A stretch of 64,000 nucleotides of DNA from Eubacteriales bacterium (GTDB lineage Bacteria; Bacillota; Clostridia; Oscillospirales; CAG-382): positions 3,449 through 67,448 of the forward strand of contig JAZOSQ010000053.1 in the NCBI GenBank assembly GCA_045657245.1. The letters run 5' to 3'. The translations under genes and the position numbers were made by a program. The number at the start of each line of letters is the position of its first letter. Within the stretch, counting starts at the first letter, position 1. This document shows positions 1 to 64,000 of the stretch, piece after piece. The notes under the pieces are model-generated. The model was not told where the DNA came from. It did no database searches and saw only the letters and a program-made list of their open reading frames with translations.

Positions 1-1101
1 AATATCCTCACAAGCGTTACCGCTGCTTCGAATATGATTAATCTTTCGCCCGATAATGTCTTGATGAGTGTTCTTCCGATGCACCATACCTATGAATTGA
101 CATGCGGTCAACTTACTGCAATTCGTTTGGGTGTGACTATTTGTATCAATAATAGTCTGAAATATTTGATGAAGAACTTTAAACTTTTCCGTCCAACGGC
201 GATGGTTGTTGTTCCGCTTTACGTTTCGACTCTCAAAAAGAGAATTTCTGATGAGATAAAGAAACGTAACAAAGAAAACATCATTAATGTTGGCGTTAAA
301 GCCACAAAGGTTCTTAGAAAAGTTGGACTTGATGCAAGAAGTCTTGTGTTCTCTGAAATTCTTGCTTCTCTTGGCGGTCGTTTGAAAGAAATTATTTGTG
401 GTGGTGCAGCAACAGATCCCGAAGCAATCAAATGGTTTTCGGATATCGGTATTAATGTTTCTCAAGGTTATGGTATAACCGAATGTTCTCCTCTCGTTGC
501 GGTAAATCCGCTCGTTACGGTTCATTATAATTCTGTCGGCATCGCAATCCCCGGCAGTAAGATAAAGATTATTGCTGACGAGGAAGAAGGCGGCGAAGTC
601 GACATTCCGAACGGTGAAATCGGTGAGATTTGCGTTAAGGGTCCTCACGTTATGCTCGGATATTACAAAGACGAGGAATCAACCAAGGCGGCATTCACCG
701 AAGAAGGATATTTCCGTACAGGCGACTATGGTTATCTTGATGATGACGGATTTCTTTTCATAACCGGCAGAAAGAAGAATATAATTATTCTTGATAACGG
801 CAAGAACGTTTATCCCGAAGAAATCGAGGAATATCTTGCAAAGGTTGAATGTATCCAAGAATGTGTTGTCATCGGCAGAGAAAACGATCTTGGTGAGGTT
901 GTTATAACTGCGTTGATCTATCCCGATTACGATATGTTTAAGGATTGTGACGATTCTGAAATAATCAATAAAATGCGTTCTGAAGTCGCAAAGATAAACA
1001 AGATTCTTCCGACATTCAAACAGATACGCAATATCGAACTCAAAAAGACAGAGTTCGAAAAAACCACAACAAAAAAAATAATGAGATATAAACTCTCATA
1101 A
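1..1101 (+). CDS. AMP-dependent acyl-CoA synthetase/ligase (long-chain-fatty-acid--CoA ligase-like); the 5' end lies outside the window
   Basis: The frame is open from base 1. The C-terminal half carries adenylate-forming enzyme motifs (GYGITE, YFRTGD, GRKKNII). Confidence 0.8.
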   Translation, partial: NILTSVTAASNMINLSPDNVLMSVLPMHHTYELTCGQLTAIRLGVTICINNSLKYLMKNFKLFRPTAMVVVPLYVSTLKKRISDEIKKRNKENIINVGVKATKVLRKVGLDARSLVFSEILASLGGRLKEIICGGAATDPEAIKWFSDIGINVSQGYGITECSPLVAVNPLVTVHYNSVGIAIPGSKIKIIADEEEGGEVDIPNGEIGEICVKGPHVMLGYYKDEESTKAAFTEEGYFRTGDYGYLDDDGFLFITGRKKNIIILDNGKNVYPEEIEEYLAKVECIQECVVIGRENDLGEVVITALIYPDYDMFKDCDDSEIINKMRSEVAKINKILPTFKQIRNIELKKTEFEKTTTKKIMRYKLS

Positions 1102-1116
1102 AAGAAGAGGTACTTT

Positions 1117-1341
1117 ATGCTTTCCAAACTCAAAGACATTCTTGTTGAAGAAATGGACATTTCTGCTGAACTTATCGTTCCCGAAGCAGAACTTATGAAC
1201 GACCTTGGTTTCAATTCTCTTGAACTTGCAGACCTTGTTGTTCTTTGCGAAGAAAAATTCAACATAAGCTTCGATGATAGTGTACTCCCGACACTCCTTA
1301 CCGTCGGCGACGTTGTTGCTTATCTCGAACAGAACGCATAA
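1117..1341 (+). CDS. acyl carrier protein (stand-alone, 74 aa)
   Basis: ACP-like length and a LGFNSLELADL phosphopantetheine-attachment-type serine motif. It starts 15 nt after the ligase stop, behind a GAGG RBS. Confidence 0.75.
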   Translation: MLSKLKDILVEEMDISAELIVPEAELMNDLGFNSLELADLVVLCEEKFNISFDDSVLPTLLTVGDVVAYLEQNA

Positions 1342-1360
1342 GTAAATAATTAAACAAAAA

Positions 1361-1392
1361 ATCACCTTGAATTTTCAAGGTGATTTTGTTTG
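1361..1392 (+). terminator. rho-independent terminator after the ACP gene
   Basis: Perfect hairpin atcaccttga/tcaaggtgat followed by a T-rich tract. Confidence 0.75.
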
Positions 1393-1405
1393 TATTTCGT
1401 AAACA

Positions 1406-1453
1406 CATAAAAATAGACACATCATAAAGGATTTCTCCAAAATGATGTGTCTA
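1406..1453 (-). terminator. rho-independent terminator of the GGGtGRT operon (minus strand)
   Basis: 12-bp perfect stem tagacacatcat/atgatgtgtcta, followed on the minus strand by TTTTTAT. Confidence 0.75.
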
Positions 1454-1498
1454 ATTTGTTTTTATAACTTATTCAGTTAAAAGTAGGGAAGAAGCGGC

Positions 1499-2497
1499 TT
1501 ATTTGCTAGCTTCTTCGATAGCAACTGCACATGCAACAGTCATACCAACCATGGGGTTGTTACCTGCGCCGATCAAGCCCATCATTTCTACGTGAGCGGG
1601 AACGGAGGAGGAACCTGCGAACTGTGCGTCAGAGTGCATTCTACCCATGGTGTCGGTCATACCGTAAGAGGAAGGACCAGCAGCCATATTATCGGGGTGG
1701 AGAGTACGACCGGTACCGCCACCGGAAGCAACGGAGAAATATTCTCTGCCGTTTTCAACACACCACTTCTTGTAGGTGCCTGCAACGGGGTGTTGGAAGC
1801 GGGTGGGGTTGGTGGAGTTACCGGTGATGGAAACGCCAACCTTTTCAAGCTTCATGATAGCAACGCCTTCGGGAACGTTATCAGAGCCGTAGCACTTAAC
1901 GTCTGCACGAGGACCCTTGGAGAAGGGAATTTCCTTAACAACCTTAACTTCTTCGGTATAAGGATCGAATTCGGTTTCAACATAGGTGAAGCCGTTGATA
2001 CGAGAGATGATATATGCAGCGTCTTTGCCGAGACCGTTAAGGATAACGCGGAGAGCGTTCTTACGAACCTTGTTTGCGTTAAGAGCAATCTTGATAGCGC
2101 CTTCAGCAGCAGCGAAGGATTCGTGACCTGCGAGGAAGCAGAAGCAGTCGGTTTCTTCGGAAAGAAGCATTTTACCGAGGTTACCGTGGCCAAGACCAAC
2201 CTTACGGTTTTCTGCAACGGATCCAGGGATACAGAAGGACTGAAGACCGATACCGATTGCAGCAGCAGCGTCAGCAGCTTTGGTGCAACCCTTCTTAATA
2301 GCTATTGCAGCGCCAACAGTGTATGCCCAAACAGCGTTTTCAAAGCAGATGGGCTGGGTGCTGCGGATAATCTTATCGATGTCGATACCCTTAGCGAGAG
2401 TGATTTCTTTGCACTCCTCGATGGAGGAAATGCCGTATTCTTTAAGACAAGCGTTGATTTTCTCAACACGTCTTTCGTAACCTTCAAACAATGACAT
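1499..2497 (-). CDS. GGGtGRT family protein (conserved, function unknown)
   Basis: 332 aa, containing the literal family motif SGGGTGRTLHP. Strong AGGAGG RBS upstream. Confidence 0.85.
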   Translation of the reverse strand: MSLFEGYERRVEKINACLKEYGISSIEECKEITLAKGIDIDKIIRSTQPICFENAVWAYTVGAAIAIKKGCTKAADAAAAIGIGLQSFCIPGSVAENRKVGLGHGNLGKMLLSEETDCFCFLAGHESFAAAEGAIKIALNANKVRKNALRVILNGLGKDAAYIISRINGFTYVETEFDPYTEEVKVVKEIPFSKGPRADVKCYGSDNVPEGVAIMKLEKVGVSITGNSTNPTRFQHPVAGTYKKWCVENGREYFSVASGGGTGRTLHPDNMAAGPSSYGMTDTMGRMHSDAQFAGSSSVPAHVEMMGLIGAGNNPMVGMTVACAVAIEEASK

Positions 2498-2514
2498 GGT
2501 ATTTACCTCCTAAA

Positions 2515-3210
2515 TTATTCATGACGGGGGTCAATATATTTGACCGCGTCTTCAAATCTACCGTAAGTGCCGATGGACTGGTTGTATGCTTCGTTGGGTT
2601 CCATACCTTTTTTGATGAAGTCGGTCATTTTTCCGAGAGATACGAATTCGTAACCGATAACTTCGTCATTTTCGTCAAGAGCCATACGAGTGCAGTAACC
2701 TTCGGTCATTTCGAGGTAACGAACGCCCTTTGCTTTGGAACCATACATAGTACCAACCATGGAACGAGAACCTTTACCGAGGTCTTCCATACCTGCACCG
2801 ATAACAAGACCGCCTTCGGAGAAAGCAGACTGAGAACGACCGTATACGATCTGGAGGAAGAGTTCGCGCATTGCTGTGTTGATAGCATCGCAAACAAGGT
2901 CGGTGTTGAGAGCTTCGAGAATGGTCTTGCCGGGAAGAATTTCAGCAGCCATAGCCGCAGAGTGAGTCATACCGGAGCAACCGATGGTTTCTACGAGAGC
3001 TTCTTCGATAATGCCGTCTTTGACATTAAGAGAAAGCTTGCATGCGCCCTGCTGAGGTGCACACCAACCCACACCGTGAGTGTAAGCGGAAATGTCTTTG
3101 ATTTCCTTTGCCTGTACCCACTTGCCTTCTTCGGGAATGGGAGCAGGACCGTGCTTCGGGCCTTTAGCCACAACGCACATGTTTTCAACTTCTTTTGAAT
3201 ACTGCAACAT
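2515..3210 (-). CDS. NifU/IscU-like N-terminal-domain protein with a roughly 100-aa C-terminal extension
   Basis: Cys-containing scaffold-like motifs (GWCAPQQGAC, IGCSGMTHSA, LVCDAI). It sits 17 nt upstream of the GGGtGRT gene on the same strand. Confidence 0.65.
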   Translation of the reverse strand: MLQYSKEVENMCVVAKGPKHGPAPIPEEGKWVQAKEIKDISAYTHGVGWCAPQQGACKLSLNVKDGIIEEALVETIGCSGMTHSAAMAAEILPGKTILEALNTDLVCDAINTAMRELFLQIVYGRSQSAFSEGGLVIGAGMEDLGKGSRSMVGTMYGSKAKGVRYLEMTEGYCTRMALDENDEVIGYEFVSLGKMTDFIKKGMEPNEAYNQSIGTYGRFEDAVKYIDPRHE

Positions 3211-3246
3211 TGAAAAAAATCCTTTCGCTTTATCTTTTTTATTTGT

Positions 3247-3822
3247 TTATTTTATTATTTCTGCATAAACTTCGCCGCTGCATCCCGCTGCATTCGCTTC
3301 ATCGGTATCGATATGTATTGCAGGAGCAAAATTGGGATTTACTCTAACAACGACGTCACCGAAAATGAGGGAACGGTCTGCTGTACAAACTTTAGCGGAA
3401 ACGATCTGTTTGTCAGAAACGCCAAGTTCTTCGGCAGTAGCAGGGTCAAGGTGCATATGTCTTTTTGCCGCGATAGCGCCTTCGGTGATTTCAACTTCAC
3501 CTGCAGGACCAACAAGCTTCAAAGCACCGCTTCCTGCGATATCACCGGATTCACGTACAGGAACGGAAATTCCGAGCGCACGAGCATCAGTGAGAGAAAT
3601 TTCAACCTGAGTAGCGGGTCTTGTGGGGCCGAGAATAAGCACATTGTTGATTGCGCCTTTGGGACCTACCAAGTTGATTCTTTCATTGCTCGCAAACTGA
3701 CCGGGCTGAGAAAGCATCTTTTTTACAGTAAGGGTTTGTCCTTTACCGAGCAAGGTTTCCATATCTGCTTCCGTAAGGTGTACGTGACGGGCAGACGTTT
3801 CGACGAGTATTTTCTTTTCCAT
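3247..3822 (-). CDS. pduL: phosphate propanoyltransferase / phosphotransacylase PduL
   Basis: 191 aa with the duplicated PduL signature (SARHVHLTEAD and AKRHMHLDPAT). Confidence 0.85.
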   Translation of the reverse strand: MEKKILVETSARHVHLTEADMETLLGKGQTLTVKKMLSQPGQFASNERINLVGPKGAINNVLILGPTRPATQVEISLTDARALGISVPVRESGDIAGSGALKLVGPAGEVEITEGAIAAKRHMHLDPATAEELGVSDKQIVSAKVCTADRSLIFGDVVVRVNPNFAPAIHIDTDEANAAGCSGEVYAEIIK

Positions 3823-3857
3823 TGGTTATATACCGCCTTTCTTTTATTAATCAACTT

Positions 3858-3886
3858 ATTATATATCAAAACTTTCCTTTTGTAAA
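3858..3886 (-). promoter_or_regulatory. candidate sigma-A promoter for pduL / NifU-like / GGGtGRT
   Basis: On the minus strand: TTTACA, 17-nt spacer, TATAAT. Confidence 0.45.
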
Positions 3887-3908
3887 TGGTATTTTGCAAA
3901 AAATTGTG

Positions 3909-3937
3909 TTGAAATAGCAAATGTTGTGTGTTATAAT
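3909..3937 (+). promoter_or_regulatory. candidate sigma-A promoter for aminotransferase-trpS
   Basis: TTGAAA, 17-nt spacer, TATAAT, with TG just upstream of the -10. It lies 35 nt before the ATG. Confidence 0.6.
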
Positions 3938-3972
3938 ACAAGTTATTGAATGGATAATAGGAGAATTTTGCC

Positions 3973-5145
3973 ATGGAATATATTTTTTCAAATAAAGTTA
4001 AGGATATGAAGCCCTCTGCGATCAGAGAAATATTCAAATCGCTTTCCGATCCGAACGTAATTTCTTTTGCTGCAGGAAATCCCTCTCCGCTTTCTTTTCC
4101 TGTTGAAAAGATGCATTCTGTCGCCGAAGAAATTTTTCAGAACGAAGCATCGTTTGCTTTCCAATATGGTATAACCGAAGGTTATCCTCGTTTGAGAGAA
4201 CAAATCTCTTTGCGACTCAAAGAAAGATTCAACACGGGTTCTGATGACGACGAGGTTATCATCACAACGGGCGGACAACAGGGTATAGACCTTTGTGCGA
4301 AAGTACTTTGTAATGAAGGTGACGTTGTTATTTGTGAAAATCCAAGCTTCATCGGTGCGCTTAACGCGTTCCGCTCTTATAACACAAAACTTGTCGGCAT
4401 CGATCTCGAAAATGATGGTATGAACATCGAAGCGCTCGAAAACGCTCTTAAAGCAAACCCGAACGCAAAGATGATATACGTTATACCTACGTTCCAAAAC
4501 CCCGCGGGAATCACAACTTCGCTTGAAAAAAGAAAAGCAATACTTGACTTGGCAAAGAAATATGACGTCATAATTCTCGAAGACAATCCTTATGGAGAAC
4601 TTCGATTCTCGGGCGAAGATGTGCCCACGATAAAGAGTCTTGATACAGAAGGCAGAGTTGTTTACTGTTCTTCTTTCTCGAAGATTCTTTCTGCCGGTAT
4701 GCGTATCGGTTTTGTTTGCGGTCCTAAGGAATTGGTTCAAAAAATCGTCGTTTTGAAACAGGTTAACGACGTTCATACAAATCTTTTCTTCCAAATGGTT
4801 GCATCGAAGTTTATTGATAAATACGGTCTTGACGATCACATTAATTTTATAAAAAAATTATATCGTGATAAATGCAATTTGATGCTTTCCGAACTTGATA
4901 AGCATATTGCGGGCAAAGCGGAATATACTCGTCCCGACGGCGGTTTGTTCATTTGGGTTACCGTTAAAGGCGGCAACGGTGATGAAATAGCGAAGAAAGC
5001 TATTGCAAATAAACTTGCTGTTGTTACGGGTTCAAGCTTTAATCCGATTCAAGGCGGTTACTCTCCTTCGGTCAGACTTAATTATTCTACACCGTCCGAT
5101 GAACAGATCGTTGAAGGTGTAAAACGTCTTGCGAGTGTATTATAA
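3973..5145 (+). CDS. PLP-dependent aminotransferase, class I/II (2-aminoadipate/aromatic aminotransferase-like)
   Basis: 390 aa with the typical fold-type I layout, including SFSKILSAGMRIG with the PLP lysine. Confidence 0.8.
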   Translation: MEYIFSNKVKDMKPSAIREIFKSLSDPNVISFAAGNPSPLSFPVEKMHSVAEEIFQNEASFAFQYGITEGYPRLREQISLRLKERFNTGSDDDEVIITTGGQQGIDLCAKVLCNEGDVVICENPSFIGALNAFRSYNTKLVGIDLENDGMNIEALENALKANPNAKMIYVIPTFQNPAGITTSLEKRKAILDLAKKYDVIILEDNPYGELRFSGEDVPTIKSLDTEGRVVYCSSFSKILSAGMRIGFVCGPKELVQKIVVLKQVNDVHTNLFFQMVASKFIDKYGLDDHINFIKKLYRDKCNLMLSELDKHIAGKAEYTRPDGGLFIWVTVKGGNGDEIAKKAIANKLAVVTGSSFNPIQGGYSPSVRLNYSTPSDEQIVEGVKRLASVL

Positions 5146-5155
5146 GGAGCTTTAT

Positions 5156-6160
5156 ATGGAAAATCAAAATATAAAAAAGACAATTCTTTCGGGTGTACAG
5201 CCGTCCGGAACTTTAACAATCGGTAACTATCTTGGCGCGCTTCGCAATTGGGCAACCTTGCAATATGATTACAACTGCTATTTTTGTGTCGCTGACCTTC
5301 ATGCAATAACTGTTCGTCAGGTGCCTGCGGAGCTTCGTCAAAATTGCTTGAAAACACTTGCACTTTATCTCGCATCAGGCATTGATCCCGAAGCAAATGC
5401 ATTGTTTTTGCAAAGCCACGTTCCCGCTCACGCGGAACTTTCTTGGGTTCTTTCCTGTTACACGATGTTTGGCGAGCTTTCACGTATGACACAATTCAAA
5501 GATAAATCCGCAAAACATTCTGATAATATCAATGCAGGTCTTTTCACATATCCCGTTCTTATGGCGGCGGATATTCTTCTTTATCAACCCGACCTTGTTC
5601 CTGTTGGTAACGATCAAAAACAACACATTGAACTTGCGCGTGATATCGCAAATCGTTTTAACAACACATATTCGGAAACCTTCAAGGTTCCCGAACCTTA
5701 TATGCCCAAGGCGGGTGCAAGAATAATGTCGCTTTCCGATCCGACCTCAAAGATGAGCAAATCTGATTTGGGTGATGGAAGTATATTCTTGCTTGATGAT
5801 AGGGATACTGCTATTCGCAAAATCAAACGTGCCGTTACCGATTCGGGTTCGGAAGTTAAATTTGCCGAAGGTAAGGATGGCATTAATAACCTTATGTCGA
5901 TCTATTCTGCGTTCACAGAAAAGAGCTTCGATGAAATTGAAAAGGAATTTGAAGGCAAGGGATACGGTGTATTCAAACTTGCCGTCGGCGAAGTTGTTGC
6001 TGACGCACTTTCTGATTTCCAGGATAAGTATAAAGTCTTCATTTCCGATAAAGAACAGCTTAACAAGATACTTATTGAAGGCGCACAGAAAGCTTCCTAT
6101 GCCGCAGAAAAGACACTCAGAAAAGTTTACCGTAAGGTCGGTTTTTATTCTGTAAAATAA
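5156..6160 (+). CDS. trpS: tryptophan--tRNA ligase
   Basis: SGVQPSGTLTIGNYLGA (HIGH-type region) and KMSKS are present. The start was moved to the ATG preceded by an AGGAG RBS. Confidence 0.9.
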   Translation: MENQNIKKTILSGVQPSGTLTIGNYLGALRNWATLQYDYNCYFCVADLHAITVRQVPAELRQNCLKTLALYLASGIDPEANALFLQSHVPAHAELSWVLSCYTMFGELSRMTQFKDKSAKHSDNINAGLFTYPVLMAADILLYQPDLVPVGNDQKQHIELARDIANRFNNTYSETFKVPEPYMPKAGARIMSLSDPTSKMSKSDLGDGSIFLLDDRDTAIRKIKRAVTDSGSEVKFAEGKDGINNLMSIYSAFTEKSFDEIEKEFEGKGYGVFKLAVGEVVADALSDFQDKYKVFISDKEQLNKILIEGAQKASYAAEKTLRKVYRKVGFYSVK

Positions 6161-6206
6161 TAAAAATTTATTCCTGACCGAGAATAACGAAAAAGGAAAA
6201 TGATTT

Positions 6207-8189
6207 ATGGCTAAGAAAACAGTCGATTACGATAACCAGACAATTTCATCTCTTAAAGGCGCAGACAGAGTTCGTTTGCGTCCTGCTGTTATTTTCGGAT
6301 CTGACGGTATCGAGGGTTGTCAACACTCTTTCTTTGAAATACTTTCCAACTCTATCGATGAATATCGCGAAGGATATGGCAATCGTATTAACGTCACAGT
6401 ATATAACGACAGAACGATGGAAGTCGAAGACTTTGGACGCGGCGTTCCGCTCGATTGGAACGAAAAAGAACAAAAATACAACTGGGAACTCGTATATTGC
6501 GAACTTTATGCAGGTGGTAAATATAATAACGCTGAAGGCGGTGCATACGAATATTCCCTCGGTTTGAACGGTCTCGGCGCTTGTGCTACTCAGTATGCGT
6601 CCGAATTTATGGACATCACGTCCTATCAAAGAGGTACAAAATACAATATAAGTTTCCAAACGGGTGAACCTGTAACTGAGCTTATAAAAAGCGAATGTCC
6701 AAAGAACAAGACGGGTACAGTCGTTCGCTGGAAGAGTGATAAGGCGGTATTCACAGATACTGCAATTCCTCGCGAATACTTCAGCACAGTATTGAAGAAA
6801 CAAGCGGTTGTAAACGCCGGATTAACTCTTTCTTTGAAATGGCAGAAGACAGATAATTCTTTTGAAACCGAAGAATATTGCTATAATAACGGCATAACCG
6901 ACTATATCAGAGAAATAGTCGGTGAAAATACGCTTTCACCTATTGCGGATTATTCCGCGGAACGTGTTGGTCGTGATAGTCCTGACAGAAGCGAATATAA
7001 GGTAAAAATGCAATTCGCTTGTTGTTTCACAAACGAAGTGAATTTGATTGAATACTATCACAATTCGTCATATCTTGAACACGGCGGTTCTCCCGACAAA
7101 GCGGCAAGAAGCGCTTTCGTTTGGGCGATAGACCAATACGCAAAAAATAACGGAAAATACAACAAAAACGAAAGCAAAATTTTGTTTTCCGACGTAGAGG
7201 ATTCGTTGGTTCTTGTCGTAAACTCTTTTTCAACTCAGACTTCTTATGCAAACCAAACTAAAAAAGCAATAAATAACGTTTTCATCGCAGAAGCGATGAC
7301 CGAATTCTTCAAACATTCTCTCGAGGTTTTCTTTGCTGAAAATCCTCAGGCGGCAGATAAAATCGTAACACAGATACTCGTTAATAAACGTGCAAGAGAA
7401 TCGGCAGAGCATATGAGAGTTTCTTCTAAGAAGAAGCTTACTGCTACGCTTGATATTACTAACACCGTAGAAAAATTTGTCGGTTGCCGTCTTCGTGACC
7501 CCGATAGATGTGAATTATACATCGTTGAAGGCGATTCGGCATTGACGAGTTGTAAATTGGCGAGAGATTCGGAATTTCAGGCGATAATACCCGTTCGTGG
7601 TAAAACGCTCAACTGTCTTAAAGCATCGTTTGACAGAATAATGAAGAGCGATATCATTCTTGACCTTGTTAAAGTTATCGGATGCGGAGTTGAAGCGAAA
7701 CAGCTTCGTGTTAAAGGTGTTTCTTCGTTTGATCTTTCCGCTTTGCGTTGGGATAAAATCATCATATGTACCGATGCCGATGAAGATGGATATCAGATCA
7801 GAACATTGATTTTGACGATGTTTTATCGTCTTCTTCCGACGTTGATTAAAGAAGGTCGTATCTATATCGCAGAAACTCCTCTTTATGAAATTACGTGCGG
7901 TAATGACACACATTTCGCTTACAGCGAAGCAGAAAAAGCTGCTATACTCGAAAAAATCGGCGATAAAAAGTTCACAATACAACGTTCAAAGGGTCTTGGT
8001 GAAAACGATGCGGATATGATGAGTTTAACAACAATGAACCCTGCAACGAGAAGACTTATCAGAATTTCTCCCGAAGACGAAGAAAAGACATATCAAATGT
8101 TTGACGTTCTATTGGGCGATAATATTCTAGGAAGAAAAGACTTTATCGCTAAAAATGGTGCAAAATATCTTAATTTAGCAGATTATTAA
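6207..8189 (+). CDS. type IIA DNA topoisomerase subunit B (GyrB/ParE family, ParE-like)
   Basis: 660 aa with a GHKL ATPase N-terminus and Toprim motifs (EGDSA, PVRGKTLN, DADEDGYQI). Confidence 0.8.
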   Translation: MAKKTVDYDNQTISSLKGADRVRLRPAVIFGSDGIEGCQHSFFEILSNSIDEYREGYGNRINVTVYNDRTMEVEDFGRGVPLDWNEKEQKYNWELVYCELYAGGKYNNAEGGAYEYSLGLNGLGACATQYASEFMDITSYQRGTKYNISFQTGEPVTELIKSECPKNKTGTVVRWKSDKAVFTDTAIPREYFSTVLKKQAVVNAGLTLSLKWQKTDNSFETEEYCYNNGITDYIREIVGENTLSPIADYSAERVGRDSPDRSEYKVKMQFACCFTNEVNLIEYYHNSSYLEHGGSPDKAARSAFVWAIDQYAKNNGKYNKNESKILFSDVEDSLVLVVNSFSTQTSYANQTKKAINNVFIAEAMTEFFKHSLEVFFAENPQAADKIVTQILVNKRARESAEHMRVSSKKKLTATLDITNTVEKFVGCRLRDPDRCELYIVEGDSALTSCKLARDSEFQAIIPVRGKTLNCLKASFDRIMKSDIILDLVKVIGCGVEAKQLRVKGVSSFDLSALRWDKIIICTDADEDGYQIRTLILTMFYRLLPTLIKEGRIYIAETPLYEITCGNDTHFAYSEAEKAAILEKIGDKKFTIQRSKGLGENDADMMSLTTMNPATRRLIRISPEDEEKTYQMFDVLLGDNILGRKDFIAKNGAKYLNLADY

Positions 8190-10429
8190 TGAGGTTAGGA
8201 ATGGCAAGAAAAAAGTCAAAAGTAATCGAACCGCAAATTATATCCGAACCTATTGACGTTAATATAACAAACGTACTTGAAACAAACTATATGCCTTATG
8301 CGATGAGCGTTATTGTTTCTCGTGCGATTCCCGAAATCGACGGGTTCAAGCCGGCACACAGAAAGCTTCTTTATACGATGTATAAAATGGGGCTTTTGAA
8401 CGGACAAAAGCAGAAAAGCGCAAAAGTTGTCGGTCAAACAATGGTTTTGAACCCTCACGGCGATGCTGCAATCTATGAAACGCTTGTCCGTCTCACAACG
8501 GGCAAGGAATGTCTTTTGCATCCGTTTATAGAATCGAAGGGAAGCTTTGGTAAACAGTATTCTGATATGGCGTATGCCGCTTCACGTTATACTGAATGTA
8601 AATTGGCTAAATTCAGCGAAGAAATTTTCGACGGCATTGACAGAGATGCAGTTGATTTTGTAGATAACTACGATAGCACGACGACAGAACCTGTTGTTTT
8701 GCCGACGAGCTTTCCGAATATACTTGTTTCTCCGAACTCGGGTATTGCTGTTGGTATGGCAAGTGATATATGTTCGTTCAACCTTCGTGAAGTGTGCGAG
8801 GTCACCTCGGCATTTCTCCGTAATGAAAACATCACAACCGATGAAATCTTGGATATCTTAAAAGCTCCCGACTTCTCGACCGGCGGTTTGTTGATATATG
8901 ATAAGAACAAGCTTCGCGAAATTTATGAAACGGGAAGAGGTTCCGTTAAGGTTAGAGCAAAATACGTTTATGATAAAAGCGAAAACCGTATTGAAGTATT
9001 GCAGATACCTTATACGACCACGCTCGAAAAAATACGCGAGAGTATGATCCAACTTGCCAAGGAAGGCAAGATTAAGGATGTTTCCGACGTTCGCGACGAG
9101 ATCGATATAAACGGCTTCAAAATGGCAATCGATCTCAAAAGAGGTGCAGATCCCGAAAAGTTAATGCGTAAGCTTTTCAAGATGACAAAGCTTGAGGATG
9201 ATTTTAAGTGTAATTTCAATATACTTGTCGGCGGTGTTCCTCAAACTATGGGAATTAAGCAAATTCTCGAAGAATGGTGTGCATTCCGAATTGAATGTTT
9301 ACGCAGAACATATATTTTCGACCTTGGAAAGAAGAACGAAAAGCTTCATCTTCTTTACGGTTTAAGGTCTATTTTGCTCGATATTGATAAAGCGATTGCT
9401 ATTATCAGAGGTACCGAAAACGAAAAAGACGTTGTTCCCAACTTGATGAGCGGTTTTTCGATTGATGAAATTCAGGCGGAATATGTTGCCGATATTAAAC
9501 TTCGTAATCTTAATAAACAATATATTCTCAAGCGAATCGACGAAATCGGACAGCTTGAAAAGGATATCGAGGAACTCAAGCTTTTGATATCGAGTGAAAG
9601 ACGAATCAAAACCCGTATTATAAAGCAGTTGAACGAAATTGCAAACAAATATGGTGTTCCAAGAAAAACCTATATAATAGACAGCACTGAAATTTGTGAC
9701 GAGGACACCGAAGAACCGATTCCCGATTATCCTTGTGAAGCATTTTTGAGCGTTGAGGGATATTTCAAAAAATGTACCTTGGCTTCTTTGAGAGGTAACG
9801 ACGTACAGAAATTCAAAGAAAATGACTCTTTGAGAACGAAATTTATCACGAAAAACAACGAAGAAGTTCTTTTCTTTACTTCTGATGCACAGGTTTATAA
9901 ATCCCGTCTTGATGATTTTGAAGATACGAAGGCAAGTGCACTTGGCGAATACGTTCCTGGCAAACTCAAATTCAATGAAAACGAAAAAGTTGTATCTGCG
10001 ATTTGTTTGGGCGAGTATAACGGCAGAGTTGTTCTCTTTTTCGAAAACGGTAAAGCAGTCTCTCTGCCTATGGACGTATATGCAACGAAAACAAACCGCA
10101 AGAAGTTGACGAATGCATTCTTCGGCGGAAGTACTCTTATTGCGGCATTTATGGCTACTGACAAGGCTGAATATCTTGTCCGTTCCGACGACGGCAGAGC
10201 ATTGTTGATTAAAGATAATCAAATTATTGAGAAAACGACACGTACCTCTTCGGGAAGCACTCTCTTTACTTTGAAAAAGGGAAAGAAAGTTGTTTCAGTC
10301 GAGATATACGATCGCGAAAAACAGCCATTATTGAAAGAATCTCGTTACAGAAAGAGTAAATTACCGGCATCGGGCGTGATTTTTGAGGATATTGATCCCG
10401 ATATAACCCAGCAAACTCTTCTTGATTGA
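8189..10429 (+). CDS. type IIA DNA topoisomerase subunit A (GyrA/ParC family, ParC-like)
   Basis: Contains AMSVIVSRAIPEIDGFKPAHRKLLY and the active-site region AASRYTE. The start could instead be the ATG at 8201, which has a GAGG RBS. Confidence 0.8.
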   Translation: MRLGMARKKSKVIEPQIISEPIDVNITNVLETNYMPYAMSVIVSRAIPEIDGFKPAHRKLLYTMYKMGLLNGQKQKSAKVVGQTMVLNPHGDAAIYETLVRLTTGKECLLHPFIESKGSFGKQYSDMAYAASRYTECKLAKFSEEIFDGIDRDAVDFVDNYDSTTTEPVVLPTSFPNILVSPNSGIAVGMASDICSFNLREVCEVTSAFLRNENITTDEILDILKAPDFSTGGLLIYDKNKLREIYETGRGSVKVRAKYVYDKSENRIEVLQIPYTTTLEKIRESMIQLAKEGKIKDVSDVRDEIDINGFKMAIDLKRGADPEKLMRKLFKMTKLEDDFKCNFNILVGGVPQTMGIKQILEEWCAFRIECLRRTYIFDLGKKNEKLHLLYGLRSILLDIDKAIAIIRGTENEKDVVPNLMSGFSIDEIQAEYVADIKLRNLNKQYILKRIDEIGQLEKDIEELKLLISSERRIKTRIIKQLNEIANKYGVPRKTYIIDSTEICDEDTEEPIPDYPCEAFLSVEGYFKKCTLASLRGNDVQKFKENDSLRTKFITKNNEEVLFFTSDAQVYKSRLDDFEDTKASALGEYVPGKLKFNENEKVVSAICLGEYNGRVVLFFENGKAVSLPMDVYATKTNRKKLTNAFFGGSTLIAAFMATDKAEYLVRSDDGRALLIKDNQIIEKTTRTSSGSTLFTLKKGKKVVSVEIYDREKQPLLKESRYRKSKLPASGVIFEDIDPDITQQTLLD

Positions 10430-10478
10430 CAAGATTTATAAATGATGATATAATAAATCAGTTTGGAGGCGTTGAACG

Positions 10479-12521
10479 ATGAAGACAATCAAACGATTTT
10501 TTCGACGATATTTATTTGAAATAACGGGCGTTGCAATTTTTATGGCCGTTTCTTTGCTTTTGATGTCTTTTAATCGTACGGCAGGGCTAATATCACTTTC
10601 TGGTTTATTGATTTATACGATAGTTGTCTTTTTACTGTTTAACCGAACCAATAGCCGTATTATTCGTGACCGTGACGGTAGTGGTTTATATAAGATGATT
10701 TCCGGATTGATGGAAAAAATTGATTCGCCCGTTATGGTCGTTAATGAATTTAATAAGATTGTTTGGTGTAATGATGAATTTTGTTCATTGGAAGAAGTTG
10801 TAGATAAACACGTTTCGGTTGGCTCGGCTAAACTTTTTGGTGGTAGCGCTTCATATTCTAACCTTTCTGCGGCGTATGAAGAGTATGCTGATTTTGTTCC
10901 TGTAACGACAGGTGAATCGTTCTACGAATTGCGTGTTTTTCCGCTTGAATACGGAAAACAGAAGCTTTTCGCTGCTGTTTGGTATAGTAAAGATAAAGAA
11001 AAGAATTTGAAACAACGTCTTGATGATACTGCTTTGCGTGTCGCTTATATCGTTATCGATAATACAAATGAAGTTACACAGGAAGTCCAAGAAAATCGTC
11101 GTTTCGGTTCTGCAACGGTCAATAAGCTTCTGTCAGAATGGGCTGCTGAATTCGATGCGATTCTTACAGAGTATGATCGCGACAAATATGTTATGCAGTT
11201 TGAAAACCGACATTTGAAGGTTATGACCGATGCGAAATTCGATATTCTTGATAGGGTTGTAGAATCGTCTTTGGATGAATCGCCGATACCGATAACGATT
11301 TCAATTGGTGTTTCAAGTGGTGACGGTACTCTTATCGAAAAACGTGAATCGGCACAGATTGCATTGCGTTCTGCGCTTCAACGTGGTGGCTCTCTTGCGG
11401 TTGTGCGAACGCCTGATGGTGATATAAGTTATGGTGGCAGAACAAAAGCGGTTCAACGTCAGACAAAGATTCGTTCAAGACTTTGTCGAGATCTACTTGC
11501 TGATCAGCTTTCCAAATGTTCAAACGTTATTATTATGGGACATTTGCGCCCCGACTTCGACTCTATTGCATCGAATATCGGTATTGCAAAGTTAGTTCAA
11601 ACGTACGATAAGGATTATTGCATAGTTGCAGACAAAAACGATAGAAATATTTCTAAAGTTATTGAATCGATAATAGAGTTTCCCGAATATGAAAGTGTTT
11701 TCGTTGATGCGGAATATGCTCAGGAAATGCTTACACCCGACACACTCGTTATTATAACAGATGCGTCCAACCCTGAACTTTTCTGTGCTCGTGATGTATA
11801 TGAAAATGCAAGTAAGGTTATTGTTATCGACCATCACGCAATAAAAGAAACCTTGGGAGATCAGGTTCTTCAACCCTCAAACATAGACCCGACAGCATCG
11901 AGTGCATCAGAACTTGTTTGTGAAATTCTCGAGTTGTCTCTAAACCCGAGTGCGTTACGCCCTGAAGAAGCGCAAATTCTTCTCGCTGGTATTTTGTTAG
12001 ATACACAGTTCTTTTCAAGAGACACAGGTACAAGAACCTATTCGGCTTGTATTTTCCTTAAGAATGCTGGTGCAGAAGCTGTTAAAGCTAAAAATCTTTT
12101 CAAATCTGATATGAAACAGTTCCGTTCAATAAGCTCTATTGAAAACAAAATGACTGTTTATAAAGATAAGTATGCGATTTCGTATTTTGACGAAGGTGTA
12201 AACTCTGAAAATAAGGTTATTGCTTCTAAAGCGGCAGATAGACTTGTTGATATTGATGGCATTTCTGCATCTTTCGTTTTGTATTCGCTCGACAACGGTA
12301 TCAATCTTTCTGCTCGAAGTGACGGAACGGTTAATGTTATAAATATCGCAAAACTTCTTGGTGGTGGCGGACATTTTCAATCTGCCGGTGCATTGATTAG
12401 ACGTTTTGATGGCAGGGATTTTGGTGGTGCTGTGTTCGATATGGACGAAGCAGAAGCAATATTGAAAGAAGCCATTGATGAGTATCTTGGCGACATTGTG
12501 AAAGAAGGTAAAACAGTATGA
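10479..12521 (+). CDS. gdpP: GdpP-type DHH/DHHA1 phosphodiesterase (cyclic-di-AMP phosphodiesterase)
   Basis: Two N-terminal TM helices, a degenerate PAS/GGDEF-like middle, DHH (VIDHH) and a GGGH DHHA1 motif. It sits in the conserved gdpP-rplI-dnaB order. Confidence 0.8.
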   Translation: MKTIKRFFRRYLFEITGVAIFMAVSLLLMSFNRTAGLISLSGLLIYTIVVFLLFNRTNSRIIRDRDGSGLYKMISGLMEKIDSPVMVVNEFNKIVWCNDEFCSLEEVVDKHVSVGSAKLFGGSASYSNLSAAYEEYADFVPVTTGESFYELRVFPLEYGKQKLFAAVWYSKDKEKNLKQRLDDTALRVAYIVIDNTNEVTQEVQENRRFGSATVNKLLSEWAAEFDAILTEYDRDKYVMQFENRHLKVMTDAKFDILDRVVESSLDESPIPITISIGVSSGDGTLIEKRESAQIALRSALQRGGSLAVVRTPDGDISYGGRTKAVQRQTKIRSRLCRDLLADQLSKCSNVIIMGHLRPDFDSIASNIGIAKLVQTYDKDYCIVADKNDRNISKVIESIIEFPEYESVFVDAEYAQEMLTPDTLVIITDASNPELFCARDVYENASKVIVIDHHAIKETLGDQVLQPSNIDPTASSASELVCEILELSLNPSALRPEEAQILLAGILLDTQFFSRDTGTRTYSACIFLKNAGAEAVKAKNLFKSDMKQFRSISSIENKMTVYKDKYAISYFDEGVNSENKVIASKAADRLVDIDGISASFVLYSLDNGINLSARSDGTVNVINIAKLLGGGGHFQSAGALIRRFDGRDFGGAVFDMDEAEAILKEAIDEYLGDIVKEGKTV

Positions 12522-12961
12522 AAGTAATTCTACTTGCTGACGTTAAAGGTCAAGGAAAAAAAGGTGAACTTATAAACACTTCCGATGGATACGCAAGAAA
12601 TTTTCTTCTTCCTAGAAAACTTGCAAAAATAGCAGATTCAGGTTCTATCAAAGAAATCGAAATGAAGAAGGAAAGCGCTGCATTCCACCTTGCCGAAGAA
12701 AAGAAAAAAGCAAACGAAACAAAAGAGTTTCTTGCTGATAAACAGCTTGTATTCCAAACCACGGGTGGTGCTGACGGCAGATTGTACAGCGCTGTTACGA
12801 ATAAGGATATCAGTGAAAAGATTGAAGCGGAATTCGGAATCAAAATTGATAAAAGAAACATCACGCTTGCCGAAACAATCAAAACCGTCGGTGAATACGT
12901 TGTTAAGATTAAGCTTTTCCAAGGAATCACTGCTGACCTCAAACTCGTTGTAAAAGCGTAA
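12518..12961 (+). CDS. rplI: 50S ribosomal protein L9
   Basis: MKVILLADVKGQGKKGELINTSDGYARNFLLP is the canonical L9 N-terminus. ATGA start/stop overlap with gdpP. Confidence 0.9.
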   Translation: MKVILLADVKGQGKKGELINTSDGYARNFLLPRKLAKIADSGSIKEIEMKKESAAFHLAEEKKKANETKEFLADKQLVFQTTGGADGRLYSAVTNKDISEKIEAEFGIKIDKRNITLAETIKTVGEYVVKIKLFQGITADLKLVVKA

Positions 12962-12994
12962 ATTACATTAAATTCAAAGAACAGAGGAATCGAA

Positions 12995-14362
12995 ATGGCA
13001 GAACTTGATATTAAAAAAATGCCGTTTTCGCTTGAAGCGGAACAGGCAATACTCGGTACAGTAATTGTTGATTCCGAAAAGTTTGCCGAGGTTGCCACGT
13101 TAAAGGCAGAAGATTTTTATCTTCAGCAACACAAAGAGATATTTTCCGCAATGCGTGATATGTTTTCGAAAAATAGAGTTATCGACCCGGTAACTCTTAT
13201 TGACACGCTTACACATTTGGGCACTTATACCGAAGGCGATGCTGCAAAATATATCAAGTTACTTGTCGACCTTGCCTCTGATGCTACAAATATCGAAGAA
13301 TACACCCAGATTATTCGAGACAAAGCTATGTTGCGTTCGCTTATTGATGCATCTCGTGATATTTCCGACCTTGCATATAGCGAAAAAGGGGAAGTGGGCG
13401 AAGCAATCAATTATGCTGAGCATAGAATATACTCGATTTCTCAAGATAAATATAAAGATGGGTTTGATAAGATTTCTGATGTCATCGCAGGATATTCTCA
13501 AACCTTGACTATGCTCAAGAACGATCCTGATTTGCTTTCGGGAACACCGACTCGCTTTGATAAGCTTGACCGACTTCTTGTCGGGATGGGTAAAGGCGAC
13601 CTCATTGTTGTCGGTGGACGACCCGGTATGGGTAAAACAAGTTTTTGTATGAACGTTGCTACCAACGTTGCAAAAACAACCGATAAAAATATTGCTGTTT
13701 TTTCTCTTGAAATGTCGTCGGAACAGCTCGTTTCGAGAATGATAAGCAGTGAAGCGCTTATTGACAGCTCAAGTATGAGAACCGGCAAACTTTCTGACAA
13801 AGATTGGGAAAAGTTTGCGGAAGCGGGAAGTGTTCTAGCAAAGACAAATATTTATATTGACCCTAACCCAAATATTACTCCTACTGAAATGAAGTCGAAA
13901 TTGCGTAGACTTGGTAACCTGGGTCTTGTCGTTATCGACTATCTCCAACTCATGCATCCCGACGTAACAACAAATAATCCTGTTCAGGATATCGCAAGCA
14001 TTACACGTTCAATAAAGCTTATGGCAAAGGAATTTGAAATACCGATAATTCTTTGTTCCCAGCTTTCTCGTGCAACGGATAAACGTGGACAAAAAGAACG
14101 TCAACCTATGCTTTCTGACCTTCGTGATTCCGGTGCAATCGAGCAGGACGCTGATATCGTACTCTTTATTTACCGTAGTGATTATTACGAAAGCAAAGAC
14201 GGTGAAGCACCTCAACTGCAGGAAACGAATTCCGACTTTATGATTGCGGAATGTAACGTCGCAAAGAACAGACATGGCGGTACAGGTACTGTTCAATTGA
14301 ACTGGATAGGTAAATTCTTCAAATTTACAGGAATTGATAATTCTGAAAATGAACCGATTTAG
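12995..14362 (+). CDS. dnaB: replicative DNA helicase DnaB
   Basis: PFSLEAEQAILG N-terminus, Walker A GGRPGMGKTS, and a normal 455-aa length with no intein. Confidence 0.9.
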   Translation: MAELDIKKMPFSLEAEQAILGTVIVDSEKFAEVATLKAEDFYLQQHKEIFSAMRDMFSKNRVIDPVTLIDTLTHLGTYTEGDAAKYIKLLVDLASDATNIEEYTQIIRDKAMLRSLIDASRDISDLAYSEKGEVGEAINYAEHRIYSISQDKYKDGFDKISDVIAGYSQTLTMLKNDPDLLSGTPTRFDKLDRLLVGMGKGDLIVVGGRPGMGKTSFCMNVATNVAKTTDKNIAVFSLEMSSEQLVSRMISSEALIDSSSMRTGKLSDKDWEKFAEAGSVLAKTNIYIDPNPNITPTEMKSKLRRLGNLGLVVIDYLQLMHPDVTTNNPVQDIASITRSIKLMAKEFEIPIILCSQLSRATDKRGQKERQPMLSDLRDSGAIEQDADIVLFIYRSDYYESKDGEAPQLQETNSDFMIAECNVAKNRHGGTGTVQLNWIGKFFKFTGIDNSENEPI

Positions 14363-15728
14363 TGTTGAATTTTTAAATAAAATCAAAGATTACTTCAAAC
14401 TCTTGCCTTTTGATATAAAAGGCAAGAATTTGTGTGTATGTCTATCGGGCGGAGCAGACTCGGTTTCTTTACTTCGTGCAATGCATTTTTTGTCTGACGA
14501 GTTGGAGGTTGAGGTTTCGGCTTGTCATTTTAATCATATGATTCGCGGACAAGAAGCAGACGAAGACGAGCTTTTCTGTAAGAATCTCTGTAAAACCTTG
14601 GGTATTAAGATATATTTCGGAAGAGATGACGTACCTCTTTATGCAAAGACCGAGAAAAAGTCTATTGAAGAAGCCGCCAGAGAATGTAGATATTCTTTTT
14701 TTCAACGTATTTCCGAAAAACAGAATATAGACTATTGTCTTACGGCACATAATATGAATGATGACGCCGAAACTTTGTTGTTTAATTTAATCAGAGGTTC
14801 AGGTTCTAACGGTGCATCTTCGATATCATTGTATAACGGCAAGATTTTGCGACCGCTTTTGAAAGTTAGTCGTAAAGATATTGAAGACTTTCTTTCTGGT
14901 TTATCACAAGAATACGTTACCGATAGCACGAATCTTTCTGTGGAATATACAAGGAATTATATACGTTCTGTATTAATGCCCGAGATTGAGAAGATCAACC
15001 CAATGGCATCACAATCGCTATCGAGATATGCCGATTCTGTTCGTGCGGATAGGGAGTATTTTGATGAAGTTGTCTCTTCAAACCTTGATGTTGATTTGAG
15101 AGCACTACCAGAAGCGATCAGACGCCGTGTTATAATCAGAAAATTTCATGAGTTTTCGTCAAGTCATTTGAATTTTGAATTAATCAATAAACTCGACAAT
15201 TTGATTTTTGAATCAAAACGTAGTATAATTTCGATTTTTTCACAATATGAAGCTGTTATTTATGAAGGTAAAATTGAATTTTATAATAAAACTGACGATG
15301 TAGATCATATATTTCATCCCGTTGAGTTATCTTTCGGAGAAAATAGTATCTTTAACGAAAGAGTTGACATAATAATCGCAAAGACAGATATCGATACGTC
15401 GCAGAAAGTTAACAAATTATCCATAGCAAACAAATTTTCTTTTGATAAAATTGTTGGCGATCTTCGTGTGAAGAACCGTTCTGTCGGTGATAAAATTTGT
15501 ATACACGGCATCAACAAGAGTTTGAAAAAACTCTTTATTGATAAGAAAATACCCAAGGAGTATAGAAATATAATTCCTGTTGTTTTTGATGATTTAGGAA
15601 TTGTATATGTACCCTTTGTTGGTATTGCAGACCGAGTTTTTGCGAAAGATTCAAAAGATATAGTATATATCAAGACAACGTTCAAAACTATAGAAAAAGA
15701 AAGGTGGAATAACGCCTATGAAAAATAA
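14349..15728 (+). CDS. tilS: tRNA(Ile)-lysidine synthetase
   Basis: PP-loop SGGADS motif and typical TilS length. It overlaps both dnaB and ftsH. Confidence 0.85.
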
Positions 15729-17778
15729 AGGTCCTGGAAAGATTTTACTGTTTTATTTGATTTTCTTCTTGGTAATTATTTTTGTTGCAAATGCATTTGC
15801 AGGTGCGAATAATAAGCAAGAAGAAATCGACTACAGCAAAGTCGTAAAAATGTTCCAAAAAGAGGAAGTAAAGCGATATTATATCGATAATACAGGTATT
15901 TTATATCTCTCCTCGAAGGAAAACGACAGCGAAGATATCGATTTGAAAACCTTCGAATATATGCATTCGCTTGCTGATATTGAACAGTTCAGAACGGATT
16001 TAGGTGAATTGATAATTGCCCAAACCGAAAAGGGAACATTACAGAGATATGATTATCAAGCTCCCGCAGTACTTCCTTGGTGGGCGGCTTATTTGCCTTA
16101 TTTGATAGTTATTATCATTCTTCTCGTTGTATTCTGGTTGTTTATCTCTCGCACTTCGAAAAACAACGGCGGTGGAGGAGGTTTTGGTCTTGGCGGAAAG
16201 ATGAATTCTTTCAGCAAAGCAAGAACAAGACTCGGCAGCGATGAGAAGAAGAAGGTTATGTTTACCGACGTTGCAGGTGCTGACGAAGAAAAAGAAGAAC
16301 TTCAAGAAGTTGTTGAATTCCTTCGTAATCCTAACAAGTTTTCTGATCTTGGTGCAAGAATTCCTAGGGGTGTTCTTCTTGTAGGTTCTCCCGGTACAGG
16401 TAAAACTTTGTTGGCAAAAGCTGTTGCAGGCGAAAGCGGAGTTCCTTTCTATTCAATTTCCGGTTCTGATTTCGTTGAAATGTATGTCGGTGTCGGCGCA
16501 TCGAGAGCTAGAGACCTTTTCGAAACTGCGAAAAAGACTGCACCTTGCATTATTTTCATCGATGAAATTGATGCTGTTGGTAGACACAGAGGCGCAGGTC
16601 TTGGTGGCGGACACGACGAACGCGAACAAACCTTGAACCAATTACTCGTTGAAATGGATGGTTTTGGCGTTAATGACGGTGTTATCGTTATTGCGGCAAC
16701 AAACCGTCCCGATATACTTGACCCCGCTTTGTTGCGCCCCGGTCGATTTGATAGACAGATAACAGTTAATCTTCCTGATATTAAAGGCAGAGAAGAGATT
16801 CTAAAGGTTCATTCCAGAGGTAAGCCTTTGGGCGCAGACGTTGATTTGGCAGTAATCGCGAAGTCAACTTCCGGTTTTAGTGGCGCAGATCTTGCAAACC
16901 TTCTTAACGAAGCGGCACTTCTTGCCGCGAGAAAGAAAAAGACTGTTATTAATACTGACGATATCGAAGAAGCTACTATCAAGGTTATAGTCGGTCCTCA
17001 AAAGAAGTCGTTGATGATAACTCCCGATGAAAAGCTTAAGACCGCATATCACGAAGCGGGACATGCAATAGTTACCAAATTGGTCGGCACACAAGACCCT
17101 GTACACCAAATTTCGATTATCCCCAGCGGACGTGCACTTGGTTATACTTTGTCATTACCTGAAAAGGATAAGACGAGCGTCTATAAGATAGAACTTCTCG
17201 ATAATATTTGTACGCTTCTTGGTGGTCGTGCGGCTGAAAAACTCATGTGCGATGATATTTCCGGTGGTGCATCGAATGATATCGAACGTGCGACGGATAT
17301 CGCTCGTAAGATGGTGACAAAGTTTGGTATGAGTGATGTTCTTGGTCCTGTTGTGTATTCCGCCGAAAACTCTGAAGTGTTCCTTGGAAAAGATTTCGGA
17401 ACAACAAAGAATTATTCCGAAAAGATTGCAGAACAGATTGATGCCGAAATTTATAATTTCGTAAATTCCGGATATGAACGTGCATTAAAAATACTTGAAG
17501 AAAACAAAGAGATTCTTACGTTTATTGCAAATTATCTTGTTAAGAACGAGATTATGGATGCAGAACAGTTCGAGCTTTGTTTTATTGATGGAGTAACCGA
17601 AGAAATGCTCGATGCGGTTTCGGAAAAAAAGAAGAAAGCTGCTGAAATCGAGAACCAAAAAAGACGTGAAGCTCTCGAGGAATCGAAAAAAGAAAAGAAA
17701 AAAGACCAAGATTCCGAAAAGAAAGAACCGTCTTCTACAGAAGAAGTGATTTTTTCTGACGATATATTAAACAATTAA
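15718..17778 (+). CDS. ftsH: ATP-dependent zinc metalloprotease FtsH
   Basis: Two TM helices, AAA Walker A GSPGTGKT, the zinc motif HEAGHA, and a K/E-rich C-terminal tail. Confidence 0.95.
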
Positions 17779-17783
17779 AAAAT

Positions 17784-17817
17784 CTCTGTCGCAAATTTTT
17801 GCGACAGAGCATTTTTC
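17784..17817 (+). terminator. rho-independent terminator after ftsH
   Basis: 9-bp perfect stem ctctgtcgc/gcgacagag followed by cattttt. Confidence 0.8.
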
Positions 17818-17876
17818 TGTATAAACTCCTATTATTGCGTCAACTATCTTTACAAAGCAATAGGAGGGTATACACT

Positions 17877-19073
17877 TTGGAATTGAACGGAAGAAAATTA
17901 ACTAAAAACTTTGTTTGGATTGTATCAGCGGTTTTGTTTGTTATTGTTGCGATTTTGTTGACGATTTTATCGCTTGTTCTCAATAATGAGCATTCTGAGG
18001 ATGAAATTTCGGATCATAGTTCTATTAACGAACATAGCGCTCAAGACGTTTTCGTCGCATTGGATGAAAGTTCACACGATGTGATGAATTCTGATAATTC
18101 GATTGAAATCCTCGACGAAACCTCTTACGAAGAACAAGAAATCAATCACGGATGGGTCATAAACGAATATGGATATACCTATCTATATGATGATACAGGA
18201 TACGAACAGTTCACTTATTCTAATTATATTTTGAATAGGTTTATTGATAGCATTAACGAGTATTCAGATATTTTCTCCGAAAACACAAAGATATATAATA
18301 TGCTCGTTCCTGTAAGCAGTACGTTTGCATCAATACCGAGAGAGATTTATACTGCTGACGAGTTTTATAATAAGTCGCAATCTACCTTTGTTTCTACAAT
18401 TTCGTCGAGGACTAATGATAGGATAAAGAATATACCCATTGTGTCTATTATTGAAGAACAATATGATGAAGATGAATATGTTTTTTTCAGAACCGATCGA
18501 AATTGGACACAACTAGGTGCCTATTACGCTTATAACGAATTTTGTCGTGAACTTGATTTAATACCTTTGGAATTAGGATTTTTTCATGAAGAATCAATTA
18601 GTGATTTTCTTGGAAGCTTCTATAACGCAACAGGATCGGAAGTTATGTACAATAACCCCGACGAAATGGTGTTTTATTCGTTGCCAGACTCGATTTCTGT
18701 GGATTTGATTGTCTATGATTCGGATACAATCTATTTTGATTATAATCTTTGTGACAATTATGTATATCCTAATACTGCTTATAATATTTTTCTTGGTAGG
18801 GAAGCCGAGCGTTATGAAATCACAACCAATTCGGAAGATGGCTCGCTTTTGATTATCGGTGACAGTTCCGTTTTCCCGATTATCCCGTTTCTTGCTTGCC
18901 ATTACAGAAAAATTGATTTCATTTACCCTGAAAAATATACTGGCGACATCAAAGAGTTTGTTGCAGACAAAGAATATAACGACGTTTTGCTTATGTGCTA
19001 CTCTACAAGTGCAGTAAATAGCAATTATATCCCTTCACTAAATAGCATTATGGGAGATTCTAATAATGGATAA
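17877..19073 (+). CDS. DHHW-family membrane-anchored protein (AlgX/AlgJ-like SGNH relative) with a degenerate motif
   Basis: The start was reassigned to the TTG 8 nt after an AGGAGGG RBS, because the ORF-track start lies inside the ftsH terminator. It has an N-terminal TM helix, FRTDRNWTQLGAYYAY where the family has TDHHWT, and a later IIGDSSVFPIIPFL block. Confidence 0.6.
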   Translation: MELNGRKLTKNFVWIVSAVLFVIVAILLTILSLVLNNEHSEDEISDHSSINEHSAQDVFVALDESSHDVMNSDNSIEILDETSYEEQEINHGWVINEYGYTYLYDDTGYEQFTYSNYILNRFIDSINEYSDIFSENTKIYNMLVPVSSTFASIPREIYTADEFYNKSQSTFVSTISSRTNDRIKNIPIVSIIEEQYDEDEYVFFRTDRNWTQLGAYYAYNEFCRELDLIPLELGFFHEESISDFLGSFYNATGSEVMYNNPDEMVFYSLPDSISVDLIVYDSDTIYFDYNLCDNYVYPNTAYNIFLGREAERYEITTNSEDGSLLIIGDSSVFPIIPFLACHYRKIDFIYPEKYTGDIKEFVADKEYNDVLLMCYSTSAVNSNYIPSLNSIMGDSNNG

Positions 19074-19833
19074 AACAATTTTGGGCGGATTTGTTTCTGT
19101 CAAGAGTGTTATTGAAACGAAAAGCCGTGAGATTTATAAGATTTATATAGAAAAAGAACGATATGATAAGGTAATGCGTTCCGATCTTCGCGTCCCCGAA
19201 CAACGTCAATATAATGCATTGTTGAATTCTGGTACCGAATGTTGTTTTGTTGATGCGAAGGAATTTGAATCTTTGGTTCAAAATTCAACAGCCGGTGGTA
19301 TTGCAGCCGAAGTAGGGGCGAGAATCTTCACTCCTGTCGAAGAGATTTATTCTCTTCGCAACGGTTACATAGCAATGCTTGACGGCATTGAAGACCCTTT
19401 CAACTTCGCATATGCTTTGCGTTCGCTTTATGCTGCGGGTGTTGATGCGGTAATTTTGCCCGAACGTAACTTTTTCACTGCCAGTGATACCGTAATTCGT
19501 TCTTCAGCCGGTGCTTCTGAATTAATAAAAGCGTGTTGTGTCCCCGATTTAACAGAAGCGTGTAGAATATTGAAGTCGAAGGGCTACGACATTGTTTCTA
19601 CTGCAAAAAATGCAAAAGCCAAAGATCTTTATCGTTGTAAGTTGAAAAAACCACTATGTATCGTTTTTGGTGGCGAGAAAAGGGGTATCAAGCAAGAGAT
19701 ACTTGACCTTTCTGATCAGTGCATAAAAATCAAATATCCTCGTAATTGCCACTATTCGTTACCTGCGTGTAGTGCTATTTCGATTATTGCTTTTGAGTGT
19801 GCGAAGAAGTTTGAAACATTAACCAGGAGGTAG
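19066..19833 (+). CDS. TrmH/SpoU-family RNA 2'-O-methyltransferase (RlmB-like)
   Basis: SpoU methylase C-terminal motifs (VFGGEKRGI, IKYPRNCHYSLPACSAISI). Confidence 0.75.
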   Translation: MDKTILGGFVSVKSVIETKSREIYKIYIEKERYDKVMRSDLRVPEQRQYNALLNSGTECCFVDAKEFESLVQNSTAGGIAAEVGARIFTPVEEIYSLRNGYIAMLDGIEDPFNFAYALRSLYAAGVDAVILPERNFFTASDTVIRSSAGASELIKACCVPDLTEACRILKSKGYDIVSTAKNAKAKDLYRCKLKKPLCIVFGGEKRGIKQEILDLSDQCIKIKYPRNCHYSLPACSAISIIAFECAKKFETLTRR

Positions 19834-20427
19834 AATTATCTGAGGTGTTTCCCCGACGATCATTGTTTCGGAAACAATAATTTTATTTTCGATTTCAAAA
19901 GATAGGTTCTGAAATGGCGCAGTGCAGTTTATGACTGTATTGAAAGTTAACGTGATTCTATGAATCGTTTGGTTGATTCCGCCACTAATTAGTTGGCTAT
20001 CAATTTTATAATTGACAGCACCGCCTTTGTTGATAGTTAACGATAATTTGGGACCTTTTCCTGCGAAAAGCTTTGCTCCCATAATGTTTGCTATTGGTAT
20101 TCCAAATTTATTTTCTGATTCCTCTACAATATTTTGAATTGATATTGTAACAGAATGTGCCATCATGTTTAGTTTTTTAGAGTCAATAATTATTGTAGAA
20201 ATTTTGCCGTCGTTTGAATAATTATAGTTTGCAATATCTTCGAAAGAAATTTTGTTTGCTTGAATATCCTTAATTATACTTTTGTTGATTTCCTCGTTTA
20301 GTTCGCCTTTTATGGTGTTGTTCAAATACTTTTCTGACACAATGAAATAATTATCATAGAAAGTATATATAAATGTAGTTGATGAAAGAAACATAAACAT
20401 CAATAAAAATAAGAGTCGTTTTTTCAT
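19819..20427 (-). CDS. yunB: sporulation protein YunB
   Basis: N-terminal signal/TM helix and a C-terminal GGINQTIHRITL block typical of YunB. The ATG follows a GGGGTGG RBS. Confidence 0.65.
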   Translation of the reverse strand: MKKRLLFLLMFMFLSSTTFIYTFYDNYFIVSEKYLNNTIKGELNEEINKSIIKDIQANKISFEDIANYNYSNDGKISTIIIDSKKLNMMAHSVTISIQNIVEESENKFGIPIANIMGAKLFAGKGPKLSLTINKGGAVNYKIDSQLISGGINQTIHRITLTFNTVINCTAPFQNLSFEIENKIIVSETMIVGETPQIILPPG

Positions 20428-20523
20428 TTTCCACCCCAATATAGTATATTAATTTAGGGTATGAAAATTCACTTCAGAACTAGGTTTTACGAAAATAAAA
20501 TAGATTTTTAGAAGAGGGAAGTT

Positions 20524-21126
20524 ATGAATTATTTACTTGTTCTAACATACGGAATTAGTCTTTCTATGGATGCTTTTGCTATTGCAATATGCAAGGGAAT
20601 TGCACTCGGCAAAGCAAAATGGATCGATGCCGTAAAAGTAGGGCTGTATTTCGGGATTGCACAAGGTCTGATGCCTTTGATTGGATATGGCTTAGCAAAT
20701 TCATTTAGTAAATACATAGAACGTTTTGACCATTGGGTTGCTTTTTTCTTGCTTCTTTATATCGGTGTTAACATGATAAAAGAAAGCATCGATAACGAAG
20801 AAGAACAAAGTGACGGTGCACTGTGTTTCAAGAAGATGTTTGTTATGGCGATCGCCACCAGTATTGACGCACTTGCGGTCGGAATCGCTTTTTCCTGTGA
20901 TGGTATGCCCACGAAATCAAACGGTGTTTTGCTTGGTATATATGCGTCTTGTTTAATAATTTGTTTGACGACTTTTGTATTATCTGCTTTAGGTGTTAAA
21001 CTTGGTAAGATTTTAGAAAATAAATTTAAATCTCGTGCAGAGTTTGTTGGCGGAATCGTTTTGGTTTTATTGGGAATCAAAATACTCGTTGAACATTTAT
21101 GGGGCTTTTCGATATTTGGTATATAA
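20524..21126 (+). CDS. mntP: manganese efflux pump MntP
   Basis: GISLSMDAFAIAI N-terminus repeated as SIDALAVGIAF. A 200-aa, six-TM protein. Confidence 0.85.
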   Translation: MNYLLVLTYGISLSMDAFAIAICKGIALGKAKWIDAVKVGLYFGIAQGLMPLIGYGLANSFSKYIERFDHWVAFFLLLYIGVNMIKESIDNEEEQSDGALCFKKMFVMAIATSIDALAVGIAFSCDGMPTKSNGVLLGIYASCLIICLTTFVLSALGVKLGKILENKFKSRAEFVGGIVLVLLGIKILVEHLWGFSIFGI

Positions 21127-21128
21127 AT

Positions 21129-21159
21129 AATAATCCACCCATTATTAGGGTGGATTATT
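21129..21159 (+). terminator. hairpin terminator after mntP
   Basis: 12-bp stem aataatccaccc/gggtggattatt. Confidence 0.6.
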
Positions 21160-21170
21160 ATTTATAATAA

Positions 21171-21197
21171 AAAAACGGGCATATGCCCGTTTTTTTG
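21171..21197. terminator. bidirectional terminator between mntP and the lipoprotein gene
   Basis: The stem acgggc/gcccgt is flanked by an A-run upstream and a T-run downstream. Confidence 0.7.
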
Positions 21198-21206
21198 TAT
21201 TTTTGT

Positions 21207-23615
21207 TTATGCCGGTTCACCGAAGATCTTGTAGTAAACAGCTTTTACCTTATCTTCGAATACAAATTCGTACCAGGTTTCATATTTGGGTTCACGAACG
21301 AGTTCGGTCTTGGGTTCTTCGACAGTTTCGCCTTCAGCAGCTTCAGTATCGCTTTCAACAGTAACTTCTTTTTCTACAAGATAACCGATCTGGAGAAGAA
21401 TTGCTTCTTCATCAAGACCGAGAAGATCTTTGTTTTCAGCAATAAATTCAGTTACAGCGGATTCGAGTGCTTTGTTGATGTCTTCATACATCTTTTCACT
21501 GTAGGTCGTGATTTCTTCAGAAATTTTTTCGTCGACTTTTGCGATGATTTTTGCAGGAGCATCATATTTAATGCGGTCTGCAAGGTCTTTCTGATATTTA
21601 TCGGATTTTATGAGTTTGGAATATTCCTTTTTATATTCCGAAGTACCCATGATTTTTTCAACTTCATTCGCAATTTCGGCTTCGATAAGGCTTTCGTAAA
21701 CGCTTGTTACGAGTTCATTGAATTTTTCTTCGGGGAAATATTTGTTGAAGTTTTCTTCAATATACTCAGGAGTCATGGTATCATCAACCATTTGAGTGAT
21801 TTCGTTATCGGTTGCGAGGGGATTTTGGAAAGTAAACGATTCAGTCAATTCAGTGATGAGCGAGCTTTCTACACTGCTGTAACATTCTTCGTAAGTGCTA
21901 TCCTTCGCATCCTTCTTAAGCTGTGCAGATTTAGAAGCAATAACTTTGTCGCGAACTTTATTAGCGAATGTGGGTTTAAGAACATTTTCGACGTAATGGT
22001 TGTTGAGTTCTTGAACAATCTGATTTTCAATTTCGGTGCTTGCGGATTTGTAAAGAGCGTTATAGTTAAACTTAACTGCGGTACCTGCCATAAGGGAAGG
22101 ATAGTATTTGTCAACAACGTTGTTTATAATCGCAAAGTAATCAGGCTCGATTACTTCTTTTCTAACCGTAGTTGTAATCTTTTTGTTGGGATCATCGGGA
22201 TCTTCAACTTCGATTTCTGTTGTGTAATAGAATTTCTTGGGAGAAGATGTGAAGCCGAGAGAAGGAGAAACGATAGCTTCTTTGTTCTGATTAGTTGCGT
22301 CTAACCACTTATTGGGGTTTTCGCCCTTAAGGGTATAAGTGATGAAGCGGTTGCCGACATAGTCTGGATTGATGAAGTAATCACAGTCGTCAGTTCTTTC
22401 AACCTGATTGTCATCGTTGAGGGTGTAGTGTTCGTTTTCGATTCCATAAGTAAGAAGATTCATAAGCTGAGGATCAGTGTTGATCGCGGTTACAATCTTC
22501 ATAACATCAGTAAGTTCATTAGAAACAACGTATTTGGAAACACAGAAGATGTTATCGATCGCAGTTTCATTTGTAGCAACAGGAACCGAATAGAGGCTGT
22601 AATCATATTCATAGCCGGTTCCTTCAAGGCGTTTTCCGATTTCTTCGGTGGTGCCGGTTTCGATGCGAACTGCATAACGAGTTTTGTCTTCTTCTTTGTC
22701 GTTAGCATTTACATCAGCAAGATAGCCAAGAGCTTTGTATCTTGCGATCATAGAGAAGTAGTTCTTGAGTTTGTTGTTTTTATATGCATCCAAGACATTT
22801 TTTTCGGAAACCAAAGCGGGGAAGCCTTCGTTTGCAAGGAATTGGATGTCGGTAGATGCCATGGTGTTCTTGAGAGGAACAACATTGGGTTCGTTAGCTT
22901 TGATTGTTTCGAGGTAGCCTTGAAGGTCTTCGAGCGATCTAATTGTATTGGGGTCGACAGAATATTTTTCAAGGAGTTCTGCATCAAAAGCAAGATATGT
23001 GTATTCACCGATCGCGTTATTTACAGGGATGCCATAAGTCTTGTTGTCAACCTTAGCGCCTGTGAAAAGGGTGGAGTGAATGTAGGATTTGAGTTGTTTG
23101 GCCTCATTTTCAAGCTTTTCATCAAGTGCGGTAAGCTTACCTTGAGAAGCAAGTTCGTAATATTTGTCGTAGCCTCTTACAAGGAAAATGTCAAGGCGAG
23201 GTTCATCCATAGGAATGTCCTTACCTTCAGCAAGTATATCAAGGATACGGTCACCCGTTAAGATGTCTTTGGAAGTTTCGGAACCGTCGCTGCTTTCGGA
23301 AAGAGTAAGGGAGTTGTTTTTCTTTGCAGCTTGATATTCTTCCATTTCTTCGAATTTATCGGAAATGAGCTTATCGTATTCTGCTTCGGTAACCATTTCA
23401 AGGTTAAGGATAACGTGTAAACGATAGAAAATGATACGGTTGAGAGCGAGTTCGACCTGATTAATTGCTTCAGGTGTGGTTTTTTCGTCAACAATCGTAT
23501 AAAGGGTATATATGCTTGCTTCTGTACCTGTGAGGTCAGCTTCTTGAGAGCAGGATGCAAACATCGGTGCGAGCATAAGAAGTGACAGAAGAATACATAA
23601 AATGCCTTTTTTCAT
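21207..23615 (-). CDS. large lipoprotein, solute-binding-protein-like N-terminal part with a long acidic C-terminal extension
   Basis: Signal peptide plus lipobox (LAPMFASC). 802 aa with loose resemblance to family-1 extracellular solute-binding proteins. No adjacent permease genes. Confidence 0.55.
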   Translation of the reverse strand: MKKGILCILLSLLMLAPMFASCSQEADLTGTEASIYTLYTIVDEKTTPEAINQVELALNRIIFYRLHVILNLEMVTEAEYDKLISDKFEEMEEYQAAKKNNSLTLSESSDGSETSKDILTGDRILDILAEGKDIPMDEPRLDIFLVRGYDKYYELASQGKLTALDEKLENEAKQLKSYIHSTLFTGAKVDNKTYGIPVNNAIGEYTYLAFDAELLEKYSVDPNTIRSLEDLQGYLETIKANEPNVVPLKNTMASTDIQFLANEGFPALVSEKNVLDAYKNNKLKNYFSMIARYKALGYLADVNANDKEEDKTRYAVRIETGTTEEIGKRLEGTGYEYDYSLYSVPVATNETAIDNIFCVSKYVVSNELTDVMKIVTAINTDPQLMNLLTYGIENEHYTLNDDNQVERTDDCDYFINPDYVGNRFITYTLKGENPNKWLDATNQNKEAIVSPSLGFTSSPKKFYYTTEIEVEDPDDPNKKITTTVRKEVIEPDYFAIINNVVDKYYPSLMAGTAVKFNYNALYKSASTEIENQIVQELNNHYVENVLKPTFANKVRDKVIASKSAQLKKDAKDSTYEECYSSVESSLITELTESFTFQNPLATDNEITQMVDDTMTPEYIEENFNKYFPEEKFNELVTSVYESLIEAEIANEVEKIMGTSEYKKEYSKLIKSDKYQKDLADRIKYDAPAKIIAKVDEKISEEITTYSEKMYEDINKALESAVTEFIAENKDLLGLDEEAILLQIGYLVEKEVTVESDTEAAEGETVEEPKTELVREPKYETWYEFVFEDKVKAVYYKIFGEPA

Positions 23616-23814
23616 TGGGCGGTCCTCCTAAAAATCGGTTATTTATACATATCGTATTATACAACTTTCTATTACTTATGTCAAGGATAATGTAACAAAT
23701 TTACCCATTAAAAATTATATTTATTAAAAGTTTTTTATTAAACATAAAAAGTGGTTTTTCGCTATTGAATTTTAAGGGTTTTGAAGATATAATGGCATAA
23801 ATGAGGTGCGGTTT

Positions 23815-24384
23815 ATGAATGAACGAAAAATAAGAAAAATGATAATGAATTCCATCCCACTTATAGGCGATAGAATTACGTTAAGATATATTAATCTATC
23901 GGATGCATATGATATGTACGAATATGCTTCAATTCCCGAAGTTTGCGAATATTTATTGTGGAGTCCCCACATTAATCTTATGGTAACTGAAGGATATATT
24001 GAATACGTTAATGAACGATATAAAAAAGGACTTTATGCCGATATGGCATTGGTTCTTAATGATACCGATAAGATGATAGGAACCTGTGGTTTCGCATTAC
24101 TTGATTTGAACCAAAAAATTGGCGAGATTGGGTATGTACTTTCTCCATATTATCGAAAAAAAGGATATATGTCTGAAGCGGTTGATATGATTTTACGCTT
24201 TTCGTTCGACAATATTGGTCTTGAGAAAGTAAGACTTAGAATAATTAAAGAAAATACAGATTCAAAACGCATTGCGGAACGATTTGGATTTTCAGAGAAA
24301 AGCACTTCATTAATGATCGTTAAGGACGTAGAGAGAGAAATTATTAATTATGAATTAATCGCTGAAGATTATAAAAGAAAATAA
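23815..24384 (+). CDS. GNAT-family N-acetyltransferase (RimJ/RimL-like)
   Basis: RimJ/RimL-like GNAT layout. The acetyl-CoA-binding block is RKKGYMSEAV. A TTGAAT-17-TATAAT promoter lies upstream. Confidence 0.75.
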   Translation: MNERKIRKMIMNSIPLIGDRITLRYINLSDAYDMYEYASIPEVCEYLLWSPHINLMVTEGYIEYVNERYKKGLYADMALVLNDTDKMIGTCGFALLDLNQKIGEIGYVLSPYYRKKGYMSEAVDMILRFSFDNIGLEKVRLRIIKENTDSKRIAERFGFSEKSTSLMIVKDVEREIINYELIAEDYKRK

Positions 24385-24389
24385 AAAAT

Positions 24390-24419
24390 GAAGCAGCCGT
24401 TTGGCTGCTTCTTTTTTTT
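24390..24419. terminator. bidirectional terminator (GNAT / rpmB)
   Basis: Stem gaagcagcc/ggctgcttc followed by T8, with an A-run upstream. Confidence 0.8.
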
Positions 24420-24427
24420 GAATTCGA

Positions 24428-24616
24428 TTAAACGGCTCTATTAACCTTGCCGCTTCTAAGGCAACGAGAGCAAACGTTAACGTGCTTTACAGTGCCGTTG
24501 AGATTAGCCTTAACTTTTCTGATGTTAGGCTTCCAAGTTCTGTTGGTTTTTCTGTGGGAGTGAGATACGTTACAACCGAAAGTAACGCCCTTTCCGCATA
24601 CTGAACATTTTGCCAT
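24428..24616 (-). CDS. rpmB: 50S ribosomal protein L28
   Basis: 62 aa, MAKCSVCGKG...SHSHRKTNRTWKPN, the canonical L28 sequence. Confidence 0.95.
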   Translation of the reverse strand: MAKCSVCGKGVTFGCNVSHSHRKTNRTWKPNIRKVKANLNGTVKHVNVCSRCLRSGKVNRAV

Positions 24617-24659
24617 CTATTCCACCTCCAAATGATTTGCGTAAAAATTCGAACACCTT

Positions 24660-24688
24660 AATATATAACACTTTTTTGCATTTGTCAA
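24660..24688 (-). promoter_or_regulatory. candidate sigma-A promoter for rpmB
   Basis: On the minus strand: TTGACA, 17-nt spacer, TATATT. Confidence 0.6.
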
Positions 24689-24722
24689 TACTTTTTTTGA
24701 TTTTTGGACAAATAAATATAAG

Positions 24723-26084
24723 TTATATGCTATTTGCAAGCTTTGTTATGTCTCCGGCGCCCATAATTAACAGTAAATCGCCTGATTCTAATTCGTTTTT
24801 GAGAAATTCCTTAATTTCGTCAAAAGTTTCGAAATACATAGAATTGTTGATTTCTTCGGAAAGCTTTTTAGAAGAAACCTCTGTTCCACATGCTTCTCTT
24901 GCGGCATAAAGAGGGCACAGTATGAGTATATCTGCATCATCAAAAGACGTCTTGAATTCATCAAAAAGGTCTTTCAATCTAGAATAGTTGTGGGGTTGAA
25001 AAACGCACACAACACGATTACGAGTAATTCTTTTTGCGGCATCCAAGGTGACTTTGATTTCGTCGGGATGGTGAGCATAATCATCGTAAACATCAGCACC
25101 GCAAAAACTGCCTTTGTATTCAAAACGTCTGCCTACACCGGCAAAGCTTACAATGCCTTTCACCATATCTTCTTTTGATGTGCCGATCAAATCGCACACG
25201 GCAATAACGGCGAGAGCGTTTGCGACGTTATGTTCGCCCGGTGCTGATAATTTTAATGAAAGGAAGAAATCGTTGTTTTTATAAACGTCGAAGGAAGCAT
25301 ATCCGCCGATAAAAGATACGTTCTTCGCATAAAAGTTTGCGTTTTCGTTTCCGTTTGCACTAAAGGTTATTTTTTCGCCGACATAATCTTCCGCAGAAAG
25401 TTTACAGTTATCACAATCGAAATTATAAACGGCATATCCGTCTTTGCCTGTATTGTTCATATATTGCGTGAAAGATTCACGCATATGCTCGATACCTGTA
25501 AAATAGTCGGTGTGATCAAGCGAAATGTTAAGCACAACGGCGATTTTAGGGAAGAAAGAAAGGAAACTGTCTTTATATTCGCACGCTTCATAAACAAAGT
25601 TTTCGTCATTACCGATACGATACGTTGAACCAACGTCACGCATTACTGCGCCTACAACGATCGTAGGATCGCATCCGATAGCATTAAGAAGAACGTGACC
25701 GAGCATACCGCTTGTGGTCGATTTTCCGTGTGTACCTGCGATTGCGACAGAGTTTTCATAAAGGTTTGCCAACGCACCGAGAATTTCTGCACGGGAATAA
25801 AGCGGTTTGCCTGACTTTATGATTTCTTTCATCATAGGGTGATCAGGCCCAAAAGCAGCGGAGTAAATAACCGCGCCGCAGTTTTCGAGTTGAGATACAT
25901 CAAATTCAGAATACACCTTTATGTTGTTTTTTTCCAGCTTATCAGTAACATCGCTTAATGTTCTGTCATAACCATAAATCGAATATCCTTTTCCTGCAAG
26001 AATCATAGCGATAGCAGACATACTGATGCCACCAATACCGAGGAAATATAAGCCCGAATCGAGTTTGAGTTCATTAATATTCAA
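24723..26084 (-). CDS. murC: UDP-N-acetylmuramate--L-alanine ligase
   Basis: The GIGGISMSAIA N-terminus and the GTHGKSTT P-loop give the Mur ligase layout. Confidence 0.9.
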   Translation of the reverse strand: MNINELKLDSGLYFLGIGGISMSAIAMILAGKGYSIYGYDRTLSDVTDKLEKNNIKVYSEFDVSQLENCGAVIYSAAFGPDHPMMKEIIKSGKPLYSRAEILGALANLYENSVAIAGTHGKSTTSGMLGHVLLNAIGCDPTIVVGAVMRDVGSTYRIGNDENFVYEACEYKDSFLSFFPKIAVVLNISLDHTDYFTGIEHMRESFTQYMNNTGKDGYAVYNFDCDNCKLSAEDYVGEKITFSANGNENANFYAKNVSFIGGYASFDVYKNNDFFLSLKLSAPGEHNVANALAVIAVCDLIGTSKEDMVKGIVSFAGVGRRFEYKGSFCGADVYDDYAHHPDEIKVTLDAAKRITRNRVVCVFQPHNYSRLKDLFDEFKTSFDDADILILCPLYAAREACGTEVSSKKLSEEINNSMYFETFDEIKEFLKNELESGDLLLIMGAGDITKLANSI

Positions 26085-26262
26085 AACAAAATACCTTCCA
26101 ATTGCAGCAGATTTTGTTATTATCTAATGTATTATAACACTTTTGTAAGATAAAATAAAGACAAAATTACGGCTATATTAAATATTATTCATTTTGCACA
26201 TTGCACAATGCAACTTTTTGTGTATAATTTTATGATGTGGTAATGTTTTTCAGAGGTGAATT

Positions 26263-26859
26263 ATGAAATCTAAAATCTCGCAATTTACATCAATTTCAAT
26301 ATTAATCGCAGTCACAGTTGTTTTGCAAACACTCGGTGCTGTTTTTCCGATAAAAGTAGCGGGTATTTCGATATCCCTTGTTATGATTCCCTTGACGGTT
26401 GCTGCTTGCTTTTTTGGTATTAAAGGAGGCACAATTGTCGGCGCGGCTTTCGGCTTGACCGTATTCGTTCACAGCATAATAGGGCTTGACGCGGCAGGTG
26501 CCACAATTTTTGCAATTAATCCGTTTTTTACGTTCTGTATTACAGTTGTAAGAGGATTACTTGCCGGTGTATTGACTGCCGTTGTTTATAAACTTGTAAA
26601 AACCATTAAAATTTCTTGGTTGAAATATATGATAACGGGATTGTTCTCCACGATTTTCAATACGGGTATTTTTATTGGATTTTATGTACTTTTGTTCAAT
26701 GACTTGTTGGTTACCGCTGCAAATTCGAGCGGATATACAAACAATGTATTCGGTTTTATTATTTTTGCTGTTGTAGGAATTAACTTCCTTTTTGAAGCAC
26801 TTACAACTCTCGCGCTTTCTCCTGCTGTTTGCAAAGCTTTGGAGAAAACCCATAGATAG
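26263..26859 (+). CDS. ECF-transporter S (substrate-capture) component, substrate unknown
   Basis: 198-aa, six-TM protein with an ECF S-component-like profile. A TTGCAC-16-TATAAT promoter lies upstream and no riboswitch is recognisable. Confidence 0.55.
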   Translation: MKSKISQFTSISILIAVTVVLQTLGAVFPIKVAGISISLVMIPLTVAACFFGIKGGTIVGAAFGLTVFVHSIIGLDAAGATIFAINPFFTFCITVVRGLLAGVLTAVVYKLVKTIKISWLKYMITGLFSTIFNTGIFIGFYVLLFNDLLVTAANSSGYTNNVFGFIIFAVVGINFLFEALTTLALSPAVCKALEKTHR

Positions 26860-26887
26860 TCATATTAAATGTATTTGAGGATAAAAA

Positions 26888-28735
26888 ATGGTTAGAGAAG
26901 ATCTAAGAAATATCGCGATTATCGCACACGTTGACCACGGTAAGACAACGCTTGTTGACGAAATGCTCAAGCAAGGCGGTGTTTTTCGTGAAAATCAGGT
27001 TACAGAAGACCGCGTAATGGACAATAATGCGCTTGAGCGCGAAAGAGGAATCACTATTCTTGCAAAGAATACGGCGATTCATTATAAAGACGTTAAGATT
27101 AACGTTATCGATACTCCCGGTCACGCGGACTTTGGCGGTGAGGTTGAACGTATTCTTAAAATGGTTAACGGTGTTATACTTCTTGTTGACGCTGCTGAAG
27201 GTCCTATGCCTCAAACAAGATTCGTTCTTCAAAGAGCATTGGAGTTGAACCATAAAGTTATTGTTGTTGTTAATAAAATCGATAGAGCCGACGCAAGAAT
27301 CGAAGAAGTTATGGACGAGGTTCTCGAACTTCTCTTCGACCTTGATGCAAGTGATGAACAGCTTGAAAGTCCGACGCTTTTCTGTTCGGGCAGAGCCGGT
27401 ACCGCATCTATTTCGCCGTATGAACAGGGAAAAGACCTTCAACCCCTTTTTGATACTATACTTTCTCATATTCCTGCACCTGAAGGTAATCCCGAAGGGG
27501 AATTGCAGCTGCTCGTATCATCGATTGACTACAACGAATATGTTGGGCGTATTGGCATCGGAAGAATTGAACGTGGTCAGATAAAACAAGGTCAAGAAGT
27601 TTTGATGACCAATTATCACTCTCAATCCGAACCCAAGAAGACAAAAATCGTTTCGCTTTATCAAATTGACGGTCTTAACCGTGTTCCTGTACAGTCTGCA
27701 TCTGTTGGTGACATTGTTTGTTTTTCGGGTGCGGAAAACATCACTATCGGTGACACAATAACGTCGATGCAATGTCCTGAACCTCTCGAATTTGTTAAAG
27801 TAGGCGAACCTACAATGGAAATGACCTTCTCGGTTAACGATTCGCCTTTCGCGGGCAGAGAAGGTAAATTCGTTACGTCTCGTCAGCTTCGCGATCGACT
27901 CTTCAAAGAGCTTTTGAAAGACGTTTCGCTTCGTGTTACCGAAGGCGATACAACCGATTCTTTCAAGGTTGCCGGTAGAGGCGAAATGCACCTCTCTATA
28001 CTCATTGAAATTATGAGACGTGAGGGATTTGAGCTTTGCTGCTCGACACCGAGAGTCCTTTTCAAAGAAATCGACGGCGTTAAATGTGAACCTTTTGAGC
28101 TTGTTTCTGCGGACGTTCCCAACGATTACGTTGGTACGGTTGTTGAAGAATTGAGCAGAAGAAAAGGCGAACTCCTTCAGATGAATCCCAACGGCAACGG
28201 AACTCGTATGAAGATCGAATATTCGATTCCCGCTCGTTGTTTGCTTGGCTATCGTAGTATGTTTATGTCCGCGACGCGTGGTGAAGGTATTTTGAACAGC
28301 ATTTTTGAAGGGTATAAGCCCTTCAAAGGCGATATTCAAATACGCTTTACCGGTTCTCTTGTTGCAAGCGAAACTGGAGAAACAACATCGTACGGTTGCT
28401 ATAATTCGCAAGAACGAGGAAACCTTTTTGTTTCTCCTGCAATGGAAATTTATGAAGGTATGGTTGTCGGCATCAATCCGAAGGCGGAAGATATCGCAAT
28501 TAACCCCTGCAAAAAGAAGCAGCTCACGGCGATTCGTTCTGCAGGTGCTGACGAGAAGTTGATTTTGACTCCTCCGATAATTATGTCGCTTGAAGAAGCA
28601 ATCGAGTTTATTAACGAAGATGAATTGATTGAGGTTACTCCGAAATCAATAAGAATTCGTAAGCGTATTCTTAACAAAGAACTTCGTATGAAGGCAGAAA
28701 GCAAAGCTAAAAAAGCAGCGCTTTTGGGAAATTAA
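26888..28735 (+). CDS. typA: translational GTPase TypA/BipA
   Basis: NIAIIAHVDHGKTTLVD, DTPGHADFGGEV and NKID motifs, 615 aa. Confidence 0.95.
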   Translation: MVREDLRNIAIIAHVDHGKTTLVDEMLKQGGVFRENQVTEDRVMDNNALERERGITILAKNTAIHYKDVKINVIDTPGHADFGGEVERILKMVNGVILLVDAAEGPMPQTRFVLQRALELNHKVIVVVNKIDRADARIEEVMDEVLELLFDLDASDEQLESPTLFCSGRAGTASISPYEQGKDLQPLFDTILSHIPAPEGNPEGELQLLVSSIDYNEYVGRIGIGRIERGQIKQGQEVLMTNYHSQSEPKKTKIVSLYQIDGLNRVPVQSASVGDIVCFSGAENITIGDTITSMQCPEPLEFVKVGEPTMEMTFSVNDSPFAGREGKFVTSRQLRDRLFKELLKDVSLRVTEGDTTDSFKVAGRGEMHLSILIEIMRREGFELCCSTPRVLFKEIDGVKCEPFELVSADVPNDYVGTVVEELSRRKGELLQMNPNGNGTRMKIEYSIPARCLLGYRSMFMSATRGEGILNSIFEGYKPFKGDIQIRFTGSLVASETGETTSYGCYNSQERGNLFVSPAMEIYEGMVVGINPKAEDIAINPCKKKQLTAIRSAGADEKLILTPPIIMSLEEAIEFINEDELIEVTPKSIRIRKRILNKELRMKAESKAKKAALLGN

Positions 28736-28751
28736 CATACATTTATCAAAG

Positions 28752-28781
28752 AAACCGCTCAAAGAAACTTGAGCGGTTTTT
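28752..28781 (+). terminator. rho-independent terminator after typA
   Basis: Stem accgctc/gagcggt followed by TTTT. Confidence 0.7.
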
Positions 28782-28846
28782 ACGTACAAGGAAAATACAA
28801 GGGGTGGCTTGACAGTCCATTGACGATTATTTTTAGTTGTCGTAGA

Positions 28847-29362
28847 ATGATTTACTTAATTTCAGATATTTGTCGTGTCCTTGACATAAGTGAACGTGAA
28901 TTGATTACCGCTTCAACCGACACAGATTCAAGGAAGATTAAGCAGGAAGCACGGAATTTCCGTGTGATTCGCGGCACATGGTTTTGGGTTCCGACAATAT
29001 CATATGCACTAGCACTCTTAACTTGTTTTATTTGCAACCTTGCCGTAGACCACACGCTGTCATGGTTCTTCATTGTGCTAACTGCACTTCTTTGTGCCTT
29101 CTCATTTATCCCGACATTTACATCTTTTTTTAAGGCAAAGAAACTGCTCGTTTTTACAATAACAAGTTTTATTTCGATTTGTCTGCTTTTATACACTTGC
29201 GCGGCGTATACTAATACTATGTTTTGGTTTCCGACGGCATGCATCGGAACTTTAATTGGATCTCCATTGGTGTTTTTAGAATTCGCAAAAATAATAAACG
29301 ATGATTTATTATATAAAAAATGCTGTGTTGGAATTCAACACAGCATTTTTGCTCATATTTAA
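28847..29362 (+). CDS. hypothetical polytopic membrane protein, possibly the remnant of an HTH-membrane regulator
   Basis: ATG-initiated 171-aa ORF with 4-5 hydrophobic helices. The N-terminus (LISDICRVLDISERELI) looks like only the last helix of an XRE-type HTH. A terminator hairpin lies inside its last codons. Confidence 0.35.
   Translation: MIYLISDICRVLDISERELITASTDTDSRKIKQEARNFRVIRGTWFWVPTISYALALLTCFICNLAVDHTLSWFFIVLTALLCAFSFIPTFTSFFKAKKLLVFTITSFISICLLLYTCAAYTNTMFWFPTACIGTLIGSPLVFLEFAKIINDDLLYKKCCVGIQHSIFAHI
29321..29350 (+). terminator. rho-independent terminator lying inside the 3' end of the preceding ORF
   Basis: 10-bp stem tgctgtgttg/caacacagca, 5-nt loop, then TTTTT. The ORF's stop codon is 10 nt further downstream. 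Confidence 0.6.
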
Positions 29363-29391
29363 TCATCAATTTTCGAGGTAATTATATTTTG

Positions 29392-29420
29392 TTGATTTAT
29401 TGATTTTCATATGATATGAT
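29392..29420 (+). promoter_or_regulatory. candidate sigma-A promoter for the leader ORF and ABC exporter
   Basis: TTGATT, 17-nt spacer, TATGAT, about 30 nt upstream of the leader ATG. Confidence 0.5.
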
Positions 29421-29451
29421 ATAACTAATTAAAAGAAATGAGGTGTTAGAT

Positions 29452-29484
29452 ATGGCTATCATCAGAATTTGGACTTCCTTCTAA
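29452..29484 (+). CDS. candidate regulatory leader peptide MAIIRIWTSF (10 codons)
   Basis: The ATG lies 6 nt after a GAGGTG RBS. The stop codon is embedded in segment 1 of the downstream alternative-hairpin structure. Confidence 0.5.
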   Translation: MAIIRIWTSF

Positions 29485-29536
29485 ACGATAGAAGGAAAAT
29501 ATTTGAATCCTTCTATCGCTCAAAAGGCATAGGAGG
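29476..29536 (+). promoter_or_regulatory. four-segment translational attenuator that sequesters the ABC-exporter RBS
   Basis: Segment 1 (29476-29483) pairs with segment 2 (29489-29496), 8 bp. Segment 2 (29486-29496) pairs with segment 3 (29508-29518), 11 bp perfect. Segment 3 (29509-29516) pairs with segment 4 (29529-29536), 8 bp including one G-U, and segment 4 contains the AGGAGG Shine-Dalgarno of the ATG at 29542. Confidence 0.55.
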
Positions 29537-29541
29537 TTAAC

Positions 29542-31137
29542 ATGAAAAAATATCAAGAAAGCAATCGCCGCTATTTTGTAGGGGCGTTGGTTAGTATTCT
29601 CATCGGCACGATTTTTGCAGTTGTTCTCCAGTTCTTCAAGGGCGATGTTCTGGACTATGCGGCTGCAGGTGATGTTCAAAAGACGATTCGTTATGCAACT
29701 TTGCTCATTGGCTTTATCCTTTGTGAGTGTCTATTCTATTTTCTTTATGATCGATTCAGCGCTAAATTTGTGGTGGGTTGTACTAAAGAGTTGAAGCACG
29801 ATATTATTTCAAGCATTGTTGCTCGTAGCTATGTTGCGTACAAGGATCATCAGCAGGGCGAGTATATTGCGAAATATACAAATGAAGTTGACGCTATCAA
29901 GGATCGCCGCTTCAGCATGCTCCCAATGTTTTGGGAAATTATATTCAAAATCTTTTTTGTGAGTGTTGCGCTTTTCCTTCTTGATTGGCGCATTGCGATC
30001 ATTACCATTGCGTTGTTGACAACGCCACTTTATATTCCAAAGCTGATTGAGAAAAGGTTGCAGAATGCGCAAACCGCATACATCAAAGCAGTTGAGGACA
30101 ACTTAGCAAAGGTCAATGATTGGCTTTCGGGGTTTGAAATCGTTAAGAACTTTTCTATCGAACAGAAAATCATGGGCAGATTCAAAACTGTCAATGATAA
30201 CACGATGGAAAAACTTCTGAAGGACACCCAACTTGGAACTGTGTCCCGGCTAATAACAACATTGATTTCATATTTGTCATATTTCATTGTTCTGGTTTGT
30301 GCAACATGGCTTGTGCTGAAAGGTGATTTTTCTGCCGGTGATTTTTTCGTTGCCGTTGGCATGATAGATCAGCTTTCCTACCCTCTGATTTCGTTGGCCG
30401 GAATCACTCGCCAGCTCATTGCGATTAAGCCTGCTTGTACTGCGATGGAGGAATTCTTGAATGTTCAAGATGTTGCCCAGAAAACAGGCATCGTTAAAAA
30501 TCTGAGGCGTGATATTCGTTTTAATGATGTATCGTTTTCCTATGATGGTCAGCGTCATGTTCTGAATGGATTTGACTTGACGATTTGCAAAGGAAAAAGG
30601 TATTTGCTGAAAGGTCCCAGCGGATGTGGAAAGACAACTGCAATCAATTTGCTGCTGAAGTATTATGATGTGGCTGGTGGCAATATCGAAATTGACGGAA
30701 AATCTTTAGATCAGATCGGCAGTACTTACAGCCTTATGACAGTGGTGCGGCAGGAAGCAACCTTGTTCCACGACACATTGAGGAACAACCTTACGATGTA
30801 TCAAGAAGTTTCGGACATCGAACTGTTTGAAATTTTGAAAAGTGTTGGGCTTGGTAGATATGCTAACACACAAGCGTTGGACGGTATCATTACGGAAAGC
30901 GGTTCGAATTTCTCCGGCGGAGAGAAGAAACGCATCTGCCTTGCACGAGCATTATTGAGAGATACCGATGTTCTGATTCTTGATGAGCCACTGGCAAACT
31001 TGGATTTTGAAACAGCACAGAAGATTGAAGACCTGTTGTTGTCGATTAAAGATAGGACAATTTTGGTTGTATCTCATCAGTTTACTGAAGATAAATTGAT
31101 TTGTTTTGACCAAGTGATTGATTTATCAATAAACTAA
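29542..31137 (+). CDS. ABC transporter, fused permease/ATP-binding half-transporter (type I exporter)
   Basis: An N-terminal six-TM domain followed by an NBD with Walker A GPSGCGKTT, signature FSGGEKKR and Walker B VLILDEP. Confidence 0.85.
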   Translation: MKKYQESNRRYFVGALVSILIGTIFAVVLQFFKGDVLDYAAAGDVQKTIRYATLLIGFILCECLFYFLYDRFSAKFVVGCTKELKHDIISSIVARSYVAYKDHQQGEYIAKYTNEVDAIKDRRFSMLPMFWEIIFKIFFVSVALFLLDWRIAIITIALLTTPLYIPKLIEKRLQNAQTAYIKAVEDNLAKVNDWLSGFEIVKNFSIEQKIMGRFKTVNDNTMEKLLKDTQLGTVSRLITTLISYLSYFIVLVCATWLVLKGDFSAGDFFVAVGMIDQLSYPLISLAGITRQLIAIKPACTAMEEFLNVQDVAQKTGIVKNLRRDIRFNDVSFSYDGQRHVLNGFDLTICKGKRYLLKGPSGCGKTTAINLLLKYYDVAGGNIEIDGKSLDQIGSTYSLMTVVRQEATLFHDTLRNNLTMYQEVSDIELFEILKSVGLGRYANTQALDGIITESGSNFSGGEKKRICLARALLRDTDVLILDEPLANLDFETAQKIEDLLLSIKDRTILVVSHQFTEDKLICFDQVIDLSIN

Positions 31138-31141
31138 TAAA

Positions 31142-31178
31142 AAGAATGTCCTGGGAATACTCCTAGGACATTCTTTTG
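31142..31178. terminator. bidirectional terminator (ABC exporter / yihY-like)
   Basis: 11-bp stem aagaatgtcct/aggacattctt. Confidence 0.7.
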
Positions 31179-31181
31179 TGT

Positions 31182-32000
31182 TTAATCGTCAATTTTTGAA
31201 GAAATTATATTGTTAATTTCTGCGCCGAGGAAGAGTATATACATACAGGTATATAGCCAAAGCATAAGTACGATAATCGCTGTCAAGCTACCGTAAATAT
31301 TGGCATAATTACTGAAATTTTCGACAAAGAACGAGAACAGTATCGAGAAGGAAACCCAACCTGCGCTCGAGATTACAGCACCGGGTATCTGGTCCAAAAA
31401 TCTCTGTTTGCCGCTAGGTAGCGACTTATATAGAAGCAAGAAGAAGAGGACGAGTATCAAGAAACCGAGGATGAAACGCAAAGAAGTGATGATATAAACC
31501 AAACCTTTAAGATTCGGGAACAGGGAATAGAGAAGTTCGCTTAATGTATCCCCGAATACGAGCAGGATAAGCGCTGCAATAATTATAACAATAAATGCGA
31601 TCGTATAGAATATAGCGAGCGTTCTTACCAAAAAATAGTTTCTGTTTTCCTTGATTTCGTACACCGAATTCAAACCACCAATTATAGCAAAAACACCTTT
31701 AGAAGCCGACCATAAAAGAACAACTGCCGAAGCGATAGTCAACGAAAGATTGCTTGTGCTGACAATTTCATCGACATAGGTGTTGAAAAATGAACGTACA
31801 AATTCGGGAGCAAAATCTTTTGCGGCGTTTGTGAATAAATCTGTTGTTGCACCGATTTGTTGCAACAATGAAAGCAACAACATTACAAGGGGGATCAACG
31901 AAAGGAACATAAAGAATGCAGTCTGTGCAGAATAAGCACTAATTTTACTTGCAGATGCTTTTCTGGAAAGATAGCGTATGCTTTTGATTATATTATTCAC
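31182..32000 (-). CDS. YihY/BrkB (ribonuclease BN-like) family membrane protein
   Basis: Contains SAYSAQTAFFMFLSLIPL, and the six-TM layout is typical of the family. Confidence 0.8.
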   Translation of the reverse strand: MNNIIKSIRYLSRKASASKISAYSAQTAFFMFLSLIPLVMLLLSLLQQIGATTDLFTNAAKDFAPEFVRSFFNTYVDEIVSTSNLSLTIASAVVLLWSASKGVFAIIGGLNSVYEIKENRNYFLVRTLAIFYTIAFIVIIIAALILLVFGDTLSELLYSLFPNLKGLVYIITSLRFILGFLILVLFFLLLYKSLPSGKQRFLDQIPGAVISSAGWVSFSILFSFFVENFSNYANIYGSLTAIIVLMLWLYTCMYILFLGAEINNIISSKIDD

Positions 32001-32101
32001 GGTTTTGCGTTCCTTTCTATAGATTGATTTTATATGTGCGAGATTGACTTAAGAATGAAAATATGTTATAATTCGTTCAATATTAATTTTGGAGTTTTAG
32101 T

Positions 32102-32608
32102 ATGGTACGTTATACCAGCAATTTCACAAAAAAAGAATTAACAGAACGTTGGGATGAATATACGTCTCCAGCAAGATTTGCGGGGGCGGACGAAACGCTT
32201 GATCTTATATTCTGTGCAAAACGTCGCGGCGATTCTGTCAAACTTATGAGAAGAACGAAGGTTTCGCGCGATCCGTTTTCGGCAATTTTTTATGGTATAA
32301 TTAAAAGCACCAAACAGGGAAGTGTGATTGTGGGTTTTTATGCAAAAGCAATTCTTGATTATCTTCTCGTAGGAATTGTATTGGGATTGCTGTTTTGTAT
32401 GCGTTCTTATATTATTGAACGAGGCGAATCGTTAAATACGATAAATTCACTTTTGATTGTTGCTATAATCGGCGGATTGATTCTTTTGAGAAATACACGA
32501 ACCGCAAAAAGAAAGTTTTCGGAACTGATTTTCAAGATAACAGATAGTGAATTGCCGTTATATTTGAACCGAAAAGCAACGAAAGAACTTGAAAATAAAG
32601 AAATATAA
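32102..32608 (+). CDS. hypothetical membrane protein
   Basis: 168-aa ORF with two central TM helices. A TTGACT-17-TATAAT promoter lies upstream. No family recognised. Confidence 0.45.
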   Translation: MVRYTSNFTKKELTERWDEYTSPARFAGADETLDLIFCAKRRGDSVKLMRRTKVSRDPFSAIFYGIIKSTKQGSVIVGFYAKAILDYLLVGIVLGLLFCMRSYIIERGESLNTINSLLIVAIIGGLILLRNTRTAKRKFSELIFKITDSELPLYLNRKATKELENKEI

Positions 32609-32790
32609 CCTTTACTAAAAAGAGTCGGCGATAAAATCTCGTCGGCTTTTTATATTTATGCTCTTTAATGCTTAACCAATTATATCATATAAATTCCAAA
32701 TTTTCAATGGATTTATGAATATTTACTTGCAAGAATAAGGATGATGTGATATCATATTAATAGAAAGCAACGCTTGAAAGGAGCAATATT

Positions 32791-33408
32791 ATGCATAAAA
32801 TCATCACAATAGGAAGACAATTTGGTACATTGGGCTCTGAAATCGGTAAAAAGCTTTCCGAATTAACGGGTATTCCTTGTTATGACAGAGAAGCGTTGGT
32901 GAAAATAGCTATCGAACATGGGATTCCGCTTGAAACGTTCGAAAAAGCAGACGAACAAGCGACGTCAAGTTTTCTGTATTCACTTGCGATAACGGGTTAT
33001 AACGGAAATATTGCAAATTATGGAATCAATGATTATATTTACACCGATCGTGTTTTTAATGTACAATCCGAGGAAATGAAGAAACTTGCCGAAAACGGTG
33101 ACTGTATATTTATCGGACGTTGCGCTGATGATATTCTTTCTAATTGTGAGGGAGTATTAAAAATTTTCATCCACGCTCCGATTGAATACCGAGTTGAAGT
33201 TATGAAAGAAAATGGTATAACGGATGAAAACGCGGCAAAGAAATATATCGCAAAAGCCGATAAAAAACGTGCGTCATATTATAATTTCTATACAGGAAAA
33301 GGATGGGGCGATCCCAAAAACTATCATATGAATATAGATAGTAGCCTGTTAGGCGTTGACGGCACGGCAATGATGATAAAACACCTTATCGATGAATTTT
33401 ACAAATAA
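32791..33408 (+). CDS. cytidylate kinase-like family protein
   Basis: MHKIITIGRQFGTLGSEIGKKLSELTGIPCYDRE is typical of the family. AAAGGAG RBS. Confidence 0.7.
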   Translation: MHKIITIGRQFGTLGSEIGKKLSELTGIPCYDREALVKIAIEHGIPLETFEKADEQATSSFLYSLAITGYNGNIANYGINDYIYTDRVFNVQSEEMKKLAENGDCIFIGRCADDILSNCEGVLKIFIHAPIEYRVEVMKENGITDENAAKKYIAKADKKRASYYNFYTGKGWGDPKNYHMNIDSSLLGVDGTAMMIKHLIDEFYK

Positions 33409-33420
33409 GTACAAAAAAAT

Positions 33421-33455
33421 AAGTCCGCAGGAATTATTCCTGCGGACTTTAATTT
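33421..33455. terminator. bidirectional terminator
   Basis: Stem aagtccgcagga/tcctgcggactt with flanking A and T runs. Confidence 0.75.
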
Positions 33456-33460
33456 TGCAA

Positions 33461-34582
33461 TTAGTGAGCGATGATCTGTTCGGTATCTTTATCGAAGATG
33501 TGGATACGAGTTGTATCAACAGCAATCTTAATTGTGTCGCCTGCTCTTGCAGAGGACTGAGAAGATACTCTCGAAACGAGAGTGGTTTCTTCACCAACAT
33601 TGAGGTAAAGGTAGATTTCAGCGCCCATAAGTTCGGTAAATTCAACGTTAGCTTCGATGATGGTGTCCTTGAATTTTTCCATGTATACAGGTTCGTCATG
33701 GAGAAGTTCGGGACGAAGGCCGGCGATAACTTCTTTGCCAACATAGTCAGCGAGGTTGTTATCTTCGAACTTGGAAGGATCAAGCTTGAAGGAAACGTTT
33801 TCGAATTCGAGGAAGCAGTCATCCTGTCCCTTGGGTTTGCTGATTCTTGCATTTACGAAGTTCATCTGAGGAGTTCCGATGAAGCCCGCAACGAATACGT
33901 TGCAAGGGAAGTCATAAAGGTTCTGAGGAGTATCAACCTGTTGGATGATACCGTCCTTCATAACAACGATACGAGTAGCCATGGTCATAGCTTCGACCTG
34001 GTCGTGGGTAACGTAAATGAAGGTTGTTTGGAGCTTCTGATGAAGTTTAGTAAGCTCGGTTCTCATGGTAGCACGGAGCTTAGCGTCAAGGTTGGAAAGC
34101 GGTTCGTCAAGAAGGAATACCTTAGGTTCACGAACGATTGCACGACCGAGCGCTACACGCTGTTTCTGACCACCGGAGAGAGCCTTCGGCTTTCTGTCGA
34201 GAAGGTGGGTGATATCGAGAATTCTAGCTGCCTCTTCAACGCGGCGCTTGATTTCTTCTTTTCTTACTTTACGAAGCTTAAGACCAAATGCCATGTTATC
34301 GAAAACAGACATATGGGGATAAAGAGCGTAGTTCTGGAAAACCATCGCTATATCTCTGTCCTTAGGCGCAACGTCGTTAACTCTCTTGTTATCGATAAAG
34401 AGTTCGCCTTCGGTGATTTCTTCAAGACCTGCGATCATTCTGAGGGTGGTGGTTTTACCGCAACCCGAAGGACCAACGAAGATGATGAATTCCTTATCCT
34501 TGATATCAAGGGTAAAGTCGGATACAGCAGTTACACCGCCGGGATACCTTTTGTAAAGGTGTTTGAACAATACACTTGCCAT
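33461..34582 (-). CDS. sugar ABC importer ATPase (MsmX/MalK/UgpC family), orphan
   Basis: GPSGCGKTTTLRMIAGLE, LSGGQKQRVALGRA and a C-terminal regulatory (TOBE-like) domain. No permease or SBP gene is adjacent. Confidence 0.85.
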   Translation of the reverse strand: MASVLFKHLYKRYPGGVTAVSDFTLDIKDKEFIIFVGPSGCGKTTTLRMIAGLEEITEGELFIDNKRVNDVAPKDRDIAMVFQNYALYPHMSVFDNMAFGLKLRKVRKEEIKRRVEEAARILDITHLLDRKPKALSGGQKQRVALGRAIVREPKVFLLDEPLSNLDAKLRATMRTELTKLHQKLQTTFIYVTHDQVEAMTMATRIVVMKDGIIQQVDTPQNLYDFPCNVFVAGFIGTPQMNFVNARISKPKGQDDCFLEFENVSFKLDPSKFEDNNLADYVGKEVIAGLRPELLHDEPVYMEKFKDTIIEANVEFTELMGAEIYLYLNVGEETTLVSRVSSQSSARAGDTIKIAVDTTRIHIFDKDTEQIIAH

Positions 34583-34710
34583 TTGTAACCTCCATAATGA
34601 GTATGAAACATCTCATTTTTATCAATACAATAATACCAAAAAAAGATAATAAATGGTAGTGCTTAATTATCCAAAAATTACGACCTCTGTTTATCTATTT
34701 TGCATAATAA

Positions 34711-35181
34711 TTACGATTTTTCAAAACCGTGAACAAATCCCTCACCCGATGACGAAGAAACATCACCTGCGATTACTCTTCCGTTTCTTATGAACAGTGT
34801 CGCAAATACATCGCCTTCGGTGCCGTAATTTGTGATTTTGAATACATAAGCACTTGCGGTTTTTCCGCAATATCTTTTAAGGTTTAAGCCCTGAGCACGT
34901 TGGATTTCGTTATATTTTTCATATACCGTGTTGAATTCTTCGGGAATCTCCAATTCGTGGATTTCGCACGGTTTCAATTCGGTTTCATATCCGAATTCGG
35001 AAAGAAATTTCACCATATCTTCTTCTGAAGAAATATTCTTGAAATTTGTTGTAACACTTGCGACGTCGGTCGCTGCGTTTATTGAAGGTAAGACACCGAT
35101 TGCAGTTACCAATAGGGCAACAGACAGCGCAACAACGACAAAAAATTTCAATCCTGATGCTTTCATTGTGTATACGAACAT
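34711..35181 (-). CDS. DUF4830-like protein with an N-terminal anchor
   Basis: 156 aa with a TM/signal helix and a pattern (KFLSEFGYE...EIPEEF...YNEIQRAQG) recalled from DUF4830 proteins. Confidence 0.55.
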   Translation of the reverse strand: MFVYTMKASGLKFFVVVALSVALLVTAIGVLPSINAATDVASVTTNFKNISSEEDMVKFLSEFGYETELKPCEIHELEIPEEFNTVYEKYNEIQRAQGLNLKRYCGKTASAYVFKITNYGTEGDVFATLFIRNGRVIAGDVSSSSGEGFVHGFEKS

Positions 35182-35240
35182 TTGTTAATCGCTCCTTAAA
35201 TAATTCTTGATAAATTATATAAGGAGTGGTTGGAAAATAT

Positions 35241-37160
35241 TCATTCCGAGTAAGAATTGATGATTTCATCAAGACGTTCGAGTTCTTGATATAGTTCGTC
35301 AATGCGATTCTCGATTATTCTTTCTTTCTCGTAAAGTTCGTTGAGCGCAACGTAATTTGTGATAATTTCAGGGGCGTTTTCTTGGTTTTTTAGGATCGAT
35401 AACTCGTTTTCGAGTGACGCGATTTCTTTTTCCGCTGATGCATATTTGGTTACAGCCGAGCGATATTGATTTTTTCGCTGTTTTGCTTCTTCAAAACTGA
35501 TTTTACCTACATTTGAAATGATTTCTTGAACGATAGGATTTTTTTTCTTAATACTGCGTTTTGCAATGTATTCATTATAATTTGATTTTGCATAGGAATA
35601 ACCTATTTCAAAATCGTTTCTATTGATTTCGAGAATAGCCGTTGCAAGACTGTTTATGAAATATCTGTCGTGTGAAACAACAATAATAGTTCCGTCGTAT
35701 TCTTTCAAAGCATTTTCGAGCATTTCGCGTGAATCAATATCGAGATGGTTTGTAGGTTCATCAAGAATAAGAAGACTTACACCGCAAGATACCATTTTTG
35801 CAATCGAAAGCCGTGCTCTTTCACCACCGCTTAAAACAGAAACGCTCTTAAAAACATCTTCGCCCCTAAAACCGAAACTTGCGAGCATAGAACGAATTTG
35901 GGTATTTGTCTTATCGGAATATACACTCCAAATTTCATCAATAACGGCGCTGTTTTGGTTAAGAAGCTGTTGCTCCTGATCGTAATATCCGATGGTTTGA
36001 TTATAACCGAATTCAAAAATCCCGTTATTTTGAGTTTCTCTGCCGGTTAAAATCTTCAATAAAGTTGATTTTCCGCAGCCGTTTGAACCGATTATGAAAA
36101 GACGTTCGTTCTTTTTGAGTTCAAAAGAAAGATTTTCAAAAAGCGTTTTTTGAGGATATGACATAGAAAGATTGCGGACAGACAGAACGTCTTTTGTGGT
36201 GGAGCCCGAGCCCGAAATTGAAAACGAAATGCCTTTTTCCTTTCCTTTCGGTTTTTCGAGTTTTACCATTTTATCAATCGTTTTCTGACGGCTTTCCGCA
36301 GCAATAATGTTCTTTTCACGATTCCATTTTCTTTGGTTTTCGATAAAAGCTTCCAGACGAGCTATTTCTTTTTGTTGAAGGTTATAATGCTTTAATTTAG
36401 CTTCGTCGAGCGCTTTCTTTTTTTCTTTGAAAACACTGTAATTACCATCATATGTTTCGGAAATGCCACGCGAAATCTCGATGGTTTTGTTGGTTGTGTT
36501 ATCAAGGAAATATCTATCGTGCGAGATAATAAGGAAGGTCTTTTTTGATGATTTTATAAAACCTTCCAACCATTCGCAAGTTTCTGCGTCCAAATGGTTT
36601 GTCGGTTCGTCCAAAAGCAGAATATCGGGTTCGGAAAGTAACAATTTTGCAAGCAAAAGCTTTGTCTTTTGACCGCCACTCAATGAATCTGCACTGTTGT
36701 TAAAGTCGTTTTCGTTAAATCCGAATTTTGCAAGCATTGATTTTGTCTTGCTTCTGAATTCGTTGCCACCGTTAAAATTGAATTTTTCGTTCGCATCAAG
36801 ATATGTTTTGATTAAATTCTCGTTGCCAAGCTGAATTTGAACGTTAAGCTCATTAATATAGTTCTCTAGCGCCAACAATTCTTCAAAAGCAGATAGCGCA
36901 CCTTCATATATTGTCGAGTTGAAGCGGTAGGAATCGTTTATTTGTTCAAGAAATCCGATTTTTGTGCCGGATGTAATGAAGATGTCGCCGCTTGATGGTT
37001 CAAGCTTACCTCTTATAAGCGATAATAACGTCGATTTTCCTGCGCCGTTAACGCCGATTATGCCGACTTTATCACCGGCATTCACGGAAAAATTTATATT
37101 TTCGAGTATTACGTCTGCTCCGTATGAAAGCGAAACACCGTCACATACAATTATGCTCAT
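35241..37160 (-). CDS. ABC-F family ATPase (tandem NBDs, C-terminal coiled coil)
   Basis: Two complete NBDs (GVNGAGKST/LSGGQK and GSNGCGKST/LSGGER) and no TM domain. The ATG follows a GAGGG RBS. A TTGACA-17-TATCAT promoter and a short 5' UTR lie upstream. Confidence 0.85.
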   Translation of the reverse strand: MSIIVCDGVSLSYGADVILENINFSVNAGDKVGIIGVNGAGKSTLLSLIRGKLEPSSGDIFITSGTKIGFLEQINDSYRFNSTIYEGALSAFEELLALENYINELNVQIQLGNENLIKTYLDANEKFNFNGGNEFRSKTKSMLAKFGFNENDFNNSADSLSGGQKTKLLLAKLLLSEPDILLLDEPTNHLDAETCEWLEGFIKSSKKTFLIISHDRYFLDNTTNKTIEISRGISETYDGNYSVFKEKKKALDEAKLKHYNLQQKEIARLEAFIENQRKWNREKNIIAAESRQKTIDKMVKLEKPKGKEKGISFSISGSGSTTKDVLSVRNLSMSYPQKTLFENLSFELKKNERLFIIGSNGCGKSTLLKILTGRETQNNGIFEFGYNQTIGYYDQEQQLLNQNSAVIDEIWSVYSDKTNTQIRSMLASFGFRGEDVFKSVSVLSGGERARLSIAKMVSCGVSLLILDEPTNHLDIDSREMLENALKEYDGTIIVVSHDRYFINSLATAILEINRNDFEIGYSYAKSNYNEYIAKRSIKKKNPIVQEIISNVGKISFEEAKQRKNQYRSAVTKYASAEKEIASLENELSILKNQENAPEIITNYVALNELYEKERIIENRIDELYQELERLDEIINSYSE

Positions 37161-37273
37161 CAATAACCCTCAATTAATTTATTCGGTTTATGATAACATA
37201 TTAATTTTTTTATGTCAAACAAATAAAATATCGCTCCCGTTTCGGAAGCGATATTCCAATATTTTATTTTGTG

Positions 37274-37486
37274 TTATTCGAGCGCTGCTGCGGTTTCGCG
37301 GCTTCTGAAGAAAAGACTTATCAACCAAAGACCGCTTATTGCAACAAGGGTATAGATGATTCTGCTTACGATATCGCCTTGACCGCCGAAGATCCAAGCG
37401 ACGATATCGAAACGGAAAAGACCTATCGAACCCCAGTTGACAGCACCGATTATAACAAGGAATAATGCTATTCTGTCAAGTATCAT
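37274..37486 (-). CDS. DUF378 family small membrane protein
   Basis: 70 aa with the IIGAVNWGSIGLFRFDIVAWIFGG signature. Confidence 0.75.
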   Translation of the reverse strand: MILDRIALFLVIIGAVNWGSIGLFRFDIVAWIFGGQGDIVSRIIYTLVAISGLWLISLFFRSRETAAALE

Positions 37487-37599
37487 AATTTCATCCTCCT
37501 CGATGATATTTTGTTCAATTATAAATTAAATATACGTTGACTTTAAGGAATATTTTGGTTATTATATTTATTGTAATTTTTCAAAACGAGGTATTCGAC

Positions 37600-38256
37600 A
37601 TGAGAATGAGACCGAAAAAGAACCGTGATATTCGTATGGAAAAGGTTAAATCCCTCTTTCTTCCGCTTAACGAAGACGGTGTTGGTGAAATTGAAACTGC
37701 GTATGACACCAAAGGTGAATTATATTTGGAAATAGGTTGTGGAAAAGGCGCTTTTATAACAGGACTTTCGAAAATGTACCCAAACGAACGCCTTCTCGCG
37801 GTCGAACTTGTTCCCGACGTCTTGATGATGGCGATGGAAAAGGCAGATAGGGAAGAGCTCAAAAACGTTCGTTTTCTTAATGCTAATGCAGAAAATATCA
37901 CAAATATTATTACCGAAAAATCTGTTTCGAGACTCTATCTTAACTTCTCGGATCCTTGGCCGAAGAAACGTAACGCAAAAAGAAGATTAACGAGCCCTTT
38001 GTTCCTTGAAAGGTATAAAAAAATACTTGCCGAGGACGGCAAGATATTTTTCAAGACCGATAATAGGCCGTTATTCGATTATTCGTTGGAAACATTCGCA
38101 GAATGTGGTTTTACATTAAGCGACGTTTGCTTTGATTTGCACAATGATCCGATTCTATCGAAAAACAATATCGAAACAGAATACGAAAAGAATTTCTCGG
38201 CGAAAGGCTTTACGATTAATTACCTTGTTGCTGAAGTTCAGAAAGACTGTCAATAA
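37600..38256 (+). CDS. trmB: tRNA (guanine46-N7)-methyltransferase
   Basis: LEIGCGKGAF SAM motif and FSDPWPKKR. The start was set at the ATG after a GAGG RBS. Confidence 0.85.
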   Translation: MRMRPKKNRDIRMEKVKSLFLPLNEDGVGEIETAYDTKGELYLEIGCGKGAFITGLSKMYPNERLLAVELVPDVLMMAMEKADREELKNVRFLNANAENITNIITEKSVSRLYLNFSDPWPKKRNAKRRLTSPLFLERYKKILAEDGKIFFKTDNRPLFDYSLETFAECGFTLSDVCFDLHNDPILSKNNIETEYEKNFSAKGFTINYLVAEVQKDCQ

Positions 38257-39688
38257 CAACTTGTCGTTCATCGAAGGGGTATTTAACTCCTTCGATTTCT
38301 TCATACATTTCATGCCCTTTGCCTATAAGCAATATGACGTCGCCGTCTTTTGCGATGCGAAGGGCTTCTTTTATTGCTTTTCTTCTTTCAGGAATAATAA
38401 CATATTCGCCGTCGGTTTTCTTCATTCCTATCAGAATATCATCGATAATATCTTCAACACGTTCGAAACGAGAGTTATCCGAAGTAATAATCGACAAAGA
38501 GGAGTTTTTGCCGATAACTTCACCCATTGCATATCGGCGGAGTTTGCTCCTGTTACCACCACAACCGAAAACCGAAATGATACGTTTCGGGTTATAAATA
38601 CTCATGGTTTCGAAAAGTGTTTTGACACTGAATTCGTTATGAGCAAAATCGATTATGACCGTGTAGTTTTTGCCAATAGGAACGATCTCCATTCTTCCTT
38701 TAACAAACGCTTTTTTCAGACCTTCGGTGATTGCTTCGAATGGTATTCCTTGTTTTCTTGCAACAGCAATCGCGCCCATTGCGTTATAAAGTGAAAAATA
38801 ACCGGGTGTGTTAAGGTCGATATCGCAAGTATCTTTGTTTTCACAATATTTGAAGAGTGTTTTCAGACTATTGTTTTCTGCGGAAAATCTCGCATCATCA
38901 AACCAACAGTCGGCGTTGTTTTTACTGCCGAAAGTTGATATTTTGCATTTTGCACCATCAACAATGCGCTCAAAATGTTCACAATCACGGTTCACAATAA
39001 CTTCGTCGCATTGATTGAAAATCATCTTTTTACATTCAAGATAATTTTCGAAATCGGAATGTTCATTCGGGCCGATATGGTCGGGGGAGAGGTTTGTGAA
39101 AATGCCGATATCGAAATTTATTCCGTATGTACGGTCAAGAAGGAAACCTTGCGATGTTGCTTCGATTATTGCGGTATCGCAACCCTTGTCGAGCATTTCA
39201 CGGTAAAATTTGTGAAGAAGATAGGATTCAGGTGTTGAGTTTTCGGTGTCTTGTTTTTCGTCACCGATGTATGTACCTGTCGAACCAATAACACCGACTT
39301 TGTGTCCCGCCGCTTCATAAATGCTTTTGAGCATAAACGATGTGCTTGTTTTTCCCTTTGTGCCGGTTATAGCAACGGTATTTAACTTTTCGGCAGGTCT
39401 ACCGAAAAGATTTGCACTTGCCAATGCAAGGAACTTGCGAGTATTATCAACTTTTATAATTGTTGCGTCGTTGGGGAGAGTAATATCCTTTTCGACTGCA
39501 AAAACACGAGAACCTTTAGAATATGCTGATTCGGCATAATTATGTCCGTCTGCTTGAAAACCGCTTATACATACGAAAAGAGTATTTTCTGCGGCTTTTC
39601 TGGAATCATAAACTACGTCGTTGATTATCGAATCAGAATCGTAGTCAGAATAGATTTCTATACCGTTCAATATTTCCGAAAGTTTCAT
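38216..39688 (-). CDS. murE: UDP-MurNAc-L-Ala-D-Glu--2,6-diaminopimelate ligase
   Basis: The GTKGKTST P-loop and the Mur ligase middle and C-terminal domains are present. The DNSR motif region suggests DAP type. Confidence 0.9.
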   Translation of the reverse strand: MKLSEILNGIEIYSDYDSDSIINDVVYDSRKAAENTLFVCISGFQADGHNYAESAYSKGSRVFAVEKDITLPNDATIIKVDNTRKFLALASANLFGRPAEKLNTVAITGTKGKTSTSFMLKSIYEAAGHKVGVIGSTGTYIGDEKQDTENSTPESYLLHKFYREMLDKGCDTAIIEATSQGFLLDRTYGINFDIGIFTNLSPDHIGPNEHSDFENYLECKKMIFNQCDEVIVNRDCEHFERIVDGAKCKISTFGSKNNADCWFDDARFSAENNSLKTLFKYCENKDTCDIDLNTPGYFSLYNAMGAIAVARKQGIPFEAITEGLKKAFVKGRMEIVPIGKNYTVIIDFAHNEFSVKTLFETMSIYNPKRIISVFGCGGNRSKLRRYAMGEVIGKNSSLSIITSDNSRFERVEDIIDDILIGMKKTDGEYVIIPERRKAIKEALRIAKDGDVILLIGKGHEMYEEIEGVKYPFDERQVVIDSLSELQQQGN

Positions 39689-39698
39689 AATCTTCTCC

Positions 39699-40481
39699 TT
39701 AATGTTTATTGGGTATTAATTCACCTTTGAAAACCGACGTACATTCGCCGGTGATATACATATTGTTGTTTTCGTAATTAACCGTAATGACGCCTCCGGG
39801 TTGGTATACGTCATATGTATCGGCAATACATCCTTGTTCTATCGCAGCAGCGACACAAGCACAGCTTCCGGTCGAGCAAGAAAGGGTTTCGCCTATGCCG
39901 CGTTCCCAAACTCGCATTGCGATTTTACCACTACTTGATATAGCGGCAAATTCAACGTTTGTGCCGTTAGGAAACATCGGGTGGTTCTCGATTCTTGAAC
40001 CGTAAAGCGAAAATTCGTCGTCCCTTAATCCCGTAACAAGAATTACACAATGCGGATTGCCCAGAGAAACAGAAACGTAAGGGAAGTGAACTCCGCAAAC
40101 TTCAATATTACCTTTCGATTCAACGCGAGGCAAACCTATTTCAGCTTTGATTACGTCATTTGAAACAGAGAGTGCTCGTATTCCGGAAAGCGTTTCGACG
40201 ACAAAGTTTCTTTTTTTGAAAAAACCTTTTTCGGTAACATATTTTGCAGAACAGCGCAAAGCGTTACCGCAGATTTCGGCTTCGAATCCATCGGGATTGT
40301 AGACATGCATAAAGAAGTCTGCATATTGTGATGAACCGATGAAAACAGCACAATCTGCACCAATGCCGTAATGACGGTCGCATAGAAGTTTTATAAAATC
40401 CTTGTCGGGGAGAGTTTTTTGTGCCGGACTTCCGAAAATCACAAAATCATTTCCCAACGAATGTATCTTATAAAAATGCAT
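39699..40481 (-). CDS. dapF: diaminopimelate epimerase
   Basis: MHFYKIHSLGNDF N-terminus and two catalytic Cys contexts (CGNALRC, CSTGSCA). It lies immediately upstream of murE. Confidence 0.9.
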   Translation of the reverse strand: MHFYKIHSLGNDFVIFGSPAQKTLPDKDFIKLLCDRHYGIGADCAVFIGSSQYADFFMHVYNPDGFEAEICGNALRCSAKYVTEKGFFKKRNFVVETLSGIRALSVSNDVIKAEIGLPRVESKGNIEVCGVHFPYVSVSLGNPHCVILVTGLRDDEFSLYGSRIENHPMFPNGTNVEFAAISSSGKIAMRVWERGIGETLSCSTGSCACVAAAIEQGCIADTYDVYQPGGVITVNYENNNMYITGECTSVFKGELIPNKH

Positions 40482-40575
40482 TATACCACCCTTTATTATA
40501 TCAAATTTAATTGATTTTTCAATATGTTTATGATAGAATAATTAAAAGTACGCAAACTTGGTTTCGGAGGTTATT

Positions 40576-41151
40576 GTGAACAACGGTTTTTACTCTATGT
40601 TATTTAGAATGAAACATATAAAACGATGGGGGATAATGCATTCGATAATTCCCGATTATTTATCAACCCATTCGCTCGAAGTCGGATTCCTCGCACATTC
40701 ACTTGCAATTATCGGCAATAAATATTTCGGGAAGAATTATGATTGCGATAAAATCACAGTTAAAGCTATCTATCACGACGTTCCCGAGATTTTTACCGGT
40801 GATATCCCGACACCCGTAAAATATTACAGCAAGGATACAAAAGAAGCATATAACGCTGTTGAAAACGCATCTCTCAATAAATTGATGGAAATGCTTCCCG
40901 AGGATTTCAGAAGTGAATATTCAGAACTTTTTAAATATACCGAAGAGGAAAAAACTTTGATTAAGGCGGCAGACAGAATATCCGCATATATAAAATGTCT
41001 CGAAGAAGAAAGTTACGGAAGCAAAGAGTTCAAAATTGCAGGGGAGAGATTGCTTTCTGCAGTCAAGGAAATGAAGTCCGAAGAAGCAGATTATTTTCTC
41101 GATAATTTCCTCGAAGCATTTGGTCTTCCGATTGATTCAATAATCAATTAA
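40576..41151 (+). CDS. HD-domain 5'-deoxynucleotidase (YfbR-like)
   Basis: HS..V...A and YHDVPEIFTGD HD motifs. GTG start 5 nt after a GGAGG RBS. Confidence 0.7.
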   Translation: MNNGFYSMLFRMKHIKRWGIMHSIIPDYLSTHSLEVGFLAHSLAIIGNKYFGKNYDCDKITVKAIYHDVPEIFTGDIPTPVKYYSKDTKEAYNAVENASLNKLMEMLPEDFRSEYSELFKYTEEEKTLIKAADRISAYIKCLEEESYGSKEFKIAGERLLSAVKEMKSEEADYFLDNFLEAFGLPIDSIIN

Positions 41152-41213
41152 GATTTCAAGTGACGACTTACATATATATCATATGCTGTTATTATATAAC
41201 AGTTACAATCTAC

Positions 41214-41248
41214 AACGACCGTTTTACTGTGAAAAACGGTCGTTTTTT
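41214..41248 (+). terminator. rho-independent terminator after the HD-domain gene
   Basis: 12-bp stem aacgaccgtttt/aaaacggtcgtt followed by TTTTT. Confidence 0.8.
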
Positions 41249-41351
41249 CTTATTGGAATATATAAATGTAGATGATATTTGAAAAAATAACTAAAAATAT
41301 AACAATATATTGTGTAAAAATAACGAAATGATTTTATGCGTAGGAAAAAAC

Positions 41352-41380
41352 TTGATTTTTTGACAAAAAAGTTGTATATT
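41352..41380 (+). promoter_or_regulatory. candidate sigma-A promoter of the decarboxylase operon
   Basis: TTGATT, 17-nt spacer, TATATT. An overlapping TTGACA offers an alternative -35. Confidence 0.45.
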
Positions 41381-41443
41381 ATATCTTGAAATAAATTGTG
41401 AGAAATACATTATTGTTTTCTCGAATGAAAGGATGTACGGTTT

Positions 41444-42142
41444 ATGAATTTTACCGGTATTACGAAGTTGGCTTTAACGGCCTCTGCTTCGGGATATGGC
41501 AGCCACTTGAACGAAAGTTCGTCCTTTGCTGAACGTGCAACGTTTGGTTTGGAAGTTGTGGCTATCGGCATGGCTGTGGTATTTGGCGTATTGTTGCTCT
41601 TGATCGGTATCCTTCAGATTTTCAAATTGTTCGGAGCTAAGCCCCAAAACAAAAAAGAATCTGAAGCATCCAAAGTTGCTTCGCCCGCTAACGCACCTGC
41701 ACCGACTGCTGTTTCGGCTTCTTCCGAAGAAGAAAAAATTGTTGCGATCGCAACTGCTGCTATTGCGGCATCTCGTGGAAAGAGTAACGTTGATTTCCAA
41801 GTGCTTTCGATTGCACCTATCAACGCTTGCGTATGCGCACAAAGCGCTGCTCCTGCTGCGGCTCCCGTAGCTCCTAAGGCTTCCGAGCCTGCACCCGCTC
41901 CCGCTCCTGCACCTGTTGTTGCCGGAGACGGCGAAAAGGTTAACGCTCCTCTCCCCGGAAATATTCTCGACGTTAAGGTTGCTTCCGGTGCTTCTGTTAA
42001 GAAGGGTGACATTCTCTGTATTCTTGAAGCGATGAAGATGGAAAACGAGATCGTTGCTCCTATTGACGGTACGATCGTTACCGCTGCTGCTACAAAGGGT
42101 TCTTCCGTTAACACCGGTGACCTTCTCTTTGTTATCGGCTGA
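41444..42142 (+). CDS. OadG-like gamma subunit fused to a biotinyl (biotin carboxyl carrier) domain
   Basis: An N-terminal single-TM OadG-type segment (GMAVVFGVLLLLIGILQIF), an Ala/Pro-rich linker, and a C-terminal biotinyl domain with EAMKMENE. Confidence 0.75.
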   Translation: MNFTGITKLALTASASGYGSHLNESSSFAERATFGLEVVAIGMAVVFGVLLLLIGILQIFKLFGAKPQNKKESEASKVASPANAPAPTAVSASSEEEKIVAIATAAIAASRGKSNVDFQVLSIAPINACVCAQSAAPAAAPVAPKASEPAPAPAPAPVVAGDGEKVNAPLPGNILDVKVASGASVKKGDILCILEAMKMENEIVAPIDGTIVTAAATKGSSVNTGDLLFVIG

Positions 42143-42209
42143 TAAGTTTGAACTTGTAAAAAAATATTTCAGATTAAATTCTAAATTGAAATTTAAGGAG
42201 AAAAATATT

Positions 42210-42575
42210 ATGGCAAAGAAGTATATTGTTACCGTTAACGGTACTGGTTATGAAGTAATTGTTGAAGAAGGCGGATCCGTTGCAGCTCCCGTTGCAGCAC
42301 CCGTACCCGCAGCAGCACCTGCGCCCGCAGCAGCACCCGCACCTGCAGCAACTCCTGCAGACGGTGTTAAGATTACTGCTCCGCTTCCCGGCAACATTCT
42401 TGACGTTAAGGTTGCTTCCGGCGCTTCCGTTAAGAAGGGTGATATCCTTTGTATTCTCGAAGCAATGAAGATGGAAAACGAAATCGTTGCTCCTCAGGAC
42501 GGTACCATTGCAAGCGTTTCCGCTACCAAAGGTTCTTCCGTTAACACCGGCGATCTTCTTTTTGTTATCGGTTAA
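42210..42575 (+). CDS. biotin carboxyl carrier subunit (GcdC/MmdC-like, 121 aa)
   Basis: An Ala/Pro linker plus an EAMKMENE biotinylation motif. AAGGAG RBS. The ORF-track N-terminal extension was trimmed. Confidence 0.8.
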   Translation: MAKKYIVTVNGTGYEVIVEEGGSVAAPVAAPVPAAAPAPAAAPAPAATPADGVKITAPLPGNILDVKVASGASVKKGDILCILEAMKMENEIVAPQDGTIASVSATKGSSVNTGDLLFVIG

Positions 42576-42615
42576 TCAATTTTACCGTAATTAATAAAGA
42601 GAAAGGTGTTATATT

Positions 42616-43842
42616 ATGATTGAAGCATTGAAAGGATTGTTTGAACAATCCGGTTTTGGCAGTTTGTATAACGCCAGTGAACAGTTTGAATATTTTGGCG
42701 TTAAATCAAACTTTGACTTTGGCACGATAATCATGCTTTTGATTGCTTGCCTACTTTTCTACCTTGCAGTTGTTAAGAAGTTTGAACCCCTTCTTCTTCT
42801 TCCGATTGCTTTCGGTATGCTCTTGGTTAACATTCCCGGCCCTATCGGCGATGCTGTTTTCCATAGTGACATTTTCATTAACGAAACAGGTCACATTAAT
42901 TGGGGCGAACTTGCTCACGGTGCAGGTTTGATAGACTATCTCTATCTCGGCGTTAAGCTTGGTATCTATCCTCCGCTTATATTCCTCGGCGTTGGTGCTA
43001 TGACCGACTTTAAACCCCTTATCGCAAACCCGAAGAGCCTTCTTCTCGGTGCAGCGGCACAGCTTGGTGTTTTCGTTGCATTCTTTGGTGCTCTCGCATC
43101 CGGTTACTTCAACGTAGCAGAAGCGGCTTCCATCGGTATCATCGGTGGTGCAGACGGTCCTACTGCTATTTACGTAACCAAATCTCTTGCACCCAACCTT
43201 CTCGGTGCAATTGCGATCGCAGCATATTCCTATATGGCTCTCGTTCCTTTTATTCAGCCCCCCATCATGAAGGCATTCACTTCGAAGAAGGAACGTCAGA
43301 TCGTTATGGGTCAGCTCCGTAACGTATCAAAGACCGAAGAAATTATTTTCCCGATCGTTGTTACGCTTGTTGTAAGTATCATTCTTCCTTCTGCGGCTGC
43401 ACTTGTCGGTATGCTTATGCTCGGTAACCTTTTGAAGGTTTCCGGTGTTGCAGACAGACTTTCTAAGACCGCTCAGAACGAACTTATGAATATCGTAACG
43501 ATCTTGCTCGGTATTTCTGTCGGTGCTACCGCTGACGCAGCAAACTTCCTTAAGGTTCAGACTCTCTTGATTATCGGTCTCGGTCTTTGTGCATTTGCCG
43601 TTGCTACCTTTGGTGGTGTTATTTTCGGTAAACTTATGTGCATCGTTACCGGTGGTAAGATCAATCCTCTTATCGGTTCTGCAGGTGTTTCTGCCGTTCC
43701 TATGGCAGCACGTGTTTCTCAGACCGTTGGTCAGAAAGAAAACCCTGCAAACTTCCTTCTTATGCACGCTATGGGTCCCAACGTTGCAGGTGTTATCGGT
43801 TCTGCTGTTGCAGCCGGTGTATTCCTCGCAATGTTCGGTTAA
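42616..43842 (+). CDS. oadB: Na+-translocating decarboxylase beta subunit (OadB/GcdB/MmdB family)
   Basis: 408-aa polytopic membrane protein with a family-typical sequence ([18 protein letters not shown]). Confidence 0.9.
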
Positions 43843-43873
43843 TAAAATCGTTATAGAAAGGTGATGTATAATA

Positions 43874-45289
43874 ATGGCTAAGCAAGTTAAAATTACAGAA
43901 ACAATTCTTCGTGACTCCCACCAGTCGCTTATCGCTACAAGAATGACCACCGATGAAATGCTCGAGATTCTTCCCGAACTCGACAAAGTCGGATATCACT
44001 CTCCCGAAGCTTGGGGCGGCGCTACTTTCGACTCTTGCCTTCGTTTCTTAAACGAAGATCCTTGGCAGAGACTTCGTACTATTAAAGATAAGTGCCCCAA
44101 TACTCCTCTCCAGATGCTTTTCAGAGGTCAGAACATTCTCGGTTACAGACACTATGCCGATGACGTTGTTGAATACTTTGTTCAGAAGTGTGTTGCAAAC
44201 GGTATGGATATCATCCGTATTTTCGACGCACTCAACGACCCCAGAAACCTCAAAACTGCTATCGAAGCAACCAAGAAGGAAAAGGGTCACGTTCAGGCAT
44301 GTGTTTGCTACACAACCGGTCCTGTATTCTCTAACGAATACTTTGCAAAATATGCAAAACAGCTTGAAGAAATGGGTGCAGACAGCATCTGTATCAAAGA
44401 TATGTCCGGCCTTCTCAAGCCCTACGATGCATACGATCTCGTAACTGCTATCAAGGCAATTTGTAATATTCCTGTGCAGCTTCACACTCACTACACCAGT
44501 GGTCTTGCTTCTATGACTGTTCTTAAGGCAATCGAAGCAGGTGTTGACGTTGTTGACTGTGCGCTTTCTCCTCTCGCATTGGGTACATCTCAGCCCGCTA
44601 CCGAACCGATCGTTGCTACCCTTCAGGGCACTCCGTTCGATACCGGTATCAACCTTGCACAGCTTGATAAGATCTCCAAGCACTTTGATGCTCTCCGTGA
44701 AAAGTATATTGCAAACGGTCAGCTTGATCCTAAGCTTCTTAAGGTTAACGTTAACGCTCTTATGTATCAGGTTCCTGGCGGAATGCTTTCCAACCTTCTT
44801 TCTCAGCTTAAGCAGGCAGGCGCAAGTGACAAACTTCAGGAAGTTCTTGAAGAAGTTCCGCGCGTTAGAGAAGATGCAGGTTATGCACCTCTCGTAACCC
44901 CCACCTCTCAGATCGTTGGTACTCAGGCAGTATTTAATGTTCTTATGGGCGAAAGATACAAGAACGTAACCAAGGAATTTAAGGGCATGATTAGAGGCGA
45001 TTACGGTAAGACTCCCGTTCCGATCAAACCCGAATTCGTTAAGAAAATCATCGGTGACGAAAAGCAGATCACCTGCCGTCCCGCTGACCAGATTAAGCCC
45101 GAACTCGAAACTCTCAAGAGTCAGCTCGGCAACAAAGCTCAGCAGGAAGAAGACGTTCTTTCCTATGCACTTTTCGATCAGGTTGCACTTAAGTTCTTTG
45201 AAAAGAGAGATGAAGGTGTTGCTGTTGCAAATGCAATTGCTAACGCTTCTGCTAATAAGTACAACGTAAACGTTCGCGAAGTAAAATAA
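43874..45289 (+). CDS. oadA: oxaloacetate decarboxylase alpha-type carboxyltransferase subunit with no C-terminal biotinyl domain
   Basis: The ITETILRDSHQSLIATRM N-terminus indicates a pyruvate-carboxyltransferase TIM barrel plus a PYC_OADA-type domain. It ends at 471 aa with no MKM motif. Confidence 0.85.
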   Translation: MAKQVKITETILRDSHQSLIATRMTTDEMLEILPELDKVGYHSPEAWGGATFDSCLRFLNEDPWQRLRTIKDKCPNTPLQMLFRGQNILGYRHYADDVVEYFVQKCVANGMDIIRIFDALNDPRNLKTAIEATKKEKGHVQACVCYTTGPVFSNEYFAKYAKQLEEMGADSICIKDMSGLLKPYDAYDLVTAIKAICNIPVQLHTHYTSGLASMTVLKAIEAGVDVVDCALSPLALGTSQPATEPIVATLQGTPFDTGINLAQLDKISKHFDALREKYIANGQLDPKLLKVNVNALMYQVPGGMLSNLLSQLKQAGASDKLQEVLEEVPRVREDAGYAPLVTPTSQIVGTQAVFNVLMGERYKNVTKEFKGMIRGDYGKTPVPIKPEFVKKIIGDEKQITCRPADQIKPELETLKSQLGNKAQQEEDVLSYALFDQVALKFFEKRDEGVAVANAIANASANKYNVNVREVK

Positions 45290-45300
45290 ACCAATAAAAA

Positions 45301-45337
45301 AAGCGGAACTTCGAATTTGAAGTTCCGCTTTTTTTAT
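45301..45337. terminator. bidirectional terminator (decarboxylase operon / recR)
   Basis: 12-bp stem aagcggaacttc/gaagttccgctt, with an A-run upstream and T7 downstream. Confidence 0.85.
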
Positions 45338-45356
45338 TTGATTAATTTGCTTTTGA

Positions 45357-45941
45357 TTAAACTTCGGTTCTGCCTTCAATGGCTTTCATAAGTGTCACTG
45401 AATCTGCATATTCAAGTGTTGCACCAACGGGTAATCCATAAGCAAGACGAGTTACTTTGATGCCGAAAGGTTTAATGAGTCGACTTAAATACATTGCGGT
45501 CGCTTCTCCTTCAACACTTGGATTTGTAGCAATTATCACTTCTTTTACTTCGGATAAACGCGAGAGCAGTTCTTTGATTTTAAGCTGTTCGGGACCGATT
45601 CCGTCAACAGGAGAGATCACACCGTGCATAACATGGTATTTGCCTTTATATTCACGTGTTTCTTCGATTGCTTCCAAAGCTTTGTTGTCTTCAACAACAA
45701 TTATGGTTTCAGAATTACGATCAGGGTCGGCACAAATTTCACAAACTCCGTTTTCGCAATATGACTGACAAGCGGTACAGAGTTTAATGCTGTTTTTTGC
45801 CTCTATAAGCGAACTTGCAAAGTTTTTAACTTCGTCATCACTCATCTCTATGATTTTGTAAGCGAGACGCGAAGCGCTCTTTCTTCCAATGCCAGGAAGG
45901 GAAGCAAAGCTATTTATAAGCTTCTCCAAAGTCGGTGTCAT
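45357..45941 (-). CDS. recR: recombination protein RecR
   Basis: LPGIGRKSA HhH motif, a C4 zinc finger and a Toprim domain. Confidence 0.95.
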   Translation of the reverse strand: MTPTLEKLINSFASLPGIGRKSASRLAYKIIEMSDDEVKNFASSLIEAKNSIKLCTACQSYCENGVCEICADPDRNSETIIVVEDNKALEAIEETREYKGKYHVMHGVISPVDGIGPEQLKIKELLSRLSEVKEVIIATNPSVEGEATAMYLSRLIKPFGIKVTRLAYGLPVGATLEYADSVTLMKAIEGRTEV

Positions 45942-45955
45942 TTAACGACCTCCGA

Positions 45956-46303
45956 TTAAAACATACCGGGCATTCCGGGGATCGAACCGGTGATTTTGGA
46001 CATTTCTTCGCTGTTTGTGTCTTCAACACGCTTGATGGCTTCATTAACAGCTGCAACGAGGATATCTTCAAGGGTTTCTTTATCGTCGGGGTCGATAATT
46101 TCAGGTTCGAGAGAAATCGAGAGAATTTCTTTTTTGCCGTTGATTTTAACGTTTACAACTCCACCACCAGCGGAAATTTCATATTCACGTTCTTCGAGTT
46201 CAGATTGTTTCGCTTGCATATCTTCCTGCATTTTTTGTGCTTGGCGCATCAATGCATTCATGTCGGAAGGTCCGCCCATTCCTTTTGGAAGTCTAACTTT
46301 CAT
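45956..46303 (-). CDS. ybaB: YbaB/EbfC family nucleoid-associated protein
   Basis: 115 aa containing MNALMRQAQKMQEDM, in the conserved dnaX-ybaB-recR order. Confidence 0.9.
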   Translation of the reverse strand: MKVRLPKGMGGPSDMNALMRQAQKMQEDMQAKQSELEEREYEISAGGGVVNVKINGKKEILSISLEPEIIDPDDKETLEDILVAAVNEAIKRVEDTNSEEMSKITGSIPGMPGMF

Positions 46304-46323
46304 TTGTAAATTCTCCTTTATGT

Positions 46324-47841
46324 TTATAATTCATCAATAAGTGTAGTTTGGTTTTCATTCACGGATACATTGTTTTTTGTTTCAAATGTAACCGAAACGA
46401 GTTTACCGCTGACCGATGTGAATGCTTCGGTGAGCATTTTTTTGTTTATCGGAGTGTCAAGCAAAGATTTCGCAAGGGGCTCCGAAACGATAATTATATT
46501 GTCATTCTCTGTATAGACCTTTGATTGCTTGAGAAAAGCAATAACTTGCGGTTCTTTTGAAAGGTATTCGTAAATTTCGGGAATATCAAAAAATTCCGAA
46601 CGCTCTGAAGCGGGAACGTTTTCGTTTCTTTGCTCCATGATTTCTGTTTTTGGCAGTTCAGATTCCTGTTTAGGTTCAGGAATCGAAAAACCTGTTGCGG
46701 TAAGTAACGCTATTTTTTTTTCAAGCTCGGAAATTCTCGCCGCAAGAGCTTTGGGTGAATCGGATATCGTTCTGTCGCACATACGAATTACTGCCATTTC
46801 AAGAATCGTGCGTTTATTCGTTGAATATTTCGAAATTCGAGATTGTGTTTCTTCCAAAACAGAAATTATATAGAAAAGCTGTTCCATTGTCAGCGTTTCA
46901 ACAAGAGCTTTGGGAAGGGCAGACGTTGAATTATAATTTTGCGATTTCGAAAGTTGCTTTTCAATCATAATATCACGAACAACGATCGAAAGATCATCAA
47001 TGAAGACAGATATGTCTTTTGATGAACGATGTATCTGTTCGATGATATCTATTGCCTTCGGAATATTTTTATCGGCGACAGCAAAAAGCAAATCATAAAG
47101 AGTTTCGTTACTCGCAAGGCCGAGTACGCTTCTTATTGATTCCTTTGTCAAAACACCGTTATTGCCGTTCGAACAAGCTTCCAAAAGCGAAAGCGCATCT
47201 CTCATAGAACCGTCAGCAAGACGTGAAAGAAGTTCGGCTGAGCCGTCATCGAGCTTTATGCCTTCTTGGTCTGCAACAAATTCAATACGATTCTTGACGG
47301 ATTCGGTATCTATACGAGAAAAATCGAAACGAATACAACGTGAAATAATTGTCGGAGGGAGTTCGTTGATTTCGGTTGTTGCCAAAATAAAAACAACATA
47401 TTCGGGAGGTTCTTCAAGGGTTTTCAATAGTGCGTTGAAGGCACTGTCGGTCAACATATGAACTTCGTCGATAATATAAACTCTCTTTTTGAGAACGGAA
47501 GGGGGGTAGACAACTTCGTCGCGAAGGTCACGAACGTTATCAACACGGTTGTTACTCGCAGCGTCGATTTCAAGAACGTCGGTTGCGCTTCCCGAATCAA
47601 TGGCTTTGCACGAAGAACATTCGTTACAAGGGTTGCCGTCTTGTAAATTTTCGCAGTTTACTGCCTTCGCAAGTATTTTTGCTGACGAGGTTTTACCTGT
47701 ACCTCTTGTACCACAGAACAAATATGCATGAGATACACGGTTTGCGGCACATTGCTTCTTCAAAATTGATGTAATATGTTCTTGACCGCACATCTCGTCG
47801 AAAATACGAGGACGCCATTTTCTGTAAAGCGATAGATACAA
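46324..47841 (-). CDS. dnaX: DNA polymerase III subunit tau (gamma/tau) DnaX
   Basis: YRKWRP N-terminus, GTRGTGKTS Walker A, a Cys4 zinc module and SRC. 505 aa. Confidence 0.9.
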   Translation of the reverse strand: MYLSLYRKWRPRIFDEMCGQEHITSILKKQCAANRVSHAYLFCGTRGTGKTSSAKILAKAVNCENLQDGNPCNECSSCKAIDSGSATDVLEIDAASNNRVDNVRDLRDEVVYPPSVLKKRVYIIDEVHMLTDSAFNALLKTLEEPPEYVVFILATTEINELPPTIISRCIRFDFSRIDTESVKNRIEFVADQEGIKLDDGSAELLSRLADGSMRDALSLLEACSNGNNGVLTKESIRSVLGLASNETLYDLLFAVADKNIPKAIDIIEQIHRSSKDISVFIDDLSIVVRDIMIEKQLSKSQNYNSTSALPKALVETLTMEQLFYIISVLEETQSRISKYSTNKRTILEMAVIRMCDRTISDSPKALAARISELEKKIALLTATGFSIPEPKQESELPKTEIMEQRNENVPASERSEFFDIPEIYEYLSKEPQVIAFLKQSKVYTENDNIIIVSEPLAKSLLDTPINKKMLTEAFTSVSGKLVSVTFETKNNVSVNENQTTLIDEL

Positions 47842-47882
47842 AGCTTGTCACCTCCTGATTGAAATAATGAGATACAAAATAT

Positions 47883-48150
47883 GACCATACAACCCATGTC
47901 GAACGCTGCTTCCGTCCGGAAACCGAAGGATTCTCTCGAAACAGGCACCCTTGCGGCACATCCGTATTTCTGTTTAATGCTGCTTGGTTCCCCACCTGAC
48001 ATATTTCACAGGTACGAATTGCGCAAGGACCCATCTCTCAACAAGACGCCTTCAGCGCAGCGACACAAACAAGGCCCTCAAAGGGTTTGTCATCCCCACT
48101 ATAGCGGATTGTGGGTACAAGGCACCGCTAACTCCCCGATTAGTATGGCC
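47883..48150 (-). ncRNA. ffs: signal recognition particle RNA, large Bacillus-type (with Alu domain)
   Basis: The minus strand reads ...CGGGGAGUUAGCGGUGCCUUGUACCCACAAUCCGCU... (Alu-domain-like) and ...GUCAGGUGGGGAACCAAGCAGC...GUGCCGCAAGGGUGCCUG (domain IV motifs). The 5' end GGCCAUAC pairs with the 3' end GUAUGGUC. Its position upstream of dnaX is conserved in Firmicutes. End coordinates are good to about 10 nt. Confidence 0.8.
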
Positions 48151-48177
48151 ATATTTTATATCTCATTAACTTTTCAT

Positions 48178-48206
48178 ATTATAACATACAGCAACTTAAT
48201 TTTCAA
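48178..48206 (-). promoter_or_regulatory. candidate promoter of the SRP RNA
   Basis: On the minus strand: TTGAAA, 17-nt spacer, TATAAT. It lies about 27 nt upstream of the mature-looking 5' end, which implies precursor processing. Confidence 0.5.
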
Positions 48207-48258
48207 GTATTTTAATATAGTTTTTAGAATAATATTACCTTCAGTTTTATTAATGTAA

Positions 48259-48287
48259 TTGACATTTTTGTTATTATAATATATAAT
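48259..48287 (+). promoter_or_regulatory. candidate consensus sigma-A promoter for the DUF2812-like gene and hprK
   Basis: TTGACA, 17-nt spacer, TATAAT. Confidence 0.6.
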
Positions 48288-48323
48288 AAGATGTTCAAGT
48301 ATACAAATTGCATGGAGGTATTT

Positions 48324-49019
48324 ATGGAAAAAACATTCTATAGAATTTTCCCTTCTAAAACTTCTGAATGTAAGTGGCTCAATAAATTAGGAAATATGGG
48401 TTATTTGCTAAAATCAAAGAATAAAGGAAAATATGTTTTCGATTTTAATAGAGATAAGAAATATTACTATTCCATAGAATATCTTGATATGGCGCCCAAA
48501 TCCTCGGATGCAAAAGCTTATATAGAATCCCGTGAAGCGAACGGGGAATATATTGTTGCGCTTAAAAGACATTGGGCGTATTTCCGCAAGGTTGGTTCGG
48601 GAATTGAGTTGTCAAAAGATGCATATAAAATGAATTGCGCTGTTTATTTTTGGCGTATGTTTTATCTTTACTTTTTTGCTGTTTGCAGTACGGTTGTCTG
48701 TGGCTATCAGACCTTTGCAATCGGATTTTTGGAACGCGTTTCGCTTGAAACAAGCGGACAGATCAGAGAATTTCTCGTTGTCGCGCCCAATCCCAATTTC
48801 TTCCAAGCAATAATTAACCTTTTCAGACGACTCATAAATTCGTTCCTTGAACTTTTGAATGTGTATTTTGCTCAATGCTCAAAGCTTTTTGGAGAAAGCG
48901 ACGCTGTTTCTGTCATTGCGATTCTCGCGCCTTTGGCGGTTTTGCTTTATGTTCTCGGAGCAATTAATCTCGATAAATACATACAAAACAAAATCGGAGT
49001 GAAGAAAAATGCAAAGTAA
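48324..49019 (+). CDS. DUF2812-like membrane protein
   Basis: N-terminal ECKWLNKLGNMGYLLKS...YVFDF pattern followed by TM helices. GGAGG RBS. It overlaps the hprK start by 11 nt. Confidence 0.5.
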   Translation: MEKTFYRIFPSKTSECKWLNKLGNMGYLLKSKNKGKYVFDFNRDKKYYYSIEYLDMAPKSSDAKAYIESREANGEYIVALKRHWAYFRKVGSGIELSKDAYKMNCAVYFWRMFYLYFFAVCSTVVCGYQTFAIGFLERVSLETSGQIREFLVVAPNPNFFQAIINLFRRLINSFLELLNVYFAQCSKLFGESDAVSVIAILAPLAVLLYVLGAINLDKYIQNKIGVKKNAK

Positions 49020-49953
49020 GCAATATAGCATTAAGTTATCCGAAGTTGCGAAAAAACATTCTTTTGAACCTATATATCTTCCCGAAAACTATGAAGATAT
49101 TTTTGTTTATCGTTCAGATATGTCACGTCCCGGTTTGCCATTGGCAGGATTTTTCGAATTTTTCGAAAATGAACGTATACAGCTTATCGGTAATATGGAG
49201 CACAGCTATCTTGCTTCGTTATCATCGGAAGACAGAAGAAAATCGCTCAAAGCATTCTTTGAACATAACGTAAAAGCGGTGGTACTCACTTCCTCATTGG
49301 ATGTTTTTCCCGAACTTTTAGAAGAAGCGCAGAATAGCAAGACCCCTTTGTTATTGTCAAAAACAACAACCTCTGCGCTGGTTGCCGCAATAACATCCGA
49401 TTTGTGTGTCTCTCTTGCTGAAAGAATCACTCAACACGGTGTTTTGGTTGAGGTTTACGGCGAAGGTGTTCTTATTCTCGGCGATAGCGGTATCGGTAAG
49501 AGCGAAACAGCAATCGAGCTCGTAAAGAGAGGTCACAGACTGATCGCCGATGACGCCGTTGAAATTAAACGTGTTTCGGCAATTACGCTTGTTGGCAGCG
49601 CACCCGAACTTATTCGCCACTATATCGAATTGCGCGGTATCGGCATTGTTGACGTTCGCCGTATTTTCGGTATGGGTTCGGTTAAACAGTCCGAAAAAAT
49701 CGACTTGATTATCAATTTCGAAAACTGGCAACAGGGAAAGGTTTATGACCGTTTCGGATTAGATTCCGAATATACGGAAATTTTGGGCATTAAAATACCT
49801 TCCATAACAGTGCCCGTCAAACCCGGCCGTAACCTTGCGGTTATTATCGAAATTGCCGCAATGAACCATAGACAGAAAAAGATGGGTTATAACACTGCTG
49901 AAGAATTCGAAAAGAAGCTTCAGGAACAAGCAATGAACCACATTGGAGGATAA
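49009..49953 (+). CDS. hprK: HPr kinase/phosphorylase
   Basis: Contains the GDSGIGKSE P-loop and the LIADD motif. The sequence IELRGIGIVDVRRIFG is also present. Confidence 0.9.
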   Translation: MQSKQYSIKLSEVAKKHSFEPIYLPENYEDIFVYRSDMSRPGLPLAGFFEFFENERIQLIGNMEHSYLASLSSEDRRKSLKAFFEHNVKAVVLTSSLDVFPELLEEAQNSKTPLLLSKTTTSALVAAITSDLCVSLAERITQHGVLVEVYGEGVLILGDSGIGKSETAIELVKRGHRLIADDAVEIKRVSAITLVGSAPELIRHYIELRGIGIVDVRRIFGMGSVKQSEKIDLIINFENWQQGKVYDRFGLDSEYTEILGIKIPSITVPVKPGRNLAVIIEIAAMNHRQKKMGYNTAEEFEKKLQEQAMNHIGG

Positions 49954-49954
49954 T

Positions 49955-50905
49955 ATGTATTATCTCGGAATCGATCTTGGCGGTATGTCGATAAAAGCAG
50001 GTATATGTGATGAAAACGGACATATTCTTCACAAAGACACCTGTCCGACGGTTCGCACACAAGACGGTGATAGAATTTTGAATGATATGGCTTCTCTTTC
50101 TTTGAAGGTTATTGCTGATGCGGGACTCGATGTGAAAGATATCGAATATGCGGGTATTGCATCTCCCGGAAGCGCCGACCAGGAAAACGGAACCATTATA
50201 TATGCTTCAACGTTGCCTTTCTTGAATTATCCCATTGTCGATAAATTCACTGAAATAACAGGTATTCAAAAAGTTTTCATTGAAAATGATGCAAATGCAG
50301 CCGCAAAAGGCGAAGCGACGTTTGGTGCAGCAAAAGGATGTAAAAACTCTCTCTTTATCACACTCGGAACGGGTGTCGGTGGTGGTATAATTATCGACGG
50401 TAAAGTTTATTCCGGTTTTAATTATTCCGGCGCTGAACTCGGACACATTGTTATCGTTAAAGATGGCAAGGAATGTTCTTGCGGAAGAAAGGGTTGCTTT
50501 GAGGCATACGCTTCTGCAACCGCATTGGTTGAGCTCACAAAAGAAAAGATGCTCGAAAATAAGAATTCTCTTATGTGGGCGCTTTGCGAAAACAATATTG
50601 ATAACGCGAACGGAAAGACAGCATTTGACGCAATGAGAAAAGACGATGCTGTTGCAAAAGCTGTTATCGATGAATACATTCAATATCTCGCATTGGGTGT
50701 TGTAAATTTGATTAACGTGTTCCAACCCGAAGTTTTAAGTATCGGTGGCGGAATCAGCAAAGAAGGGGATACGTTGATTGAACCCATAAAAGAAATCGCG
50801 GAACGCGAACAATATTCGCGTCACTGTGATAAAAAAACTATAATTAAAACAGCGGCATTAAGCAACGATGCGGGAATCATCGGTGCCGCTTCACTTGGCA
50901 AATAA
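49955..50905 (+). CDS. glk: ROK-family glucokinase
   Basis: GIDLGGMSIK N-terminus, a ROK signature region and a CSCGRKGC zinc motif. The ATG follows a GGAGGA RBS. Confidence 0.8.
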   Translation: MYYLGIDLGGMSIKAGICDENGHILHKDTCPTVRTQDGDRILNDMASLSLKVIADAGLDVKDIEYAGIASPGSADQENGTIIYASTLPFLNYPIVDKFTEITGIQKVFIENDANAAAKGEATFGAAKGCKNSLFITLGTGVGGGIIIDGKVYSGFNYSGAELGHIVIVKDGKECSCGRKGCFEAYASATALVELTKEKMLENKNSLMWALCENNIDNANGKTAFDAMRKDDAVAKAVIDEYIQYLALGVVNLINVFQPEVLSIGGGISKEGDTLIEPIKEIAEREQYSRHCDKKTIIKTAALSNDAGIIGAASLGK

Positions 50906-50915
50906 CGGAGTTAAG

Positions 50916-53240
50916 ATGTCACATATTATTGATACAGAAGTCAAATATCTAAATACGATTGCATTAAGAGGGATTGTAATTTTCCCCGGTTCGACGGCAA
51001 GTTTCGAAATCGGGAGAAAAGCTTCTATAAATGCATTAAAGAACGCTGAAGCAAACGACGAACCGATATTTCTCGTTCCTCAAGTTGATGCTTCGATCAT
51101 CAAACCGCTTGAGATCGATTTGATACGCACCGGTGTAATCGCTCGTGTTGTTCATACTGCACGTTTGCAGGACGGTGCAATACAAGTTGTTGTCGAAGGT
51201 ATTCGTCGCGCAGAGCGCGAAAATACGCTCATCACGGATGATTTAATTAAATGTTCCGTAAAGACAAAGGAAAGAAGAAAGATTTCTTCTTTTGCTCAAG
51301 AAAAATCAGCTGTAAAAGAACTGTACGAGGTTTTTTCGGAATATCTTAACTATATTGCAAAACCGTCCGAAGAAATCATCGAAGAAGTAAATAACATTAC
51401 CGATTCTTCGCAGGTTGCGGACTTTCTCGCGAGTAATTTCGTCGTTAATTTCGACGAGCGTATCCAACTTCTTGAAGAATATGACACAACGAAGAGAATC
51501 AAAAAATTGACAGAGATATTCCAAAAAGATATCGAGATTTTTAACGTTGATAATAAAATTCATCAAAAGGTACGTTACACTCTTCAGAAACAGCAAAAGG
51601 ATATTTATCTCAGAGAACAGATTCGTGCTATCAAGAACGAACTTGGCGATGAATCTGCCGATATGGAAGATGGCGACGAGCTTTATTCCAAGATAAAGAA
51701 TGCGAAAATCCCGAAAGAAATTCAGGAAAAGCTTTTGGCAGAAAACGCAAAGCTTTCGAAAATGCCTTTCGGTACACCCGAAGCAACAGTTATTCGAAAT
51801 TATATCGAGGTGTGTCTTGAGCTTCCTTGGGACAAGAAAACAAAAGACAGAATCGATGTCGTTGCGGCGAAAAAGATTCTCGACAAGGATCACGACGGCA
51901 TCGAGAAGGTCAAAGAAAGAATTATTGAATTTCTTGCAGTTAAGCAATTAAAACCAGACTTAAAGGGTCAGATTCTTTGTTTTATTGGCCCTCCCGGTGT
52001 CGGTAAGACCTCTATTGCGAAATCTATTGCGAAAGCAACAAACAAGAATTTTGCGCGAATTTCGCTTGGCGGTATTCGTGACGAGGCGGAAATCAGAGGC
52101 CACAGAAGAACCTATATTGGTTCGATGCCGGGGCGTATTATAAATGCACTTAAACTTGCAGGTTCATCGAATCCCGTTATACTCTTCGATGAGCTTGATA
52201 AACTCACAAGAGATGCTCACGGAGATCCTGCGAGTGCAATGCTTGAAGTCCTTGATTCCGAACAGAATAATGCGTTTCGTGATAACTTCATTGAAATTCC
52301 GATTGATTTGTCTGAATGTTTGTTTATCGCGACGGCGAACACACTTGATACTATTCCTGCACCGCTGTTGGATAGACTTGAAGTTATCAACATGAATAGC
52401 TATTCAGATAATGAGAAAATAGCGATAGCTAAAAATCATCTAATTCCGAAGCAAATCAAAGCCCACGGCCTAAAAGCATCGCAAATTAAGTTTTCTGACG
52501 AAGCAATCACTGAACTAATTGCTTCCTACACTCGTGAAAGCGGTGTCAGAAACCTCGAACGCGAAATCGCGTCTATCTGTCGCAAGACGGCAAAAATGAT
52601 CGTAGACGGCGAAAAGAAGGCCTTTATAAACGTCGATATGGTTCATTCGATGCTAGGTCCTGCGAAATTCTTGCCCGATCATATTTATGACAAAGACGAG
52701 GTTGGCATTGTTAACGGATTGGCTTGGACCTCAGTCGGCGGCGACGTTCTTCGTATTGAATGTAGCTCTATGTCGGGTAACGGTAAACTTGAGTTGACGG
52801 GTCACTTGGGTGACGTTATGAAGGAAAGCGCAAAAGCTGCTGTCAGTTACATTAGAAAACATTCAAAGTCGCTTGGTGTTGACGAAAAATTCTATGAAAA
52901 TCGCGATATACACATCCACGTACCGGAAGGAGCAATACCGAAAGATGGTCCTTCCGCTGGTATCACTATTGCAACGGCATTGCTTAGCGAACTGTCGGGA
53001 AGAAGCGTCAAACGTGACGTTTGCATGACGGGAGAAATAACGCTTACGGGTAGAGTACTTCCCATCGGCGGTTTGAAAGAAAAGTCGATGGCAGCGTATA
53101 AATGCGGCGCAAATAAGGTTATCATTCCTTTCGAAAACGAACAAAACATATATGAATTTGATGCGGAGGTTAAAAACGCAATAGAATTTATTCCGGTTAA
53201 GCATATTTCCGAAGTTTTTGACATTGCGTTGAATAAATGA
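50916..53240 (+). CDS. lon: ATP-dependent protease Lon (endopeptidase La)
   Basis: A LON N-terminal domain, GPPGVGKTS, and a protease domain with PKDGPSAGIT. Confidence 0.95.
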   Translation: MSHIIDTEVKYLNTIALRGIVIFPGSTASFEIGRKASINALKNAEANDEPIFLVPQVDASIIKPLEIDLIRTGVIARVVHTARLQDGAIQVVVEGIRRAERENTLITDDLIKCSVKTKERRKISSFAQEKSAVKELYEVFSEYLNYIAKPSEEIIEEVNNITDSSQVADFLASNFVVNFDERIQLLEEYDTTKRIKKLTEIFQKDIEIFNVDNKIHQKVRYTLQKQQKDIYLREQIRAIKNELGDESADMEDGDELYSKIKNAKIPKEIQEKLLAENAKLSKMPFGTPEATVIRNYIEVCLELPWDKKTKDRIDVVAAKKILDKDHDGIEKVKERIIEFLAVKQLKPDLKGQILCFIGPPGVGKTSIAKSIAKATNKNFARISLGGIRDEAEIRGHRRTYIGSMPGRIINALKLAGSSNPVILFDELDKLTRDAHGDPASAMLEVLDSEQNNAFRDNFIEIPIDLSECLFIATANTLDTIPAPLLDRLEVINMNSYSDNEKIAIAKNHLIPKQIKAHGLKASQIKFSDEAITELIASYTRESGVRNLEREIASICRKTAKMIVDGEKKAFINVDMVHSMLGPAKFLPDHIYDKDEVGIVNGLAWTSVGGDVLRIECSSMSGNGKLELTGHLGDVMKESAKAAVSYIRKHSKSLGVDEKFYENRDIHIHVPEGAIPKDGPSAGITIATALLSELSGRSVKRDVCMTGEITLTGRVLPIGGLKEKSMAAYKCGANKVIIPFENEQNIYEFDAEVKNAIEFIPVKHISEVFDIALNK

Positions 53241-53241
53241 T

Positions 53242-53865
53242 ATGGAAATGTCTTTTGGCGGTGTTAACCTCCATAAAACAGACCTAAAAATAACTGCGGG
53301 GCTCCCTTGGCAGTTAATAAAAGACGGTGTACCGCAGATTGCTTTTGTCGGAAGATCGAATGTTGGTAAGAGTTCGCTTATCAATTCTCTTCTCGGCAGA
53401 AAGAAACTTGCAAGAGTATCTTCCGAACCCGGTAAAACGATTACTGTCAACTATTATGAGGTTGACAAGAAGTTATTTTTGGTTGACCTTCCCGGTTATG
53501 GGTTCGCGAGACGAGCAAAAAGTGATATTACGAAATGGTCTTCGCTTACCGAACATTATTTTGTTGACAACAATGCATTGACTTATGTTTTGCAGTTGAT
53601 AGATATTCGTGTCGGCATCACCGAAGATGATAAAATGATGTTGAGCTATCTCGACCATTACGGATTACCCTATATGGTCGTTGCTACAAAATGTGATAAA
53701 CTCAATAAAACGCAGCTTAACGAAGCTTGTTCGAAGCTTCTTTCGAGCGGGTTATTACGCAGTAATACCGAAGTTTTGCTCTATTCGTCCACAAAAGGAA
53801 TCGGTAGGGAAGCGCTTTGGCAAAGAATTCTCGATTGTACTCTCGGAGGAGAAAATGCTTTATAA
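53242..53865 (+). CDS. engB: ribosome-biogenesis GTPase YihA/YsxC (EngB)
   Basis: GRSNVGKSSLIN, DLPGYG and TKCDK motifs, in the conserved lon-engB order. Confidence 0.9.
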   Translation: MEMSFGGVNLHKTDLKITAGLPWQLIKDGVPQIAFVGRSNVGKSSLINSLLGRKKLARVSSEPGKTITVNYYEVDKKLFLVDLPGYGFARRAKSDITKWSSLTEHYFVDNNALTYVLQLIDIRVGITEDDKMMLSYLDHYGLPYMVVATKCDKLNKTQLNEACSKLLSSGLLRSNTEVLLYSSTKGIGREALWQRILDCTLGGENAL

Positions 53866-55150
53866 TAATATATCTGTTTTAGAAAACGGACATCTTGCTT
53901 TTTCAGAAGTAGACGTCGTTTCGTTAGCAAACAAATACGGCACACCGCTTTATCTTACCGATGAAGCAAAAATCCGTAAAAATTGCCGTGAATATAGGGA
54001 AGCGGTCAGGAAATATTTCGGTGAAGAAAGTCTTCCTCTTTATGCAAGTAAATCGCTTTGTTACAAAGATATTTATCGTATTATAAACGAGGAAGGTCTT
54101 GGAACTGACGTTGTTTCTGGCGGTGAACTTTATACTGCGTTAAGCGTTGGCTTTCCCGCGGACAAAATCTATTTCCATGGCAACAATAAAACGGAAGCTG
54201 AAATCGTTTACGCTTTGAAGAATAATATCGGCGGATTTGTTGTCGACAATTTTGATGAATTATATTTCTTGAATGCCGAAGCGGGAAAACAGAACAAAGT
54301 TCAAAATATCATTCTTCGTCTTTCTCCCGGCATTGACCCTCATACACATCGTGCGGTTGCGACGGGTAGCGTTGATTCGAAATTCGGCACAGCGATTGAA
54401 ACGGGTCAAGCATTAGAGATTGTTGAAGCAGCTTTGAAGTGCGAAAACATTAATCTCGAAGGTATTCATTGTCATATCGGTAGCCAGATTTTCGATAAGT
54501 TCCCCTTTACCGACGCGGCGAAGATAATGCTTGATTTTGCGCTTGACGTTAAGAATAAGCTTGGTTATTCGTTCAAGAAAATCAATCTTGGGGGCGGTAT
54601 CGGCGTAAGATACACAGAAGATGACCCCGACGTCACGATTGATGAGATTATGAGCGAAATTAAAAACGAGCTTGATAAGCTCGTTTCAGAAAGAGGTCTT
54701 GAAAGACCGATATTCCTTTTTGAAATGGGAAGATACATCTGTGCGAACGCGGGAATGACGTTATATACTGTCGGATCCGTTAAAAAGATTACGGGCTATA
54801 AGAACTACGTTTGTGTTGACGGCGGTATGTGTGACAACCCGAGATATGCGTTGTATCAATCGAAATACACTGTTTACAATGCAAGTAAAGCAAACACAGA
54901 AAGAACGTGTGTTGCGTCTGTTGCGGGTCGTTGCTGCGAAAGCGGTGACCTTATCGGTGAAGATATGAATCTTCAGGAGTTTGAACGTGGTGACGTTATG
55001 GCTGTTGCCGTAACCGGTGCATATAACTATTCGATGTCGTCGAATTATAACAGAGTTCCTAAACCCGCTATGGTTTCTGTTTGTAACGGCAAAGAAAAGC
55101 TTGTTATCAAACGCGAAACATACGAAGATATGATCAAAAACGAAATTTAG
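53855..55150 (+). CDS. lysA: diaminopimelate decarboxylase
   Basis: YGTPLYL N-terminus, the PLP-dependent decarboxylase fold and a CESGD motif. The ATG follows a GGAGGA RBS. The ORF-track 5' extension overlapping engB was trimmed. Confidence 0.9.
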   Translation: MLYNNISVLENGHLAFSEVDVVSLANKYGTPLYLTDEAKIRKNCREYREAVRKYFGEESLPLYASKSLCYKDIYRIINEEGLGTDVVSGGELYTALSVGFPADKIYFHGNNKTEAEIVYALKNNIGGFVVDNFDELYFLNAEAGKQNKVQNIILRLSPGIDPHTHRAVATGSVDSKFGTAIETGQALEIVEAALKCENINLEGIHCHIGSQIFDKFPFTDAAKIMLDFALDVKNKLGYSFKKINLGGGIGVRYTEDDPDVTIDEIMSEIKNELDKLVSERGLERPIFLFEMGRYICANAGMTLYTVGSVKKITGYKNYVCVDGGMCDNPRYALYQSKYTVYNASKANTERTCVASVAGRCCESGDLIGEDMNLQEFERGDVMAVAVTGAYNYSMSSNYNRVPKPAMVSVCNGKEKLVIKRETYEDMIKNEI

Positions 55151-56094
55151 AATAATGACAAGAAGTTGGGTTTCTTGGCTGTGACGGTCAAACCGTCGAG
55201 ATAGCTAAGAAGCCCGATTTTTTTGCATCCGTCGAACTTCAAAGAATAAGCACAAAGTGCCTGAGATTTATAACCTAATTCACGGTCTTTTTTGTTTACG
55301 GCATATTTGCCGTCGCCGAGAAGAGGATGACCAAGATGGGCGAACGTGGCTCTTATCTGGTGGGTTCTGCCTGTGATGAGCTCAATTTCGAGCAAAGAAA
55401 ACATACGGTCGCGAGTAATTGAGATGGTTTTGTATTTCGTTATAGCAGTTTTTGCGTTTCTTGTTTTTGAGTTCTTGACATAAACTGTGTTATTGTCTTG
55501 GTTCTTTTCGAGAAATAGTTGAATTGAATCTTCCTTTTTATCAAGAACACCATGAACCACCGCGAGATATTTTTTTTCTATCATTCTATCTTTGATGATT
55601 TGATTCATTTCTCTCAAAGCTTCGGCGTTCTTTGCTGCAATAACAAGCCCCTCTGTGTTTCTGTCGATACGATTACAAAGCGCAGGAGCGAAGCTTTGCT
55701 CGTCAGCAGGGGAGTAATCCCCCTTTTTAATAAGATATGCGGTGATGCGGTCAATAAGGGTATCTGTATCGTTGCTGTCGTCGGAGTGAACCAACAAACC
55801 TGCTTCTTTATCGACAATAAGAATATTTTCGTCTTCATATGCGACAGAGATATTTGCATTTGTTGTTATCTGCTTTTTCGGAGCGTCGGATAAAACATCT
55901 TCGGGCGCGAAAATCAGAACAAGATCGCCTTCGGACAAAATATAGTTCTCTTTTGTCCTCTTTCTGTTAACGGTAATCTTCTTTTTTCTGATTAGCTTAT
56001 AGAGCATAGAGAAGGGCATGTTCTTATATTTTTTTGTGATGAATTTATCTATACGTTGTCCGGAATCGTTTTTCGAAATAATAATTTCTTTCAT
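55147..56094 (-). CDS. RluA-family 23S rRNA pseudouridine synthase (RluD/RluC-like, with S4 domain)
   Basis: The S4-like N-terminus and the catalytic motif HRIDRNTEGL identify the family. A C-terminal block GRTHQIRA is also present. Confidence 0.85.
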   Translation of the reverse strand: MKEIIISKNDSGQRIDKFITKKYKNMPFSMLYKLIRKKKITVNRKRTKENYILSEGDLVLIFAPEDVLSDAPKKQITTNANISVAYEDENILIVDKEAGLLVHSDDSNDTDTLIDRITAYLIKKGDYSPADEQSFAPALCNRIDRNTEGLVIAAKNAEALREMNQIIKDRMIEKKYLAVVHGVLDKKEDSIQLFLEKNQDNNTVYVKNSKTRNAKTAITKYKTISITRDRMFSLLEIELITGRTHQIRATFAHLGHPLLGDGKYAVNKKDRELGYKSQALCAYSLKFDGCKKIGLLSYLDGLTVTAKKPNFLSLF

Positions 56095-56418
56095 AAAGAC
56101 CTCGCGTTCTTATTTACAAGAGGATTTTAACATTAAAAGAAAGAATTTTCAATAGTTTAAGGAAAATACATTTTGTGCAATATGTCGTTTTTATAAATAC
56201 TCGACATTTTATAGAAAGCACATCCGCGACAATATATTGTGACTGCAAAATCGTTTAACACAAAATAATGTAGAGGTTACGAGTGTTAACATAATGCGGT
56301 ATACATAATTCGTTGTGATAATCACTAATTTTGAATTAGTTTTGCAAAACCCCTTGCAATTAAAAGAGATTTGTATTATTATATACTTTGCACGGAATAT
56401 GACTTGGAGGTACATAAT

Positions 56419-57252
56419 ATGTCACGTTGCGAACTTAAATGCAAAAAAATGCTTTTTATCGGCAGCGGAAACATTGCAAAAGCGGTCGCTTTTGGACTCG
56501 TATCGACCAAAACTGTGCCTGCGGAATTTATTACTGTTTATAATCGTAACGATAATAAATTCGATTCATTTAGAAAAATGGGTATCAATACTTCTTTGGA
56601 TCTTATCGAAGCAACCAAAGACGTCGATATGATTTTTCTTGCGGTAAAACCTGCCGTTGTAAAAGATGTTATGCACCAACTTGCTAATATCGAAGGTTTG
56701 TTGGACAGGGTTGTCATTATTTCGTTCGCGGCTTCGGTTACTATTCAACATATTGAAAAATATGCTAAAAAGGAACTTGCTGTCATTCGTACAATGCCAA
56801 GCACTCCGATTTCTATCGGTGAAGGTGTTATTTCGATTTGCAAAAACGAACGTGTTTCTGCCAAGGATTTCCAATATTTTTGCAGAACTATGTCTTCCAT
56901 TGCACACGTTGCAATTGTTGATGAAGCTAATATGAACCCGATTATTTCGGTTCATGGCTCTTCTCCTGCTTATGTTTATCTCTTTGTTAAGGCAATGCTT
57001 GATGCATCCGAAAAGCAGGGGATTGACCGTAATACAGCGTTACCGTTGATATTAAAAACGATCAAGGGCTCTGTTTCAATGATTGAAAAAAGCTCTGACT
57101 CGATCGAAACTCTTATAAATAACGTTGCTTCTCCGAACGGAACCACTCTTGCTGCGTTAAACTCGTTTGCGGAAGATGATTTTTGCGGTACTGTCGAACG
57201 CGCAATGGATGCATGTACAAAACGAGCTAATGAAATTTCGAGTGAATTGTAA
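56419..57252 (+). CDS. proC: pyrroline-5-carboxylate reductase
   Basis: FIGSGNIAKA NAD(P)-binding motif and a C-terminal P5CR dimerisation region (SPNGTTLAAL). GGAGG RBS. Confidence 0.85.
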   Translation: MSRCELKCKKMLFIGSGNIAKAVAFGLVSTKTVPAEFITVYNRNDNKFDSFRKMGINTSLDLIEATKDVDMIFLAVKPAVVKDVMHQLANIEGLLDRVVIISFAASVTIQHIEKYAKKELAVIRTMPSTPISIGEGVISICKNERVSAKDFQYFCRTMSSIAHVAIVDEANMNPIISVHGSSPAYVYLFVKAMLDASEKQGIDRNTALPLILKTIKGSVSMIEKSSDSIETLINNVASPNGTTLAALNSFAEDDFCGTVERAMDACTKRANEISSEL

Positions 57253-57293
57253 TATTTTTTGCTTGTCCGCATATACCTTTAACGGTGATATGT

Positions 57294-57869
57294 ATGACTT
57301 CAAATCAAATTACAGCGCTTACGATTTATAAAGAACCCAAACAGAAGAAACAGTTCTTCGTTAAAACTTCACTCGTTGCAGTTGAATTTTTCAATCAAAG
57401 AAAGAAATATATTTTCTTATTTTCTGTTTTGTTTGTTTCTTCGTTTCTGTTTTTTGGATCTTATTTATCGATATATCCGAACTTATATTCTTTTGCCATT
57501 AATATATCAGAACGGTTTTTCTCGCAAAAGATATTTGTTTTATTTCTTTTCGCATCGTTGATTTTTGGCTTTACATTATTTTCTAAAATCGTGACATCGA
57601 TTTCCGCACTTTGTACTGCGTTGTGTTTGGGCATCTATTCATCACTGTTTTTGAACGCTGATGTTTATATAGTTTTCTTTCTTTCTATATGCACTTTGAT
57701 TTTTATCGTTTTTTATTCGGACGTACTGTTTTTTTCAAAAATGTTGATAAGGAACAGAAAAAGAATCAAATTCATTGATGGTTTATATTTCACTCTGCGA
57801 TTCGTTATTACGCTATCGTTGATTGATTTTCTAGTGTATAAAATATCAAATTATTATATGATAGGATAA
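57294..57869 (+). CDS. hypothetical polytopic membrane protein (possibly SpoIIM-like)
   Basis: A roughly 190-aa F/L-rich protein with 4-5 TM helices, directly upstream of xerD. The SpoIIM suggestion rests only on topology and context. Confidence 0.35.
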   Translation: MTSNQITALTIYKEPKQKKQFFVKTSLVAVEFFNQRKKYIFLFSVLFVSSFLFFGSYLSIYPNLYSFAINISERFFSQKIFVLFLFASLIFGFTLFSKIVTSISALCTALCLGIYSSLFLNADVYIVFFLSICTLIFIVFYSDVLFFSKMLIRNRKRIKFIDGLYFTLRFVITLSLIDFLVYKISNYYMIG

Positions 57870-57874
57870 TTCAA

Positions 57875-58783
57875 ATGCTTGGTTGTGAAAACACTATTCT
57901 TATCTCACAACTGAATAACTTTTATGATTATTTGAAGAATGTTAAGAAGTCTTCCGATAATACATTACAGGCGTACAGACGTGATCTAGAAAAGTTCGTT
58001 GATTATGCAGCTGTTATTAATGTCGTTAATTTTTCCGATGTTGACATCGATTGTGTTAATGAATTTAAGGTCTATTTGACGAAAAAAGGGTTGTCGGCAT
58101 CCTCTGTGAGCCGTACGCTTTCTTCGATGAGGAGCTTGTATCAATTTTTGATAGCTGAGGGTATATGTGATGTAAACCCTGCTAAAGCTGTTCATAACGA
58201 CAAGAACGAGAAGAAAGAAATGGTAGTATTGACTTCAAAAGAGGTCGAAACTATTCTTTCGCAGCCTGACACGTCGGATATAAAAGGGATGCGTGATAAA
58301 GCGATGCTTGAGGTACTTTATGCGACGGGTATTAAAGTATCAGAGCTTATCGGTCTTAATATTGAAGATTTCAACGCTCAACTTTCGTTTATACGTTGCG
58401 GTACAGGGGATAAGGAACGTTTCATACCGATTTATCCTATTGCTGCAAAAGCTGTATCGGTATATCTCGAAAAGGCGAGAAAGCTTTTCGTGACGAACAC
58501 TAACGAAAGATCGCTTTTCGTTAACGTAACCGGTGATAGAATGACTCGTCAAGGTTTTTGGAAAATATTGAAAGCCTACGTTAAGACTGCAGGAATCAAA
58601 AAAACAATTACACCTCATACGTTACGTCATTCTTTTGCAGCTCATTTGCTTGAAAACGGTGCGGACATTCATGATATCCAAACGATACTCGGTCATACCG
58701 ATATCGCATCCACACAACGTTATGCGCAGTTCCTCAAGGATAAAATGAAAAACAGTTATATTAAATTTCATCCACGAGCATAG
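57875..58783 (+). CDS. xerD: site-specific tyrosine recombinase XerD/XerC
   Basis: An N-terminal SAM-like domain and C-terminal R..HxxR..Y residues (LRHSFA, HTDIASTQRY). Confidence 0.85.
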   Translation: MLGCENTILISQLNNFYDYLKNVKKSSDNTLQAYRRDLEKFVDYAAVINVVNFSDVDIDCVNEFKVYLTKKGLSASSVSRTLSSMRSLYQFLIAEGICDVNPAKAVHNDKNEKKEMVVLTSKEVETILSQPDTSDIKGMRDKAMLEVLYATGIKVSELIGLNIEDFNAQLSFIRCGTGDKERFIPIYPIAAKAVSVYLEKARKLFVTNTNERSLFVNVTGDRMTRQGFWKILKAYVKTAGIKKTITPHTLRHSFAAHLLENGADIHDIQTILGHTDIASTQRYAQFLKDKMKNSYIKFHPRA

Positions 58784-58806
58784 AAAACAAAAATTAAGGT
58801 ATTAAA

Positions 58807-59799
58807 ATGGGAAAAATATATAATTTCTTTTCTGGTAGCAACAAGCCGGGGAAGGGCGTTACAAAAAAGCAGGTCGAATTTGATAAAAAACTTGGGTTTG
58901 GTTTCTTTTTTAGATTATTGAAAATGCGCTTGGGCAAATTTTCTGGATCAAACTTAATTTTTGCACTCTGCAACATAGTGATTTTCGTTGCGCTTATAGG
59001 TTTGACGGGGATGCTTGATGGAGAAACAGCAACCGCAGCTAACCCTCTGTACGCGCAAATTACGGCAATTTCGAAGAACGATTCGGGCCCATCCGTAGCA
59101 TCGCTCATGTCTGTTTATGGCGCATCTACAAGCCTTCGTGTTATATCAGAAACTTCAAGAATATTAATGTATAGCGTTGTTTTACTTGTATTCACATTTG
59201 GTGTTTCTACAATTGGTCTTGTATACAATATGAGAAACGTTTGTACAGGCGAACACGTTGATACATGGCACGACTATTTTTATGCAATTAAGAAAAACAT
59301 AAAGCAGGGAATAGTCGTCGGCATTTTAGACGTCTTGATAATTTTCTTGCTGATTTATGACATTATCGCATACGGTGTCGAAGCAAATAATGAATTCATC
59401 TTTTTGGTCTTTTATTATGCATCGATCTTATTTGCTGTTATGTATTATATAATGCGTTTTTATATTTACATTCAGCTCGTAACTTGCAAAATGTCGATCG
59501 GTAAGATGATAAAGAATTCGTTCTTGTTGACAGCATTGGGTATTAAGAGAAATCTCGCCGGTTTATTTGGTGCAATTGTGTTTGTAATACTCTTTATGTA
59601 CGCATATATAATTTTACCGCAGTTCTCAATTATCTTGCTTTGTATGTTTGCGTTTTCGTTTTTGACTTACATTGGTGTGTATTGCGCATATCCTGTGGTT
59701 AAAAGATACGTTATTGATCCGTATTACGAAGATCATCCCGACGAACGCCCCGAAGATCCATGGGCTACAAGCGAAAGAGTTTTTGTTGACAGAGGATAA
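58807..59799 (+). CDS. YesL/DUF624-like polytopic membrane protein
   Basis: The N-terminal FFRLLKMRLGKFSGSNLIFALCNIVIF pattern and the multi-TM layout resemble DUF624, as recalled from memory. Confidence 0.4.
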   Translation: MGKIYNFFSGSNKPGKGVTKKQVEFDKKLGFGFFFRLLKMRLGKFSGSNLIFALCNIVIFVALIGLTGMLDGETATAANPLYAQITAISKNDSGPSVASLMSVYGASTSLRVISETSRILMYSVVLLVFTFGVSTIGLVYNMRNVCTGEHVDTWHDYFYAIKKNIKQGIVVGILDVLIIFLLIYDIIAYGVEANNEFIFLVFYYASILFAVMYYIMRFYIYIQLVTCKMSIGKMIKNSFLLTALGIKRNLAGLFGAIVFVILFMYAYIILPQFSIILLCMFAFSFLTYIGVYCAYPVVKRYVIDPYYEDHPDERPEDPWATSERVFVDRG

Positions 59800-59805
59800 A
59801 AAATT

Positions 59806-59836
59806 AAAGCCGACACGTGATGTCGGCTTTTTTATA
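59806..59836 (+). terminator. rho-independent terminator
   Basis: Stem aaagccgaca/tgtcggcttt followed by a T run. Confidence 0.8.
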
Positions 59837-59926
59837 TAATAGGGTAGATTAATTGATATCCACTTTCCTATTTGCTCTATTGTATAAAATAAAGATTTTC
59901 TATAATATAGGGAAATGATAAACATG

Positions 59927-59953
59927 AAAAAACGCCCGTAATGAGCGTTTTTT
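59927..59953 (-). terminator. rho-independent terminator after the GME-fold-like gene
   Basis: Stem aaaaaacgc/gcgtttttt. On the minus strand the hairpin is followed by TTTTTTC. Confidence 0.65.
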
Positions 59954-59957
59954 CTTA

Positions 59958-60761
59958 TTATACAAGATGTAAATCGAAATTACAGACTTCGGAAATACAT
60001 ATTTCTTCTTTTGGAACATATTCGGTTATCGGAAGCAATCCGCCGTAATCATACATTCTTTCATTTGTAATTGAATATGCATCTATTTTATAGTTAGCGC
60101 AAAAAGATCGTATATCATCGCCGTATTTAAACTTATTTAAATCACCTGTAAATGCAATCAAATCTTTTGCGATCTTAAAACCACAACCACCTATAAGACC
60201 ATGACTCATTCCTTTTAATCCAATTTCGCTTGAATCTTCTATAGTCAGCACATCAAATCCATTCTTTCTTAAAGCTCTTCCTATATAGTAATCTGACGTA
60301 ATTACAGCGTTCTCGTTTACTAATACGCAACAACATTTTGTATAATTCTGTTCAACGTATATAATCGGTAAATCCTCATATTTTGCATAAGCCTTTATGA
60401 GATAATCAGCGCTCTTACCACAGATTAATTTACCATTTAAACGAAAATTATTAAATGGACAATCGAATGGATAACTGTCCGATAATTCGGTCTCGGATTC
60501 GGTAAAAAACGACGATTTAATTTCTAAAGGAAGATATTTCGGATCGTTCTCGCAAAGCCACATACCTTTACGGAAATTGTTCAGTAAAATATCAGGATGA
60601 TAAGCGATTTCGCTTGAGATATTATCTGTTTTTCCGAGTTTATACGGTATTACACACATATCTTTGAGTTCGTTGATTATTGAATCAGGAAGTAAACGTG
60701 AAACAAAAGCTCTTGCTACCCTTGATTTCACTATATTAGGTTCACAAAATCTTTCTGCCAT
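59958..60761 (-). CDS. hypothetical protein, possibly DUF6873-type guanidino-modifying-enzyme (GME) fold
   Basis: 267 aa. The pattern AYHPDILL ... VITSDYYIGRALRKNGFDVLTI ... GLIGGCGF resembles that family as recalled. Not verified. Confidence 0.4.
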   Translation of the reverse strand: MAERFCEPNIVKSRVARAFVSRLLPDSIINELKDMCVIPYKLGKTDNISSEIAYHPDILLNNFRKGMWLCENDPKYLPLEIKSSFFTESETELSDSYPFDCPFNNFRLNGKLICGKSADYLIKAYAKYEDLPIIYVEQNYTKCCCVLVNENAVITSDYYIGRALRKNGFDVLTIEDSSEIGLKGMSHGLIGGCGFKIAKDLIAFTGDLNKFKYGDDIRSFCANYKIDAYSITNERMYDYGGLLPITEYVPKEEICISEVCNFDLHLV

Positions 60762-60797
60762 ACTACCCTCGTAATTATGAATAAAATATGAACGTTG

Positions 60798-62165
60798 CTA
60801 ATCAATCAGCTTTATTAAGTCAAAAACACTTCTTAAAGGTATAATTTCGACGTCTTTGATATGAGAAACACTTTTTAGTGATCGATACGGAATAGCAATC
60901 TTTCTAAAACCAAGTCTTACCGCTTCATTAACACGTTGAATCGTATTTGTAACTGAACGACACTCGCCTGCAAGGCCAATTTCTCCAAAAACAATCAAAT
61001 CGTCAGGTATAGGCGTATTTTTGTATGTAGAAATCATTGCCAAAGCACACGCTGTGTCACACGCGGGCTCAAGCAAACGCATACCTGCAGCTACATTAAC
61101 ATATACATCTTGTGTAGAGAACCTCATACCCAAACGTTTTTCTAATACCGCAAGAAGTAAAGCTGTCCGGTTATAATCAATACCAGAAGACATTCTGCGC
61201 GGTGACGGATACACCGTTTGGGTTACAAGACATTGTACTTCCGCTATAATCGGACGTGAACCCTCCATAACACAAACAGGACAGTTACCGGGAACACCTT
61301 TCGGACGTTGTGAAAGAAGCATTTCTGACGGCTTTTCAATCTCATTCAAACCATCGTCGTTCATTTCAAAAACACCAATTTCGTTGGTAGAACCATATCT
61401 ATTCTTTTCTGCACGAACGATTCTATATGCGTGCTGTTTATCGCCTTCAAAATACAAAACTGCGTCTACCATGTGTTCAAGAACTTTCGGACCAGCAATA
61501 GATCCTTCCTTATTAACATGGCCAACCAAAAGCATTGATACGTTATCTTCTTTTGCTTTGTTTATGAGCCTTAATGCACACTGCCGAACCTGCGTGACAC
61601 TACCTTGTGAAGATGGATAATCTTCGTCGTACATGGTTTGTATCGAGTCAATAATTACAACCTCGGGTTGTAAAACATTGATTTCCGCAATTATATTATT
61701 AATATTGTTTTCGCTCAAAATATAAACTTCGTCGTGCTCAACACCAAGTCTCCGACAACGAATTTTTATTTGTGCTGATGATTCTTCTCCTGTGACATAA
61801 AGAATTTTACCAGAATCACCGACTTTGCGACATATTTGTAAAAGTAGGGTGGACTTCCCTATTCCGGGTTCGCCGGAAATCAAGACGACCGATCCAGACA
61901 CCAAACCGCCACCAAGAACTCTATCAAATTCGCCAATACCAGTTCCAATTCTTTCTTTTTCAAGAAAAGAAATCTCTTTTATGCGCACAGCTTTGGGTTT
62001 ATCGGTAACTATAGCGTTATTATTTCTCGTTTTTTTAGATTTGGAAGTTTGGGCGGGTATATCTTCACGTTCGGAAAAAGTGTTCCATTCAGAACATTGT
62101 GGGCATTTTCCATACCATTTCGAAGCTACATATCCGCAATTTTCACAAATAAATTCGGTTTTCAT
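60798..62165 (-). CDS. radA: DNA repair protein RadA
   Basis: C4 zinc finger (CENCGY...CPQC), GEPGIGKST, a KNRYG motif and a Lon-like C-terminal domain. Confidence 0.95.
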   Translation of the reverse strand: MKTEFICENCGYVASKWYGKCPQCSEWNTFSEREDIPAQTSKSKKTRNNNAIVTDKPKAVRIKEISFLEKERIGTGIGEFDRVLGGGLVSGSVVLISGEPGIGKSTLLLQICRKVGDSGKILYVTGEESSAQIKIRCRRLGVEHDEVYILSENNINNIIAEINVLQPEVVIIDSIQTMYDEDYPSSQGSVTQVRQCALRLINKAKEDNVSMLLVGHVNKEGSIAGPKVLEHMVDAVLYFEGDKQHAYRIVRAEKNRYGSTNEIGVFEMNDDGLNEIEKPSEMLLSQRPKGVPGNCPVCVMEGSRPIIAEVQCLVTQTVYPSPRRMSSGIDYNRTALLLAVLEKRLGMRFSTQDVYVNVAAGMRLLEPACDTACALAMISTYKNTPIPDDLIVFGEIGLAGECRSVTNTIQRVNEAVRLGFRKIAIPYRSLKSVSHIKDVEIIPLRSVFDLIKLID

Positions 62166-62168
62166 CTT

Positions 62169-62906
62169 TTAATTCTCCAAATATTCAGCAATACCACAAT
62201 GAATTGAAAGAGCAAGTATTTTTTGATAATCTTCGTCTATTAGAAGATTTGCTTCCTGCGGGTTTGAAATGAATCCGCATTCAACCAACACTGCAGGCGT
62301 TTTAAGTTTTTCGAGCAAATAAATTGTTTTATTACCTGATTTAATCACTCTTTTGTTGTTGGGCTGTAAGAATTTTATATTCTCTTGAAGATAAGACGCG
62401 ATTATTTTGCTCTCGGGATTGTTTTCGGAATAGAATGTTTGTAAACCTTTGCAATATGATAATGCGAATTTGTTCATATGTATACTTATAAAAATTGAAT
62501 CTTCGTGAGTATTCGCAATCGCTTCCCTATTGCGCAAATCATAATATTTCTTTCTATTTTCTTCTCCTCGATTATAAAGAAGTCTGTCATCAATGCGCGT
62601 CATTTTGGTAGTATAGCCAGCCCCAATGAGAAAATTATTCAACTTAATAGATACATCAAGGTTCAAATCTTTTTCAATAATTTCGTTTACGGATGCTCCC
62701 GGATCTTCTCCTCCGTGACCGGGATCGATTACTATTGTTTTTCTTATAGAAAAAGCGTTGGCATTTGATTCTTTTGAATCGTCGCAATGTTTATAACCCA
62801 TAGAAACGAACATCGAAACGATAAAATAAAAAACTATCGAAAACGCCAAAATCGCTGTCAAAACATAAAATCCGATACGTGTCTCTCTAAAAATGTTAGA
62901 ACGCAT
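62169..62906 (-). CDS. cwlD: N-acetylmuramoyl-L-alanine amidase, CwlD-like
   Basis: An N-terminal TM helix plus an Amidase_3 domain (VIDPGHGGEDPGA, ISIHMN, ECGFISN). CwlD-like size. Confidence 0.7.
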   Translation of the reverse strand: MRSNIFRETRIGFYVLTAILAFSIVFYFIVSMFVSMGYKHCDDSKESNANAFSIRKTIVIDPGHGGEDPGASVNEIIEKDLNLDVSIKLNNFLIGAGYTTKMTRIDDRLLYNRGEENRKKYYDLRNREAIANTHEDSIFISIHMNKFALSYCKGLQTFYSENNPESKIIASYLQENIKFLQPNNKRVIKSGNKTIYLLEKLKTPAVLVECGFISNPQEANLLIDEDYQKILALSIHCGIAEYLEN

Positions 62907-62958
62907 AATAACCTCACAAAGAAATTTGTAAGATTATATGCGATCTAACAAAACAGTA

Positions 62959-63564
62959 TTACTTATCTTCTTTGTTTTTGGGCTTTCTTTCCATAGGACC
63001 GTCATAGGGCGGTTTTACCTTAAATCCCATCATGCCACGTATTGTTTTGTCCTTAATGCCAATCATATAGCCTAAGGTGCTCGAAACGATTGCAGGAAGT
63101 AATGTTATTAAAACATATCCTGTAACACCTACAGCCTCTCTTAATCTATAAAGACAAAGGAAGCTTCCCTGACAGAAGTAATAAATCAATAAAGCTATAG
63201 GAGATGCATTATCGACTCCACTTGCCGTCAAATCAATAATAATCGCAGCAAAACCAACAATTATAACAGGAGAATATGCAATAAGGGTTAAATATAAACC
63301 TTTACTATATTTACGTTCCCCGCCTTCTGATCGAATACGTATTCCTTCTTTAACAGCATAGAAATACATATCATCATAATGCATAAAACACATATAACCA
63401 ATGGTAAAGATACTGCCGATAATGGCGATAGAACTCATACTATCCGAAGCGTTTTCAAAGGATAATATCGAAAGCCCAACCATAATGCCTAAAACAGACA
63501 TTACTAGATGTGTTACCAAGAATTTAACAATAATATCAACATTTTCGCGAATGAATTTAAGCAT
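62959..63564 (-). CDS. hypothetical polytopic membrane protein
   Basis: A roughly 200-aa protein with about five TM helices. Its ATG overlaps the stop of the upstream gene (ATGCTTAA). Confidence 0.45.
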   Translation of the reverse strand: MLKFIRENVDIIVKFLVTHLVMSVLGIMVGLSILSFENASDSMSSIAIIGSIFTIGYMCFMHYDDMYFYAVKEGIRIRSEGGERKYSKGLYLTLIAYSPVIIVGFAAIIIDLTASGVDNASPIALLIYYFCQGSFLCLYRLREAVGVTGYVLITLLPAIVSSTLGYMIGIKDKTIRGMMGFKVKPPYDGPMERKPKNKEDK

Positions 63565-64000
63565 TGGTATCAACCTTCTTTGATTTACGAACAAACAAAA
63601 CTATAGCAAATGCAATAGACGCAACAGCAACAAGAGAAACAACTATCCAGATGATGGTTTTAGTCATATCTGTATTGTCGTCACCGTTGTCTGCCTCTGT
63701 ATTCGATTCTATATCCTTGCCCTCATCGGAATTTTCATAGCCGTCAACAGAATTATTAATTTCGGGCATTACTACAATACCTTCACCTTGTGAATTGGAT
63801 TCTTCTCCGGGAACATGATTAGATGTATCGGAGACATCGTTTGAATTATCAACAACCGTCGATTCGTCAGGTTCACTCGATTCAGAACTTGTAGATCCAG
63901 AAGGTGTCTGCGAGTTTGTAGATTCTCCCGATTGACCAGAACCGTTTCCATTGGGAACAGTCGGAACTTCCGGAGTCAAGGGAACGTCAGGAGTTTCGGG
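63557..64000 (-). CDS. hypothetical protein with a Pro/Thr/Ser/Glu-rich low-complexity region and a C-terminal TM anchor; the 5' end lies outside the window
   Basis: The frame is open to the window edge (…PETPDVPLTPEVPTVPNGNG…). The C-terminus is IIWIVVSLVAVASIAFAIVLFVRKSKK. Confidence 0.4.
   Translation of the reverse strand, partial: PETPDVPLTPEVPTVPNGNGSGQSGESTNSQTPSGSTSSESSEPDESTVVDNSNDVSDTSNHVPGEESNSQGEGIVVMPEINNSVDGYENSDEGKDIESNTEADNGDDNTDMTKTIIWIVVSLVAVASIAFAIVLFVRKSKKVDTNA

What the first reader, a model, noticed from the sequence alone, without database searches (positions are those of the whole stretch)
1499..3886. Tight operon linking two function-unknown proteins (GGGtGRT and NifU-like) to the phosphotransacylase PduL
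On the minus strand a promoter-like element is followed by pduL, then a 231-aa NifU/IscU-like Cys-rich protein after a 36-nt gap, then a 332-aa protein with the literal GGGTGRT motif after a 17-nt gap, then a strong terminator. PduL chemistry (acyl-CoA plus phosphate to acyl-phosphate) is established. To my knowledge neither the GGGtGRT family nor this extended NifU-like form has an assigned function. The compact co-transcription argues for a shared pathway. One possibility is a thiol or Fe-S dependent step feeding or using an acyl-CoA or acyl-phosphate. An acyl-CoA ligase and a stand-alone ACP converge on the same terminators from the other side, so the neighbourhood is consistently acyl-thioester related.
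Basis: partly seen in the sequence, partly recalled or inferred. Interest (0 to 1): 0.6.

Follow-up and report, generated by a model that had tools for sequence, protein, structure and literature searches.

The report
Unknown iron-sulfur gene pair beside PduL
The three-gene operon is real, but its conserved core is a very widespread, highly expressed, iron-dependent protein pair of unknown function (GGGtGRT plus an IscU-like partner), whose neighbours point to the last steps of glycolysis and make it a testable candidate for the enolase that many gut and rumen anaerobes lack.

Summary
On the minus strand a promoter-like site is followed by pduL (3247-3822), a NifU/IscU-like gene (2515-3210) and a GGGtGRT gene (1499-2497). 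The gaps are 36 and 17 nt, and two strong terminator hairpins follow.

The conserved unit is the NifU-like/GGGtGRT pair. It was adjacent in 146 of 146 loci with enough flanking DNA, with a median gap of 17-18 nt, across Firmicutes, Bacteroidota, Verrucomicrobiota, Actinomycetota, Vibrio and a methanogen. PduL is linked only in Oscillospirales-type relatives: 21 of 65 loci there, and 0 of 80 diverse loci.

GGGtGRT is an orphan fold. My AF2 model has pLDDT 85, and no PDB entry matches by sequence or Foldseek. It is 69-78% identical across phyla. The partner has an IscU-like fold but lacks IscU scaffold hallmarks and carries five invariant Cys.

Published data show strong iron-dependent, very high expression and a glycolysis-linked phenotype in B. 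thetaiotaomicron. No published function was found.

Elsewhere the pair sits next to eno, gpmI, apgM, pgk-tpiA and dPGM-like genes. It is abundantly expressed in Prevotella brevis GA33, where enolase is the only missing glycolytic enzyme.

My best reading is a two-subunit Fe-S enzyme at the 3PG/2PG/PEP node, possibly an oxygen-labile enolase analogue. This is unproven.

The parts
3858..3886 (-). Promoter-like site, TTTACA-17 nt-TATAAT, 36 nt upstream of the pduL start
   Evidence: 11 of 12 consensus matches; sequence read. A divergent promoter-like site for the aminotransferase lies at 3909-3937 (+).
3247..3822 (-). pduL, phosphate acyltransferase (acyl-CoA + Pi <-> acyl-phosphate + CoA). Short form without an N-terminal extension.
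   Evidence: PF06130 at 252 bits; NF011652 at 244.6 bits (cutoff 209). PDB 5cuo at E=8e-42 over residues 5-181. Both RHxHL motifs are visible in the translation. No BMC shell genes in the first 10.4 kb of the window that I annotated.
3211..3246 (-). 36-nt pduL/nifU-like spacer with the RBS-like sequence GAAAGGA. No hairpin.
   Evidence: Sequence read.
2515..3210 (-). IscU-fold ('NifU-like') partner subunit, 231 aa. Invariant C12, C50, C57, C78, C107 and H45. Family-specific C-terminal domain of about 120 aa.
   Evidence: weak NifU_N/IscU hits over residues about 50-112. (Foldseek to ISCU/IscU, E=3e-5). (alignments).
2498..2514 (-). 17-nt spacer with a strong RBS, AGGAGG (2506-2511), for GGGtGRT. 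Typical tight coupling of the pair.
   Evidence: Gap distribution across 155 loci has a median of 17-18 nt.
1499..2497 (-). GGGtGRT protein, 332 aa. N-terminal helical domain, then a Rossmann-like alpha/beta core with GLGKDAA (GxGxxA) after the strand at residues 150-156, then the ultra-conserved C-terminal Gly/His/Arg-rich region.
   Evidence: PF14057 at 643.6 bits. AF2 model pLDDT 84.9, pTM 0.85. No PDB relative. Invariant residues.
1703..1723 (-). Codons for the literal GGGTGRT motif (residues 259-265), directly after the strand at residues 254-258. The region from residue 260 to about 290 is the only low-confidence part of the model.
   Evidence: Translation; model.
1408..1453 (-). First intrinsic-terminator-like hairpin (12-bp stem UAGACACAUCAU/AUGAUGUGUCUA) followed by UUUUUA
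   Evidence: region z-score -8.0.
1358..1387 (.). Second hairpin with a 13-bp stem, bidirectional. Shared with the convergent ACP gene.

Best explanation
The locus is a tri-cistronic operon: sigma-70-like promoter, then pduL, the IscU-like gene and GGGtGRT, then a double terminator.

Its functional core is the IscU-like/GGGtGRT pair. This is an obligate, translationally coupled two-subunit protein found as a self-contained cassette in anaerobes of many phyla.

I read the pair as an iron-sulfur enzyme, not as a cluster-assembly scaffold.
- The IscU-fold subunit would hold a permanent Fe-S cluster on its five invariant cysteines.
- The GGGtGRT subunit is an orphan fold with a Rossmann-like core and a Gly/Arg/His-rich anion-binding region. 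It would bind a phosphorylated C3 acid.

The step is most likely at the 3-phosphoglycerate / 2-phosphoglycerate / PEP node of lower glycolysis. My preferred specific reaction is oxygen-labile, Fe-S-dependent dehydration of 2-phosphoglycerate to PEP. That would be an enolase isoenzyme or analogue, in the way that Fe-S fumarase FumA parallels iron-free FumC.

In this window's lineage the cassette sits behind a housekeeping, non-microcompartment PduL. PduL converts acetyl/acyl-CoA to acyl-phosphate, two steps further down the same fermentation route. The link to PduL is therefore co-expression of fermentation genes, not a dedicated PduL pathway.

Shown here: the operon anatomy, the strict pairing, the extreme conservation, the orphan fold, the Cys pattern, and the neighbourhood statistics.

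Taken from the literature: iron-dependent high expression and the B. thetaiotaomicron phenotype.

Inferred: Fe-S binding, complex formation, the substrate, and the reaction.
For: Strict pairing:
- The IscU-like gene lies immediately upstream of GGGtGRT in 77 of 77 genome loci and 69 of 69 metagenome loci with enough upstream DNA.
- The median gap is 17-18 nt, and the genes overlap by 5-14 nt in the divergent clade.

Conservation:
- At 50% clustering there is essentially one full-length cluster plus one divergent clade.
- Identity to the window protein is 76% in Akkermansia, 74% in a Methanobacteriaceae MAG, 77% in Parabacteroides, 73% in Collinsella and 69% in Vibrio.
- The pair is more conserved than GyrB in the same loci. 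In L021, GyrB is 72% and TrpS 65%, against 86% and 89% for the pair.

Not a canonical scaffold:
- Only the IscU C63 equivalent aligns. C37, D39, H105 and LPPVK are absent.
- Scores are far below the NCBIfam cutoffs: 19-26 bits against cutoffs of 92-192.

Iron-consumer behaviour:
- BT0173-74 falls 11-13-fold under iron limitation (PMC10434189).
- C. pasteurianum GGGtGRT is 7.1-fold (early) and 2.2-fold (late) higher with iron, like hydrogenase and PFOR (PMC5395762).

High abundance in vivo: PMC11204068, PMC7035244 and PMC12078515.

Lower-glycolysis association:
- L162 reads pgk-tpiA-gpmI-IscU-like-GGGtGRT on one strand, with a 61-nt gap.
- Enolase is the immediate neighbour in L114 (divergent) and L174 (convergent).
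- pgk-tpiA lies 3 kb upstream in L111.
- All 5 divergent-clade genomes carry ApgM (517 bits against a cutoff of 489) in the operon. They also carry His_Phos_1, GpmI or HAD genes in rearranged orders.
- The B. thetaiotaomicron screen for loss of glucose repression hit only pfkA, mdpA (which acts through pyruvate kinase) and BT0173-4 (bioRxiv 10.64898/2026.04.10.717545).

Missing-enolase fit:
- In P. brevis GA33 every EMP step has a gene and a protein except enolase.
- GGGtGRT (115 and 152 spectra) and the adjacent NifU homolog (104 and 110) are abundant in that same proteome (PMC10542786).
- S. copri DSM 18205 is eno-negative (bioRxiv 10.64898/2026.06.02.729653). Its GGGtGRT is an immunodominant antigen. 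That JCM 13464 is the same strain as DSM 18205 is from my own knowledge.

PduL linkage: 21 of 65 loci in three arrangements, scattered on the tree.
Against: - No biochemical evidence exists for a cluster, a complex or any activity.
- The IscU fold is not known as a catalytic subunit of hydro-lyases.
- The GxGxxA-plus-Asp fingerprint in the Rossmann-like core hints at a dinucleotide and thus redox chemistry, which a dehydratase would not need.
- Most carriers (B. thetaiotaomicron, L114, L174) also have canonical enolase.
- The pair is common in Bacteroidales generally, so its presence in eno-negative Prevotella is expected by phylogeny alone.
- Glycolytic neighbours occur in only a handful of about 175 loci. 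In most genomes the pair stands alone with unrelated neighbours.
- Some neighbours suggest redox stress or Fe-S biogenesis instead: suf operon, OsmC, TlpA, nitroreductase, rubredoxin, flavodoxin.
- B. proteoclasticus extracts showed no significant enolase activity (PMC11026938). An oxygen-labile enzyme could explain that, but so could true absence of the activity.
- The IscU-like AF2 model is poor (pLDDT 57.8).
Confidence: 0.4

Rival explanations
1. Fe-S cluster biogenesis, repair or storage module. The IscU-like protein is a genuine scaffold or carrier, and GGGtGRT is its accessory factor (for example a nucleotide-dependent transfer or repair factor) serving the abundant Fe-S enzymes of anaerobes.
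For: - IscU-like fold, with the C63-equivalent Cys aligned.
- In Collinsella the pair lies just downstream of sufB-sufD-sufS-sufU.
- Neighbours such as OsmC, TlpA, nitroreductase, rubredoxin and flavodoxin occur in other genomes.
- The pair is expressed alongside rubrerythrins (PMC11204068).
Against: - It lacks the IscU hallmarks D39, H105 and LPPVK, and the first Cys is displaced.
- It is never next to a cysteine desulfurase except in Collinsella, where a transposase separates them and a separate SufU is present.
- It is strongly repressed, not induced, by iron limitation.
- Its abundance matches that of central enzymes.
- This reading does not explain the eno, gpmI, apgM and pgk neighbours.
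Confidence: 0.2
2. A redox enzyme at the same metabolic node or in stress defence. One version is a ferredoxin/flavodoxin-linked oxidoreductase, such as a non-tungsten glyceraldehyde-3-phosphate oxidoreductase producing 3PG. Another is a reductase for an oxidant or nitro compound. The Rossmann-like domain would bind a dinucleotide and the IscU-like subunit would relay electrons.
For: - The GLGKDAA (GxGxxA) motif follows the strand at residues 150-156, and a conserved D178 lies at the end of the next strand.
- The best Foldseek hits are NAD(P) Rossmann enzymes.
- Iron-dependent expression parallels hydrogenase and PFOR.
- Neighbours include rubredoxin, flavodoxin, nitroreductase and FAD proteins.
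- PGM neighbours would also fit a 3PG-forming step.
Against: - Foldseek matches are not significant (best E=0.02, TM 0.2-0.27).
- No flavin or pterin domain was detected.
- In P. brevis GA33, GAPDH and PGK are present and expressed, and the only gap is enolase.
- The redox-type neighbours are different in each genome.
Confidence: 0.15
3. One reading: a dedicated PduL pathway in which the pair performs a thiol- or Fe-S-dependent step that feeds or uses an acyl-CoA or acyl-phosphate.
For: - PduL is the single most recurrent neighbour in Oscillospirales-type loci (21 of 65). It occurs in three arrangements scattered over the tree.
- In 5 loci an SGNH/GDSL acyl-hydrolase sits between pduL and the pair.
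- Gaps of 31-120 nt leave no room for a separate promoter.
Against: - 0 of 80 diverse loci have PduL within 6 kb, and none of the other phyla do.
- The pair keeps its own promoter region in most genomes.
- GC3 of pduL (0.37) differs from that of the pair (0.47-0.50).
- The ACP and acyl-CoA ligase neighbours are convergent and not conserved.
Confidence: 0.08
4. Sulfur-transfer system. The IscU-like protein would act like SufU, as a persulfide carrier. GGGtGRT would be an ATP-dependent thiolation enzyme for a cofactor or metabolite.
For: - Weak SufU similarity.
- Invariant cysteines.
- A glycine-rich loop that could bind a nucleotide.
- ThiC is a neighbour in the archaeal contig.
Against: - No cysteine desulfurase, ThiS/MoaD-like carrier or adenylating domain is associated with the pair.
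- The abundance is far above that of typical cofactor-biosynthesis enzymes.
- Iron-dependent repression is not explained.
- The glycolytic neighbours are not explained.
Confidence: 0.05

Closest known systems
BT0173-BT0174 of Bacteroides thetaiotaomicron and T433DRAFT_01350-01351 of Prevotella brevis GA33 (GGGtGRT protein plus 'NifU homolog')
   Same: The same two families, adjacent, about 75% identical to the window proteins at family level. Iron-repressed and highly expressed. Function unknown.
   Different: Those are stand-alone bicistrons. The window copy is fused behind pduL into a three-gene operon, an arrangement seen only in Oscillospirales-type genomes.
IscU / SufU Fe-S scaffold proteins (PF01592, TIGR01999, TIGR01994)
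   Same: Residues about 43-112 of the partner adopt an IscU-like beta-sheet and helix. The Cys equivalent to IscU C63 is invariant.
   Different: - Below the family thresholds.
- Lacks C37 in place, D39, H105 and the LPPVK chaperone motif.
- Has extra invariant C12, C50, C57 and C107, and a C-terminal domain of about 120 aa with no match.
- Always paired with GGGtGRT, not with a desulfurase.
Phosphotransacylase-led fermentation operons (pta-ackA, ptb-buk, pduL-pduW)
   Same: A phosphotransacylase gene leads a short, tightly spaced operon for the end of a fermentation route.
   Different: The downstream genes are not a kinase. There is no sequence or profile similarity to kinases (the PFK comparison gave hhalign probability 0.18). 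PduL here lacks microcompartment context.
Oxygen-labile [4Fe-4S] hydro-lyases with iron-free isoenzymes (class I fumarase FumA versus FumC; L-serine dehydratase SdaA/SdaAA-AB; tartrate dehydratase TtdAB)
   Same: - The proposed logic matches: abundant in anaerobes, repressed when iron is scarce, and dispensable where an iron-free isoenzyme exists.
- Some of these enzymes are two-subunit.
- The proposed chemistry (removal of a beta-hydroxyl from a 2-substituted 3-hydroxy acid) matches serine dehydratase.
- These points rest on established knowledge of those families.
   Different: No sequence or fold relationship was detected. The cluster-binding subunit here has an IscU fold. The activity is entirely hypothetical.
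Enolase (PF03952 / PF00113)
   Same: The candidate reaction is the same (2PG to PEP). Enolase genes are immediate neighbours of the pair in two genomes, and the pair occupies the usual eno position after gpmI in L162.
   Different: Unrelated in sequence and in predicted fold. Enolase is a Mg-dependent TIM-barrel enzyme with no iron requirement.

Membership tests
PduL / PTAC phosphate acyltransferase (PF06130) | Profile match above the curated thresholds over the full length | tested here: met
   PF06130 at 252.1 bits (cutoff 25), residues 7-181. NF011652 at 244.6 bits (cutoff 209). PDB 5cuo at E=8e-42.
PduL / PTAC phosphate acyltransferase (PF06130) | Duplicated domain, each half carrying a metal-binding RHxH motif | tested here: met
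   ARHVHL (residues 11-16) and KRHMHL (residues 119-124) in the translation align to 5cuo.
PduL / PTAC phosphate acyltransferase (PF06130) | Microcompartment association (N-terminal encapsulation peptide, BMC shell genes nearby). This defines the Pdu/Eut subtype only. | tested here: not met
   The protein starts 4 residues before the conserved core. BMC_EutD_Gpos scores 243.5 bits, below its cutoff of 315. No shell genes among the neighbours annotated in the window up to 10.4 kb or in L001-L021. So this is a housekeeping-type PduL.
PduL / PTAC phosphate acyltransferase (PF06130) | Acyl-CoA:phosphate acyltransferase activity | not testable with these tools
   Needs an enzyme assay.
GGGtGRT protein family (PF14057) | Full-length profile match and the literal GGGTGRT motif | tested here: met
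   643.6 bits, profile positions 1-327 of 327. Motif at residues 259-265, invariant in 66 sequences.
GGGtGRT protein family (PF14057) | Obligate adjacency to the IscU-like partner. This is an empirical feature of the family established here. | tested here: met
   17-nt gap in the window. 77 of 77 and 69 of 69 loci elsewhere.
IscU/NifU_N Fe-S scaffold (PF01592, TIGR01999, TIGR03419) | Profile score above the gathering or curated cutoff | tested here: not met
   PF01592 at 21.7 bits (cutoff 22). TIGR03419 at 26.3 (cutoff 187.9). TIGR01999 at 23.2 (cutoff 192.4).
IscU/NifU_N Fe-S scaffold (PF01592, TIGR01999, TIGR03419) | IscU fold | tested here: inconclusive
   Foldseek of the AF2 model hits ISCU/IscU at E=3e-5, probability 1.0, TM(target) about 0.5. 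However, the model is low-confidence (pLDDT 57.8; core 65-81) and only about 100 residues match.
IscU/NifU_N Fe-S scaffold (PF01592, TIGR01999, TIGR03419) | Three cluster-ligand cysteines at IscU positions 37, 63 and 106 | tested here: not met
   Only C63 aligns (to C78). Position 37 aligns to Gln, with C50 and C57 flanking it. The C106 region is deleted, and C107 follows directly after the NTD motif.
IscU/NifU_N Fe-S scaffold (PF01592, TIGR01999, TIGR03419) | Cluster-labilising Asp39, His105 and the LPPVK chaperone-binding motif | tested here: not met
   A56 aligns at the D39 position. No LPPVK and no His before C107 (using the E. coli IscU sequence recalled from memory; against PDB IscU chains agree).
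Fe-S hydro-lyase acting as an enolase analogue (hypothetical class) | Presence in genomes that lack enolase but keep the rest of glycolysis | tested here: inconclusive
   Two strain-level cases from the literature: P. brevis GA33 and S. copri DSM 18205 / JCM 13464.
Fe-S hydro-lyase acting as an enolase analogue (hypothetical class) | Fe-S cluster and 2PG dehydratase activity | not testable with these tools
   Needs anaerobic biochemistry.

The most novel reading that the evidence does not exclude
The GGGtGRT / IscU-like pair is the long-sought 'missing enolase' of host-associated anaerobes. It would be an oxygen-labile, iron-sulfur-dependent 2-phosphoglycerate dehydratase built from an orphan fold plus an IscU-fold cluster subunit. 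It would work as the sole enolase in eno-negative Butyrivibrio, Pseudobutyrivibrio, Prevotella/Segatella, Endomicrobia and similar organisms. It would work as an iron-replete isoenzyme where canonical enolase is also present. Oxygen lability would also explain why aerobic assays of B. proteoclasticus extracts found no enolase activity.
Probability: 0.3. Interest if true: 0.92.

Novelty: new variant of a known kind. Interest (0 to 1): 0.72.

Why it matters
GGGtGRT and its IscU-like partner are among the most conserved and most highly expressed proteins of unknown function in gut, rumen and termite-gut anaerobes. They are catalogued in Pfam, and several omics papers call them 'poorly characterised'. 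No function has been proposed.

This follow-up changes the question from 'what does PduL's neighbour do?' to a concrete and cheap test. The absence of enolase from many saccharolytic anaerobes has been unexplained since 2010, and recent reviews call it urgent. The evidence assembled here nominates one specific candidate:
- the gene neighbourhoods (eno, gpmI, apgM, pgk-tpiA);
- the iron regulation;
- the B. thetaiotaomicron glycolysis screen;
- the abundance of the pair in the eno-negative P. brevis GA33 proteome.

If the hypothesis is true, it adds a new enzyme class to glycolysis and a catalytic role for the IscU fold. It would also correct metabolic models of major gut and rumen taxa.

If it is false, the pair is still a high-value unknown with a defined set of alternatives.

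Tried and rejected
- **PFK/NAD-kinase-like phosphotransferase idea for GGGtGRT.** This was prompted by Foldseek hits to T. brucei PFK, the GGDG[ST]-like loop, an MGR tripeptide and the pfkA co-hit in B. thetaiotaomicron. hhalign of the family profile against E. coli PfkA gave probability 0.18, matching only the MGR tripeptide. Rejected.
- **Remote homology of GGGtGRT.** phmmer and hmmsearch against the PDB, Pfam at E<=10 on the whole protein and on halves, and Foldseek against the PDB gave nothing significant.
- **C-terminal domain of the partner.** No Pfam or PDB match. There was only a non-significant resemblance to the lipoate-ligase C-domain.
- **AF2 model of the partner.** It was poor because only close homologues could be used.
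- **Riboswitch or RNA element in the operon.** Rfam found nothing credible.
- **Recurrent neighbours in diverse genomes.** Clustering about 870 flanking ORFs from about 90 loci gave no family in more than 5 loci. In the Oscillospirales set only PduL recurs.
- **Mobile-element carriage.** 'Plasmid' hits are chromids or mis-labelled chromosome pieces, all typed non-mobilizable. 'Phage' hits are unannotated faecal contigs.
- **Exact look-up of the window protein's contig.** Not on record.
- **Upstream operator motifs.** TGTGAA-type half-sites and a TGTGCAAATTCACA palindrome were seen near promoters of some loci. They were not analysed further.
- **Divergent-clade 2TM protein.** No family match.

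Full report
**Observation**

- GGGtGRT: 1499-2497, 332 aa.
- NifU-like protein: 2515-3210, 231 aa.
- PduL: 3247-3822, 191 aa.
- Spacers: 17 nt and 36 nt. The first contains AGGAGG.

An 11-of-12 sigma-70-like site (TTTACA-17-TATAAT, 3886..3858) lies 36 nt upstream of pduL. Such sites are not enriched in the region as a class (7 found, 4.9+/-2.0 expected).

Two hairpins follow GGGtGRT, at 1453-1414 plus a U-tract and at 1387-1358. The region folds at -45.3 kcal/mol, z = -8.0.

Family assignments hold for PduL and GGGtGRT.
- PduL: PF06130 at 252 bits; NF011652 at 244.6 bits against a cutoff of 209; 5cuo at E=8e-42.
- GGGtGRT: PF14057 at 643.6 bits, full length.
- The third protein only brushes NifU_N, at 21.7 bits against a gathering score of 22, over residues 57-114.

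PduL lacks an N-terminal extension and any microcompartment context, so I read it as a housekeeping phosphotransacylase.

The source is an uncultured Eubacteriales/Oscillospirales-type gut MAG. L001 is 99% identical.

**What the conserved unit is**

I examined 80 species-representative genome loci that are 86-99% identical in GGGtGRT.
- The NifU-like gene lies immediately upstream of GGGtGRT in 77 of 77 loci with enough upstream DNA.
- The other three loci have fewer than 300 nt upstream.

I then examined 80 much more diverse metagenome loci, seeded with the Akkermansia-type protein.
- The figure there is 69 of 69.
- The same pairing holds in a Methanobacteriaceae MAG, Akkermansia, Parabacteroides, Bacteroides finegoldii, Collinsella, Vibrio, Persicobacter and a divergent clade.
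- The stop-to-start distance has a median of 17-18 nt (n=155). It is an overlap of 5-14 nt in the divergent clade.

This is the signature of a stoichiometric two-subunit protein.

**PduL linkage**

PduL is the single most recurrent neighbour in the Oscillospirales-type set.
- It occurs in 21 of 65 loci with at least 1 kb upstream.
- It occurs in three arrangements: directly upstream; upstream with an SGNH/GDSL hydrolase inserted (5 loci); and downstream (2 loci).
- These loci are scattered over a tree of the pair.

Outside that set the link disappears.
- PduL is absent from all 80 diverse loci within +/-6 kb.
- It is absent from every other context examined.

GC3 of the pair (0.50 and 0.47) stands apart from pduL (0.37) and from all other neighbours (0.36-0.40).

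The convergent ACP and acyl-CoA ligase are not conserved neighbours. L001, at 99% identity, has about 3.1 kb inserted, and several relatives lack them altogether.

The 'acyl-thioester neighbourhood' argument therefore does not hold. The PduL link is real but lineage-specific.

**The proteins**

GGGtGRT:
- A scan of 1.84 billion cluster representatives shows essentially one full-length 50% cluster, one divergent clade at about 50% identity, and otherwise fragments or chimeras.
- Cross-phylum identity to the window protein is 69-78%.
- In shared loci the pair is more conserved than GyrB or TrpS.
- The AF2 model is confident (pLDDT 84.9, pTM 0.85).
- The model shows a helical N-domain and a Rossmann-like core. 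The invariant GLGKDAA motif follows the strand at residues 150-156.
- The ultra-conserved GGGTGRT...HPDN...GRMHSD...PAHVEMMG region is the only low-confidence part of the model.
- Nothing in the PDB matches by sequence or profile.
- Nothing matches by Foldseek either (best E=0.02, TM 0.2-0.27, generic Rossmann folds).

The partner:
- It matches IscU structures only over about 100 residues.
- Alignment to IscU shows that only the C63 equivalent (C78) is in place.
- C37, D39, H105 and LPPVK are missing.
- C12, C50, C57, C78, C107 and H45 are invariant across both clades.

I therefore do not file the partner as an IscU scaffold. It looks like an IscU-fold protein that holds its own cluster.

**Literature**

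No function is published in the searchable library. Relevant data are as follows.
- BT0173-BT0174 falls 11-13-fold under iron limitation (PMC10434189).
- C. pasteurianum GGGtGRT is 7.1-fold and 2.2-fold higher with iron, like hydrogenase and PFOR (PMC5395762).
- The pair is highly expressed in vivo in distant taxa, and authors call it poorly characterised (PMC11204068, PMC7035244, PMC12078515).
- A B. thetaiotaomicron transposon screen for loss of glucose repression of Cur hit only three loci: pfkA; mdpA, which acts through pyruvate kinase; and BT0173-4, which gave a 2-fold effect with no growth defect (bioRxiv 10.64898/2026.04.10.717545).

**Neighbourhoods outside the window's lineage**

Most genomes carry the pair as a stand-alone bicistron with unrelated neighbours. 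The exceptions cluster on lower glycolysis.
- L162 reads pgk-tpiA-gpmI-IscU-like-GGGtGRT on one strand, with a 61-nt gap. This is the position that eno usually occupies in Firmicute gap operons. That usual order is from my own knowledge.
- L111 has pgk-tpiA 3 kb upstream.
- Bona fide enolase genes are the immediate neighbours in L114 (divergent, 376 nt) and L174 (convergent, 96 nt).
- All five divergent-clade genomes place an ApgM-type phosphoglycerate mutase in the operon (517 bits against an equivalog cutoff of 489).
- Those genomes also carry His_Phos_1 (dPGM superfamily), GpmI or HAD genes in rearranged orders, plus a conserved 2TM protein of unknown function.

As a rough estimate of my own, about 0.14 immediate-neighbour eno genes would be expected by chance among about 175 loci. 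Two were seen.

Three non-homologous phosphoglycerate-mutase types recurring next to the pair point to 2PG/3PG as the shared theme.

**The missing-enolase connection**

Enolase is absent from the following organisms.
- B. proteoclasticus and most Butyrivibrio (PMC6912079).
- P. xylanivorans MA3014 and P. ruminis AD2017 (PMC7523725).
- S. copri DSM 18205.
- Endomicrobia and other termite-gut symbionts (PMC11257099).
- P. brevis GA33, in both genome and proteome (PMC10542786).

Reviews call this gap unsolved (PMC11187502, PMC11026938).

In the P. brevis GA33 supplement, every EMP step has a gene and a detected protein except enolase. GAPDH, PGK, GpmI, ApgM and pyruvate kinase are all present. 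The same proteome contains GGGtGRT (T433DRAFT_01350; 115 and 152 spectra, 79-86% coverage). It also contains the adjacent NifU homolog (01351; 104 and 110 spectra, 91-100% coverage), at levels similar to DnaK and glutamate dehydrogenase.

S. copri JCM 13464 is the same strain as DSM 18205 (my own knowledge). Its GGGtGRT is abundant enough to be an immunodominant antigen.

These cases are necessary but not sufficient evidence, because Bacteroidales generally carry the pair.

**Mechanism proposed**

Shown here:
- an obligate, tightly coupled pair;
- an orphan-fold subunit with a Rossmann-like core and an invariant Gly/Arg/Lys/His-rich region suited to binding an anionic or phosphorylated ligand;
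- an IscU-fold subunit with five invariant Cys and without scaffold hallmarks;
- neighbourhood enrichment for the 3PG/2PG/PEP node.

Taken from the literature:
- iron-consumer-type regulation;
- very high expression;
- a glycolysis-linked phenotype.

Inferred:
- The pair is a two-subunit Fe-S enzyme of lower glycolysis.
- My preferred reaction is Fe-S-assisted dehydration of 2PG to PEP. This is chemically parallel to [4Fe-4S] L-serine dehydratase, and physiologically parallel to FumA against FumC.
- Oxygen lability would explain the negative aerobic enolase assays in B. proteoclasticus.

In this window, pduL-IscU-like-GGGtGRT would simply co-express steps of the same PEP, pyruvate, acetyl-CoA, acetyl-phosphate route.

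I put about 0.4 on the general statement (Fe-S enzyme at this node) and about 0.3 on the specific enolase-analogue reading.

**Rivals**

- An Fe-S biogenesis or repair module. For: suf adjacency in Collinsella, and redox-stress neighbours. Against: the direction of iron regulation, the missing scaffold motifs and the abundance.
- A dinucleotide-dependent, ferredoxin-linked oxidoreductase. For: the GxGxxA-plus-Asp fingerprint. Against: the P. brevis gap being enolase, not GAPDH.
Against: its phyletic restriction.
- A SufU-like sulfur relay.

All four remain open and are scored in the rival list.

**Verdict**

The window's operon is a lineage-specific variant of a catalogued but uncharacterised gene pair. 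The pair itself lies far from any characterised system. It now has a specific, falsifiable functional hypothesis that bears on a 15-year-old gap in anaerobe glycolysis.

Noticed in passing
window 1341-1499 compared with L001:10996-14135: In a MAG whose proteins are 99% identical, about 3.1 kb is inserted between GGGtGRT and the convergent ACP gene. In the window they are only about 160 nt apart. L003 has about 5 kb there, and L016 about 0.4 kb. This spot is a hot spot for insertion or deletion just beyond the terminators.
   Followed up: partly
window 1499-3210 compared with 3247-10429: GC3 of GGGtGRT (0.50) and the NifU-like gene (0.47) is well above that of pduL (0.37) and every other neighbour (0.36-0.40). 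This could reflect codon bias of very highly expressed genes, or lateral acquisition of the two-gene cassette. The cross-phylum and cross-domain identity of 69-78% fits transfer among gut anaerobes.
   Followed up: partly
P0001, P0002, P0007, P0018, P0126: Metagenome-derived 'long' GGGtGRT and NifU-like proteins (384-461 aa and 285 aa) contain internal near-duplicate segments. They score higher than the self-match. They look like assembly chimeras of co-occurring strains, not real fusions.
   Followed up: partly
L081:9005-9958, L091:8996-9943, L094:6992-7972, L096:2067-3065: In the divergent clade a conserved protein of 315-332 aa always follows GGGtGRT. It has two N-terminal transmembrane helices and no family match. 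It is 24-50% identical between genomes. It may be a third component specific to that clade.
   Followed up: partly
Upstream regions of the pair, e.g. L026, L027, L032, L005, L006, L008, L066: TGTGAA-type half-sites, and a TTGTGCAAATTCACA-like palindrome, overlap or follow the -10 box in several stand-alone loci. This may be an operator for a Crp/Fnr- or Rex-like regulator. The window's own promoter upstream of pduL lacks it.
   Followed up: no
L187 (Collinsella aerofaciens NZ_OY725717.1), locus coordinates 1-6993: The pair lies directly downstream of sufB-sufD-sufS-sufU, separated by a transposase gene, and is followed by a fumarate-reductase-like FAD protein. This is the only context seen that links the pair to Fe-S assembly genes.
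   Followed up: partly
L024:4511-5191 and four other loci (L039, L041, L058, L078): An SGNH/GDSL acyl-hydrolase gene is inserted between pduL and the NifU-like gene. It has weak similarity to the TesA thioesterase family. It is a second acyl-related gene in the PduL-linked arrangement.
   Followed up: partly
window 5129-5145: The listed TrpS ORF (TTG start at 5129) overlaps the end of the aminotransferase gene (stop at 5145). The true trpS start is probably a downstream ATG.
   Followed up: no
phage collection hits MT837192.1, MT835590.1 and others: Six unannotated 'Bacteriophage sp.' records from human faecal viromes carry GGGtGRT at 72-98% identity. They are most likely bacterial contigs mis-binned as phage.
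   Followed up: no
L091:11192-11584: A Fur-family regulator gene lies about 0.6 kb downstream of the divergent-clade operon, on the opposite strand. This is of interest given the strong iron regulation reported for the pair.
   Followed up: no

Follow-up and report, generated by a model that had tools for sequence, protein, structure and literature searches.

How might a 10-codon open reading frame (ORF) and four short, mutually complementary segments govern the ABC exporter gene that begins immediately downstream of them? A preliminary description of the locus had proposed an attenuator of the ermC/cat type, in which the position of a ribosome on the leader decides whether the Shine-Dalgarno sequence (SD) of the exporter is accessible. 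The locus was analyzed within its window, the whole 64,000-nucleotide stretch of DNA under study, and every element of that description (promoter-like site, leader ORF with its ribosome binding site, segments 1 to 4, and exporter SD) was found in place.

Anatomy of the leader and of the exporter gene

All features of the unit lie on the forward strand. An intrinsic-terminator-like hairpin at the end of the upstream gene (29316 to 29350; 16-bp stem, then a T run) forms the 5′ boundary, and a promoter-like region follows at 29392 to 29425. There, a −35 sequence, TTGATT (29392 to 29397), is separated by 17 nucleotides from TATGAT (29415 to 29420), which is part of the extended −10 sequence TGaTATGAT (29412 to 29420); an alternative extended −10, TGaTATAAC, lies at 29417 to 29425. 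The promoter-like site was present where it had been described, but the sequence match alone was not above chance, with 10 matches to the pattern versus 7.7 ± 2.8 in shuffled sequences. The leader ORF encodes MAIIRIWTSF in 10 codons plus a stop codon (29452 to 29484) and is preceded, 6 nucleotides upstream, by its own SD, GAGGTG (29440 to 29445); the ORF and an SD-like pentamer are found in related loci as well. We define the window's leader as class B.

Segment 1 (TCCTTCTA at 29476 to 29483; TTCCTTCTA at 29475 to 29483) consists, over 29475 to 29483, of the last two sense codons of the leader and the first two bases of its stop codon, and can pair with segment 2 or segment 4. Segment 2 (CGATAGAAGGA at 29486 to 29496; CGATAGAAGGAA at 29486 to 29497) can pair with segment 1 over 9 bp or with segment 3 over 11 bp. 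Segment 3 (TCCTTCTATCG, 29508 to 29518) is the anti-SD and has segments 2 and 4 as alternative partners. Segment 4 (ATAGGAGG, 29529 to 29536) is the SD of the exporter start codon, an ATG at 29542, and can be masked by pairing with either segment 3 or segment 1. An independent repeat search recovered helix 1:2 as a 9-bp perfect inverted repeat (29475 to 29483 with 29489 to 29497), the 2:3 inverted repeat, and TCCTTCTA as a direct repeat at 29476 and 29508.

A terminator-like site was looked for in the leader (29392 to 29544) and none was found; from 29351 to 31139, the only such sites were two short hairpins within the coding region, and the window sequence has no U-tract after segment 3 or after segment 4. 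The absence of a U-tract or terminator from the leader rules out transcriptional attenuation of the exporter and bears out the original proposal that control would be translational. No Rfam family matched the leader, either in an E-value search of 28700 to 30000 or in a gathering search of the whole window, both of which returned only noise such as miRNA models.

The gene downstream encodes a 531-amino-acid ABC exporter half-transporter (29542 to 31137) with an N-terminal ABC_membrane domain (PF00664, 1.1e-30) and a C-terminal ABC_tran domain (PF00005, 9.8e-26). The NBD motifs, namely Walker A, Q404, the SGGE signature, D481-E482 (Walker B), and H512 (H-loop), are all invariant. The best PDB relatives are ABCB1 halves, and the similarity to BmrD (YheH, 8t1p_D) is generic only (E 3e-43). 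When compared with named antibiotic-resistance ABC exporters (e.g., Tet(46), SmdAB, and MsbA), the protein fell below the cutoff of every named NCBIfam family, the best match being MsbA (210 bits versus a cutoff of 602), with Tet(46)A at 113 versus 1250. These features indicate an ABCB/MsbA-like half-transporter, in which a six-helix ABC_membrane domain is predicted to be fused to a catalytically complete NBD. An intrinsic-terminator-like hairpin with a 17-bp stem (31140 to 31177) lies directly 3′ of the exporter gene, and the unit therefore appears to be monocistronic.

Conservation of the leader across related loci

Orthologous loci were gathered by a scan with a TMD-only exporter alignment, which replaced a full-length alignment that had rested on the generic NBD pattern DEPLANLD and had led to at least 4 to 6 true orthologues. 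The same leader ORF and four segments were found directly 5′ of orthologous 531-amino-acid ABC exporters (48 to 93% identical) at about 70 independent loci from related gut, rumen, and digester Clostridia, among which there were 44 distinct leader ORFs. A covariance model, R1, detected exactly one copy, always immediately 5′ of the orthologous exporter, in 64 related loci (48 to 113 bits; E 1e-9 to 1e-26), and gave neither a match at distant ABC homologues nor a second copy in the window. Moreover, an SD-like pentamer was present at −18 to −4 of the leader start in 50 of 51 distinct related loci, and a TATAAT-like hexamer was present in 42 of the 51, in 38 cases 27 to 41 nucleotides 5′ of the leader start. 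The conserved position in other loci is the sole source of weight for the promoter-like site.

Conservation extended to the pairings. Helices 1:2, 2:3, and 3:4 were paired in 98.5 to 98.9% of cells, versus 45 to 62% when the partners were slid. The base that distinguishes a TAA from a TGA leader stop codon covaries with segment 2 (T/C), segment 3 (A/G), and segment 4 (T/C), and further compensatory changes occur at columns 55/93 and 45/62; the covariation comes from few variable columns, the segments being nearly invariant. Because segment 1 resembles segment 3 and segment 2 resembles segment 4, covariation supports 1:2 with 3:4 and 1:4 with 2:3 indistinguishably. Homologous exporter loci, the comparison that the preliminary description had suggested, thus conserve both the upstream ORF and the covarying 1:2, 2:3, and 3:4 pairings.

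Chance repeats and a spurious, functionless mini-ORF in an AT-rich intergenic region would be in keeping with a single-sequence fold z-score of only −2.4, with promoter-like matches that are not enriched relative to shuffles, and with the lack of an Rfam match. The comparison already refutes that explanation, and the recurrence of the leader at some 70 loci in 44 distinct ORFs, its covariation, and R1 scores of up to 113 bits leave it a negligible probability. We conclude that, as judged from its conservation, the whole arrangement is not due to chance.

Not every orthologue carries the leader: L111 to L113, L108, and L128/129 are leaderless, and a divergent drug-sensing regulator was looked for beside L111 and L108 and not found. 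The genomic context of the exporter loci varies and includes an IS66/integrase/resolvase setting, in line with what an accessory resistance-like gene would show. In a plasmid search, nothing matched the leader at the DNA level and the exporter relatives were all of at most 30% identity, with no sign of plasmid carriage.

Leader peptides and ribosome position

The family leader, which we define as class A, has 8 codons and reads M-V-[K/R]-[Y/L/R]-R-x-S-F-stop. Val2 is present in 40 of the 41 eight-codon leaders through four codons, all that exist for Val; position 3 is Lys or Arg in all 41; and Arg5, again in 40, is encoded by all six Arg codons and never by AGY. Codon 6 is free, with 11 different amino acids, and codons 7 to 9 are fixed at the nucleotide level by pairing. 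Codons 3 to 5 encode KRR (14 leaders), KYR (11), RLR (9), KLR (4), RYR (1), RRR (1), or KYW (1), such that the +X+ (Arg/Lys-X-Arg/Lys) macrolide/ketolide arrest motif is present as K/R3-x4-R5 in 40 of 41. In all leaders, Arg5 (W7 in the window) lies at a fixed distance of one codon from segment 1. The retention of residues through synonymous codons indicates that the class A leader is under peptide-level selection.

The class B peptide of the window also recurs. MAIIRIWTSF is encoded with synonymous codon differences in L138 to L140 (75% exporter identity), L147 (78% exporter identity) has the same peptide with one substitution, T8S, and L081 and L151 carry the same ORF as the window. This pattern indicates that the 10-codon leader is likewise under peptide-level selection. 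R5-I6-W7 of class B is in register with K/R3-x4-R5 of class A, at an equal distance from the stop codon, and is not a canonical +X+ motif. Elsewhere in the window, five mini-ORFs matched +X+, and the two that were checked (41840 and 44231) are antisense to overlapping long ORFs.

When a macrolide is bound, the ribosome arrests at the +X+ motif with X in the P site and Arg or Lys in the A site, and the tetrapeptide MRLR suffices (PMC12583479, PMC8298421). The leader peptide had at first seemed unrecognizable, which is true of the window variant, but the family consensus MV[K/R]x[R] is of this macrolide-arrest type (PMC12583479, PMC8298421). In ErmDL, substitution of Trp for the A-site Arg relieves arrest by telithromycin (PMC8298421), and by analogy the R-I-W of the window leader may therefore not be macrolide responsive. 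The same result rules out +xW as a known macrolide motif.

Folding calculations gave helix energies of −9.6 kcal/mol for 1:2, −15.2 kcal/mol for 2:3, and −6.8 kcal/mol for 3:4. The unconstrained MFE structure of the window leader was 1:4 nested around 2:3 (−28.2 kcal/mol; z = −2.4, with 2 of 200 shuffles equally good). In that structure segment 1 itself pairs with the exporter SD, and the SD is closed either way, in 1:4 plus 2:3 or in 1:2 plus 3:4. The 1:2, 2:3, and 3:4 pairings originally described were all recovered, but the 1:4 pairing had been missed. In free mRNA, the exporter SD had a mean P(unpaired) of 0.06 across 34 sequences, with a few, such as L105, at 0.2 to 0.46.

Ribosome position was modeled in silico by masking. 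On the 8-codon family leader, the mean probability that the SD is unpaired was 0.03 and 0.06 with codons 1 and 2 in the P site, 0.51, 0.59, and 0.58 with codons 3, 4, and 5, 0.19 with codon 6, and 0.03 with codons 7 and 8. A +X+ arrest, with codon 4 in the P site and Arg5 in the A site, would therefore fall at the midpoint of the 3-codon productive window (codons 3 to 5). For the window leader, the SD opened (0.54) only with codons 5 to 8 in the P site, consistent with the earlier proposal that a pause at R-I-W would open it. A ribosome terminating at the leader stop codon left the SD shut (0.03 in silico), as had also been predicted. In a few loci the modeled stall hardly opened the SD (L005, 0.02; L109, 0.00; L114, 0.14). 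Masking, the fold check put forward with the original proposal, thus gave an SD that was closed in free mRNA and opened by a mid-leader ribosome only. We conclude that, in the model, an arrested ribosome masks segment 1 and frees the SD and that a terminating ribosome does not.

The nested structure invites a simpler explanation, in which segment 1 masks the SD, ordinary translation of the leader unmasks it briefly, and exporter output, without any inducer, follows translation of the leader and the kinetics of mRNA folding. Segment 4 would then be freed by every ribosome that passes over segment 1, and the nested 1:4 plus 2:3 fold is the MFE structure both in the window and in about half of the family. 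A ribosome at the stop codon, however, unwinds segment 2 and 3:4 closes (0.03 unpaired), such that the open time would be very short without arrest, and neither the selection on leader amino acids nor the fixed one-codon spacing from Arg5 (W7 in the window) to segment 1 is explained. Coupling of this kind without a stall is thus very unlikely.

Arrest need not be specific to one drug. Any slowing of elongation, by chloramphenicol, tetracyclines, fusidic acid, lincosamides, or starvation, could place more ribosomes on the 3-codon window and induce a multidrug exporter as a general response to translation stress. Nonspecific slowing should give some induction since 3 of 8 codons are productive, the bmrCD exporter responds to ribosome-targeting antibiotics of several classes (PMC4191407), and the class B leader of the window is without a canonical +X+. 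In such a sensor, nevertheless, purifying selection would have no cause to maintain Val2, K/R3, and Arg5 by way of synonymous codons in 40 of 41 leaders, or to keep an identical MAIIRIW peptide across exporters that are only 75% identical, and with inhibitors that hold the ribosome on the start codon the SD would stay closed (0.03 to 0.06 with codon 1 or 2 in the P site). We consider general stress sensing unlikely.

The arrest could also report amino acid supply, as in classical biosynthetic leader peptides: scarcity of charged Arg-tRNA (or Lys-tRNA) would pause the ribosome when the Arg5 codon occupies the A site, in the same geometry as a +X+ arrest, and so switch on the transporter. Arg5 is almost invariant, codons 3 to 5 encode KRR or RRR in 15 of 41 leaders, and the pause site lies inside the productive window. 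Known starvation leader peptides carry runs of regulatory codons, and a single obligatory Arg codon is unlike them. Furthermore, 26 of 41 leaders have Tyr or Leu at codon 4, the class B peptide contains a single Arg together with a Trp, and the regulated gene has an exporter-type architecture, is without a binding-protein partner, and lies in unrelated contexts. Sensing of Arg or Lys supply is accordingly an improbable account of the family.

The preferred reading is a drug-sensing attenuator that works as follows. The mRNA would start about 20 nucleotides 5′ of the mini-ORF. In free mRNA, the SD in segment 4 would always be paired, with segment 3 while 1:2 also forms or with segment 1 while 2:3 is nested inside. 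Uninterrupted translation to the stop codon within segment 1 would bring the ribosome over segment 2 as well, and segment 3 would hold the SD closed. Mid-leader arrest, by contrast, with P-site codon 3 to 5 of the family leader or 5 to 8 of the window leader, would mask segment 1 and leave segment 2 free to form the 11-bp 2:3 helix, such that segment 4 would be without a partner and the exporter would be translated. In most of the family, the arrest signal would be the +X+ motif, K/R-x-R at codons 3 to 5. Macrolides or ketolides in the exit tunnel are the most likely inducers because most family leaders carry +X+, and inducible drug efflux is the most likely function of the exporter.

The attenuator of the preliminary description is thus supported by a leader ORF, SD, and −10-like box conserved at about 50 distinct loci, by 98.5 to 98.9% pairing with covariation, by selection on the peptide, and by three-state folding. 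We conclude, with a probability of roughly 78%, that this is a real ermC/ermD-type leader-peptide translational attenuator gating a stand-alone ABC exporter, which is probably an inducible drug efflux pump with macrolides or ketolides as the likeliest inducers in most of the family. A wider proposal is tentative, and we would sooner doubt it than rely on it: the exporter family may be a widespread and so far unannotated determinant of drug-inducible efflux resistance in gut and rumen Clostridia, and the attenuator may be a modular platform with two exchanged sensor peptides. One would be the minimal +X+ leader MV[K/R]x[R]xSF, among the shortest natural macrolide sensors, and the other, MAIIRIW[T/S]SF, a new arrest peptide whose ligand would differ, being either an antibiotic of another class or some natural product from the gut ecosystem.

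Relation to known leader-controlled genes

The locus appears to belong, as a so far undescribed member, to the erm/cat class of translational switches that antibiotics induce. As in ermC and ermD (ErmCL and ErmDL), a short leader ORF with its own SD precedes four segments that pair as 1:2 and 3:4 or as 2:3, with the SD of the regulated gene in segment 4, and the family leader shares the +X+ motif (R/K-x-R/K) of ErmDL (MTHSMRLR...) (PMC12583479, PMC8298421, PMC5418344). A leader-arrested ribosome is predicted here, too, to mask segment 1 and open the SD, with translational control and no terminator. Unlike in ermC and ermD, the regulated gene encodes a type-IV-fold ABC exporter rather than an rRNA methylase, the leader has just 8 codons (10 in the window) with its stop codon within segment 1, and segments 1/3 and 2/4 are near-identical repeats that allow an additional closed state, with 2:3 enclosed by 1:4. 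The leader neither resembles erm leaders in sequence nor matches an Rfam family, and R-I-W of the window variant is not +X+. The four-segment design with two alternative closed states would be a compact, fail-safe variant of the ermC switch.

If confirmed, the switch would extend the short list of genes under drug-sensing leader peptides to a family of membrane ABC exporters. This family, abundant in Clostridia of the human gut, the rumen, and digesters, is missed by current resistance-gene models; commensals are a reservoir of the resistome. The leader would be a built-in label of what the cell defends against, and the exporter is therefore a well-defined candidate for an inducible macrolide/ketolide efflux pump of commensals. 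Moreover, a naturally occurring set of minimal +X+ leaders (KRR, KYR, RLR, and KLR after an invariant Met-Val), to which the same RNA platform adds a second leader unrelated to them, would be useful for learning how very short nascent chains and tunnel-bound drugs halt the ribosome. A literature search did not find the leader peptides MVRLR, MVKLR, MVKYR, and MVKRR in this sense, and a broader one found bmrCD, mef/mel, msrD, and reviews and not the leader-exporter family, absence in either case being no proof of novelty.

A membrane exporter had been presented as an unusual target for such control; this was overstated, as bmrCD (PMC4191407) and cmlA and fexA (PMC5418344) are leader-controlled exporters. 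The bmrCD genes of Bacillus subtilis encode a membrane ABC multidrug exporter that depends on a translated upstream small ORF, bmrB, with alternative stem-loops, and several classes of ribosome-targeting antibiotics induce it through ribosome-mediated transcriptional attenuation (PMC4191407, Reilman et al. 2014). An intrinsic terminator lies inside bmrB, whereas the leader here has none, and bmrCD is a two-gene heterodimer, whereas a single half-transporter gene followed by a terminator is found here. BmrB, at 54 amino acids, is also much longer than 8 to 10 codons.

In cmlA, fexA, and cat, a short leader (about 9 codons) precedes an SD-sequestering hairpin that is opened by a drug-stalled ribosome, and cmlA and fexA are MFS exporters under translational attenuation (PMC5418344, Table 1). 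Their inducer is chloramphenicol or florfenicol and the pumps are of the MFS rather than the ABC type; across cmlA, fexA, and cat, a two-segment hairpin takes the place of the four-segment relay, and the leaders are unrelated. The cat-86 leader also begins with MVK (MVKTDKISS), and the mef leader sequence is MTASMRLR. As reported in PMC4335068 and PMC10314930, mef(E)/mel and msrD (MsrDL), which confer macrolide efflux or protection, lie behind macrolide-sensing leaders that act by transcriptional attenuation and, for mef, are of the +X+ type, as is the family leader. The genes controlled there encode an MFS pump and ABC-F ribosome-protection proteins, in contrast to the membrane ABC exporter controlled here.

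Leader anatomy and ribosome-dependent folding

Direct reading of positions 29200 to 29700 located every element of the ermC/cat-style attenuator where the preliminary description had placed it. On the forward strand, a promoter-like site (−35 TTGATT at 29392-97, a 17-nt spacer, and TATGAT at 29415-20 with TG upstream) is followed by a Shine-Dalgarno (SD) sequence, GAGGTG (29440-45), six bases before a leader open reading frame (ORF; 29452-29484) that encodes MAIIRIWTSF and a stop codon. Four segments were read from the sequence: segment 1 (TCCTTCTA, 29476-83), segment 2 (CGATAGAAGGA, 29486-96), segment 3 (TCCTTCTATCG, 29508-18), and segment 4 (ATAGGAGG, 29529-36), the last of which holds the AGGAGG SD of the exporter ATG at 29542. 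A repeat search recovered TCCTTCTA as a direct repeat, together with inverted repeats for 1:2 (9 bp, perfect) and for 2:3. Terminator-like hairpins on the same strand (29316-50 and 31140-77) flank the exporter on both sides, and the unit is therefore monocistronic.

The ground fold had been expected to combine 1:2 with 3:4. Unconstrained folding instead returned a nested minimum free energy (MFE) structure (−28.2 kcal/mol, z = −2.4) in which 1:4, segment 1 with the SD region, encloses the 11-bp 2:3 helix. Helix energies were −9.6 kcal/mol for 1:2, −15.2 for 2:3, −6.8 for 3:4, and −16.4 for 1:2 plus 3:4. Two alternative closed states arise because segments 1 and 3 resemble each other, as do segments 2 and 4, and the SD is paired in both states (probability unpaired, 0.01).

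Ribosomes were simulated by blocking positions +1 to +15 from the first base of the P-site codon and refolding the RNA. The probability that the exporter SD is unpaired was 0.01 or less with codon 4 or an earlier codon in the P site, 0.54 with codons 5 to 7, 0.30 with codon 8, where the blocked stretch now touches segment 2, and 0.00 with codon 9 or a terminating ribosome. The predicted switching, with a productive pause around R5-I6-W7 and an SD shut at termination, was thus reproduced by the model. Across the 33 eight-codon leaders of A3, an alignment of 34 distinct leaders, the mean probability was 0.06 for free mRNA, 0.03 and 0.06 for codons 1 and 2, 0.51, 0.59, and 0.58 for codons 3, 4, and 5, 0.19 for codon 6, and 0.03 for both codon 7 and codon 8 (terminating). 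Stall-independent coupling, in which passage of a ribosome would suffice to open the SD, is not a serious alternative to arrest; in the model, the SD stays shut with a ribosome at initiation or at the leader stop. We conclude that a three-state switch of the SD is thermodynamically supported by the folding model.

Conservation and pairing of the element

Homologues of the exporter in metagenomes comprise at least 120 cluster representatives (67-93% identity), of which the named ones are Clostridia or Oscillospiraceae metagenome-assembled genomes (MAGs) by annotation. Four genome-collection orthologues (Christensenellaceae, Lachnospiraceae, Tissierella, and Clostridiaceae MAGs; 48-68% identity) share the four segments and have a mini-ORF whose end lies inside segment 1. 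With further loci from a metagenome scan using a TMD-only exporter alignment and from eleven exact-protein look-ups, the leader ORF, the conservation of which the preliminary description had proposed to check, is kept in about 70 element-bearing loci, with 44 distinct leader ORF sequences. R1, a covariance model built from the 34 leaders of A3, found exactly one copy per orthologue locus (48-113 bits), always immediately upstream of the exporter; it matched no distant ABC homologue from the same scan and found no second copy over the whole window. A weak antisense R1 match (22 bits; 29468-29561, reverse strand) at the leader locus itself was rejected as a second element, as the near-palindromic repeat structure accounts for it. 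Of 51 distinct loci, 50 have an SD for the leader and 42 have a TATAAT-like hexamer, which in 38 of the 42 begins 27-41 nt ahead of the leader ORF; this conservation is evidence for transcription starting upstream of the leader.

Both closed states are paired almost throughout A3 (98.5% of cells for 1:2 plus 3:4 and 98.9% for 1:4 plus 2:3), and sliding the partners by 1 to 3 columns lowered pairing to 45-62%. A chance arrangement of repeats is not a serious explanation of such pairing. Covariation is confined to few columns because the segments are nearly invariant, and it is in these columns that the compensatory changes sought in 1:2, 2:3, and 3:4 were found. The central base of the leader stop codon, A in TAA and G in TGA, changes in step with segments 2 (T/C), 3 (A/G), and 4 (T/C); columns 55/93 change from G-C to A-U in two sequences, and columns 45/62 from C-G to U-A in locus L005. 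Few as they are, these columns are still informative. The MFE ground state was 1:2 plus 3:4 in 16 of 34 sequences and nested 1:4 plus 2:3 in 9 of 34 by a strict test; several of the remaining 9, the window among them, are visibly nested with a shifted register. The SD was predicted to be closed in nearly all 34.

Variation is free in the 2:3 loop and in the segment 3-4 spacer, which tolerate up to about 100 nt of inserted sequence (L110, L131, and L001), and to judge from these sequences the spacer is evidently unconstrained. The insertions between segment 3 and the SD (about 25-100 nt; L110 168-376, L131 877-1013, and L001 2872-3006) leave all four segments intact, and some are GC-rich with hairpins of their own. 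The locus most closely related to the window, L151 (93% exporter identity), has T for G in segment 2 (TAGAATGA; positions ~530-545), so that 1:2 and 2:3 each lose a G-C pair; possible explanations are polymorphism, sequencing error, and a leaky allele.

The leader is missing from a minority of orthologues (L111-L113, L108, and L128/L129; exporters 65-69% identical), and no regulator was found adjoining L111 or L108. Upstream of L111-L113, an AT-rich region with a TTGACA-type promoter stands in place of the attenuator. At L132 (echidna gut; ~2405-2500), an MVKLR-type leader (MVKLRTSDIR and a stop) is kept with a different RNA, in which a hairpin of GATAGGAGG with CCTCCTATC overlaps the stop codon of the leader, and the exporter has a TTG start codon preceded by GGGGGA. 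L132 may represent a variant with three segments or with inverted logic or, since its tblastn match is fragmentary, a decaying copy. L004, a 67%-identical exporter fragment on a tiny contig (JAZLAZ010000015.1, 1174 bp), is binned as 'Candidatus Enterousia', probably as an artefact, as every other named carrier belongs to Clostridia.

Leader peptides and candidate inducers

Class A, the 8-codon leader, was tabulated over 41 entries, namely, 40 of the 44 ORFs in the regex collection together with a duplicate entry for one ORF, redundant in that collection. Codon 1 is Met (ATG 38, GTG 2, TTG 1); codon 2 is Val in 40 of 41 (GTT, GTC, GTA, and GTG all used); codon 3 is Lys (30) or Arg (11), as AAA, AAG, AGA, AGG, or CGG; codon 4 is Leu (13), Tyr (13), or Arg (15), by several codons; and codon 5 is Arg in 40 of 41 (all six Arg codons used, never AGY) and Trp in one. 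Codon 6 is free (11 amino acids), and codons 7 to 9, [S/T/A]-F-stop, are essentially fixed by pairing as NC[C/T] TTC T[A/G][A/G]. Codons 3 to 5 read KRR (14), KYR (11), RLR (9), KLR (4), RYR (1), RRR (1), or KYW (1). Because the residues persist despite synonymous and two-family changes of codon, beside a free codon, selection acts on the peptide, which means that the leader ORF is translated and that its sequence is important. A sensor of Arg or Lys supply, which would read these codons through their charged tRNAs, is not a serious rival to the arrest model.

The pattern +X+, a residue X with Arg or Lys on each side, is the commonest motif for macrolide/ketolide arrest; with the drug bound, the ribosome halts when X occupies the P site and fails to accept an A-site Arg or Lys, and the motif is effective even in the tetrapeptide MRLR and is the sensor of ErmDL (PMC12583479, PMC8298421). 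Codon 4 in the P site, as in +X+ arrest, is the center of the three-codon productive window in the family model, and one codon separates Arg5 from segment 1 in every leader. Val2 near-invariance (40/41) and the restriction of X to Tyr, Leu, or Arg are unexplained by the published +X+ rule. The cat-86 leader likewise begins MVK.

Class B, the 10-codon leader of the window, was found again in four other places. The ORF is identical in L081 and L151 (93% exporter identity), L138-140 (75%) encode the peptide unchanged from an ORF that differs at four synonymous positions and ends in TGA rather than TAA, and L147 (78%) encodes MAIIRIWSSF; this recurrence with synonymous differences places class B under peptide-level selection as well. 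In a stop-anchored alignment, R5-I6-W7 occupies the positions of K/R3-x4-R5, L087 (class A) has K-Y-W at codons 3 to 5, and I6 falls among the productive P-site codons of the window (5 to 8). R-x-W is not canonical +X+, and an A-site Arg-to-Trp change in ErmDL relieves telithromycin arrest (PMC8298421). On a rough neighbor-joining tree of exporters, class B is found on three branches, apart from one another and interspersed with class A neighbors, and the nearest relative, L145 (86%), has the leader MAKRRNSF; the scatter suggests repeated switching or exchange of leaders, on a tree that is not robust.

The anatomy of the element, its conservation, its pairing and covariation, selection on its peptide, and, in thermodynamic terms, its three-state switch are established by the analysis. 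We conclude, with a probability of 0.78, that the element is a ribosome-arrest translational attenuator. Ribosomes would arrest at the conserved leader motif, class A arrest would need a tunnel-bound macrolide or ketolide, and the exporter would pump the inducer. Macrolides or ketolides have slightly better than even odds of being the class A inducer, and macrolides are a doubtful candidate for class B. The only serious rival is a generic translation-stress sensor, which would respond to impaired translation rather than to one drug class.

The exporter and its genomic settings

The regulated gene (29542-31137, forward strand) encodes an ABC exporter half-transporter of 531 amino acids (PF00664, 1e-30; PF00005, 1e-25) that matched no named NCBIfam family at cutoff; the solved structures most closely related to it are halves of ABCB1 and other generic exporters. 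Neighbors vary between loci, being typA and yihY in the window and, elsewhere, rluD-like and secG genes, oxaloacetate decarboxylase and PFOR genes, a LysR regulator, or a MATE pump, which marks the exporter as a stand-alone accessory gene. Such a context is compatible with a resistance-type function and says nothing on substrate. At L141-143 (exporter P0026, 74% identical), genes for integrases, a resolvase, and an IS66 transposase surround leader and exporter, an arrangement suggesting a potentially mobile cassette; in other loci, its neighbors are housekeeping genes.

Functionally, the element is of the same type as the ermC/ermD translational attenuators, with which it shares the features recognizable in silico. 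Precedents for translational attenuators on efflux pumps are cmlA and fexA (PMC5418344), and bmrBCD is a precedent for ribosome-mediated control of an ABC exporter (PMC4191407). The element is not of the bmrBCD type, however, since bmrBCD has a terminator and a heterodimer (PMC4191407) and the present element has neither. No Rfam family was found for the leader element, and literature searches found no paper with these leader peptides and no description of the attenuator family. We conclude that the family is well supported and apparently undescribed and that its regulated gene is a new class for such attenuators; it offers a minimal +X+ leader plus a second leader class.

Two ORFs for predicted membrane proteins flank the unit on the forward strand (28769-29362, 197 amino acids; 32102-32608, 168 amino acids), neither with a Pfam or NCBIfam match. 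No tRNA gene was found in the 64 kb, and the sole Rfam gathering-level match within the window is a bacterial large SRP RNA (RF01854, 170.7 bits) at 47885-48148 on the reverse strand.
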